A DNA stretch of 41,966 bases, from IMG/VR virus record IMGVR_UViG_3300037461_000435, positions 1-41,966 of that record; one strand, written 5' to 3'. This document shows, one piece after another, positions 1 to 41,966 of this stretch (the stretch's first letter is position 1; every line of letters begins with the position of its first letter). The position numbers were made by a program, and so were the translations under genes. The notes beneath the pieces were generated by a model. That model worked only from the letters and a program-made list of their open reading frames with translations, was not told the DNA's origin and made no database searches. Source of the DNA: a virus. Taxonomy: Duplodnaviria > Caudoviricetes.

Positions 1-10
1 GGTCCAAATC
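1..10. repeat. Terminal direct repeat GGTCCAAATC, left copy (probable cohesive end, cosN)
   Basis: Identical to 41957-41966 and located just upstream of terS, as lambda cos is. Followed by the palindrome TGCAAAA-T-TTTTGCA (11-25). Confidence 0.8.
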
Positions 11-62
11 TGCAAAATTTTTGCAGGCACCGGGGTAAAAGGGCCGGTTCGGATTCAGGACT

Positions 63-548
63 ATGAAAAATAAACCGGAAATCGTGGGGACCACCAGGCT
101 GGCCAAACTGCTGGGCATTACCGATCGGAGGATCCAGCAGCTGGTGACCGAAGGGGTATTGGAAAAGGAGGGCCGCGGGCGGTATGATCTCGCCAAGACC
201 TTCCAGCGATATATTCAATATTCCGTGGACCAGGTGCGGGCCCGGCAGAGCACCGGCACCAAGCTCGAGGAGGAGACCCGCCTCCTGAAAGAGCGGGCCG
301 ACCAGGTGGCCATGGAAAATGACCGGCTGCGCGGCGAGCTCATTCCCCGCGGCGAGGTGCGGATCACCTGGGAGCACCTGGTCACCGCCAGCCGCACCCG
401 CCTGCTGGCGATACCCAGCCAGATCAAGACCAAATGGCCCGACACGGATATGGCCATGGTGCTGGGCGTCGAGGAGTGGATCCGCCAATGCCTGGAGGAG
501 CTAAAACATGATGGACTACCAGAACGCCATCGCCAGCCTATGGAGTGA
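63..548 (+). CDS. terS: Terminase small subunit (gpNu1-like)
   Basis: N-terminal winged HTH (LAKLLGITDRRIQQLVTEG), coiled coil (EETRLLKERAD), GELIP motif; precedes terL. Confidence 0.9.
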   Translation: MKNKPEIVGTTRLAKLLGITDRRIQQLVTEGVLEKEGRGRYDLAKTFQRYIQYSVDQVRARQSTGTKLEEETRLLKERADQVAMENDRLRGELIPRGEVRITWEHLVTASRTRLLAIPSQIKTKWPDTDMAMVLGVEEWIRQCLEELKHDGLPERHRQPME

Positions 549-2322
549 CACCATGCGGCTATGGGGGCCGCCGCCAAAACTCAAGCTGTCCGAGTGGGCG
601 GACACCTATGCCTATCTGTCCGCGGAATCGAGCGCACAGGCGGGGAAATGGACCTGCATCCCCTACCAGCGCGGGATCATGGACGCCATGACCGACCCCG
701 CGGTGGAGCGGATCACCATTATGAAATCCGCGCGGGTCGGATATACCAAGATGATCACCTATCTCATCGGCTACCAGGTGCACCAGGATCCCTGTCCCAT
801 CCTGGTGGTGCAGCCCACCATCGAGGACGCCCAGGGCTATTCCAAGGATGAGATCGCCCCGATGCTCAGGGACACCCCGGTCCTGGTGCCCCTGGCCCCC
901 GAGACCAAGAGCCGGGACAGCGCCAACACCATCCTGCGCAAGCAGTTCCCCGGCATGACCCTGATGATGACCGGGGCCAACAGCGCCCGAGGCTTCCGGC
1001 GGATCAGCGCCCGCATCATCCTGTTCGACGAGGTGGACGGCTACCCGCCCACGGCCGGGCAGGAGGGCGACCAGATCACCCTGGGCGAGCGCCGCGCGGA
1101 ATACTACTGGAACAAAAAGATCATCCTGGGATCCACGCCCACCATCAAGGGGTTCAGCCGCATCGAGAAGAGCTACGAGCAGAGCGACCAGCGGCGCTAT
1201 CAGGTGCCCTGCCCGCATTGCCAGCACTACCAGCCATTCAAGTGGGAGCGGATCGACTTTTCCACCAGGGGGACCCACCGCAAGCCGGTCTATATCTGCG
1301 CCGGCTGCGAACAACCGATCGATTACAAGCACCACCGCTGGATGATCGAGAACGGCCGATGGGTGGCCGAGAAGGAGTTCGCCGGCCATGCCGGCTTCCA
1401 TATCTGGGCCGCCTATTCCTACAGCCCCAACGCCACCTGGCGGCATATCGTCCGCGAGTTCCTGAACGTGAAGGATGACCGCGAGCAGCTGAAAAGCTGG
1501 GTGAATACCGTTCTGGGCGAGACCTGGGAGGAGGAGGGTAAATCACTCGATGTCAATGTCCTCTATAACCGGCGGGAGCACTATACCGAGGTGCCGAAGG
1601 AGGCGGCGATCCTGGTCATGTCGGCCGACGTGCAGAAAGACCGGATCGAGGTCCTCACCTGCGCCTATGGCCGCGACTTCGAGGTGTGGGCTATGGATTT
1701 CACCATCTTGCGCGGGGACCCCACCAACCCGGGAGTGTGGAGGGACATGGACGCCCACATCGAGCGCGGCTATACGCATGCCTCCGGGGCGGTCCTGCAT
1801 CCGTCAATTATCATGATCGATTCGGGGTATTCCACCACCGAGGTATATGCCTATACCAGGGCGCGGGAGCGCCGGCGGGTGTTCGCGGTCAAGGGGGCAT
1901 CAACCACCATTCCCGGCCATCCCCTGGTGACCCGTCCATCGGACATGAAAACCGGCGGCGGCAAGGTGAAGCTGTTCAGCATCGGGACCACCACGGGGAA
2001 GGACATGCTGTTTGACCGGCTGGAAAAGGCATTGCCGGGCCCCGCCTATATCCATTTCAACCAGGCGTTCGACTATGAATTCATGGCGCAGCTGACCTCC
2101 GAGAAATGCGTGATCCGGCACCAGAAGGGCGTGGCCCGCCGGGAATATGTCAAGGTGAGCGCCGGCATCAGGAATGAGGCCATCGACCTCTTCGTGTATA
2201 ACCTGGCCGGGTTTTATGCCTTGAAGATCAGCAACATCAATGCCGAGGTCGACCGCATCAATAAGCAGCAGCGGCCCGCGCAGGTAGTAAAATCCCGGGG
2301 AGTGAGGAGCAAGGGCATTTGA
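508..2322 (+). CDS. terL: Terminase large subunit (lambda gpA family)
   Basis: Walker A-like KSARVGYT, Walker B ILFDEVD, CPHC zinc motif, NTVLGETW, DVQKDR nuclease motif, RNEAID. Confidence 0.96.
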   Translation: MMDYQNAIASLWSDTMRLWGPPPKLKLSEWADTYAYLSAESSAQAGKWTCIPYQRGIMDAMTDPAVERITIMKSARVGYTKMITYLIGYQVHQDPCPILVVQPTIEDAQGYSKDEIAPMLRDTPVLVPLAPETKSRDSANTILRKQFPGMTLMMTGANSARGFRRISARIILFDEVDGYPPTAGQEGDQITLGERRAEYYWNKKIILGSTPTIKGFSRIEKSYEQSDQRRYQVPCPHCQHYQPFKWERIDFSTRGTHRKPVYICAGCEQPIDYKHHRWMIENGRWVAEKEFAGHAGFHIWAAYSYSPNATWRHIVREFLNVKDDREQLKSWVNTVLGETWEEEGKSLDVNVLYNRREHYTEVPKEAAILVMSADVQKDRIEVLTCAYGRDFEVWAMDFTILRGDPTNPGVWRDMDAHIERGYTHASGAVLHPSIIMIDSGYSTTEVYAYTRARERRRVFAVKGASTTIPGHPLVTRPSDMKTGGGKVKLFSIGTTTGKDMLFDRLEKALPGPAYIHFNQAFDYEFMAQLTSEKCVIRHQKGVARREYVKVSAGIRNEAIDLFVYNLAGFYALKISNINAEVDRINKQQRPAQVVKSRGVRSKGI

Positions 2323-2504
2323 GCGACCTGGCGGAAATCAAGAAAAAAGTGCTTGACTACATGCGACATAATCATTATCTTCGAGGCAGGCTCGAGATAG
2401 ATTTCGACTTGTTGGCCGACAGCGTTAAATTCAAGGTCAGCACCGTGAAGAAACGCAACGAGGACGGCAGGGAGAAGACGATCACGACGACGGAAACGCT
2501 GTAA
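2319..2504 (+). CDS. Small hypothetical protein (61 aa), possible regulator of the downstream terminator
   Basis: TTG start overlaps the terL stop; lies directly before a repeat-plus-terminator element. Confidence 0.55.
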   Translation: MSDLAEIKKKVLDYMRHNHYLRGRLEIDFDLLADSVKFKVSTVKKRNEDGREKTITTTETL

Positions 2505-2506
2505 AC

Positions 2507-2564
2507 GGTAACCGATAACAAGGGGCCGACAACTGTAGTATAAATCTGGTAGCCGATAACAAGG
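2507..2564 (+). repeat. 17-bp direct repeat GGTA(A/G)CCGATAACAAGG x2
   Basis: Copies at 2507-2523 and 2548-2564; the second overlaps the 5' arm of the terminator. Confidence 0.8.
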
Positions 2565-2608
2565 AGCCAGTTCACCCTGAAAAGGGGCGAGCTGGCTCCT
2601 TTTTTTTT
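2562..2608 (+). terminator. Intrinsic terminator inside the head operon
   Basis: Stem AGGAGCCAGTTC..CCCT-GAAA-AGGG..GAGCTGGCTCCT followed by a T run. Confidence 0.85.
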
Positions 2609-2618
2609 GGAGCAAACC

Positions 2619-2834
2619 ATGCCAGGGATCACCCTCGCGCAGGCGCAGGCGAAACTCACCGAATACATGGACGCGGAAAGCGCGATCCTCACCGGGCAAT
2701 CATACTCCATCGCGGGCAGGAGCCTGACCCGTGCCGACCTGAAAGCGGTCCAGGACGGCATCGAGCGCTACCAGAAGATGGTCAACCGGCTCTCCCGCGG
2801 CGGCATCAAGATCAGGGGCGGCACACCGGTATGA
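2619..2834 (+). CDS. Head-tail adaptor (gpW-like)
   Basis: GQSYSIAGRSLTRADL motif; between terL and portal; GGAG RBS before ATG 2619. Confidence 0.85.
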   Translation: MPGITLAQAQAKLTEYMDAESAILTGQSYSIAGRSLTRADLKAVQDGIERYQKMVNRLSRGGIKIRGGTPV

Positions 2835-4390
2835 AACGCGGCATCAAAATCGAATCCAATATCATCGACAAAGCCATTGAGTTCGTCGCCCCGCAATGGG
2901 GGCTGGAGCGCCGCGTGGCCCGGGCCAAGCTGGCATACAGCTACACCGCCGCGGCAAAATCCCGCCGGCAGACCTCCGAGTGGACCACCTCGAACAAAAA
3001 CGCCGACAGCGACATGTTGAACGAACTGGCGACCCTGCGGGAGCGCAGCCGCGATCTGGTGCGCAACTCGCCCCTTGCCGCTGGCGCCATCAATACCGTC
3101 TGCACCAACGTGATCGGCACTGGCCTGAAACTCCAGGCCCGCATCGACCGCGACGTGCTGCGCATGTCCGAAGATGAGGCCGACGCATGGGAAACCATGG
3201 TGGAGCGCGAGTTCAGGATGTGGTCGGAATCGACGGAATGCGACGCCGCGCGGATCCTGAATTTCGCGAATTTTCAGGAACTGGCGTTCCGCCAGGTGCT
3301 GGAAAACGGCGACGTGTTCATCCTGCTGCCGAGGATCGCGCGAAAAAATATGCCTTATGCGCTGACCATGCAGCTCATCGAGGCCGACCGGGTATGCAAC
3401 AAGAATTACGCGTCGATAACCGCGACCCTGGCCGGCGGCATCAGGAAAAACGAATACGGCGAGCCGACGGAATATCACATCCTCAAGCAGCATCCGGGCA
3501 ATATCTACGTGTCGGAACGGGAATGGCAGATCGTGCAGGCATACGGCGCCAAGACCGGGCTGAAAAACGTGCTGCACCTGTTCAAAATGCTCAGGCCGGG
3601 ACAGAGCCGCGGCATCCCGTATCTCACCCCGGTGGTGGAAACCATCAAGCAGATCGACAAGTATGTGGAATCAGAGGTCATGGCCGCGGTCATCGCCGGC
3701 ATGTTCACGGTGTTCGTCAAGTCCGAGATGGGCGAGGACGGGCTGGCGCCGATGGAACCGACCGCGGAGACCGGCGGCGCAACGACCGATACCGATTACA
3801 AACTGGCGCCGGGCGCGATCCTCGACCTGGCGCCCGGCGAGGACATCACCACCGCCAACCCCGGCCGACCCAACTCGGCGTTCGACCCGTTCGTGATGGC
3901 GGTGCTGCGGCAGGTGGGCGTAGCGCTGGAGATCCCGTTCGAGGTGCTGATCAAGCATTTCACCGCGTCCTATTCCGCCGCCCGCGCGGCGCTCCTCGAG
4001 GCCTGGAAGTTCTTCCAGGCGCGGCGCCGCTGGCTGTCCGACGCGATGTGCAATCCCATATACGAGATATGGATGTATGAGGCGGTGGCCAATGGCAGGA
4101 TCCCGGCCCCCGGATATTTCGACGATCCGATCATCCGCAGGGCCTATCTGGGCGTTGAATGGGTGGGGCCCTCGCCCGGCCAGATAGATCCGGTCAAGGA
4201 GATTGTCGCGGCGAGGGAACGCATCAAACTCGAGCTCACCACCAGGGCATATGAGACCGCCCAGCTGACCGGCATGGACTGGGAGAAGGTCCACCAGCAG
4301 ACGATCAAGGAGAGCAAGATGCGGCGGGAATTGCTTCCCGAGGCGAGCTCGGAATCCGGCAGTGAAGGAGTTTATGATGAAGCTAATTGA
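2831..4390 (+). CDS. Portal protein, lambda family
   Basis: LRERSRDLVRN, RPGQSRGIP, SYSAARAALLE, IDPVKE motifs. Confidence 0.96.
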   Translation: MKRGIKIESNIIDKAIEFVAPQWGLERRVARAKLAYSYTAAAKSRRQTSEWTTSNKNADSDMLNELATLRERSRDLVRNSPLAAGAINTVCTNVIGTGLKLQARIDRDVLRMSEDEADAWETMVEREFRMWSESTECDAARILNFANFQELAFRQVLENGDVFILLPRIARKNMPYALTMQLIEADRVCNKNYASITATLAGGIRKNEYGEPTEYHILKQHPGNIYVSEREWQIVQAYGAKTGLKNVLHLFKMLRPGQSRGIPYLTPVVETIKQIDKYVESEVMAAVIAGMFTVFVKSEMGEDGLAPMEPTAETGGATTDTDYKLAPGAILDLAPGEDITTANPGRPNSAFDPFVMAVLRQVGVALEIPFEVLIKHFTASYSAARAALLEAWKFFQARRRWLSDAMCNPIYEIWMYEAVANGRIPAPGYFDDPIIRRAYLGVEWVGPSPGQIDPVKEIVAARERIKLELTTRAYETAQLTGMDWEKVHQQTIKESKMRRELLPEASSESGSEGVYDEAN

Positions 4391-5750
4391 CATGCTGAAC
4401 GCGCCCTGGGCGATCCGCGCCGACCGGTTCAAGGAAATGCAGGCGATATACGCGGCGCATTTCAGGGGCGACCGCATACCGCACGAAAAAATGACCGGGC
4501 TATTGGACATGGGGTTTGTCCAAAAGGAAACGATGGATCGGGCGGGGAACGTGGCGATCATCAATATCACCGGCGTGCTGGTCAAGAACCCGGGACTGTT
4601 TGACCGCCTGTTTTATGACGCGAATTCGACCGTCGAGATCAGGCAATACATCGAGGAGGCGCTCAACGATGAGAAGGTCGACGCCATCCTGTTGTATGTC
4701 GACACGCCGGGCGGCACCGTCGACGGGACCCAGGAGCTGGCCCGCTTTATCTACGCCAACCGCGGGAAAAAGCCCATGATTGCCTATACCGACGGCATGA
4801 TCGCCTCGGCCGGCTACTGGATCGCCGCGGCGGCGGATGAGATCATCATCTCGGGCGATACCGTGGAGATCGGATCCATCGGCGTGGTGGTGACCCATAT
4901 CGATTATTCACGGGCCGACATCGAGGCGGGCGTGACGGTCAACGAGATCTACGCGGGAAAATACAAGCGGATATACAGCGAAAACAAGCCGCTATCCGAG
5001 GAGGCGCGGGAATATCTCCAGCAGCAGGTCGATTACCTGTATGGTGTGTTTCTCAACGACGTGGCGCAGTTCCGCGGGATCACCATTGACGACGCCCTCG
5101 CGATGGCTGAGGGGAAAATATATATCGGAGCGCAAGCAATCGAGGCAGGCCTGGTTGACAGGGTGTTGACCATGGACGCCGCGATCACATATTTGAGCGA
5201 TAATTTCATGGCGCTCATCTGCTCGCCCAGGGTGGGCGGGACAACTTACGATCAGGAGAAGAACATGGATAGCAAACTTATCCAGGAAAAATATCCGGTG
5301 GTCTTTGAGGAAATAAAGGCGCTGGGTATCGCCGAAGCACAACAGGACATCAAGGATCAGCTCGCCGCGGCGGAGGGCAAGGGCGCCCAGGCCGAACGCG
5401 AACGGATCAAGGGTGTCATGGAACAGAACGGACCAGGACATGATAAGGAAATCATGGACATGGCGTTCGACGGAAAAACGACCGGACCCGAGGCCGCCGT
5501 GAAGGTATGGCAATCCGAAAAGGCGAAGATGGAGCGCCGGGCGCAGGAGCTCCAGGACGATGCCGTCGACCCCGTGCAGCATGACAACGCACCGGTCACC
5601 GATCCCAAGCAGGAAGAAAAGGATTTTGAGGGCATGGTGAAAAACCACATGGAAGAAAAGAAGAGCAGCCGCGGGGAGGCCATTGCCGCGATTGCCCGGG
5701 AGCATCCCGAGCTGCACAAGGCCTATCTCAACAAGGTCAACAGGAGGTAA
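4374..5750 (+). CDS. Head maturation protease (S49 family, gpC-like) with C-terminal scaffold region
   Basis: DTPGG, ASAGYWIAAAAD, GSIGVV, AGKYK motifs; AAGGAG RBS; start is 4374 or 4377. Confidence 0.92.
   Translation: MMKLIDMLNAPWAIRADRFKEMQAIYAAHFRGDRIPHEKMTGLLDMGFVQKETMDRAGNVAIINITGVLVKNPGLFDRLFYDANSTVEIRQYIEEALNDEKVDAILLYVDTPGGTVDGTQELARFIYANRGKKPMIAYTDGMIASAGYWIAAAADEIIISGDTVEIGSIGVVVTHIDYSRADIEAGVTVNEIYAGKYKRIYSENKPLSEEAREYLQQQVDYLYGVFLNDVAQFRGITIDDALAMAEGKIYIGAQAIEAGLVDRVLTMDAAITYLSDNFMALICSPRVGGTTYDQEKNMDSKLIQEKYPVVFEEIKALGIAEAQQDIKDQLAAAEGKGAQAERERIKGVMEQNGPGHDKEIMDMAFDGKTTGPEAAVKVWQSEKAKMERRAQELQDDAVDPVQHDNAPVTDPKQEEKDFEGMVKNHMEEKKSSRGEAIAAIAREHPELHKAYLNKVNRR
5265..5750 (+). CDS. 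Nested in-frame scaffolding protein (Nu3-like)
   Basis: AGGAG at 5254-5258 before in-frame ATG 5265; charged helical product containing AERERIKGV. Confidence 0.65.
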   Translation: MDSKLIQEKYPVVFEEIKALGIAEAQQDIKDQLAAAEGKGAQAERERIKGVMEQNGPGHDKEIMDMAFDGKTTGPEAAVKVWQSEKAKMERRAQELQDDAVDPVQHDNAPVTDPKQEEKDFEGMVKNHMEEKKSSRGEAIAAIAREHPELHKAYLNKVNRR

Positions 5751-5753
5751 CTC

Positions 5754-6134
5754 ATGGCCTATAACGAGGGAGTAAAATCATTCACCGCCGCCGGGACCAT
5801 CAAGGCCCATGCGCGGGTGAAACTGTCAGCCGGAACCACGACCACGCCGCCGGAAGTAGAAGAAGCCGGCGCGGGTGAAAACTATATCGGCTTTGCCGAA
5901 TACGCGGCCGTGCTCGGCGACATGGTGTCGATCAAGCTGAAGAACTACCCCGGGACCGTCGAGGCGATCGCGTCCGAGGCGTTCCTGATCGGGGCCACGC
6001 TCTATGGAGCGGCCGCGGGCCGCGTGGGCGATACCGCTGTCGGCGCAGGACAGGCCATTGCCATCGAAGCCGCCACCGCATTGGGCGACATCGTGGAAGT
6101 GCTGCCCTGCTTTGACCTGACGGACAATACCTAA
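5754..6134 (+). CDS. Capsid decoration/cement protein
   Basis: Small Ala/Gly-rich beta protein between protease and MCP, with AIEAATALGDIVEV near the C-terminus. Confidence 0.75.
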   Translation: MAYNEGVKSFTAAGTIKAHARVKLSAGTTTTPPEVEEAGAGENYIGFAEYAAVLGDMVSIKLKNYPGTVEAIASEAFLIGATLYGAAAGRVGDTAVGAGQAIAIEAATALGDIVEVLPCFDLTDNT

Positions 6135-6151
6135 AATAGGAGGAACAGACA

Positions 6152-7126
6152 ATGCCCAGACCAACAACTGGAACCACCCTGCAGCGGCCCGATCTGGCGG
6201 CCCTTGCGTGGGAATATATGCTGAGCGCCCCCGAGGTGGGGTATATCGGCACCCAGATACTGCCCGTCTTTGAAACGGATGAGCAGACGGCCGATTACCC
6301 GGTCATCCCCATCGAGGCGATCCTGAAGAACCACGACACCCACAGATCGCCCCGCGGGACGTACAACCGCTCGGACTACGAGTTCGAGACCGGGACGTAT
6401 AAGTGCGTGGAGCACGGATGGGAAGAGGCCCTGGACGATGTGGAGCGCAACCTGTATCGCCGCTTTTTCGACGGCGAGCTGGTGGCGACCACGCGCGCCA
6501 TGGATATCATCCTCCGTGACCAGGAGCGCAGGATCGCGGCGCTCACCTTCAATGTCGGCTTCCTGAACAACGGCGCGGTGGCGATCGAGTGGAACCTCCA
6601 CGCGACCTGCACGCCGAGGGCCGACGTAATGGACGCCAAGGAGACCATGCGCCGGAACCAGGGCGTATACCCCAACGCGATGGCGATCAGCCTCAGGGTG
6701 CTGCATAACCTCATGGCATCCCAGGAGATCACCAGCGCTTTCCAGTACACCCAGCCCCTGCAGACCATGAACATGATGCAGGTGCGCCAGGTCCTCGCCC
6801 AGTATTTCGGCGTGGATTACCTGCTGGTGGGCGGCGCCCAGAGCGATGACGCACACAAGGGCCAGGCGTTCGCCCTCGCGGACATCTGGGATGACGAATA
6901 CTGCCTGCTGTTCCGGAAGGCCCCCGACGCGCAGAACCTCATGGATCCCTGCCTCGGGAGGACGTTCCTGTGGACCGCCGACAGCCCGTCCAACACGGTG
7001 ATTGAATCGTACCGTGACGAAACGCGCCGCAGCGATATTTACAGGGTGCGCCAGTATACCGATGAAACCTTTGTCTTCACCGGCGCCGGCTATCTCCTGA
7101 CCAATATCACCGAGGCCGACACGTAG
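6152..7126 (+). CDS. Major capsid protein (lambda gpE-like)
   Basis: 324 aa, strong AGGAGG RBS, expected position, GRTF and GAGYLLTN motifs. Confidence 0.88.
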   Translation: MPRPTTGTTLQRPDLAALAWEYMLSAPEVGYIGTQILPVFETDEQTADYPVIPIEAILKNHDTHRSPRGTYNRSDYEFETGTYKCVEHGWEEALDDVERNLYRRFFDGELVATTRAMDIILRDQERRIAALTFNVGFLNNGAVAIEWNLHATCTPRADVMDAKETMRRNQGVYPNAMAISLRVLHNLMASQEITSAFQYTQPLQTMNMMQVRQVLAQYFGVDYLLVGGAQSDDAHKGQAFALADIWDDEYCLLFRKAPDAQNLMDPCLGRTFLWTADSPSNTVIESYRDETRRSDIYRVRQYTDETFVFTGAGYLLTNITEADT

Positions 7127-7128
7127 AC

Positions 7129-7434
7129 ATGAGCCTCAAGACCCAAATGGCGGCCGACCTTGACGCCTTCCTCAACGTCGATGAATTCGGCGTTGGGGCG
7201 ACGTTCAAGGGCGCGGACATCAACGTGATCTTCGACCAGGCAGGCGTCATCCAGCCGATCGGCGGGGCGGTGTTTGAAACCTCCACCCCGCAATGCCTGG
7301 CGAAGACCGCGGATGTGCCGGGCGTGGTCCAGGGCGATACCATCGTCATCGATATGGTGACCTGGTACATCACCCAGATCCTGCCCGACGGGACCGGCAT
7401 GACAAAACTCATCCTGTCCGAGGTGGCGCCGTGA
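7129..7434 (+). CDS. Head-tail joining/closure protein (gpFII-like)
   Basis: FLNVDEFG...PDGTGMTKLIL pattern; follows MCP. Confidence 0.8.
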   Translation: MSLKTQMAADLDAFLNVDEFGVGATFKGADINVIFDQAGVIQPIGGAVFETSTPQCLAKTADVPGVVQGDTIVIDMVTWYITQILPDGTGMTKLILSEVAP

Positions 7435-7883
7435 ACGTGCGGGATACGGTCACCGCGCTGGTGGAGCAATCCATCAACGATATATCCATCAGTGATGGAT
7501 ATTCCACCGACATCGACGAGGTGACGACGTGGAAGGTGGCGCCGATGGACGATACGCTGATCACGGCGAACATCAAGGACCTGGCCGATGAAGTTGAATC
7601 CGACGAGGAGGGGGTGTGGCACACCCACCGGCTGCATTATGAGGTAGACCTGCAGCACCCTGAAACGCCGCTGCTGGCCGCGCGGGATGCTATTCGGGAC
7701 TTTATCCAGGATGTCTATACGTCGCTCAAGAACAACATCGCCTTCGATAACCGCAGGTACAAGGTGCGGCCCGAGGGCGATGAGTTTTCAATCGAACAGG
7801 ACGAGAAGAAACTCGCCTCGGCCTCGATTCGTTTTTACATCGAGTTTACCACGAAAGCGTGGGACTCGGCTATTAGCAATTAA
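7431..7883 (+). CDS. Tail terminator/completion protein (gpU-like)
   Basis: GTG start overlaps the upstream stop; ISISDGYSTDI motif; precedes the tail tube gene. The ORF-track start at 7293 is probably too long. Confidence 0.7.
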   Translation: MNVRDTVTALVEQSINDISISDGYSTDIDEVTTWKVAPMDDTLITANIKDLADEVESDEEGVWHTHRLHYEVDLQHPETPLLAARDAIRDFIQDVYTSLKNNIAFDNRRYKVRPEGDEFSIEQDEKKLASASIRFYIEFTTKAWDSAISN

Positions 7884-7894
7884 GGAGGTCATCG

Positions 7895-8485
7895 ATGGCA
7901 AATGACCTGAACATTACGTTCAGTAATTTTGGCAACGACGCGGACAAGTATTTTCTCGATGACCCGATCGTATATGTCCGAGAGCTGGGGGCCGCTACCG
8001 ACCCCGTGGCCATCGGCTACATGAAGATCGGGAAGGTGTTCCGCGCCCGGGTCGATTACGCGAGCGTATATACGGGGATCCCGCAGACGATGCGGCGCAA
8101 GGACCCCATCAAGCAGGATTTCGAGCTCGATGGCGAGCTGTACCAGTTCAGCCTCGAAAATTTCGCGCTGGCGTTCAACCGCATCATCGATGTGGTCAAC
8201 GGCAGGGTGGTGTTCGGGTCGTCGATTCCAAATCCATTATACATGAATATGGTCCTGGCGGCCTACAACAAGGAAAGGACGCTGATTGAATTGTACGGCA
8301 GGAAGTTCCAGATGGCGACAGAAGAGGTGGCGATCACCCTGGGCGGCACGGAACATTCCACCATCCCGTTCAAGGGCGTATTTCTTCCCAGTGACAACCC
8401 GGCGACGGATTGCAGTGGCTGGGATTATGATTCAAGCATCAGCAATGACGATGTGCTGTACTGGAAATTCACGGAAGAAACGTAA
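7895..8485 (+). CDS. Major tail tube protein
   Basis: Position, AAGGAGG RBS, beta-rich 196 aa, followed by a strong hairpin; no sheath gene in the genome. Confidence 0.75.
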   Translation: MANDLNITFSNFGNDADKYFLDDPIVYVRELGAATDPVAIGYMKIGKVFRARVDYASVYTGIPQTMRRKDPIKQDFELDGELYQFSLENFALAFNRIIDVVNGRVVFGSSIPNPLYMNMVLAAYNKERTLIELYGRKFQMATEEVAITLGGTEHSTIPFKGVFLPSDNPATDCSGWDYDSSISNDDVLYWKFTEET

Positions 8486-8489
8486 CAAC

Positions 8490-8525
8490 ATGGAAGGGGC
8501 GGGCAACCGCCCCTTCCATTATTCA
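8490..8525 (+). terminator. Hairpin/terminator after the tail tube gene
   Basis: Perfect 13-bp stem ATGGAAGGGGCGG-GCAA-CCGCCCCTTCCAT; weak U tract. Confidence 0.7.
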
Positions 8526-8527
8526 TT

Positions 8528-9136
8528 ATGATCAAACTGCAATATGACATCGAGCGGCTCCTCCATGAACAGTATTCCAGCGCCGACATGGTGCAGGAAA
8601 AGCCGTTTTGTTTGCGGGTGGGCGAGTATGAGATTGTATTCCCGCCGGCAACCTGGCTGCGGATCACCGACCTGCTCAAGGATATCTATAAGCACCTGGG
8701 GAAATGGGCCGAATTCTATGATTCGCTCGATTTCTTGTCGCATCTGGAAATCAAGGATGAGGCAAAACTGGCTGCGCTGATATCCAAGGCGCGGATATTC
8801 ACGGCATCCAAATCATCCCGGCGCCTATATGCGGATCTGGCGCGGCTCATCGGCAAATGGGGCCTTGCCTATAAGCGGACCGACCGGGGATTCAAGCAAA
8901 TACGGTTATCGAAAAAGATCATGCAGCTGGTGACGCCCGAACAGCTCATCATCGGGCTGCAGGCGCTTATCATCTGGAACGAAGAACTGCCTAAAAAAAA
9001 AATACTCGAGGCGCTGCGAGATTTCAGGGGGGCGATGTCGACGGGGTGGGGCAGGTCGTCAACCTCCTCAGGCGCTCAGGTTATACAATTGCCGAGCTGG
9101 AAAGACTTACATGCCAACAGCTCAGGCTCATCCTAA
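8528..9136 (+). CDS. Tail assembly chaperone (gpG-like)
   Basis: Between tail tube and tape measure genes; A10 slippery run at 8993-9002. Confidence 0.8.
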   Translation: MIKLQYDIERLLHEQYSSADMVQEKPFCLRVGEYEIVFPPATWLRITDLLKDIYKHLGKWAEFYDSLDFLSHLEIKDEAKLAALISKARIFTASKSSRRLYADLARLIGKWGLAYKRTDRGFKQIRLSKKIMQLVTPEQLIIGLQALIIWNEELPKKKILEALRDFRGAMSTGWGRSSTSSGAQVIQLPSWKDLHANSSGSS

Positions 9137-9189
9137 ACGCGGAAGAGGACCGCGCGGAATTATACAAGGATATGGATGGCAACGGGTAA
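8528..9189 (+). CDS. Tail assembly chaperone gpGT-like, made by -1 frameshift near 8995-9001
   Basis: The -1 frame after A AAA AAA reads ...RSGYTIAELERLTCQQLRLILNAEE... to TAA 9187-9189, overlapping the TMP start. Confidence 0.8.
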
Positions 9190-11200
9190 AGACATCAAAT
9201 ACAGCATAGGCGCCGATTCATCGCAGCTGATCACCGAGCTGACGAAGGCCCAGGCCAAGCTGAAAGAGATGAACAAGGCCATGCAGGATAAAAAGCAATC
9301 CGGCACCGACCTGACCTCGATGTTCGGCCGCATGGGTACGGCCCTCCGGGGATTGATGGCCGGCGCCGTCGTCATGGCGATCGGCAAGTTTGTGGAGTTC
9401 GCCGGCAAGGTGGATTCGGTCACCCGGGCCTACCAGGGGCTGGCCGCCGGGGTGCAGGGCGGGTCCCAGGCGCTCCTGCAATCGGTCAGCACCGCGGCCA
9501 GGGGCACCATGTCGCAGCTCGATATCATGGAGCGGTCCAATCTCGCCCTGCAGCTCATGGGCGAGGAGGTGGCCGACAAGCTGCCCCAGATGGCAGAGAT
9601 CGCTCTGGCTACCGCGCGGGCCACAGGGCGCAGCGTGGCCGATGCCTATAATGATATCATCGTCGCGGCCGGCCGCGGGTCCGTGCTGATCCTCGACAAT
9701 CTGGGGGTGTCCTCGGAGGCCGCGAAACGGTATATGAACCAGTATGCCGCATCGCTCCATAAGACACTCGACCAGCTCACGGAATCCGAAAAGAAACAGG
9801 CGTTTTTCAACGCGGTCATGCGCGCAGGCAATGACCTGGTGCAGCGCACCGATCTATCCGTGCTCACCCTGGGGGAGCGCCTGCAGATCCTCAAGGCGCA
9901 GGCCGAGAACGTGGCCACCAGTTTTACCCGCCGCGTGACGCCTGCCCTCAACGAGGTGATGTCCACGCTCACCCGGCCCGGTGAGGACCAGGGCGGCTCC
10001 TCCATCACCGACGTGTTCGGGGAAATGGCGCAGAAGGGGGTGCTCTTTGTTGCCATGCTGCTGGAGGCGCTGCGCAGCCTGGGGGATTACTGGGACATGC
10101 TCTGGGGAACCATCGCGAATCGGTTTTACACCGCGCTCCAGTGGATGATCAGCAAGATGCGCTCTGCCGCGGAATCGCTGGGCATGGACACCATCGCCCA
10201 GCAACTCCTGCGCGCCGAGGTCGGCCTGGACCGCCGCGCGGCCTTTGCCCAGGACAGGGTGAATGAGGCCAACATGTCGGCATCGGTCCAGCGGGTGCGC
10301 GAGCTCCAGCGCATGCTCAGGTTCGGGATTGACACCGCAGCTGGCGGCACCACCGGCGGAAGAAGGCCGGGCGGGGCGGACACCCAGGCGGGAGGAGGCG
10401 GGGGAGGCGACCGCAAGCGGCGGGAATTATCATTATCGGAATATTATGAATATCTGGGCATGATGATGGATGCCGAGCTCGCCAAGGAAGAGGAGCGCGC
10501 GGCAAAACTCCTTGAAATCGAAAACCTCACCCAGGAGCAGCGCACCGCCATCCAGGAGGCCCATGAGCGCCGGCGCTCCGAAATCATGCAGAAATATGAC
10601 GTATTCCGCCGCACCATGGTGGAGGAATCCACGGCGGCGCTGACCGCGGCCCTCAATCAATTTGAAAGCTCGACCAAGAACGCCCTCAAGGAAACGCTGT
10701 TCGGAGACGGAGGGTGGGGCGAGTGGCGCAAGAAAATGAAAGAGATGCTCCAGCAGCTGGTGGTGGATCTCATGTGGGCGACCGCCAAGGCCCTGGCATT
10801 GAAGGCGGTGACCGGGAGCATATCGGGGACCGGCGGCGCCGAGGGGTCCCTGGTGAGCGCGGTGGTCAATCGCATGTTCGCCCGCGGCAACGTGCCGACG
10901 CTGGCCCGGGGGCGGGTCCCCATCCTGGCGGGCGGGAATATCCCCTCGGGCCATGAACTGGTTTGGATGGATTACCGCCGCGAGGCGGTCATCAACGCGC
11001 AATCCACCCGGAAATACAATGACCTGCTGAGGTCGATCAACAACAACCCCAACGGCGGGGCCGGGGGCGGCGTGACCCAGCATATATCATTCAGCGGGAA
11101 CGTGATGAATCAGGAATTTATCGACCGCGTGGTGATCCCCAAGCTCAAGGACGCGGCCCGCCGCGAGGGCACCGATTTATTCAGAAGGCAGGGGCTCTGA
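9176..11200 (+). CDS. Tail tape measure protein
   Basis: 674 aa, Ala-rich and helical; AAGRGSVLILDNLG motif; EAVINAQST near the C-terminus; follows the chaperone. Confidence 0.9.
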   Translation: MATGKDIKYSIGADSSQLITELTKAQAKLKEMNKAMQDKKQSGTDLTSMFGRMGTALRGLMAGAVVMAIGKFVEFAGKVDSVTRAYQGLAAGVQGGSQALLQSVSTAARGTMSQLDIMERSNLALQLMGEEVADKLPQMAEIALATARATGRSVADAYNDIIVAAGRGSVLILDNLGVSSEAAKRYMNQYAASLHKTLDQLTESEKKQAFFNAVMRAGNDLVQRTDLSVLTLGERLQILKAQAENVATSFTRRVTPALNEVMSTLTRPGEDQGGSSITDVFGEMAQKGVLFVAMLLEALRSLGDYWDMLWGTIANRFYTALQWMISKMRSAAESLGMDTIAQQLLRAEVGLDRRAAFAQDRVNEANMSASVQRVRELQRMLRFGIDTAAGGTTGGRRPGGADTQAGGGGGGDRKRRELSLSEYYEYLGMMMDAELAKEEERAAKLLEIENLTQEQRTAIQEAHERRRSEIMQKYDVFRRTMVEESTAALTAALNQFESSTKNALKETLFGDGGWGEWRKKMKEMLQQLVVDLMWATAKALALKAVTGSISGTGGAEGSLVSAVVNRMFARGNVPTLARGRVPILAGGNIPSGHELVWMDYRREAVINAQSTRKYNDLLRSINNNPNGGAGGGVTQHISFSGNVMNQEFIDRVVIPKLKDAARREGTDLFRRQGL

Positions 11201-11201
11201 T

Positions 11202-12578
11202 ATGTATTACTGGCGCTATGGGTTCACCTCCACCTATCTCGAGACCCTGCTCACCATCATCGGGTCAACCCAGGATATTGACACATCCTACCTGGAAACA
11301 AATGACGACACCAACTGTATTTATGTCGCCTGGACAGGCGATGATGGGGACGCCGGTACGCAGGCGGAACCGGTGCGCACCATCGAGCAGGCGCTGACAC
11401 TGGCGGCCGGGGACACTGATATATCCGTCATCACCATCCTGGACAGCAATACCTATGACACCAACATCACCGGCGATAATTATATCAATCTGGTGGGCAT
11501 TACGCTCCAGGGGGCGGCAGGTCAAAGCCCGGTACTGGTGGTGGACACATCGGCCCAGAATTACATGGTGAAGATATCGGGCGCCGGTAAGCTGATCAAT
11601 GTGCAACTATCGATCGAGGACAGCGGGAACCAGATCACGGGGATCGAGATCGAAAGCGGTACAGTTAAAAATGTAACCATATTTGGCGCCACCAGGGAAG
11701 GAATCAGCGTGCCGGCCGGATCCACAACGGTCGCCATTGACAATACATATATTTATTCCAGCCTGAACCGCGGCACCACCGACGGCAACGCGGTCAAGAT
11801 CGCCGAGGGAACCGTGACCTTGACTCGATGCCTGCTGGTTGATAACCATCGGGCGGGGATCTATTGCACCGGCGCCGATGTAAAAACCGTGACCATTGAT
11901 TATTGCACCATCGCCGGCAATCAATACGGGGTGCATGCCTACAGTTCAACCAATGCCGCGATCGAGGTGGACAACTCCATCCTGTTTGAAAACGATATCG
12001 CCGATTATTACCACGATTCGATCACCGTGGACGATTCCTGCATTGGATCGATATCCGGACTGGCGGAGTTCGAGCGGATCCTCTTCAATCCACTATTTAT
12101 TGGCGGTGGCGATTACAGGATCCGCACGCTCCAGAATGGATATACCGACGGCAGCTATATCAGCCCGGTGATCAGCCAATCGGATACCGGGAAAGATCTG
12201 GGGTGCTATGATTACGAGCGCACCACGGAAAGCACCATCTATACTGAGTTTATCACCGAGCGGCCGATCACCTTCCGCAAAACTGATGTTGCCCTCGATG
12301 CGACGTTGAAATACACCAATACCCTGGTGGCGCGGCAAACGGACAAGGGCATTATCAGCAAATTATATCTTGGCTGGGATCAGATTGTTGACGAACAGTT
12401 CGAGAACCTGCAAGACATGTATGCCGCGGGCGGAACCATCTATCTATCCATTGACAATGGGCTCAATTTTACGGCGTATAAAATCGACAAAACCCAGCCG
12501 CTGGAATATTCCAGAACCACCAATATCGATGATATGGATTACCAGGCTGGGGTTGGCCTGGGGTTGATCGTGGCATGA
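11202..12578 (+). CDS. Tail-tip protein: right-handed beta-helix plus C-terminal Dit-like region
   Basis: GTQAEPVRTIEQAL cap, parallel beta-helix repeats, NPLF...DYRI...DLGCY closure; occupies the Dit position after TMP. Confidence 0.65.
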   Translation: MYYWRYGFTSTYLETLLTIIGSTQDIDTSYLETNDDTNCIYVAWTGDDGDAGTQAEPVRTIEQALTLAAGDTDISVITILDSNTYDTNITGDNYINLVGITLQGAAGQSPVLVVDTSAQNYMVKISGAGKLINVQLSIEDSGNQITGIEIESGTVKNVTIFGATREGISVPAGSTTVAIDNTYIYSSLNRGTTDGNAVKIAEGTVTLTRCLLVDNHRAGIYCTGADVKTVTIDYCTIAGNQYGVHAYSSTNAAIEVDNSILFENDIADYYHDSITVDDSCIGSISGLAEFERILFNPLFIGGGDYRIRTLQNGYTDGSYISPVISQSDTGKDLGCYDYERTTESTIYTEFITERPITFRKTDVALDATLKYTNTLVARQTDKGIISKLYLGWDQIVDEQFENLQDMYAAGGTIYLSIDNGLNFTAYKIDKTQPLEYSRTTNIDDMDYQAGVGLGLIVA

Positions 12579-15500
12579 AGTACACGCTCAACAATATTGA
12601 CATATCGCCCCATGTGATCGGTTTTACCAACGTCAGATATCGCGTGGGAAAGACCCGGAACCTTTCACCCAACTCGGCCACTATAACGCTGGCCAATACC
12701 GACAATCTCTTTTCGCCCGAAAATGTCAATTCTTACCTATACGCATATCGTCGACGCTATGACCAGGTGACCGTCAAGATTGAGACCGATGACGGTGTGC
12801 TGGTATGGCATGGGGTGCTGGATAACGTGGTGCGGGATATCGACGGCGCCACGGTCACCCTGGAAACCACCGAAACCATCAGCAAGATCACCGAGCAGAT
12901 CAATATCGACTATCAGGCGGGCGATGGCTTTGCCGGGACCATGGCCCACCAGGGAGAAACCGAGCCAGCCACCCACCAGCTGGCAATCGCCCGGCGGTAT
13001 TTTGACGACTCCTATCTTGACGTTGGGGCCTTCCTGGCGGCAATCGAGGAGCAGAGCGCCGATGGGATCACCTGCGAAGTAACGGTCACCTCGGATGATA
13101 CCATCAAGCCGCTGGATCTCATCAAGGCATTATGCTTTGATTGCTATCGACTGACGATTTATAATAACCGGTTATCGATTCTGAAAGAGCGGGTATTTGA
13201 CGGCAACTATGGCTTTTATTTGCCCGATGAATTGATCATTGATTCCGGCATCATACAAAAACAGAAGTATGAATCCTATACCAGGTATGCCATCACCTGC
13301 ATGAATGGCACGGACATTGAAACATATGAGGGCACCATTGGCGATTCGGGGAACGGGACCGCCGACGCCACCACGCTGACGGACGCGGGCGCCTCCTGGG
13401 ATGAGAACGAGCTGGCGGGGCAGTTTGTTGAAATCAATGACGCATTGATCCTTGAAATCACCGAAAACACACCCACAATTATCAGGTTTGCAGGCAATAC
13501 CGAGATCGGAGCGGTCACCTACAAGGTGCTTGAAAATAACAATTTGTATTCCGCGGATTATTCCACCGGGAAATTGGTGCTCACCGACGGCGCCGACGAA
13601 ATAGGGGTGGCGATCCTGAGCACCCAGAAAGCCCAGCGGCTCATCATCAGGAATATCATGGTGGCCGATAGCCTTCCCTTGCTCCCCGGCGATACCATTA
13701 CCATCCGCTATGAGGATGAGGGATTGATCTATAAGCCGTTTGAAATCGTGGAGCTCGAGCACCGGCCCGAGGAGCGCGTGTATATTCTGGACATCGAGGA
13801 CTTGACCATCTTCGATGATACCGACACCATCGAGCCACCCGAGTCAGTGCTTGACCTCGAGGGCATCCGCCAGGAAAACACCGCGAAACTCTGGTGGACC
13901 GCGATCACTAACGCCACGCATTATCGGATTTATCAATCCACCAACGGCCAGGATTACCATCTGGTGTCCACCACCACCACGGCATCGGATACCATCGAGG
14001 ACCTGTTCAGGTGGATCGGATATTATTTTTATGTGACCGCGGTGAATGCGTATGGCATGGAATCCGGAAGATCAAACATCCTGATTCTCGCCAAGCAGGA
14101 AGATGAGGCCGGATATATTGACGGATCCGATGGGCCCAACATGGAGCAATACGAGAAATGGGGGATCCTCGAAGCCTATCATTTTTTAATCTGCTATAAA
14201 AACCTGATCGGCAATGACATCGGCTACCTGGTGAAAAGCGAGGTGGCCGTGCTGGACAAATCGCAAAAGCAGGGCGCCAGCGATATCAGCCAGACGTGGG
14301 CGGAGGATGCCCTGTCCTCGACCGCGCGGACATTCGGGTATATCGACACCGCGGGCATTTCGACATATAGCCCCTATTACAAAAACACCGCCGGCGTGAT
14401 ATCGGTCATCAACTCGCTGGATATTCCCCTCACGCTCGATGGCACCACCTATGCCGCCGGCGCGGATCTCACCGATTCCGATGATTGGTTCATCGTGGAC
14501 GGCCTCGGTGATTATATGACCTATTGGTTTGGCACGGGTTACATGGCCGACATCATGCAAACCGGGTGGCGGGATTGGTTCAAGGTATTCCATATCGATC
14601 GGACCATGGGGATATTTGATTCCGGCACCTGTTCGGGAACGGGGACGCTGACCGATGCGACCAAGACCTGGAACAATGACCAATGGATCGGATATTATAT
14701 CAAGCTGGGCGCGGAATGGTATAAGATCACCGACAATACCGCCAACACCATCACCATTGACGATGCAACTGTTTTCACGGATGCGGCGTATATCATCAAC
14801 TCGGAACCATATTCGGGATTCAAGGGTGTGTTCCTGGATGACGTGTGGGACCATATCATCATCAATTATACCGATATCAAGGACGCGACCGACAGCAATG
14901 TCACCAGCGATTGGGCCGGCGCCACCTGGGTCACCGACACATCCAAATCCTGGACGGTGAACGAATGGGCCGGCTACCAGGTCCAGATCGCCGGCGCGGG
15001 CCCATGGTTTAACATTACCGACAATACCGCCGACACCATCAATTTTGACGGGCCCAATGGGAACGTGGGCGCCGGCAAGGCCTATGCGATCAAGTGCAAA
15101 TTCGAGGTTGATAATGGCGTGACCTATGCCGAGGCAATGACCGATTTCCTCGCCGAGATCAGGGCCCATGTCGAAACCAGGTCGATTGAATACGAGGGGA
15201 GCACCGCCAGGCTGGCCCAGGGTGTGATCATGTTGAATACCTGGCCGATCGACTTTGCCAACTACCAGGATTTTGTCGATGCCATCAACCTGAATTATCA
15301 CCATTATGTGATGTTTGAGGCCTTGCAATGCACCTGGATCATGGCCAACGAGGTCACCAAGCAGTTCAAGATAAACGACTGGCACCAGGCGCTTGATCGA
15401 TACGACCAGATGAAGCTCACCAATGTGCGCCTGGCCACGCTGGGATATCCTCCCCACCAGCAGATGTATCTGGCGCACCTGGCCGCGGGGATGCTGCTCT

Positions 15501-18500
15501 CAAAATATAGCGACAAGATCGAGGACATTATCAGCGGCAGCAACATCGTCCTTGACCAGATATTTTATGACATGCTCATGGCCCGCGGACTGGAAACAAA
15601 ATTCACCGTGGGGATCCCCGATTCAGGTTACGAGGACAGCTACAACGCGGCCAATTATGATCATTATGCGGTCCATTGGAGGAAGTTTACCGGGGCATAT
15701 GTATATTTCAACCCCGCCCGCAAGGTGCGCAAACTCGAGGTAATCCCAACCGAGGAACTCATTTCCTACCATACCGGCGACGCCCGGGAGAACGGGACCG
15801 CATATGATCTGTATCTTCCGCCATGGTCCATGGAGGCCCTATTCAGGCCAACCATGGCCGGCAGGATTGCCGCCCTGTTTCTCTCCGAATATCATCCCTA
15901 TACCTATATCGACTGCAACGCGGCCTGGGTAATCTTTACCGCAGCCGGCGCCGCGGCTATCGGGACCAGCTCTGTTTGGATCAACAACGGTCATGGGCAT
16001 CACAAAAAGTTCATTATTGACGGCACGGCCACCATACCCGAGGGCGAGCCCTCACAATTATTCCATGCCGGGGATGGCGCGGCCACATCGGTCACCGGAT
16101 ATGACGCCGACACGGAAGCCATCGTGGGTACCGGCATCAACAGCGCGGTGACCCTGACATCGAAAACCATCTACGCGGTGCCGTTTGTCGAGATCACCGG
16201 CGGGGCCGCACTGGTGCCGGGGACTGATTATCTGGTTGAATACAAGGAAAGTGAAAACAATGCGATCGATAAAGGCATCTGGGAAACCGATATATATTTC
16301 CTGACCGACCAGACAGGAGTAAACCTGACGGTATATTTTTACGAGCAGGGCCTGGGCGGGGATGGATATCCAGATCCGGATTATGAGCGCGTTGAGCATG
16401 GAATCCTATACCGCGAGGCAACCGGCTTTGAGCTGATCACCGGCGATATCGATTACGCGGATTGCGGCACCACCCTGGAGGAGGGGACTGATTATTTTCT
16501 TATCCCTGAAATCATCCGCTGGAAATGGGAATATCGTATAAAGAACCCATTCTCAATCGTGGGCGCCATGACCGGCGATCCGCCGGCAATCAACACCAGG
16601 AATATTATCAGCAGCGACACCCCGGGGGTGCGAAAAATCCAATGGGGCGATGTGGACGCCGACAACGTGATCCTGGTAGATGCGGCCCATACCTCGGCTA
16701 CCAGTTATAACGGAAAAAAGCTCTCCTATGGGTCCAAGACCGTCACCAAGCCCAAGGTGCTGATCTACGGGTTCACCAAGGACCCGCGGGATGCCAGCTA
16801 CGCCACCAAGGCGGTGGCCGATAGGACATTCAACAAGTGGCGCACCGAGAACCTGATCGACCGCGAGGATGGCGTACTCTATGACGATGTGGTGATCACC
16901 GGGTATTATGACGGCATCGAGGATCCGGTGGATACCGGCGCATGGGGATCCATCCAGGGTTGGATGGACGCTGAAAGCAAGACCTATGCCGAGGCCCAGG
17001 CATATTTCGACGTGGTCATCATCCTGGATAATTTCCTCGAGGCCAGCGCGGGATCGGCCTCAACACGGGAGCAATGGTCAAGCTGGCTGGATGAGGTGGA
17101 TTATAATTTTCTGAGCGGATTCAAATCGACCGAATCCCAAAACAAGCTGATCATCGATGTCAGGTTCGGCGGTACGGGGTTTGTGTATTATGGCGGCGTG
17201 CAGGCGATAGGGACCAGCCTGCGGAATTGGTCAACCGGCGCCGATCTCACCGATTTATACGGGGTATTATATTTTGCCTCGGCGGCGTTTTCAGACCTCA
17301 CCGATACGGATGCCGATATTTACGCGGATGAGGATGGCACCAAGTTATCTACCACGCTCCTCACCGATTACCGCATATTCAATTCCATAAAAAACATCAC
17401 TGACCACTATGCAGTACCCGTGCCGACCGACCCCGAAGAAGAAACAAGCTGGCCCTATTATAATACTTATGAAAATGGCGGCGACTCATTCAGTTATATA
17501 CCGCGATCCGCGCTGATCCGATCCGGCTATGCACAGGCCACCATATTTGAGCATAGCAAATTATACCGTCGATTATATGACATCACCGATTCGAGCGAAG
17601 AATGGATCAGCTATGAGCCTATCGAGCTGGACACCCTATATTTGCGCCATATGCCGGTATGGATCCTGCATCGCGACCTGAATTTTGGGGCGCCGTTATC
17701 GGTGTTCCAGGACGATACTGGAAACCGTGAAACCATAGAGGCTATCTATGGCTGGAGCTATACCGGCCAGATGGTGGCGGTGCCGCTGATCAAGCGCGAT
17801 CAGGACCTTGGCGCTGCCTTCATCGAGGGCAAATATTTTACCTATCCCGAGGCGATAGATGAAGACAGCGACCGGAAACTGACCGATGATTTCCAGACCT
17901 ATACGGAATGGTCTGGATATTTCGGGCATTACATTTCGAATTTTGGATCCTATGCGGGATATATCGGGGTATGGTTGCGGCCACAAAAGGATTATCATTT
18001 TTATCCATTAGGTGGTCCCAATCTCTATCCGTATTACCGGGCCACTGATGTCAACGCCTTGCTGGACTTGGGCAATGTAATAGAGTTTGATCACTGGTCG
18101 GGTGAAATATCACCGGGCTACGGCAAGGTATATGATGGATCATATATGGACCATGGACCCATACCGTTCAAACGCACTAAATCTGTATACGAGGGAAACG
18201 TCCTGAGTATACAGAAATCCACCGATGTGATCACCATCGCGACCAATATTGAAAGCGCGGATTTGCAAAATGTTAATCCCGCAACAGCATTGGCCCAGGG
18301 CATCATCACCGATGTGGATGAGGAACCGTTTGCATTCGGCATTTATATTTATAAAGTATATATCGATCTTGGGTTCGGGTATGTCGCGGACAAGAATGAA
18401 TTCAAGGGTAAATATTTATTTGTTTTTAACCGGCCCTATAAGATCGACGGCAATACCGCGGGAATCAGCATTAAATTGGAGTTATGGGAAGACGGTGACA

Positions 18501-19261
18501 TCAGTGATTATGATACATGGGTCACCACGGTTGGCTATATCCGGTCAAATGGTTCGATCCATATGTGCATGCTGTTCAACGCCACCGAGGATGAAAACAC
18601 CATATTCAACGCCCCGGTGGTCCAGGTAAATCCATCCAGTGGAACGGTTATCATTTATTCCGCGCGGATGGTGGCGGCGGCCGCCGGCCCCACGCCCGTG
18701 GGGTATATCATATTATATCCCAATGATGAAAACGAGGAAAACAATAAGACCAACTTGGGCGGCCTGGTTACGACCCTTGATATTGCGCAAACAATATATG
18801 TCGCCGGAAACGATACCGACAGGTGGGAAACATCCCTGATTGACCGGGGGCTCTCAATATTTGACCGCCATTATCAGGAGCGCATCAAGGAGTTTGCGTG
18901 TGAATATAATACCGGTCTTATTACCGGGTATGCATTCACGCGGATCGCTGAAAAGGCCCCGCTGGTGGTATGGGCCGGCGTGTCCGTGGATGATATCAAG
19001 CGCTTGATATTCAATTTCATCGGCACCACGATCCAATATACCGGGGTCACCATCACCGAGGGCGACAAGCTCTATTTGTATTATAACGCGATGACCGACA
19101 TGCTGCAGATCCTCGAGCAGGATGTGGATGATCCGATCGACTGTCCATATAAATATGGATCGTATGAGGGCATGTATTTATTGGCATTATTGGCAACACA
19201 ATCATTGAACCAATTCACCTGGGGCGTCAGCTCCTGGGGCGATGGAGGACGGTGGGCATGA
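12575..19261 (+). CDS. Giant tail-tip/central fibre protein (hub, FN3, glycoside-hydrolase-like barrel, repeated modules)
   Basis: 2228 aa; FN3 (LWWTAITNATHYRIYQS...YYFYVTAVNAYGMESGRS); FKGVFLDD, VMFE and WRKFTGAYVYFNP motifs. Confidence 0.8.
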   Translation: MKYTLNNIDISPHVIGFTNVRYRVGKTRNLSPNSATITLANTDNLFSPENVNSYLYAYRRRYDQVTVKIETDDGVLVWHGVLDNVVRDIDGATVTLETTETISKITEQINIDYQAGDGFAGTMAHQGETEPATHQLAIARRYFDDSYLDVGAFLAAIEEQSADGITCEVTVTSDDTIKPLDLIKALCFDCYRLTIYNNRLSILKERVFDGNYGFYLPDELIIDSGIIQKQKYESYTRYAITCMNGTDIETYEGTIGDSGNGTADATTLTDAGASWDENELAGQFVEINDALILEITENTPTIIRFAGNTEIGAVTYKVLENNNLYSADYSTGKLVLTDGADEIGVAILSTQKAQRLIIRNIMVADSLPLLPGDTITIRYEDEGLIYKPFEIVELEHRPEERVYILDIEDLTIFDDTDTIEPPESVLDLEGIRQENTAKLWWTAITNATHYRIYQSTNGQDYHLVSTTTTASDTIEDLFRWIGYYFYVTAVNAYGMESGRSNILILAKQEDEAGYIDGSDGPNMEQYEKWGILEAYHFLICYKNLIGNDIGYLVKSEVAVLDKSQKQGASDISQTWAEDALSSTARTFGYIDTAGISTYSPYYKNTAGVISVINSLDIPLTLDGTTYAAGADLTDSDDWFIVDGLGDYMTYWFGTGYMADIMQTGWRDWFKVFHIDRTMGIFDSGTCSGTGTLTDATKTWNNDQWIGYYIKLGAEWYKITDNTANTITIDDATVFTDAAYIINSEPYSGFKGVFLDDVWDHIIINYTDIKDATDSNVTSDWAGATWVTDTSKSWTVNEWAGYQVQIAGAGPWFNITDNTADTINFDGPNGNVGAGKAYAIKCKFEVDNGVTYAEAMTDFLAEIRAHVETRSIEYEGSTARLAQGVIMLNTWPIDFANYQDFVDAINLNYHHYVMFEALQCTWIMANEVTKQFKINDWHQALDRYDQMKLTNVRLATLGYPPHQQMYLAHLAAGMLLSKYSDKIEDIISGSNIVLDQIFYDMLMARGLETKFTVGIPDSGYEDSYNAANYDHYAVHWRKFTGAYVYFNPARKVRKLEVIPTEELISYHTGDARENGTAYDLYLPPWSMEALFRPTMAGRIAALFLSEYHPYTYIDCNAAWVIFTAAGAAAIGTSSVWINNGHGHHKKFIIDGTATIPEGEPSQLFHAGDGAATSVTGYDADTEAIVGTGINSAVTLTSKTIYAVPFVEITGGAALVPGTDYLVEYKESENNAIDKGIWETDIYFLTDQTGVNLTVYFYEQGLGGDGYPDPDYERVEHGILYREATGFELITGDIDYADCGTTLEEGTDYFLIPEIIRWKWEYRIKNPFSIVGAMTGDPPAINTRNIISSDTPGVRKIQWGDVDADNVILVDAAHTSATSYNGKKLSYGSKTVTKPKVLIYGFTKDPRDASYATKAVADRTFNKWRTENLIDREDGVLYDDVVITGYYDGIEDPVDTGAWGSIQGWMDAESKTYAEAQAYFDVVIILDNFLEASAGSASTREQWSSWLDEVDYNFLSGFKSTESQNKLIIDVRFGGTGFVYYGGVQAIGTSLRNWSTGADLTDLYGVLYFASAAFSDLTDTDADIYADEDGTKLSTTLLTDYRIFNSIKNITDHYAVPVPTDPEEETSWPYYNTYENGGDSFSYIPRSALIRSGYAQATIFEHSKLYRRLYDITDSSEEWISYEPIELDTLYLRHMPVWILHRDLNFGAPLSVFQDDTGNRETIEAIYGWSYTGQMVAVPLIKRDQDLGAAFIEGKYFTYPEAIDEDSDRKLTDDFQTYTEWSGYFGHYISNFGSYAGYIGVWLRPQKDYHFYPLGGPNLYPYYRATDVNALLDLGNVIEFDHWSGEISPGYGKVYDGSYMDHGPIPFKRTKSVYEGNVLSIQKSTDVITIATNIESADLQNVNPATALAQGIITDVDEEPFAFGIYIYKVYIDLGFGYVADKNEFKGKYLFVFNRPYKIDGNTAGISIKLELWEDGDISDYDTWVTTVGYIRSNGSIHMCMLFNATEDENTIFNAPVVQVNPSSGTVIIYSARMVAAAAGPTPVGYIILYPNDENEENNKTNLGGLVTTLDIAQTIYVAGNDTDRWETSLIDRGLSIFDRHYQERIKEFACEYNTGLITGYAFTRIAEKAPLVVWAGVSVDDIKRLIFNFIGTTIQYTGVTITEGDKLYLYYNAMTDMLQILEQDVDDPIDCPYKYGSYEGMYLLALLATQSLNQFTWGVSSWGDGGRWA

Positions 19262-21213
19262 AAAAAAGACAGGTAGGATATAATAGGCTGGCCGACGAAG
19301 ATGATTTCAATCTGCTCGCGGATTACCAGGAAGACAATGTGCAATTGTTTGCGCAGGACTGCGGCTTCGCCGGGTGTTATTTATCGGGCGGCGCGGTCAC
19401 CCCACACAGCCCGGTGAGCTGGAAGGTGATCCTGGGCATATCGGCCGCAAGGGATGACAACGGGGACCGCATCAAGATAGCCTCGCCAGAGACCATTGAC
19501 ATGGAACCATCCGGGGATCCGGGCGTGGGGAATGAGGTATATATGTCGGCATTCCTGTCATATACCGCCACGGAAACCGTGCCCGACGTGGATGGTCACG
19601 GCGTGGCGTACTACAAGGACTACGATGACGGGTACGCGATCACGGTCGTCGAGGGGACGGCGGCATCAAGCGGTGCGGCGACACCTCCATCGATCCCGGC
19701 CGGCAAGCTCTGCATCTGCGACGTGCTGGTGACGCACGCGGTGTATGTGCGCGGGAACATCCAGACGGCGGACATCTCGATCAGCAGGCAGGTGGAGTTC
19801 ACCTGGCCATCGTCGCTGTCATCGATAACGGTGGACGGCGACATCACCTGCACGGATGACATCAGCTATGATGGCACGCTGACGGGGACAGCCACGACGG
19901 GCACGAGCATCGACGTGGGAGGGGATGTTCTTGTCGGAGGGGATCTCGACGTAGATGGCGCTGCGGACTTTGCTGGCGATGTTGAGTTCGCGGGCACGCT
20001 GACGGGCTCAGCGACTACCGGAACGAGCATCGATGTCGGCGGAGATGTTCACGCAGACGGAAGCATCGAGACGGACAGCCAGCTAATATCTAATATTATT
20101 ACGGGAACGAAGCCGATTGACGTTGACTCAACCACGGTGTGCACGAACCTCAATGCTGACAAGGTGGACGGGTGCGACGTTCAATCTGCTTTGACCGACT
20201 CATCGGCACACGTCCCTCGATCGGATACCGTCTATGATAAGCTCCTCGCCAAGCAGGCTCTCAACTACATCATGAACGGCGACATGTCAAATTGGCAACG
20301 TGGAACGAGTCTGTCTGCCAATGGATACATAGCAGATAGGTTCAAAATTATTGGTGTCGGATCAACTGTTGTTCAGTCTCGTCAAGCTGTCACAATAGGC
20401 GACATTCCAGAGCCGAGTCCAAAATATTGTCACAGAACGGTTGTGACAAGCGCGGCGGGTGCGGGGAATTATTCTATTCTTAACCAGTACATCGAATCTG
20501 TATATTCATTGGCGGGTAAGACAGTAACCTTATCATTTTATGCAAAAGCGGATGCAGCAAAACCAATCTCTATTGAATTTTACCAACATTTTGGTTCGGG
20601 CGGTACTCCTTCTGCTGGTGTATCCGCTATTGGTGTAAAAAAAATCACACTATCTACATCATTGGTAAAATACACGGTCACAGCAAGTATCCCTGCCATA
20701 ACTGGCAAGACATTAGGGACGAATGGAGATGATGCAGTTATTATACATTTTTGGTTTGACGCAGGAAGCGATTTTAATGCACGTACCGATACTCTCGGTC
20801 AGCAATCAGGGACATTCGACATTACAAGAGTCATGCTCAACGAGGGCGAGACCGCGCATGAGTTCGTCCCGTTTGGCGGGACGTATGTGAGCGATTATGA
20901 GGCGTGTTTGCGGTATTGTTATGCTACAAAAGCTCAATATTATACAATAAGGATGACTGCATATACGGCAAACGATATGTATTTTGCAGCTAATTTCGTT
21001 AAACCAATGCGAGTCCAGCCTTGGATGCCACTAACGACTGAGGTTACATATTTTCAGGTACTAACAATAGCTACAGTCGCTCAAACTGGATTTACTATCG
21101 GCTTGAGTGGTACGGGTGGAGACAATCCGTTATTGACTCTTCACAAAATAGGACACGGATTAACCGATGGATATTTAGAATTGCGTAATATGGTTTTCGA
21201 CGCCGAACTATAA
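19258..21213 (+). CDS. Tail fibre / receptor-binding protein
   Basis: ATGA overlap with the upstream gene; NLNADKVDG fibre motif; NYIMNGDMSNWQRGTS...ADRF domain; ends FDAEL. Confidence 0.82.
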   Translation: MKKRQVGYNRLADEDDFNLLADYQEDNVQLFAQDCGFAGCYLSGGAVTPHSPVSWKVILGISAARDDNGDRIKIASPETIDMEPSGDPGVGNEVYMSAFLSYTATETVPDVDGHGVAYYKDYDDGYAITVVEGTAASSGAATPPSIPAGKLCICDVLVTHAVYVRGNIQTADISISRQVEFTWPSSLSSITVDGDITCTDDISYDGTLTGTATTGTSIDVGGDVLVGGDLDVDGAADFAGDVEFAGTLTGSATTGTSIDVGGDVHADGSIETDSQLISNIITGTKPIDVDSTTVCTNLNADKVDGCDVQSALTDSSAHVPRSDTVYDKLLAKQALNYIMNGDMSNWQRGTSLSANGYIADRFKIIGVGSTVVQSRQAVTIGDIPEPSPKYCHRTVVTSAAGAGNYSILNQYIESVYSLAGKTVTLSFYAKADAAKPISIEFYQHFGSGGTPSAGVSAIGVKKITLSTSLVKYTVTASIPAITGKTLGTNGDDAVIIHFWFDAGSDFNARTDTLGQQSGTFDITRVMLNEGETAHEFVPFGGTYVSDYEACLRYCYATKAQYYTIRMTAYTANDMYFAANFVKPMRVQPWMPLTTEVTYFQVLTIATVAQTGFTIGLSGTGGDNPLLTLHKIGHGLTDGYLELRNMVFDAEL

Positions 21214-21227
21214 CGAGGAGAAAATAA

Positions 21228-21602
21228 ATGTTTAACACAAAATTATACATCCGTATCAACGAGAACAAAGAGATCATCCACGCCTTTACCACGGACTTCG
21301 AGCAACCACAGGACGGCGATATCCTCTACATGGAGAACTGCGCGAGGCATGTAGGTGAGAGCGCACCGGAGCTTGCCAACCTCACCGACATGATGACGAT
21401 GGAGCGGCGGCTATCGTGGGACGCGAAGGCAAAGAAAATCATCGTCCGCACCGAAGCCGAGATGAAGGCGAGCGCGGGCTATATCGCGAGGAGGGACGCG
21501 GCCGAGGCGGAGCGGCTGATTGCTGAGAAGATACGGGCGCAGGCGGTGGCCGAGCTGGTGGCGGAAGGAAAATTGACGGCTGATGGGAAGCTGAAAAAAT
21601 AA
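21228..21602 (+). CDS. Putative tail fibre assembly/accessory protein
   Basis: Directly after the fibre gene, GAGGAG RBS; function inferred from position only. Confidence 0.55.
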   Translation: MFNTKLYIRINENKEIIHAFTTDFEQPQDGDILYMENCARHVGESAPELANLTDMMTMERRLSWDAKAKKIIVRTEAEMKASAGYIARRDAAEAERLIAEKIRAQAVAELVAEGKLTADGKLKK

Positions 21603-21625
21603 CGTGTCCGAGGAAGGAAAATGGA

Positions 21626-21961
21626 ATGCCTAATCAATCGCCTCAAATGGATCATAGCGCTGAATTATTTGTCCGGCTCATTGGTGTTGTTGTTATGGTG
21701 GTTAATGCGCTCATGATGATGGCCGGCGCGGCGATCTGGAGGTCCTTCCGATCGTTCAAGGAGGACCAGAAAAAGAGCCTGCGCGACTTTGTGGAGCTCC
21801 ACATCCGCGAGCATGAGCGCATTGGCGATGAGCTGACTACCTTATTCGACCGCGAGCGCGAGGATCGGGACATCCTCAAGGCCACGGAGAAGGGGCTGGT
21901 CGATCATATCGCACATTGCAAGGACACCAGGGACACCTGCCCGGGGAGACATGGACGGTGA
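21626..21961 (+). CDS. Single-TM membrane protein, holin/antiholin candidate
   Basis: Hydrophobic LIGVVVMVVNALMMMAGAAIW followed by a charged helix; first gene of the lysis block. Confidence 0.55.
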   Translation: MPNQSPQMDHSAELFVRLIGVVVMVVNALMMMAGAAIWRSFRSFKEDQKKSLRDFVELHIREHERIGDELTTLFDREREDRDILKATEKGLVDHIAHCKDTRDTCPGRHGR

Positions 21962-22121
21962 GCACCTCACATGGATGGAGGTGTACCTGCGCATCCGGCG
22001 GGAATTTTGCGGACGCTGTGAGGCTGACTGTACGGCATACCGAAAGGCGTTTTGCATCGAGCAATTTTTGTGGATTACCGAGATGTGGGAGGTGAGCAAT
22101 GACCCTGAACGTGACGTGTGA
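21951..22121 (+). CDS. Small Cys-rich hypothetical protein (56 aa, not in ORF track)
   Basis: GGGGAG RBS; MDGEHLTWMEVYLRIRREFCGRCEADCTAYRKAFC...; fills the gap between neighbours. Confidence 0.5.
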   Translation: MDGEHLTWMEVYLRIRREFCGRCEADCTAYRKAFCIEQFLWITEMWEVSNDPERDV

Positions 22122-22557
22122 GATCCGGCGGAATGTCAAGGTGGATACCTATATGGCCGTCGAGGGCGAGAATCTGCTGGTGCTGGTGGACGGACGCGGA
22201 AACGAGATCGACCGCAATCTCAGCAAGGTGCTCTGGTGCGGCAGCGGATCGCCATATCCGACGCCGCCCGGTGGTCCCTGGTCCACAAAGTATGTCGCCA
22301 GCCATGCGCGATTCGGGCGCTGCTTCCAGGTCAACAGCGACAGGGAGAGCGAGATTTTCATCCACCATGCCGCAAAGAAAAGCTATGGGTGCTTCATCAT
22401 CAACCCGACGACGGCGGGCGGTCTGTTCATGGAGCGCTTGATCGACAATAAGGACGGCCTCATGGTGGTACAGCACCAGGTAGTCGACAATCGATCGGCG
22501 GCCGAGCAAACGGCCAATCCGATTGATTACAGCAAGATGAAAAACTATATCGCATAG
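22099..22557 (+). CDS. Putative endolysin with L,D-transpeptidase-like His/Cys motif (DUF5675-like)
   Basis: IFIHHAAKKSYGCFII motif; located in the lysis block; no other lysin found. Confidence 0.55.
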   Translation: MTLNVTCEIRRNVKVDTYMAVEGENLLVLVDGRGNEIDRNLSKVLWCGSGSPYPTPPGGPWSTKYVASHARFGRCFQVNSDRESEIFIHHAAKKSYGCFIINPTTAGGLFMERLIDNKDGLMVVQHQVVDNRSAAEQTANPIDYSKMKNYIA

Positions 22558-22566
22558 GGGGGAGAC

Positions 22567-22815
22567 ATGGCACTCATCAAGACGCTCTGGGAGGGACTGG
22601 GGACCACGCCGCAGAAGCGGGTGCGCAACCTGATATGGATCATCACGGCGGCCACGGGATCCATCATCCTGACGCTCAACCTCAGGTTTGGCTACAACGT
22701 ACAGATCCAGCAGCCGGCGCCCTGCAAATGTCCGGGGTGGTGGATCCAATGGGGCCCCGCGGCGGATATCAACATCGATATCAAGCGCGAGACGGTTACG
22801 GGAGGCGCGAAATGA
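22567..22815 (+). CDS. Membrane protein, holin or i-spanin candidate
   Basis: One TM segment (LIWIITAATGSIILTL), GGAG RBS, ATGA coupling to the next gene. Confidence 0.5.
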   Translation: MALIKTLWEGLGTTPQKRVRNLIWIITAATGSIILTLNLRFGYNVQIQQPAPCKCPGWWIQWGPAADINIDIKRETVTGGAK

Positions 22816-23144
22816 TACTGCCAACCGGACTGATCAAGGTGCTCGGATACATCGTTGGAGCCGCGCTCATCATCGCGGTGGTGCTGACGGCCATCCATCT
22901 ACTGCCGGGGTGCATGAGCGCGCCGAAGCGCGACGCCTACTCCTGCGATGAGTGCTACACGGCCATGGACTGCCTCTACCGGATCAAGGACGACAAGGAT
23001 AAGGCCGCGTGCTCCCAGCTTGTCGAGGCGTGCCGGGACTCGCTGGAAGAGACGCGGGTGCGCGCCCGGCTGGAGTACTGCGCGAAGGGGCGCCCGGAAC
23101 GGATGACGGAGGCCGAGTGCCGGCTCCTTCTCAATCAGAAGTAA
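22812..23144 (+). CDS. Cys-rich lipoprotein, o-spanin candidate
   Basis: Hydrophobic leader ending in lipobox-like LLPG-C; ATG 22812 with GGAGG RBS. Confidence 0.55.
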   Translation: MILPTGLIKVLGYIVGAALIIAVVLTAIHLLPGCMSAPKRDAYSCDECYTAMDCLYRIKDDKDKAACSQLVEACRDSLEETRVRARLEYCAKGRPERMTEAECRLLLNQK

Positions 23145-23176
23145 GTTCTTCATACGATCCTCCAATATACTCACCC

Positions 23177-23211
23177 ATGGCCCGGCCCTCCTATGCCGGG
23201 CATCTTTTTTT
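23177..23211 (+). terminator. Intrinsic terminator ending the late operon
   Basis: GCCCGGC/GCCGGGC stem followed by T7, at the convergence with a minus-strand gene. Confidence 0.75.
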
Positions 23212-23776
23212 AAAATCTCACGCCGGCCGACAGCATGGGCATCCAGGTGAGCTCATAGCCATCGGTGACAATCTTGCTCCAGGTCTGATCATATTGGAGA
23301 TAGACCGCCTTGATCGTGAGTTGGATGATGGCGGGGCCCCAGGTGACGGCCGCGCCCATCGAGACGATCAGCGGGAAATAGATATCGTCGCCGTGTCGGT
23401 CGGACGTGTCCAGGATGCGCAGCCCGATCCGGTGGTCCCCGCCGTCCAGGAAGTAGAGCCCGCCATGCAGGCCCGCGAACACCTTGAACATGTCCCAGTG
23501 CAGATAATAGGTGGCCCCGTATTCCCACACAGTCTCGTTGGTGAGCGGGAAGAAGAGCACCGAGAACGAGGGCAGGGACAGGTTCGGGCTGATGAGGAAA
23601 TCCTCAAGGACCAGGCCGAAACGGGCCCGCACAAAATTGTCATAGGCGTTGGGATTGGTCCATTCCGGGTCGTCATAATTGGTGTCAAGCTGGACGGCCG
23701 GCGCCAGGATAAAGGTGTCCGCAGCCATGACGCTATACGGCACAATGAGCATGAGCAACAAGGCGATGATCTTCAT
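23210..23776 (-). CDS. Secreted outer-membrane beta-barrel-like protein (moron)
   Basis: Signal peptide MKIIALLLMLIVPYSVMA; amphipathic beta strands; C-terminal LSAGVRF beta-signal. Confidence 0.7.
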   Translation of the reverse strand: MKIIALLLMLIVPYSVMAADTFILAPAVQLDTNYDDPEWTNPNAYDNFVRARFGLVLEDFLISPNLSLPSFSVLFFPLTNETVWEYGATYYLHWDMFKVFAGLHGGLYFLDGGDHRIGLRILDTSDRHGDDIYFPLIVSMGAAVTWGPAIIQLTIKAVYLQYDQTWSKIVTDGYELTWMPMLSAGVRF

Positions 23777-23833
23777 GATGAGCCTCCAGATATTGATATT
23801 ATGATATATATTTCATAATGCTATGTCAATATT

Positions 23834-25444
23834 TTATCCCGCCATCCAGAGGCGCCAGGCAAGTGATTTTTGGTTGATAGATGTTCGAAGTTTGTGCAAT
23901 TCGGCGCGCCTACCTGTACGACTTCGAACTTTGTCCTTGAACCGGATTAACGCCGGATCAAGGACAAAGGCGAAGGGCTTTCTCCATTCAATCGTAGCGG
24001 CTTCCCCATCAATCTTGACGCAATCGATAAGCGGATGGAGCATGTCACCCTTCTGGGCCTCTGAAGCATTCCGGTAAATGAGCGGGAACTGCTTTGCCAT
24101 CTCGATCACACTATCAACCTTGACAATGAAGTCATGATGGTCGATGCGCAGGGCGGCCCGCTGTTCTGTCAGCCGGGCGATTTCCTGGCGGAACTTGGAC
24201 AGGGTGCGGTTCACCGCATCGAGGTCCATGCCGTCAACCGAATAGAGCGCCAGGATCTTGTCCTGCTGGACCTCGAGATCTGAGATTTTGCGGCTGAGGG
24301 CCGCGAGCTCGGATTGCTCCGCCTTCCTGGTTTTCACGGACTGCCGGAAAAGGTCTTTCAGGAGGGCGGCGAAATCGTCCCCGAACGCGACCTGGCTGAT
24401 TGCCTCATCGATTGCGGGCCCTATAACGGCCGCCGGTAAATATAATCTTCGCTCAGAACACGCATGCATATAATATTGATATTTGCCCTTTTTAAGTTCG
24501 CCGGTGAGCATCTTGCCGCAGGCCGAACAGCGCAGGATCCGCGAGAAAGGAAAATCATGATAGTGACGGTTCATCCCCGGGACGGGGCGCAGCCACATGG
24601 GGCCGCGCCCCATGCGCCGCATGCGTTCGTCATAACGCTCCTTTGGATAATATGGCTCATGGGCGCCCGGCCATATCTTGCCCTGAAAAATAAACTCCCC
24701 GTGATAGAACGGATTGGTGAGCGTATACGCCACGCTTGACACGTCCCATTTCTTACCCCTGGCGGTTCGATATCCTTTCTCATTCAACAGCGCGGCGAAC
24801 GAGCGCAGGGAATACCCGCCCTCATCGAACTCATCAAAGAAAAACCGGATGAAGTTTTCCCGTTCCCGGTCGATCACGTGGGCGCGCTTGTCCTTGTCGT
24901 ATCGATATCCTATTGGGGATCCCAGCGGCGCCACACCGCGGCCGGCCTTGAATCTCTGGTTTTCCATGGTGTCATGGGACAGCTTGTCGGACAACTGACG
25001 GGCCGCGGCGATCTCAACCGCCAGGATGAACTTGTCGGCATAGGTGCTTTTCTTGTTGAGGACCCGGTGCGTCTGGTAGAAGTGAATATTGAACCCGTGC
25101 TTTTCCACCAGTTCCTCGATCCTGAGGAGGTCCCCGTAGTTCCGGCTCATGCGGTCCGTGTTTTTGAATATCAGGTCCTTCACGCCATACTGCAGGGCCA
25201 GGTCGATCATCCGGTTGAACGTCTTCCTGATGGTGGTGCCGCGGGCGGATTCGATTACGGTGAAGTAATGGACCACACCCAGGCCGGCGCGTTCGGAGTA
25301 TTGGGCCGCATGGCTCTCCTGGTAATCGAGGCTCAACCCATCGGCCTGCTGCTTGTCGCTGATTCGGTCATAGGCGAAGGCACTTATCATGCCTGATTCA
25401 TGTGCCTGTGCGATCTTGTTGGTGATGTTCTTGACATTTATCAT
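23834..25444 (-). CDS. Large serine recombinase (integrase)
   Basis: AYDRIS catalytic Ser, DRMSRN, PIGY, LTNPFYHG recombinase domain, CSACG zinc ribbon, coiled coil. The true start may be 25390. Confidence 0.95.
   Translation of the reverse strand: MINVKNITNKIAQAHESGMISAFAYDRISDKQQADGLSLDYQESHAAQYSERAGLGVVHYFTVIESARGTTIRKTFNRMIDLALQYGVKDLIFKNTDRMSRNYGDLLRIEELVEKHGFNIHFYQTHRVLNKKSTYADKFILAVEIAAARQLSDKLSHDTMENQRFKAGRGVAPLGSPIGYRYDKDKRAHVIDRERENFIRFFFDEFDEGGYSLRSFAALLNEKGYRTARGKKWDVSSVAYTLTNPFYHGEFIFQGKIWPGAHEPYYPKERYDERMRRMGRGPMWLRPVPGMNRHYHDFPFSRILRCSACGKMLTGELKKGKYQYYMHACSERRLYLPAAVIGPAIDEAISQVAFGDDFAALLKDLFRQSVKTRKAEQSELAALSRKISDLEVQQDKILALYSVDGMDLDAVNRTLSKFRQEIARLTEQRAALRIDHHDFIVKVDSVIEMAKQFPLIYRNASEAQKGDMLHPLIDCVKIDGEAATIEWRKPFAFVLDPALIRFKDKVRSRTGRRAELHKLRTSINQKSLAWRLWMAG
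23883..23929. other. Candidate attP within the integrase 3' end
   Basis: GTTCGAAGT ... ACTTCGAAC inverted arms around a central GGCGCGCC palindrome; 47 bp. Confidence 0.55.
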
Positions 25445-25459
25445 TAGTTATATATAATC

Positions 25460-25873
25460 ATGGTAATTGATGGATGTCAAATTATTTATCTGGTGGGATA
25501 TGCCATGTTTTTGATTGATGGATTTATGGAGATAATATCTTTAATCAGGAAAAATATAGGTAAATCGAAAACCACTCTACAATCAATCCAACATGGTCCG
25601 GATGATTATATTATATGGTATGTTGATAAAAAAGGCGAGAAAAGCAAACGGTTGATAACCATTAAAAAGATAAAATATATTTATGATGAATCCGATTTGT
25701 TGATTCTTGCATATTGCCATCAGAAACACGATAAGCGTACTTTTATCGCATCACGTATAGTATTGCTTACCGAGGCGAAAACGGATATCCCACATGATAA
25801 TGGATTGGCTTTCCTTCGAAAAAAATATGAATTTGATATTTTGGATGAAGAGGATGATTTCGACAATGAGTGA
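25460..25873 (+). CDS. Stand-alone WYL-like domain protein
   Basis: YVDKKGEKSKRLI...AYCHQKHDKRTFIASRI matches the WYL pattern; AT-rich; start uncertain. Confidence 0.7.
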   Translation: MVIDGCQIIYLVGYAMFLIDGFMEIISLIRKNIGKSKTTLQSIQHGPDDYIIWYVDKKGEKSKRLITIKKIKYIYDESDLLILAYCHQKHDKRTFIASRIVLLTEAKTDIPHDNGLAFLRKKYEFDILDEEDDFDNE

Positions 25874-26107
25874 TATGAAGTTATATTATTCTAAAACAAC
25901 ATATTGATCGATACATCATTAAATATTTTTGAATATTAAGCAAAATTAATTTGCCGGTTTACTATACTAATGTTACCTTAATATTTATCGGTCCCCGCCA
26001 GGAATTATCTTCTTATCAATCCTGCCGCCAATCGGGTAGTTTAATTAAGGATAAAATCAATGATAATATCCGACGAGGAAAGAAAATTAAAAGAGCAAAT
26101 ATTATTT

Positions 26108-26467
26108 TTACTGAAGATCTGGGCTAATCGATCTCCCAAGGGCCAATTGGATCGCATCCCGACAAATGCGATGAATAATAATTCGATCGGCCTCGGAAAT
26201 ATCCATATTCAAGACCCGTAATATTTCATCATCCATATCACTCATGTATGGTGGACGGATAGATTCAAAACTATCATTTTCATCAATAAAAAATTGCCAA
26301 AGGGGTATTTTGAAATAATTACAAATATCATGTATGAAATCCAAGGGAGGATATTCCGCATTAATCCATCTGCTTATATTGGATTCAGATGTGTGACAAA
26401 TATCAACAAGATCTTTTTGTTTAAGATCGTGCTTTTTAAGCAAAGCATGTAATTTGGATCCAAACAT
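26108..26467 (-). CDS. CI-like XRE-family HTH repressor
   Basis: LKKHDLKQKDLVDICHTSESNISRWIN...ICNYFKIPLWQFF; divergent from the early operon; no S24 domain. Confidence 0.85.
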   Translation of the reverse strand: MFGSKLHALLKKHDLKQKDLVDICHTSESNISRWINAEYPPLDFIHDICNYFKIPLWQFFIDENDSFESIRPPYMSDMDDEILRVLNMDISEADRIIIHRICRDAIQLALGRSISPDLQ

Positions 26468-26522
26468 TCTCTTGCCCGTACTTACAATAAATATCAATTT
26501 TAAGATAAAACAATAAAAAAAA

Positions 26523-26567
26523 TTCCAATTATGGGAATATTTTACTTGACTAATCCCATAATTGGTA
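26523..26567. promoter_or_regulatory. Immunity operators flanking a TTGACT -35-like hexamer
   Basis: CCAATTATGGGA (26525-26536) is the exact reverse complement of TCCCATAATTGG (26554-26565); TTGACT at 26546-26551; AT-rich divergent intergenic region. Confidence 0.7.
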
Positions 26568-26614
26568 ATAATGGTATTGATATGTTACATAATACGCATA
26601 ATGGAATATCTTGC

Positions 26615-26779
26615 ATGGTTAAATCACCGGATAACAAAGTGCCGTTTCGGGGCGAACTCTATTCTGAGGACCAAACCGAATTTAATAAAATCAGGAGATC
26701 CAAGGACCTCAAAGTGGCCCAGTTGTTTCATGAAATGCTCATAGCATACAAGGATAAATACAACATTAATATAAAATGA
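26615..26779 (+). CDS. Small Cro-position DNA-binding protein (possibly ribbon-helix-helix)
   Basis: First gene divergent from the repressor; beta-alpha-alpha-like pattern. Confidence 0.5.
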   Translation: MVKSPDNKVPFRGELYSEDQTEFNKIRRSKDLKVAQLFHEMLIAYKDKYNINIK

Positions 26780-27006
26780 TCAATCCTGATTCTGACATAG
26801 CCATGCATGTGCGCGGTATTATGGATTTTCACGCGGCGGTTTCCAAGGTGCGTGATCAGTTGATCGCCGAAGGAATACTGGAAATGAGGAATGGTATATT
26901 GTCGGCAACCGCAAAGGGGATGGCAAGGCAAGATAAGCACAGAAGAAACGCTGAGGCCTATCGGTTTAGGCCAAAGAGGGTACATGAACAAACAAGAAAT
27001 TATTGA
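26776..27006 (+). CDS. Hypothetical protein (possible winged-helix)
   Basis: ATGA coupling to the upstream gene; LIAEGILEMRNGILSATAKG. Confidence 0.5.
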   Translation: MINPDSDIAMHVRGIMDFHAAVSKVRDQLIAEGILEMRNGILSATAKGMARQDKHRRNAEAYRFRPKRVHEQTRNY

Positions 27007-27433
27007 GAACATCAAGCAACTTGAGGCGGCAGATTGGATGATGATCATTGCCGATCTATCCGCCCAAAAAGAAGAACTGGAGCTCAGGATTGAATCCAAT
27101 CGCCACAAGGTTGAATATTATGAAGACATCATTGACCTCGAAGACCTGATTGAAATGTCCGCAGTGGCAAAAATATTAAATTTTAACGGCATGGGCCGCA
27201 ATAAGCTGTTTCGATATCTCAGAGAAAAATGCCTTTTGCGGTTCAACAATGAGCCCTATCAGCGATATGTCGACATGGGGCTTTTCGAGATCAAACCAGA
27301 AAAGTTTGAAAATCCCACAAACGGCGAGACCATGGTTTACAACAAGACTCACGCGACCCAAAAGGGTATCGATTATATCAGGCGTATGCTCATCGAGGAT
27401 GGCTATGAACGTCACGAAAACTCCGAAAGATAG
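26984..27433 (+). CDS. Phage antirepressor, KilAC domain
   Basis: KVEYYE, AVAKIL, GRNKLFRYLRE, PYQRYVDMGLF, TQKG motifs. Confidence 0.9.
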   Translation: MNKQEIIENIKQLEAADWMMIIADLSAQKEELELRIESNRHKVEYYEDIIDLEDLIEMSAVAKILNFNGMGRNKLFRYLREKCLLRFNNEPYQRYVDMGLFEIKPEKFENPTNGETMVYNKTHATQKGIDYIRRMLIEDGYERHENSER

Positions 27434-28160
27434 AATCGTCGAGCTGCATAATGGGATCATGCAGGCCGCCAGGCGCAGCGTGGCCGATGCCATACAGATT
27501 GGCCAAATTATTGCTGATCAAAAAGAAACAATGCCTCACGGCGAATTTTTGCCATGGCTCGAAGAATTGCCTTTTGCCGAGCGCACTGCTCGCAACTACA
27601 TGAAATTATTTGAGTATCGCAGCAAAACGGCAACAATTGCCGATTTGCAAGAGGCATACCACCAGATTGAGCAGATCGAATACGATGAAAAAAAGGAACG
27701 CGAACAGCGCGATTTGGATATTGTCGCAACCTATAAAAGTACAGGAGTAAAACCGCCAGAATGGGAACGCCGCCATGATTATCTCTATAAGAAAATGATG
27801 GATGATGATGAGTTTGAACTCCGAAAGCGTAACCATTTGGACCAAAAACGCCAACTGCGCGAGGAAGAAGAACGGGTACGACGTGATGCTTACCAACAGA
27901 TCCGCAAAGATGATTCCACTGATGATATTCTAAGTCAGGCCGCACATAAATTTATTACTGAGCAAAAGAAGCGTTCCGAATTCAAAACCAAAATCAAACT
28001 TTCATCCCTGGGGAAGACAGATCCATTCGTTGACGCTATCATGGACTATCTGGACGGTCTCCCCGATGATAATCGACGCATTGAAGCTTGTAATAATATC
28101 GTAAAGGTATGCCGCACCATCGCGGTGCAGCTCCATCAAAAACAGCACAAGAGCAAATAG
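27405..28160 (+). CDS. DUF3102-like domain protein
   Basis: AIQIGQII...KETMPHGEFLPWLE...ERTARNYMKL. Confidence 0.8.
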   Translation: MNVTKTPKDRIVELHNGIMQAARRSVADAIQIGQIIADQKETMPHGEFLPWLEELPFAERTARNYMKLFEYRSKTATIADLQEAYHQIEQIEYDEKKEREQRDLDIVATYKSTGVKPPEWERRHDYLYKKMMDDDEFELRKRNHLDQKRQLREEEERVRRDAYQQIRKDDSTDDILSQAAHKFITEQKKRSEFKTKIKLSSLGKTDPFVDAIMDYLDGLPDDNRRIEACNNIVKVCRTIAVQLHQKQHKSK

Positions 28161-28170
28161 GAGGCCCACC

Positions 28171-28335
28171 ATGACCATAGCAATCGTGACGAGCGAAGAG
28201 ATCCCCGGTAGGTTTTTTCAGGTGATGATGTACTCATCGCTGCGTGGCACCAGGTTCCGCTATGAACTGCCGGTCCAGGAGGCGGTGCTGTATCTCAGCA
28301 CCGGGATGTATGGGGCCCGGCATGCTGACGTTTGA
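28171..28335 (+). CDS. Hypothetical protein (54 aa, not in ORF track)
   Basis: GGAGG RBS; open frame from MTIAIVTSEE to TGA. Confidence 0.5.
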   Translation: MTIAIVTSEEIPGRFFQVMMYSSLRGTRFRYELPVQEAVLYLSTGMYGARHADV

Positions 28336-28531
28336 CCTGGAGCAGATCCGCGCGGCCGCCGAGGAGGTGTTTGACCGGCGGCACCGGGGCAGCATGTCCC
28401 TGGCGCAGTTCAGGCTGGGGTTTTACGAGGGCGCGGATTTCATGCGCCGGTCACAGCGGATAACGGAACTGGAGGCGCGGCATGGCAAAGCCGGTCAAGA
28501 TACGGACGGCCTGTGTCAAATGCGGGATTGA
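28322..28531 (+). CDS. Hypothetical protein
   Basis: MLTFDLEQIRAAAEE...FRLGFYEGADF; tiles with neighbours. Confidence 0.5.
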   Translation: MLTFDLEQIRAAAEEVFDRRHRGSMSLAQFRLGFYEGADFMRRSQRITELEARHGKAGQDTDGLCQMRD

Positions 28532-28601
28532 GCTGGTCATCGAGGCCGACGACAAGAGCCCAGCGGCCAAGGTGGTCAAGTGTTCACGGTGCGGAAAATG
28601 A
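28482..28601 (+). CDS. Tiny zinc-ribbon protein (39 aa, not in ORF track)
   Basis: GGAGG RBS; CVKC...CSRC. Confidence 0.5.
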   Translation: MAKPVKIRTACVKCGIELVIEADDKSPAAKVVKCSRCGK

Positions 28602-28701
28602 CCCGGCACGATCTCGATGAACTGGAGCTGGTGTTCAAGGAGATCGAGGCGGTATTCGACAAGATCAAGCTGTTCGACGCGGCATATCATCTGGAGGAAC
28701 G

Positions 28702-29163
28702 ATGGCAAACGACATCAACAGGATCATCCTCATCGGGCGACTCGTTAAAGCGCCCGAGTTGAGATACACCCAGGCGGGGACGCCGGTGGCCAACTTTTCC
28801 CTGGCGAACAACCGGGAGTATACCGCCAACGGCGAGAAGAAGAAATACTCATCATTCATCAACTGCATCGCCTGGAACAAATTGGGCGAGATCATGGTCC
28901 AGTACTGCAAGAAGGGCCAGCGGGTGGCCATCGAGGGCCGGCTCCAGCAGCGGCAGTGGGAGGACAACACCGGGGCCCATCGGCAATCCGTGGAGGTGAT
29001 CGTGGACAATTTCCAGTTCCTCACGGACAAGAAAGCCGAGGGCGACCAACCGACAGAGGACCGGCCCGCGGAACCGCGGCCGCCGATCCTGGAGGGCGAG
29101 GACGTAAGCGGCCAGGCGCCGGACTTCGACGGCGCACTGCCGGTTGATGATATACCGTTTTAA
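28702..29163 (+). CDS. ssb: Single-stranded DNA-binding protein
   Basis: INRIILIGRL, PELRYT, KGQRVAIEGRLQ, acidic DDIPF tail. Confidence 0.96.
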   Translation: MANDINRIILIGRLVKAPELRYTQAGTPVANFSLANNREYTANGEKKKYSSFINCIAWNKLGEIMVQYCKKGQRVAIEGRLQQRQWEDNTGAHRQSVEVIVDNFQFLTDKKAEGDQPTEDRPAEPRPPILEGEDVSGQAPDFDGALPVDDIPF

Positions 29164-29351
29164 GGAAGCCAGACCTCCTGAGGCAACCATCACATGCGAG
29201 CGAGCCAGTAACAAAGAGAAAACCACTGTAACAGAGCGAGCCAGGGACGGGAAGGAAACCACGAAAGGAGAGCGGGCCATGGGAAGAAAGGAACCCACGA
29301 AGGACAAGCGGGCCAGAAGCGGGGAGAAAACCATGTCGGAAGAGCGAGCAC
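29163..29351 (+). ncRNA. TIGR-type dual-repeat guide RNA array 1 (5 x 36 nt)
   Basis: CCA every 18 nt (29169, 29187 ... 29331); alternating AGCG(A/G)GCCA and AG(G/A)AAACCA repeats separated by variable ~9-nt spacers. Confidence 0.88.
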
Positions 29352-29390
29352 TTAAAAACCCCGATGGGGTATAACAATAGGAGGTTACCG

Positions 29391-30068
29391 ATGGTAACAA
29401 AACAAGTCAAGGCGATTGAGTTGGTGTTTGATTGGAACCTGTGGCCGCGGCATGAGGTTGGCCAGTTGGATTCCACAAATCTGGCGCGCATGCGGCAGGC
29501 GATATTGGCGGGAATAAAACTGCCCCCGGTGATCGTCAACCAGCATGACAACCGTATTATCGATGGCATGCACCGCACGAAGGTCATGCTAAGTTTGTAC
29601 GGCGACGATGCCATGATCGAGGTGCTGTATAAGCAGTATGAGAGCGAGGCCGAGATGTTTATCGACGCGGCCAGGATAAATAATCAGCACGGTCTGCCCT
29701 TGTCGCCCAAGGATCGGGTGCACGTATTTTTAAAGGCCCGAAAGATGAGGATTCCCATCCCGGCCATTGCCGAGGCCCTGGGCATGGAGGTAGAGGCAAC
29801 CAAAAAGTTCATTGAGGACAGGATCGCGACAAGCAAGTCCGGCGAGAAAATTCCACTGCCGGGCGGGGCGCACAATCTGAAGGGGAAGGTGCTCACCAAG
29901 AAACAGGAGGAGTACGTCAAATCATGCCCCGGCACAAGCGCCCAGCTGTATGCCCGGCTCCTGCTGAATGCGCTGAACGCCGACGCGGTGATTTTCAATG
30001 ACAAGGTAGTGGCGGCATTAAAGGACCTCAAGATCAAGATTGAGATCATTCTTGCGGAGGTGGCGTGA
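29391..30068 (+). CDS. ParB/Srx-like N-terminal domain protein with HTH, coupled to tasA
   Basis: LPPVIV...IIDGMHR, NNQHGLPLS, IAEALGM; AGGAGG RBS; stop overlaps the next start. Confidence 0.82.
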   Translation: MVTKQVKAIELVFDWNLWPRHEVGQLDSTNLARMRQAILAGIKLPPVIVNQHDNRIIDGMHRTKVMLSLYGDDAMIEVLYKQYESEAEMFIDAARINNQHGLPLSPKDRVHVFLKARKMRIPIPAIAEALGMEVEATKKFIEDRIATSKSGEKIPLPGGAHNLKGKVLTKKQEEYVKSCPGTSAQLYARLLLNALNADAVIFNDKVVAALKDLKIKIEIILAEVA

Positions 30069-30775
30069 TGGAAGAACGGAAAAAGCAATCACTGCACATT
30101 CTTACGCGCGCCTACTATGACTATCAGCGCGAGCGGATGTCACTGGACGGACAGATCGGCCGCAAGAAGAACGGCGAATTAAAGAAAGGTGTACCGGAAC
30201 GCGAGGAGGAGCTGTTACTGTTGTTGATGGAGCGCCGCGAGGCCGTGGCGGAAATGGAAAACCAGCTCCTGAAAGAGATCGCCAAGGAGGTGCATCTGTA
30301 TCCGCTCTGGAAGGAATTTCTGGAGCACGTGCTGGGCTGCGGGGAGGGCATGGCCGCGGTGATCATGACCCAGTTTGACATCACCAAGGCGCCGACCGTC
30401 TCCAATCTGTGGAGCTTTGCCGGACTCGCCCCCGGCAAGGACCGCAAGGTCAAGGGCCAGAGATGCCCATTCAATCAGTTCTTGCGGGCCAAACTGTGCG
30501 GGGTGCTTGGTTCCGGGTTCCTGAAGGCCAACAGCCCGTATCGTGAATATTACGACAACATGAAAAACCGGCTGGAATCCGAGGACTGGGGAACGGCAAG
30601 CAAGAACCCGACGGACAAGAAACGCCCGAAGGCGGGGCACCAGCACAAGGCGGCGACGCGGTACATGGTCAAGATGTTTCTGAAAGACCTCTATGTCGCC
30701 TGGCGCACGCTGGAGGGATTGCCCGTGCGCCCTCCCTACCATGAGGAATATCTGGGTAAACGCCATTCGGCATAA
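30065..30775 (+). CDS. tasA: TasA-like Nop-domain RNA-binding protein (IS110-related, no nuclease domain)
   Basis: Coiled coil plus VLGCGEGMAAVIM, SNLWSFAGL, YREYYD and HKAATRYMVKMFLKDL; no DEDD/RuvC or HNH domain; flanked by two 36-nt arrays. Confidence 0.85.
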   Translation: MMEERKKQSLHILTRAYYDYQRERMSLDGQIGRKKNGELKKGVPEREEELLLLLMERREAVAEMENQLLKEIAKEVHLYPLWKEFLEHVLGCGEGMAAVIMTQFDITKAPTVSNLWSFAGLAPGKDRKVKGQRCPFNQFLRAKLCGVLGSGFLKANSPYREYYDNMKNRLESEDWGTASKNPTDKKRPKAGHQHKAATRYMVKMFLKDLYVAWRTLEGLPVRPPYHEEYLGKRHSA

Positions 30776-30779
30776 GGAG

Positions 30780-30968
30780 AGCGAGCCATTAGTGGTAAGG
30801 AAACCATTAAGGATGAGCGAGCCATTTACGGTGAGGAAACCATGTATCATGAGCGGGCCAGAATACTGGAGGAAACCATTGACCGTGAGCGAGCCGATCG
30901 CCGTGAGGAAACCACAATCTTCGAGCGGGCCATTGCGACGGAGAAATCCAACTACCAGGAGCGCATCA
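30780..30968 (+). ncRNA. TIGR-type dual-repeat guide RNA array 2 (5 x 36 nt)
   Basis: CC(A/G) every 18 nt (30786 ... 30948); same two alternating repeats as array 1 with different spacers; starts 5 nt after the tasA stop. Confidence 0.9.
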
Positions 30969-31129
30969 GAACGCTGGACAAAATGAGCCAGCGGGCGGCC
31001 GGCAGAGAATGAAGGTGGTTCATTGCCACCCCGGCCACATCGCCGCGGCAGACCTTTGGCTCACGCGGCGAAAGTAGAAGTAGTGTATTTTTCCACCCTC
31101 GGATGCGGGGAAACATCCGGGGGCCCTTT

Positions 31130-31209
31130 GCCGGTTCAGGCGAGCTGATCGTCAATAACCTTTCCCGGGTGTTGATGGTAAGGCGGGGGTTCGATTCCCC
31201 TGGCCGGCA
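31130..31209 (+). ncRNA. tRNA-like element (acceptor stem and T arm, non-canonical middle)
   Basis: GCCGGTT/GGCCGGC acceptor stem; GGGGG-TTCGATT-CCCCT T arm; discriminator A; the anticodon stem does not pair canonically. Confidence 0.5.
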
Positions 31210-31234
31210 CAGAATACATACAGGAGGAGGCGGC

Positions 31235-31411
31235 ATGAAAAACGTAAGTTTAGCGGTTGACGGGGATCTGCTCACCATCACCTGCGACCTTTCAAAGCGG
31301 TATGGTAAAAGCTCATCGGGGAAGACCATTATCATCGCCAGCACCGAGGGCAATGTGTCGGTCCCTGAATCGGACGCGAAAATCGGGCTGAATATCTATG
31401 TGAAGGAGTAA
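31235..31411 (+). CDS. Small hypothetical protein
   Basis: AGGAGGAGG RBS; LTITCDLSKRYGKSSSGKTIIIASTEGN. Confidence 0.75.
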   Translation: MKNVSLAVDGDLLTITCDLSKRYGKSSSGKTIIIASTEGNVSVPESDAKIGLNIYVKE

Positions 31412-31425
31412 ACCGGGAGGAGCGT

Positions 31426-31635
31426 ATGGCAACGATAGATCCATCAATCGAAGTATACACATTCAACGTAAACCTCAGGGATTACCTGGCGGCCCAGGCG
31501 ATGATGGGCATGTTGGCAAGCGGCTATTTTCCCCGCGGCGGGTATAAGGACGGCTATGCGGAAGGCGCGGCTGAATCCTACAAGATAGCCGACGCGATGC
31601 TGGCGGCAAGAGGAGACAACAATGAAGCTGAGTAA
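31426..31635 (+). CDS. Small phage protein
   Basis: LRDYLAAQAM...SYKIADAMLAAR, a motif common in phage early genes. Confidence 0.75.
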   Translation: MATIDPSIEVYTFNVNLRDYLAAQAMMGMLASGYFPRGGYKDGYAEGAAESYKIADAMLAARGDNNEAE

Positions 31636-32305
31636 CATCCAGCAGGTGGCCGTGGGGCGCCTGAAATTCAACACCATCAACCAGAAGTATTTCAAGGAGG
31701 AGGGCGGCCGCGAGCTCACGGCGCTGGAGAAGGACATCAAGGCCCGCGGGATCCAGGTGCCGCTTATCGCCAAGAAGGACGGCACGCTCCTGGCCGGCCA
31801 TCGCCGGCTCCTCATTGCCAGAAAGCTGCGCTTGAAAAAGGTCCCGGTCCAGTTTGTGGCCGGCAAGATGAGTAAGTCCGAGGAAAAGAAGTACATCATC
31901 AAGGACAACCTCCTGCGCCGCCATCTGTCATTCGAGCAGCGCCAGGCATTGTATAAGACGGCGATCCGCGATCTACCCCATCGGATCCTCATCAAGAATA
32001 GCTCCATGGGCATCACCGAGGAGGACCTCATGGAGGAGACCGGGCTGGACAGGTCCACGGTCAAGCGCGACCTGAACCGCATGCGGCGGGCCCGCGAGCG
32101 CGAGGTATTGCCCCAACTGGATATCAAGGTGGTCAACACCAAGGAGGTGCTGAAACTCAAAAAGGCCCTGGCGGCCATGATGAACGTCGCCCGCTGGGAC
32201 AACGAGCTCACCATCGCGGCATTCATGGAGCTCCTGCGGTCGGCCATGAGCGACCTGGAAGTAAAGACCAGACTGCAACAGGGAGCGGCAAAGCGGCTGA
32301 CGTAA
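31622..32305 (+). CDS. Second ParB/Srx-like domain protein with HTH
   Basis: DIKARGIQVPLI, LLAGHRRL, DNLLRRHLS, ETGLDRSTVKRDL. Confidence 0.85.
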   Translation: MKLSNIQQVAVGRLKFNTINQKYFKEEGGRELTALEKDIKARGIQVPLIAKKDGTLLAGHRRLLIARKLRLKKVPVQFVAGKMSKSEEKKYIIKDNLLRRHLSFEQRQALYKTAIRDLPHRILIKNSSMGITEEDLMEETGLDRSTVKRDLNRMRRAREREVLPQLDIKVVNTKEVLKLKKALAAMMNVARWDNELTIAAFMELLRSAMSDLEVKTRLQQGAAKRLT

Positions 32306-32327
32306 ACACGTAAACACGTAAACACGT
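32300..32327. repeat. Tandem 8-mer ACGTAAAC x3 (+ACGT) upstream of the replication gene
   Basis: Directly visible perfect repeats at 32300-32323. Confidence 0.85.
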
Positions 32328-32356
32328 GAAAAACAACCTGGCAGAGGGTGTGGTGC

Positions 32357-33190
32357 ATGTCAGATATTAAATGGATCAAAATATCAACCAACATTTTCGA
32401 TGATGAAAAAATCAAGCTCATCGAAAACCTGCCGGAGGGGGACACCATCCTGATTATATGGATTAAGCTCCTGGTGTTAGCCGGGCGATGCAACCAGTGC
32501 GGGCTTATCTATATCGCCCGAGATATACCCTATGATGAAATGACGCTGACTACGATTTTAAACAGGCCATCGGCAACCGTAAAATTGGCCATTGAGACGT
32601 TTATTAGATTCGGAATGATCGAGATAATGAATGAGAAGCTGGCAATCATCAACTGGGAGAAACATCAGAACCTTGATGGATTGGAACTCATGCGGGAACA
32701 AAGCAAAATGAGGATGAGAAAGTACCGCGAGAAACGAAAATTGCTATGTGACGCAACCGTTACGCAACCGTTACCCAAGGTTACGCAGGAGAATAAGAGT
32801 AATAATAAGAATAAGAATAAGAATAAGAAAGAAAATAGCGCGTCGCGCTTTACCCATGAATCTGTTCGTGCTTGGTTCACGGACAATAATACAAATTATT
32901 ACCATGATGCAAAACAAGCCGCATGCATCAACAAGCTGATTAGCAAGGCCGCCGGCTTGGGACATGATCCTCTTGATATTGCTGTTAGGTTTAAGCATAT
33001 CATAGAAAGCGGTGATAAATTTTGGTGTCAACAACCGCTTACACCGGCGCGAACGCTCGCCAATTATGACGCCATCGTATCTCATAAAGACATAAAAAGT
33101 ACCAACTATAGAACCAAAAATGCTTTTTTGGAAAGTCTTACACCAGAGGAACAGGAGGCAATGGTCGGCGATAGGAGGTTCATAGAATGA
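32357..33190 (+). CDS. Replisome organizer / replication initiator
   Basis: WIKISTNIFDDEKIKLIE...IWIKLLVLAG...INWEKHQN N-terminal domain. Confidence 0.9.
   Translation: MSDIKWIKISTNIFDDEKIKLIENLPEGDTILIIWIKLLVLAGRCNQCGLIYIARDIPYDEMTLTTILNRPSATVKLAIETFIRFGMIEIMNEKLAIINWEKHQNLDGLELMREQSKMRMRKYREKRKLLCDATVTQPLPKVTQENKSNNKNKNKNKKENSASRFTHESVRAWFTDNNTNYYHDAKQAACINKLISKAAGLGHDPLDIAVRFKHIIESGDKFWCQQPLTPARTLANYDAIVSHKDIKSTNYRTKNAFLESLTPEEQEAMVGDRRFIE
32748..32837. other. Probable replication origin inside the initiator gene
   Basis: Four iteron-like GTTACGCAACC variants (32748-32789) followed by AT-rich AAGAAT repeats, as in lambda O. Confidence 0.7.
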
Positions 33191-33750
33191 CACATGAGCA
33201 ATGTACCGCGAAGTTAGCCGCATACTACAAGGAACCCATGCGTGAAATAGTATCACTTGATGAAGCTGGCCACCAAAAGACCATTCCAAATCTAAGGGTT
33301 AAAGAAAATCATGCATGGATGATTCGGAACATACATGCTGATTCACTTGATAGGTTTTATAATAATGTGATAGCAAACTTTAAGCCAACATCAACCGTTC
33401 CATATCCCCTGGTATCCGACCTGGAATATATAAGCAGAAGCGGCTATGTGCCGGAGCGGATAGGGAAAGACGACAACCTCACGATGGAAAACATGATGAT
33501 CGAATATCAAAAGGTAAACGAAATTCCAAAAGACGCGTCGCCCCCGAAAGGAATTACCATTGGCGAAATCTATGATGAAGTAAAGAAGCATGATGCAGAC
33601 AACAATCATATCATAAATAAATATGGAATTAACGGTGCATTAAAAGCGTGGGCTCTTTTCCGTGAGATAAACAACGGCACACAGATACAACGTGAAATGC
33701 TATTTGATAATTGGAAATATTACTTAGATGAAAGGAGGTCAGGATGCTGA
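33187..33750 (+). CDS. Hypothetical protein in the helicase-loader position
   Basis: ATGA coupling to the initiator; no Walker motif seen. Confidence 0.6.
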   Translation: MTHEQCTAKLAAYYKEPMREIVSLDEAGHQKTIPNLRVKENHAWMIRNIHADSLDRFYNNVIANFKPTSTVPYPLVSDLEYISRSGYVPERIGKDDNLTMENMMIEYQKVNEIPKDASPPKGITIGEIYDEVKKHDADNNHIINKYGINGALKAWALFREINNGTQIQREMLFDNWKYYLDERRSGC

Positions 33751-33926
33751 CAGGTGTAGTGGTAACATGCGATAAATGCGGCACCAACGTGTTGTTGAAG
33801 GTCGAGGATTTTGGGGTGGAATATGTCGAGGACTGGGCCCTGGTGCGCAACCGCTATATGTGCGGCCATTGTGTCAAGACGATGGCCATGGCCGATGAAC
33901 TGCGCAAGGAGGCCAGCGGTGAGTGA
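33744..33926 (+). CDS. Small zinc-finger protein
   Basis: CDKC...CGHC; AGGAGG RBS. Confidence 0.6.
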   Translation: MLTGVVVTCDKCGTNVLLKVEDFGVEYVEDWALVRNRYMCGHCVKTMAMADELRKEASGE

Positions 33927-34197
33927 CATGATCGTCAGGGACCAGATCGGCCAGGTGCTCGATGGGGTGCGCGACATCCTCTACGAGAAAAACAGCCGCT
34001 ATGGCAACAGCGCCCTGCAGCCCCTGCGGGTGTTTTCCAAAGCCGGCGCCGAGGAGCAGATCCTGGTCAGGCTGGACGATAAATTGAGCCGGGTGGCCCA
34101 GGGCGAGCTGCGCCGCAACGACGTGGTGGACCTGATCGGGTACCTTGTATTACTCATGGTGGCCCGCCACTGGGACGCCGCGGGCCTCATTGATTAA
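33919..34197 (+). CDS. Nucleotide-modification-associated domain protein (DUF1599-like)
   Basis: EKNSRYGNS...VRLDDKLSR...DLIGYLVL. Confidence 0.7.
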   Translation: MSDMIVRDQIGQVLDGVRDILYEKNSRYGNSALQPLRVFSKAGAEEQILVRLDDKLSRVAQGELRRNDVVDLIGYLVLLMVARHWDAAGLID

Positions 34198-34207
34198 GGA
34201 GGACGGC

Positions 34208-34477
34208 ATGACGGCATATCACATATTCAGGAAAACGATCCGGCGCCACCAGGAAGACCGCGCGCCCATCACCTTTGACGATTATGTCAAATTGCATGAG
34301 GCATATCAGCGCGAACAGGCGGAGATGTATGACGCGATCACCAAAACCAAGAACGATCTGCATGAGGTGATGAACCGGATCTACATGATGATGCCGGTCA
34401 CCTGCCCGCATTGCGGGGAGCGCCATAAACAATCGGCCATTGGCTGCCCGGCGTGCGAATTCGATCCGAGGAACTGA
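34208..34477 (+). CDS. Hypothetical protein with C-terminal zinc ribbon
   Basis: AAGGAGG RBS; CPHC...CPAC. Confidence 0.65.
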   Translation: MTAYHIFRKTIRRHQEDRAPITFDDYVKLHEAYQREQAEMYDAITKTKNDLHEVMNRIYMMMPVTCPHCGERHKQSAIGCPACEFDPRN

Positions 34478-34479
34478 CC

Positions 34480-34650
34480 ATGAAACGGTGGATGATTGAC
34501 GCGATCTTGATTGGGGCCCTGCTGGCCTGCATCGTACAGCTAATAGAAATCCGCATGCAGACGGCCCGCATCCAGTCGATGATGTACGACCTGGACACGG
34601 AGATCACGCGCGGGGCCATGACGGGCAAGGTTGGGGAGCGCGTCCAATGA
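34480..34650 (+). CDS. Small membrane protein
   Basis: MKRWMIDAILIGALLACIVQL; GAGGA RBS. Confidence 0.5.
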   Translation: MKRWMIDAILIGALLACIVQLIEIRMQTARIQSMMYDLDTEITRGAMTGKVGERVQ

Positions 34651-34735
34651 TGACCGCGGCCATCATCCTGGGGATCCTGGCGGTATCGCTGGCGGTCACC
34701 CTGGCCATTGGAGCATTTATCGGGGAGGGAATGAA

Positions 34736-35002
34736 ATGAGCATTATGTGGGTATTGACGGCCATATCGATCACGGGGGTGATCCTGAATATTCAGAAAAA
34801 CCGCTGGTGCTTCATTCTCTGGTCGGTCACCAACACCAGCTGGATGGTGATCGATTGGTATCATGGATTGTATGCCCAGGCCGCGCTCTTCGCCTTCAAC
34901 CTCGCCACCTGTTTGTGGGGCCTCTGGCATTGGCGGGACCGCGGGGTGGGCAACGATGAGATGATCTGGCGCTTCCGGGAACGGCTCAGGAGGGGGGAAT
35001 GA
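34736..35002 (+). CDS. Three-helix PnuC-like membrane protein
   Basis: GVILNIQKNRWCFILWSVTN...GLYAQAAL...GLWHW; about half the size of PnuC. Confidence 0.65.
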   Translation: MSIMWVLTAISITGVILNIQKNRWCFILWSVTNTSWMVIDWYHGLYAQAALFAFNLATCLWGLWHWRDRGVGNDEMIWRFRERLRRGE

Positions 35003-35346
35003 TGAAGCTCCTGTTTAATCAACGGGTCCGCGCGGCCCTCGATCGATTTTATAATCGCGGCTGGAAGGATGCGGTAAAGATCAAGAACAAGGAGATCGAG
35101 GACGTGATGGCCCGCATGGGCGCAGAGATCGAACAGGCCCGCGAGCACCAGCTGGAGCATGATCAGATCATCATGGGCGAGCTGCGCCAGGAGATCACCC
35201 GGCTGGCCGAGGAGAACAAGGCTCTGCGCAACGCCTACAAGGACTATATCGACGCGAAGATCAGCCAGGAGGTCGACAATGTGACCTATCTGCATGATCG
35301 GCGCGAACCGAGGATCACCCGCGGGATGTTCGGGGGGAAGAGATGA
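34999..35346 (+). CDS. Coiled-coil hypothetical protein
   Basis: ATGA coupling; heptad pattern. Confidence 0.6.
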   Translation: MMKLLFNQRVRAALDRFYNRGWKDAVKIKNKEIEDVMARMGAEIEQAREHQLEHDQIIMGELRQEITRLAEENKALRNAYKDYIDAKISQEVDNVTYLHDRREPRITRGMFGGKR

Positions 35347-35564
35347 AAAGATATACGGTAATTCCAGATGATTGTGGGCATCTTGTTCCAGCAGAGAACA
35401 CGCATGGAATGTTTGTATTACACTCAGATGTTGAACCTCGTCTCGCTCTCATGCGGGAGATGGTGGGATTACTGAAAATTCCTCCGTGGGATCGTTATAT
35501 CGAGTGGGAAAAGAAACGGTTAGACATCCTCACATGCTACGAAGAGATGAAGGAGAAGAAATGA
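35343..35564 (+). CDS. Hypothetical phage protein
   Basis: ATGA couplings at both ends; HGMFVLHSDV. Confidence 0.6.
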   Translation: MKRYTVIPDDCGHLVPAENTHGMFVLHSDVEPRLALMREMVGLLKIPPWDRYIEWEKKRLDILTCYEEMKEKK

Positions 35565-35824
35565 CCTACGCCGTGGGCTACCATCCCAACCTTGATGACT
35601 GGGACGCCGACAGCGTATCCTTCTTCGACACCGAGGAGGAGGCCCGGCACGCCTATGATGAGATCAAGGCCGTCATTCAGCATACCGAGCGCGGCCGCTG
35701 GTGGATTGAGCTGTATATCTGCGGCGAGGACACGGACGCGGTAACGCTCCAGGAGGAGCGCGGTGACGGCGGGTACCCCATGACAAATACTGTCAGGGAT
35801 GATCAGATGCGGCTGTTTGTATGA
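35561..35824 (+). CDS. Hypothetical protein
   Basis: AAGGAG RBS; ATGA coupling. Confidence 0.55.
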   Translation: MTYAVGYHPNLDDWDADSVSFFDTEEEARHAYDEIKAVIQHTERGRWWIELYICGEDTDAVTLQEERGDGGYPMTNTVRDDQMRLFV

Positions 35825-35837
35825 GTGCGCGAATTGA

Positions 35838-36037
35838 ATATAACATATCCCGGCATAAACGCCGTCGGAGGGACAGCAATGAGCATTAAAGATGCAATAG
35901 TTAAGCGAGGATATGCGGAAGGTGAATATTTTCACAAGTGTAAAACGTGCGGGAAAGAATTTGTTGCCGACAAACGAGCGTGGAATTGTTTTGATTGTGC
36001 CTGCAAAAAGGCCGATGGCGATTATGCCGTGTTAGGC
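35838..36037 (+). other. Long attC-like site whose loop contains coding sequence
   Basis: ATATAAC (35838-35844) ... GTTAGGC (36031-36037), with arms 35851-35868 and 36012-36029 that are 16/18 reverse-complementary. Confidence 0.6.
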
Positions 36038-36211
36038 GATGGCTGGCGGGATGTCAGAAAAGAATTGCCGGATAAAAACGGGGATTATTTGGTATTTATC
36101 GATGACGGAGATCAAGCGGTGGTGCGTTATGAAGATACGTGGTGGCGTGTAATATGGCATCATCATATATTGTTTTGGCGACCACTTCCAGATCCGCCAA
36201 CTTTCGCTTAA
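35879..36211 (+). CDS. Zinc-finger plus DUF551-like fusion protein
   Basis: CKTC...CFDC followed by WRDVRKELP...WRPLPDPP; the stop lies in the GCTTAAC box. Confidence 0.75.
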   Translation: MSIKDAIVKRGYAEGEYFHKCKTCGKEFVADKRAWNCFDCACKKADGDYAVLGDGWRDVRKELPDKNGDYLVFIDDGDQAVVRYEDTWWRVIWHHHILFWRPLPDPPTFA

Positions 36212-36263
36212 CAGAGACGGCGTAAACGCATGTACTTGTATTGCGTTTTACGCCGTGTTATAT
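36206..36263 (+). other. 58-bp attC-like recombination site
   Basis: GCTTAAC-AGAGA-CGGCGTAAACGCA-loop-TGCGTTTTACGCCG-T-GTTATAT, with one extrahelical base. Confidence 0.7.
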
Positions 36264-36338
36264 GCTGTTCGCGCATGAATACAATAAGGCGGCGTAGTAC
36301 ACGGATGTACGAAGCCGAATGAAACAGGAGAGGATTAC

Positions 36339-37058
36339 TTGAATGAGTTGGCTTTATTCGCGGGCGCTGGTGGAGGAATACTTGGCGGGAAACTCCTCGG
36401 ATGGAGAACGGTTTGCGCCGTGGAGATTGACGCCTATGCCGCGAGCGTTCTTGTCCAGCGACAGAATGACGGTATTCTCGCGCCTTTCCCGATTTGGGAT
36501 GACGTTTGCACCTTTGACGGAAAGCCGTGGCGCGGAATTGTTGACGTCGTTTCTGGTGGGTTTCCGTGTCAGGACATCAGCGTATCTGGACTTGGTGCTG
36601 GACTCTACGGCGAAAGAAGCGGATTGTGGAACGAAATGCGGAGAATTATTGGCGAGGTACGACCGAGATACATCCTCATTGAAAACAGTCCAGCTTTGCT
36701 TGTTCGGGGGGGGGTGCGAGTTATTGCAGACATTGCCGAGATGGGGTATTCTGCGGAATGGGGAATTATCGGAGCGAAAAGTTGCGGTGGACCGGTGGAA
36801 CGAGAGCGGATTTGGATTACCTGCGCCGACGAAAAGCATGGGGAAAAGAGGATGGGGAATAGCGAAAAAGGCGCGGTACTCAAAAGAGTTAGAGGACAAT
36901 GCCCGGATTTTTGGGTACAAGCCCCATCCGTCGATTTTGGAGTGGAGCATGGGATGGATTCCTACATGGACCAGGTTGCAGCCATTGGAAACGGACAAGT
37001 TCCAGCAGTGGTTAAACTCGCATGGGAAATACTCGCCGCCACGGACGGCGGCGCATAA
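36339..37058 (+). CDS. C5 cytosine DNA methyltransferase, alpha-type polypeptide
   Basis: Motif I LFAGAGG, IV GGFPCQD, VI ENSP, VIII RERIW, X GNGQVP; no clear motif IX. Confidence 0.92.
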   Translation: MNELALFAGAGGGILGGKLLGWRTVCAVEIDAYAASVLVQRQNDGILAPFPIWDDVCTFDGKPWRGIVDVVSGGFPCQDISVSGLGAGLYGERSGLWNEMRRIIGEVRPRYILIENSPALLVRGGVRVIADIAEMGYSAEWGIIGAKSCGGPVERERIWITCADEKHGEKRMGNSEKGAVLKRVRGQCPDFWVQAPSVDFGVEHGMDSYMDQVAAIGNGQVPAVVKLAWEILAATDGGA

Positions 37059-37077
37059 GGGCGCGAATTGCATATAA
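36343..37077 (+). CDS. Overlapping +1-frame ORF, putative methyltransferase beta subunit carrying motif IX
   Basis: 244-codon open frame containing PSILEWSMGWIPTWT; the stop lies in the ATATAAC box. Confidence 0.65.
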   Translation: MSWLYSRALVEEYLAGNSSDGERFAPWRLTPMPRAFLSSDRMTVFSRLSRFGMTFAPLTESRGAELLTSFLVGFRVRTSAYLDLVLDSTAKEADCGTKCGELLARYDRDTSSLKTVQLCLFGGGCELLQTLPRWGILRNGELSERKVAVDRWNESGFGLPAPTKSMGKRGWGIAKKARYSKELEDNARIFGYKPHPSILEWSMGWIPTWTRLQPLETDKFQQWLNSHGKYSPPRTAAHKGANCI

Positions 37078-37135
37078 CAAATAATGTGCGAACCATCGTT
37101 CGCAACAACAACAGGATAAAGAGGTAAGACGAACC

Positions 37136-37489
37136 ATGAGACTGCAAAGACTGGTGGTAATCGATAAAGGCCGCCATGCCATCATCAAGGGCAAGATGGC
37201 ATATGAGCCCTGCGTGTGGATAGGCGATGATCAGATGTTGTATTTGCGCCGGTATAACGGCACCTTTTATCGCACCACCGTCAAGGAGCTGGCCGGCATG
37301 ACCGCGGTGCCGGTTGGATATATGGCCCAGATGATGCTGAACGCTATTAAGCACAAGGATGAGCGGCGCGAGCAGCCGGCACAGGCGCCCCTTACGGGAT
37401 GGCGGCGATGGTGGGGATATGTATCGCGGATGGCGGTAAAGCTCTATGCTATAATGAGACATAAGGCGGCCGAACATGAGCATGCGTGA
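37136..37489 (+). CDS. Hypothetical protein
   Basis: GAGG RBS; tiles with the next ORF. Confidence 0.55.
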   Translation: MRLQRLVVIDKGRHAIIKGKMAYEPCVWIGDDQMLYLRRYNGTFYRTTVKELAGMTAVPVGYMAQMMLNAIKHKDERREQPAQAPLTGWRRWWGYVSRMAVKLYAIMRHKAAEHEHA

Positions 37490-37742
37490 CGCCTCGCATT
37501 TGAGGACCATCTGCGAGGTACTCAGGGAGATCAATGATCTGCATCAGGGCATATCACGCAAGGACATCCTGACACGCAAAAAGCTGGCCGTCTGCCAGAA
37601 GATGGCCAAGCGCATGAGCTTGAAACTGCTGGAATACAACAAAGAGGTGTTCCGGGACTGGTGGAAGAACAACAAAAACTATGAGAAGCAGCTGCGCAAG
37701 CGGCTGAAAACAACCTATTACGCGGAGGAGATCGATGATTGA
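37476..37742 (+). CDS. Basic hypothetical protein
   Basis: Overlaps both neighbours in operon fashion. Confidence 0.6.
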   Translation: MSMRDASHLRTICEVLREINDLHQGISRKDILTRKKLAVCQKMAKRMSLKLLEYNKEVFRDWWKNNKNYEKQLRKRLKTTYYAEEIDD

Positions 37743-38355
37743 TTTGGAAGAACATGCGCGGATGATCCCATCCATGGGCGGCTTTACCGTGCGGTCATAT
37801 TTGAGGGACGCGGCCGCGGCGGTGCGGCCAGGGCATGCCATTGTCGAGGTGGGGGCATGGCTGGGATCCGGGACCGCCCAGGTCTGCATGGGCGTGCGGC
37901 AATCCGGCCAGGCAACGCCCATCTGTTGCTTTGACCGGTGGACGGCCTCGGGGTCCGAGGTGGTGAAGGCGGCGGCCGCGGGCGTCAAGCTGCATGGCGG
38001 CGAGAACCTCCTGCCGCATATCCAGGACAACCTGGCGCCCTATGCGTGCAATATCACCTATTGGCGGGGCGACATCCGCAAGGCGACATGGGACGGCCGG
38101 CCCATCGGGTTGTATATCGATGACGCCGCCAAACGCGCGGACAAGTTCCTGCATGTCATGGCGACCTTTGGGCCCTCGTTTGTACCCGGCGTGACCGTGC
38201 TGATCCTGATGGATTATTATTATTTTGAGAGCCGGCCCAAGGACGCGGGCCTCCTGTACCAAAAGCACTACATGGAAGGCCATAAGGAATTTCAGTTTGT
38301 GCGGCGCCTGGATAACTCTGTGGCCGCGATGTTCAAATATAGGGGAACGAAATGA
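37735..38355 (+). CDS. Class I SAM-dependent methyltransferase (Methyltransf_24-like)
   Basis: IVEVGAWLGSGT, CFDRW, IGLYIDDA, LMDY. Confidence 0.8.
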   Translation: MIDLEEHARMIPSMGGFTVRSYLRDAAAAVRPGHAIVEVGAWLGSGTAQVCMGVRQSGQATPICCFDRWTASGSEVVKAAAAGVKLHGGENLLPHIQDNLAPYACNITYWRGDIRKATWDGRPIGLYIDDAAKRADKFLHVMATFGPSFVPGVTVLILMDYYYFESRPKDAGLLYQKHYMEGHKEFQFVRRLDNSVAAMFKYRGTK

Positions 38356-38519
38356 AACACAAAAAGGAAATAAAGAAAAAGATAAACGATATCAGCGAGG
38401 AAGGATTTTACTGGATGCAAACAAGATCTTTATTGTCGAGCAATAAAAAGCAAATGGAGCGATGCGATCTTATCATCCGCGTCTTGCAATGGGTTATCAA
38501 AGAGCGGGAGGAAATATAA
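38352..38519 (+). CDS. Hypothetical protein (55 aa, not in ORF track)
   Basis: ATGA coupling; MKHKKEIKKKIND...IRVLQWVIKEREEI. Confidence 0.5.
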   Translation: MKHKKEIKKKINDISEEGFYWMQTRSLLSSNKKQMERCDLIIRVLQWVIKEREEI

Positions 38520-38524
38520 TTCCA

Positions 38525-39451
38525 ATGAAAATAATCACCATGCAATTCGATTATGGCATGAATGTCGTGTATGACAACCTGCTCAAGGTCTTTGAGTATT
38601 CCGTGCGCAAGCACATGCCGGACGTGAAGTTCGTGGTCTACAAGGAGAAGGAGCCGCAGATCACGCACACCAAAAAGGCGTTCACCTCCAACAACTACAA
38701 GCTGGAAAAATGGCTCCAGGCGTTCGGCACGGAGGCCGATGACGATGAGATCATATTCATGGACTGCGACATGCTGGTGCTCCAGGACCTGGCCACGGCG
38801 TTCAAGGAAATGTTCGATATTGGATATACCCGGAGGACGGCGGCCAAGATGCCCTATAACGGCGGGGTGGTGTTCGCCAGAAACACGCCCGAGGCCAAAC
38901 TCTTTGTCCAGCTCTGGCAATATATCGATGGCATCATGTACCGCAATGAGACCTTTCATGTGCCGTATCGCAACAAATACGCGGGCATGAACCAGGCGGC
39001 GTTCGGGTTCATGAAAGAGTTTATCGATTTCAACCTCGCCAACAAGCCCGAGGTGTTCCGGAACCATGTGGTGCGGACATGCGGCGGCCCCGTCCAGCCG
39101 AGCCCGCGGCACCATAAGCAATTCGAGCATTTCAAGCAGATCGAAAAGACGCTGAAACATATGGACGGCCATCGGAACGAGCTGGTCAAGGTCAAGCTGC
39201 ATGAATTCCTCTGTGCGGAATACAATGCCTGCAAGGAGGACATGACCAGGATCGGGCCGCACACCAAGGTGATCCATATCAAGAGCGACGTGCGCCGGCA
39301 ATGCATCGAATACATGACGATGGTGAAACGGCTGGGCGGCAAGCCGGTGGTGAATGTCGAGCTGCTGGCAAAGTACAATATCAAGCGCACCCGTGCGCTG
39401 GAATTATGGAGCAAGTATTATCATGAAGCTCAAGAGAAGAAAACCCAATAG
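38525..39451 (+). CDS. GT-A fold glycosyltransferase
   Basis: DxD motif IIFMDCDML; YNGGVVF; NQAAF; late VIHIK. Confidence 0.82.
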   Translation: MKIITMQFDYGMNVVYDNLLKVFEYSVRKHMPDVKFVVYKEKEPQITHTKKAFTSNNYKLEKWLQAFGTEADDDEIIFMDCDMLVLQDLATAFKEMFDIGYTRRTAAKMPYNGGVVFARNTPEAKLFVQLWQYIDGIMYRNETFHVPYRNKYAGMNQAAFGFMKEFIDFNLANKPEVFRNHVVRTCGGPVQPSPRHHKQFEHFKQIEKTLKHMDGHRNELVKVKLHEFLCAEYNACKEDMTRIGPHTKVIHIKSDVRRQCIEYMTMVKRLGGKPVVNVELLAKYNIKRTRALELWSKYYHEAQEKKTQ

Positions 39452-40013
39452 CGCGCCGGTCAAGAAACGCTGGGACGCCATCATCGAGCGGCTGCCCAAG
39501 GACCGGCAACTCATCGGCGCCGAGATCGGCGTGTGGACCGGCAAGACCTCCAAGATGCTGCTCGCGGCGCTGCCGCGGCTGACGCTGATCATGGTGGACC
39601 GGTGGACCCCGCCGCCTCCCGGCGACAGCTATCATGTGGGCAGCACCATGATGGCCAAGGTGGATGCCAGGGGCTACCAGGACGCCTACCGGGAGGCCAT
39701 GTCCAAAATCCGGCCCTGGCGTGAACGCGCCAAGGTAATCAGCATGCTGTCGGTCGAGGCGGCCGCCAAAATCAAGGACGGGACGCTGGATTTTGTGTTC
39801 ATCGATGGCGATCACAGCTATGCGGGGGTGACCGCCGACCTGCAGGCCTGGGCGCCCAAGGTGAAACCCGGCGGCCTGTTGTGCGGCCATGACTGGGACA
39901 ACGACAACACTACCCAGGAGGTCCGGCGGGCGGTGACGGATTTCCTGGGCGATGCCATCCACAAGGTCGAGCTCTCCTACAACAACACATGGTTTTTCAG
40001 GGTGGGGAAATGA
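39423..40013 (+). CDS. Class I SAM-dependent methyltransferase (Methyltransf_24-like)
   Basis: AEIGVWTG, LDFVFIDGDHSY, VKPGGLLCGHDW. Confidence 0.9.
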   Translation: MKLKRRKPNSAPVKKRWDAIIERLPKDRQLIGAEIGVWTGKTSKMLLAALPRLTLIMVDRWTPPPPGDSYHVGSTMMAKVDARGYQDAYREAMSKIRPWRERAKVISMLSVEAAAKIKDGTLDFVFIDGDHSYAGVTADLQAWAPKVKPGGLLCGHDWDNDNTTQEVRRAVTDFLGDAIHKVELSYNNTWFFRVGK

Positions 40014-40297
40014 AAGCGCAGATACGATACATCGACGGCCGCGACACCCAGGCCACCCCGCCCCTGACCCTGCGACGGGTCAATGTGTGGGAGCTCCCCG
40101 GCCAGAAACACCGGGGCATGGAGGCCGTGGGGGTGCTCCATAATTCCGTCAGGTTTACCTTGCGCCATGGCAAGCGGGTGCGGGTACTCTATGTGGCCAT
40201 GGGCTGGTCCTATGTGCAGCGATGGGGCCGGCGGGGATGGATCAAGAATGCATTCCTGTCAAGGCAGCCGGAAGCACCGGCGGGGGATTGGATATGA
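40010..40297 (+). CDS. Bacterial SH3-like domain protein
   Basis: VNVWELPG...LRHGKRVRVL...GWSYVQ...GWIKNAFL. Confidence 0.6.
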   Translation: MKAQIRYIDGRDTQATPPLTLRRVNVWELPGQKHRGMEAVGVLHNSVRFTLRHGKRVRVLYVAMGWSYVQRWGRRGWIKNAFLSRQPEAPAGDWI

Positions 40298-40953
40298 GAT
40301 ACCAGATCAAGGTGGAAGGCGTCGAGGACATGCTGGCGGCATTGGATCCAAAAACACATGCCAGAATAGTGGCCAATACAGTAAATCAAGTTGGTCGGGA
40401 CACACGGCATTTTATAATTAATAATATTTTGGAAAGATATAATCTATCCAAACGCAAACTCTCGAAGCGTATATATTTCCGGTCGGTCGGACAAAAATAT
40501 TTTTATAAAGGCAGCAAAAGGCAATATACCTCCGCTTCGATCTTTATTCGCTCTAAAAAATTCAATGTAGCCGAATTCAATAAAACTAAAGAAACCGCTG
40601 AAGGTATAATATTCCAGGTCCGTAAAGGCCAGCGAGAAAGCTTTGATGGTGGTTTTATCGCAATACCGAAGGGAAAGGAATATGCCCGACGCGGCCAGGT
40701 GCGGCCCATTACAGGGACTCGGCCATTGGCGTTTTCACAAGGTAAACGCGTTAAAGGTAAAGCATATAAAATTTATGGTATTATGCCAAAACGTGAGGGG
40801 GGAGGAACCATTTTACCATCTGAGGCATTAAGCACTGCGGACATGTTCGACAAAGAGGCCACGGATAAATTTGTCAATCAGCGATTTATCCCCACATTGG
40901 GCCGCAAGATCATCGACCTCCTGAATAAACCCAAGCGGAAAAGGCGGAAATAG
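40294..40953 (+). CDS. Minor tail/tail completion protein (gpZ-like), displaced from the tail operon
   Basis: IKVEGVEDML...ANTVNQVG...ERYNLSKRKL...FQVRKGQRESFDGGFIA; highly basic. Confidence 0.6.
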   Translation: MRYQIKVEGVEDMLAALDPKTHARIVANTVNQVGRDTRHFIINNILERYNLSKRKLSKRIYFRSVGQKYFYKGSKRQYTSASIFIRSKKFNVAEFNKTKETAEGIIFQVRKGQRESFDGGFIAIPKGKEYARRGQVRPITGTRPLAFSQGKRVKGKAYKIYGIMPKREGGGTILPSEALSTADMFDKEATDKFVNQRFIPTLGRKIIDLLNKPKRKRRK

Positions 40954-41083
40954 TCATTTCGGATTGATGAAATCATGAGGAAGAACATGGGCGACCGATT
41001 GGTATACATAACGGGTATTAACAACCCTAATTAAAGTGACACGATCTGGCATCGTGCCAGTGAAATACTACCAGCAGAGGACG

Positions 41084-41966
41084 ATGAAACCGAAACCGCT
41101 GACGCTGCATCAAATGACCCGGCTGCAATTCAGGAACAGCCGGCTGCAGGAAACCAGCAAATTGTGCTATGGGTATGGCGTGCGCTCGTTCTTCGCCTTC
41201 CTCATCGAGAATGGATATGATGATGGGTTCGACGCCGAGCACATACGGGAATGGCTGGCCCTGTTCAACAACGCCTATACCTATAACCTGCGATTGCAGG
41301 GCATCAAGGAGTTCTACATGAAGCAGGTGGAGCATAAGCCCGCGGCCGTGCGCCTCAGGATGCGCGAGGCCTTTGAATCCATCAAGCGCATGCGGCCCTC
41401 CATGAGCAAGTATGAGGGGCTGAACTACCTGACCGATACGCAGATCAGCGCGATATGCGGGCAGGTGACCGAGCGCATCAGCTGTATTCTCATGGCGTTA
41501 TTCCAGACGGGCTGCCGCATCAGCGAGTTCGTGAACATCCGCCTGCGCGATTGCAAGGGCATGGCCAATGGGGTGGTCATGATCCGCGTGGTGGGGAAGG
41601 GGATGAGGGAGCGCCAGGTGTATCTTGCCATCGATGACTACAACCGTGCGCGCCGGGTGTTCAAGGGATCGGTGTATCTCTTCGAGACCACGCGGGGCAC
41701 ACGGATGTGCAGGCGCGTTATCAGCAAGGAGATCCGCCGGCAATGCAAGCGCATAGGATTCTATGTGCATGCCCATACCCTCAGGCACAGCAAGGCCATG
41801 TATCTCAAGGGCCTGGGCATGAGCCCCGACCAGATCGCCAAGGCGCTGGGCCATGCCAATGTGACCACCACCCTGGCGTTCTACCTGCACGGCACGCCCA
41901 CGCCTCAGGAGCAGGGGATCGGGTCAAGGTACTTCCAGAGACCCCACCAGAGTGAGGGTCCAAATC
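41084..41966 (+). CDS. Tyrosine recombinase (XerC/D-like); continues across the cos junction to TGA at 64-66 (312 aa)
   Basis: Manual translation gives TGCRISE, VVGKG, HTLRHS, LGHA and FYLH, a full R-K-H-R-H-Y set. Absent from the ORF track because it has no stop before the window end. Confidence 0.92.
   Translation, partial: MKPKPLTLHQMTRLQFRNSRLQETSKLCYGYGVRSFFAFLIENGYDDGFDAEHIREWLALFNNAYTYNLRLQGIKEFYMKQVEHKPAAVRLRMREAFESIKRMRPSMSKYEGLNYLTDTQISAICGQVTERISCILMALFQTGCRISEFVNIRLRDCKGMANGVVMIRVVGKGMRERQVYLAIDDYNRARRVFKGSVYLFETTRGTRMCRRVISKEIRRQCKRIGFYVHAHTLRHSKAMYLKGLGMSPDQIAKALGHANVTTTLAFYLHGTPTPQEQGIGSRYFQRPHQSEGPN
41927..41933 (+). other. cosQ-like element AGGTACT(TCC)
   Basis: Resembles lambda cosQ GGGTCCT(TTCC) and ends 23 nt before the terminal repeat, the spacing recalled for lambda. 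Confidence 0.55.
41957..41966. repeat. Terminal direct repeat GGTCCAAATC, right copy
   Basis: Identical to 1-10. Confidence 0.8.

What the first reader, a model, noticed from the sequence alone, without database searches (positions are those of the whole stretch)
29391..30775. ParB-like protein coupled to TasA inside the arrays: a candidate non-nuclease effector for RNA-guided DNA binding
Seen: the ParB/Srx-like gene (IIDGMHR, HTH-like IAEALGM) lies between array 1 and tasA, and its TGA overlaps the tasA start (GTGATG), giving an array-parB-tasA-array unit. Established: ParB-family CTPases load at a site, clamp and spread along DNA, and can silence nearby promoters. Inference: TasA-tigRNA could act as a programmable parS that loads this clamp for long-range silencing or for interfering with segregation of a target replicon. 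This two-component role is the part most likely to be uncharacterised.
Basis: inference. Interest (0 to 1): 0.85.

Follow-up and report, generated by a model that had tools for sequence, protein, structure and literature searches.

The report
Shared ParB helper of RNA-guided silencers
This phage carries a published but untested gene pair, a ParB-like gene coupled to the non-cutting RNA-guided DNA binder TasA between two guide arrays, and the same ParB-like family also sits beside two unrelated RNA-guided systems, so it is likely a general helper that would strengthen guide-directed gene silencing.

Summary
Observation confirmed: array 1 (5 units), parB-like gene (225 aa), tasA (235 aa, TGATG overlap) and array 2 (5 units) lie in a temperate phage's early region. 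This is the tasParB-tasA operon described by Faure et al. 2025; its function is untested. The model has a ParB N-domain plus HTH, and the GxxR arginine is invariant. The catalytic Gln and Glu of ParB CTPases are replaced, and no ParA or self-target was found, so CTP use and partitioning are unsupported. The family is not TIGR-specific. Of 166 evaluable distinct homologues, 91 adjoin TasA, 66 VIPR, 3 a nuclease-dead Cas12f-like CRISPR and 1 both TasA and VIPR; 5 have no recognised partner. The sampling is biased. I found this sharing in no paper text searched (VIPR figures unseen), but this scan noted it before on other DNA. Best reading (0.45): a nucleotide-gated DNA clamp or co-repressor acting at targets held by non-cutting RNA-guided binders of different folds. 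A covarying palindrome over the parB start codon supports an autoregulation rival. New member of a known kind.

The parts
29163..29350 (+). TIGR dual-repeat array 1: 5 units, truncated first and last edge repeat; begins right after the ssb stop
29358..29370 (.). palindrome or hairpin 1 (5-bp arms around GAT) between array 1 and the parB ribosome-binding site
29384..29398 (.). palindrome or hairpin 2 (6-bp arms) with the parB start codon at its centre; arms covary in related loci
29391..30068 (+). tasParB: ParB/Srx-fold N-domain (about 1-105), HTH (106-143), beta hairpin and linker, two C-terminal helices (184-224); 225 aa
   Evidence: 20 of 21 listed differences in close relatives fall at third codon positions
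30068..30775 (+). tasA: Nop-domain-only Tas protein, 235 aa, no nuclease domain; invariant Y224 and H233 are the likely tigRNA-processing dyad
   Evidence: dyad described in bioRxiv 2026.09.09.750476
30780..30965 (+). TIGR dual-repeat array 2: 5 units; same length but diverged in a close relative

Best explanation
The locus is a phage TIGR-TasA cassette whose ParB-like protein likely acts as a nucleotide-gated DNA clamp or co-repressor that would gather at the site held by TasA and its guide and so likely strengthen or widen silencing of rival mobile elements. Shown by sequence and calls: the cassette, the fold, the invariant phosphate-binding motif, and the family's place beside three unrelated RNA-guided binders. 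Known from papers on other orthologues: TasA binds 36-nt dual-spacer guides, and a different TasA represses transcription by binding DNA. Inferred: the ParB-like dimer binds an NTP (identity open; CTP not supported), closes on DNA, and is loaded or trapped at the unwound, bent target. Because Nop, RAMP and Cas12f partners share no fold, it likely reads the distorted DNA or the roadblock rather than one conserved protein surface. The missing catalytic Gln and Glu would predict slow release.
For: (1) Of 178 distinct family members, 12 are cut by a contig end. Of the other 166, 91 lie within 1.5 kb of tasA, 66 of vipr, 3 of a Cas12f-like gene, 1 of both tasA and vipr, and 5 of none. (2) Partner identity: the Vipr profile hits SUSP1 Vipr (PDB 36PP) at E 2.3e-24, and 35 of 48 such loci have GGY/NN tracts (counted). 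The Cas12f-like protein hits PADLOC Cas12f at 6e-15 and has a 7-copy CRISPR array. Asp is not among the six commonest residues at RuvC-I, and 0 of 82 homologues have the C-terminal zinc finger, so it is inferred dead. (3) Partner-first scans recover the gene: Vipr 23 of 23, of which 16 are new contigs; Cas12f-like 3 of 13, including L244, found from the Cas query alone. (4) None of 95 adjacent Tas frames matched an HNH pattern, and those not cut by a contig end are mostly 225-350 aa. (5) D14, P19, R20, R55, D58, G59, H61, R62 and D108 are invariant or nearly so across the TIGR and VIPR groups. R62 aligns with M. xanthus ParB R95, which is needed for CTP binding. (6) Precedents: TasA and VIPR silence without cutting; VIPR vap1, a different protein, boosts or is required for activity; KorB clamps are locked by KorA or TrbA (abstract); ParB Q52A and E93A spread further.
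Against: The gene is optional: 51 of 79 Tas-first loci and 10 of 13 Cas12f-first loci lack it, a TasA represses alone in E. coli, and three cultured-phage VIPR loci lack it. Five full-flank members have no recognised effector (L013, L017/L018, L035, L235, L239). No natural target was found: none in the window, and 3 of 422 units had exact hits in the loci against 1.4 +/- 1.1 for re-paired controls. Predicted targets are not enriched for promoter or ribosome-binding motifs. The clamp is inferred from fold alone: 17 of 28 purified ParB-fold proteins bound no NTP, and specificity is not predictable. A covarying palindrome at the start codon fits autoregulation. The counts come from seeded searches and are not natural frequencies. 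No TasH or TasR control group was retrieved, so exclusion from nuclease systems was not tested.
Confidence: 0.45

Rival explanations
1. Autoregulator or cis-acting factor: the HTH dimer binds a palindrome at its own start (or a hairpin there controls translation) and tunes expression of whichever guide cassette it rides in, without going to the guide target.
For: Two palindromes with the same CC-GAT-GG core lie at 29358-29370 and 29384-29398. Arms of >=4 bp surround the start codon in 14 of 55 distinct TIGR-type contexts. Among the 16 with the core, 13 pair, against 4.2 +/- 1.5 when arms are re-paired (0 of 1000), with compensatory changes. A regulator needs no partner-specific surface.
Against: 0 of 57 VIPR-type and 0 of 3 Cas-type contexts have it, and 41 of 55 TIGR-type contexts lack it. 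No shared palindrome precedes array 1 in 20 leaders. Covariation with a changing sequence fits an RNA hairpin better than an operator, and related loci inflate the count. It does not explain the invariant NTP pocket.
Confidence: 0.17
2. One reading: a CTP-dependent ParB clamp loaded through direct contact with TasA (programmable parS) that spreads for kilobases or blocks partition of a target replicon.
For: ParB N-domain, HTH and C-terminal helices are present; GxxR is kept; ParB and TasA co-diverge; Faure et al. report an AF3 2:2 model and HHpred matches to ParB CTPases. TasA in this clade is well conserved, which could allow a fixed interface.
Against: The Q52 and E93 equivalents are replaced. 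The DGxHR motif and an LPP loop resemble the divergent, often ATP-binding branch, though that is a weak trend only. There is no ParA-binding motif in 178 sequences and no ParA-type Walker A in the window or loci. The same family serves Vipr and Cas12f.
Confidence: 0.15
3. Enzymatic effector: the ParB/Srx pocket uses ATP for chemistry (kinase-, Srx- or DndB-like, or nuclease activity) on the displaced DNA strand or on a protein at the target.
For: The DGxHR histidine is invariant in both groups; Srx, SerK and SbnI are among the fold matches (Z 6.0-8.6); ParB/Srx members have varied activities.
Against: The best and longest matches are HTH-bearing ParB, Noc and KorB, and no substrate-binding domain is attached.
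Confidence: 0.13
4. Guide acquisition or array-maintenance factor for systems that lack Cas1-Cas2.
For: No cas1 or cas2 was noticed beside the ParB gene in the loci read, and TIGR has no known adaptation module. Spacers turn over between close relatives. L013 keeps parB and an array without a nearby tasA.
Against: The three guide architectures (36-nt dual spacer, 5-nt period, CRISPR) share no DNA logic; most arrays persist without the gene; no integrase or nuclease fold is present.
Confidence: 0.06

Closest known systems
tasParB-tasA operons of dual-repeat TIGR systems (Faure et al., Science 2025, PMC12045711; passages read, fig. S14 not seen)
   Same: parB-like gene in an operon with nuclease-free tasA, with dual-repeat arrays upstream and downstream; 10-nt repeats (the ninth 'spacer' base is G in 395-400 of 422 units).
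   Different: Nothing in kind. The paper gives no function and, in the text seen, no link to VIPR or Cas12f.
VIPR systems and vap genes (bioRxiv 10.64898/2026.04.26.720920 = PMC13142463, .720927, 2026.10.15.759431; passages, one section and the supplement PDF text; figures not seen)
   Same: Phage-borne, non-cutting RNA-guided silencer with one accessory gene; the ParB family here is the accessory at many vipr loci.
   Different: This window has no Vipr. The vap1-position genes of a SUSP1-like phage and of phage Trine do not match this family. The word ParB is absent from the text, but a figure label could name it.
RNA-guided repression by TasA (bioRxiv 10.64898/2026.09.09.750476; parts 1-4 of 7 read)
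   Same: Nuclease-free Tas represses by guide-directed DNA binding.
   Different: Shown for stem-loop systems without ParB; 'ParB' occurs 0 times.
Canonical ParB/Noc/KorB CTPase clamps; KorB-KorA/TrbA silencing (PMC13768133 abstract; bioRxiv 2021.05.05.442810 and PMC12704722 passages)
   Same: N-domain fold, PR and GxxR motifs, Asn of box III, HTH, C-terminal helices.
   Different: Catalytic Gln and Glu replaced; shorter central domain; no ParA or ParA-binding motif; no known parS.

Membership tests
TIGR-TasA (dual repeat) | Nop-domain Tas protein | tested here: met
   NF052498 146 bits; TasH and TasR structure hits
TIGR-TasA (dual repeat) | No HNH or RuvC domain | tested here: met
   235 aa, starting at the parB stop; no nuclease family hit
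TIGR-TasA (dual repeat) | 36-nt units with alternating edge and loop repeats ending in box C (CCA) | tested here: met
   box D reads AG rather than UG, in both repeats
TIGR-TasA (dual repeat) | Processing into 36-nt tigRNAs and guide-directed DNA binding | not testable with these tools
   only assembled contigs were available
tasParB (Faure 2025) | ParB-like gene in an operon with tasA, flanked by arrays | tested here: met
   sequence identity to the paper's own examples not checked (fig. S14 not readable)
Canonical ParB CTPase | ParB/Srx N-terminal fold plus HTH | tested here: met
Canonical ParB CTPase | GxxR phosphate-binding motif | tested here: met
   G59-M-H-R62 aligns with GERR; invariant
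Canonical ParB CTPase | Catalytic Gln (Mx Q52) and Glu (Mx E93) | tested here: not met
   W18 (Y in VIPR type) and M60 (F in most)
Canonical ParB CTPase | CTP binding, clamp closure and sliding | not testable with these tools
   specificity is not predictable from sequence or AF3
ParABS partition system | Adjacent parA and a ParA-binding motif | tested here: not met
   no KGGxGK[TS] in the window or in long frames of the loci (motif recalled); motif in 0 of 178; the phage has an integrase
ParABS partition system | parS-like palindromic site | tested here: inconclusive
   palindromes at 29358-29370 and 29384-29398; binding unknown
VIPR vap1 | Homology to the gene after vipr in SUSP1-like phages | tested here: not met
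   hhalign probability 0.6%; taking that gene as vap1 is my inference from its position

The most novel reading that the evidence does not exclude
One phage ParB-fold family (1,079 clusters at 50% identity with E<=1e-30) is a plug-in, nucleotide-gated clamp shared by three unrelated non-cutting RNA-guided systems (TIGR-TasA, VIPR, dead Cas12f). It would be loaded at any guide-opened DNA site and spread, turning a point roadblock into long-range, programmable silencing.
Probability: 0.25. Interest if true: 0.85.

Novelty: new member of a known kind. Interest (0 to 1): 0.5.

Why it matters
The function of tasParB is an open question stated in the TIGR discovery paper, and the roles of VIPR accessory genes are also open. 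One family beside three unrelated guide systems constrains the answer: the job is likely common to non-cutting guided DNA binding. It also gives a direct test, swapping the helper between systems. If it is a guide-loaded clamp, it would be a compact way to extend CRISPRi-type repression. The locus itself is ordinary for its kind.

Tried and rejected
Co-fold of TasA with the ParB-like protein: no verdict (score 0.16, mark 0.32); not used either way. Pfam on the ParB-like protein: nothing. tblastn in cultured phages: no match. Rfam over 28500-32500: nothing. Promoter and terminator scan: about chance level. Self-targets: none within 3 mismatches in the 18-bp reading (two 4-mismatch hits), and none within 2 mismatches in the 16-bp reading with 0-2 bp gaps. 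Targets in the fetched loci: not above controls (4 vs 5; 3 vs 1.4). My impression that targets carry ribosome-binding or promoter motifs failed on 422 units; only ATG was above shuffles, 170 vs 136. Repeated independent recruitment by TIGR: the free quick tree suggested 5 changes, but the tree holding all TIGR-linked rows together was 81 log-likelihood units better (p-AU 0.978). A single origin therefore stands, the quick tree's deep branching is not trusted, and no direction of transfer is claimed. The window's second ParB-HTH gene (31622-32305) is not of this family. L069 was dropped as a generic ParB beside other genes. The L235 neighbour did not match Vipr. Expression: only contigs, one short piece in an RNA run; no evidence of transcription. 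Literature: searches and term look-ups found ParB linked to these systems only in PMC12045711. Subscription papers, figures, the Faure supplementary PDF, VIPR data S4 and bioRxiv supplements were not seen and may bear on the novelty of the sharing.

Full report
Setting. The window is a whole 41,966-base contig of a temperate tailed phage: terminase, portal and head genes, a serine integrase, a CI-like repressor, an antirepressor, ssb and a replisome organiser. The cassette sits directly after the ssb stop in the early region. In one coded run, a relative's contig joins the ssb end (29143) to 31033, skipping the cassette (one contig, 41 letters on the short side, so a weak hint). In another run of the same study, a contig keeps parB-tasA at about 94% identity while array 2 has the same length but is diverged. 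The cassette therefore looks like an optional module with fast-changing guides.

Observation. There are ten guide units, five per array. Nine match a strict pattern that none of 200 shuffles reached. The ninth spacer base is nearly always G (395 and 400 of 422 units from 69 loci), matching the 10-nt repeats described for these loci. TasA is identified by NCBIfam and by profile hits to solved TasH and TasR. The upstream gene is real: 180 homologues, and 20 of the 21 differences listed within it for close relatives fall at third codon positions (the listing was cut).

Already described. Faure et al. 2025 (PMC12045711, passages) report that tasA loci are occasionally in operons with a parB-like gene, name it tasParB, describe arrays upstream, downstream and between, give an AF3 model, and test nothing. 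A 2026 preprint shows that a TasA represses transcription without a partner and does not mention ParB.

The protein. AF2 gives a confident model with a ParB/Srx N-domain, an HTH and two C-terminal helices; the best fold matches are Noc, ParB, pNOB8 ParB and KorB. A VIPR-linked member folds the same way. Alignment to M. xanthus ParB shows PR and GxxR kept, with R62 equal to the CTP-binding R95. [quoted passage not shown] DGFHR is the form in 141 of 178 sequences; 11 were not matched by the simple pattern. ParB-fold proteins bind CTP, ATP, GTP or nothing, and this cannot be predicted. The likely recognition helix is the least conserved part (0.50 against 0.70 for the N-domain). No ParA signal was found.

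Neighbourhoods. ParB-first scans of three collections gave 160 loci plus the window, with 142 distinct proteins: 78 beside tasA, 44 beside a RAMP gene, 1 beside both and 19 beside neither, mostly at contig ends (the metagenome scan kept only the best 80 of 292). The RAMP gene is Vipr, usually with GGY/NN tracts. Two of the unassigned loci carry a Cas12f-like gene and a CRISPR array, with RuvC-I altered and the C-terminal part missing. Partner-first scans: Vipr 23 of 23 with ParB (query built from ParB-linked Viprs, so biased); Cas12f-like 3 of 13, with 11 of 13 having arrays; Tas 28 of 79, and 16 of 17 among close TasA. Pooled: 161 of 166 evaluable distinct members have a partner within 1.5 kb; 12 edge-cut members were set aside. 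The window's protein lies in a well-supported group of 14 representatives, 12 beside tasA (SH-aLRT 99). Whether all TIGR-linked members share one origin is open, and the AU test did not reject it. Earlier scan notes on other genomes reached the same VIPR and Cas12f links; I read them after finding these links, and they are not independent evidence.

Mechanism. All three partners bind DNA by RNA guidance and are known or inferred not to cut it, yet they share no fold. A helper common to them most simply reads what they have in common: a stalled complex on unwound, bent DNA. With a clamp-like architecture, an invariant phosphate pocket and no canonical catalytic pair, I favour a long-lived clamp or co-repressor loaded or trapped at the target, in the manner of KorB locked by KorA (abstract); confidence 0.45. 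Against it: the gene is optional, five members lack a recognised partner, no natural target was found, and nothing biochemical is shown. The strongest rival is autoregulation: a palindrome with covarying arms surrounds the start codon in 14 of 55 TIGR-type contexts, and occurs twice in this window, but in none of 57 VIPR-type contexts. Partition of the phage's own DNA is unlikely, because the phage integrates and there is no ParA or self-target.

Verdict. The locus is a new member of a published, functionally untested kind. The sharing of one ParB-like family across TIGR, VIPR and dead Cas12f was not found in the paper texts searched, with figures and several supplements unseen. It makes the open question testable by cross-complementation. 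Interest 0.5.

Noticed in passing
window 31622-32305: A second, unrelated ParB-N plus HTH gene 850 bases downstream, just before the replisome organiser; no match to the tasParB family.
   Followed up: partly
L022:2829-5290, L023, L244; L324-L336: Phage family of about 400-aa Cas12f-like proteins with an N-terminal zinc-finger-like motif, altered RuvC-I and no C-terminal zinc finger; a conserved scaffold-like stretch and CRISPR mini-arrays in 11 of 13 loci; 87 homologues.
   Followed up: partly
L038:3860-8064: One phage carries vipr, the ParB gene and GGY/NN tracts, flanked by two divergent tas genes with no array detected.
   Followed up: partly
L235:3500-5418 (also L236, L237): ParB-family gene after a CC-rich, roughly 5-nt-periodic tract and before an unnamed 243-aa viral protein; no Vipr or PADLOC match, and the Atlas gives only unnamed viral clusters, with a weak RAMP lead at 0.76. 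Possibly another guide system.
   Followed up: partly
L013:1602-2600: parB followed by a TIGR array, with no tasA within 6 kb on either side (L014).
   Followed up: partly
L018:5600-7000: The parB homologue appears inserted into a short gene between two related repeats that resemble a diversity-generating retroelement cassette (resemblance recalled, not tested).
   Followed up: no
L035, L239: Solo members with no guide system nearby, in similar small-phage contexts.
   Followed up: partly
window 32300-32330 and 32790-32837: Short tandem repeats (8-nt x3 before the replisome organiser; 6-nt repeats inside it, a possible origin).
   Followed up: no
window 12575-19261: A 2,228-aa ORF in the tail region, not scanned; several neighbouring structural genes have no PHROG match.
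   Followed up: no
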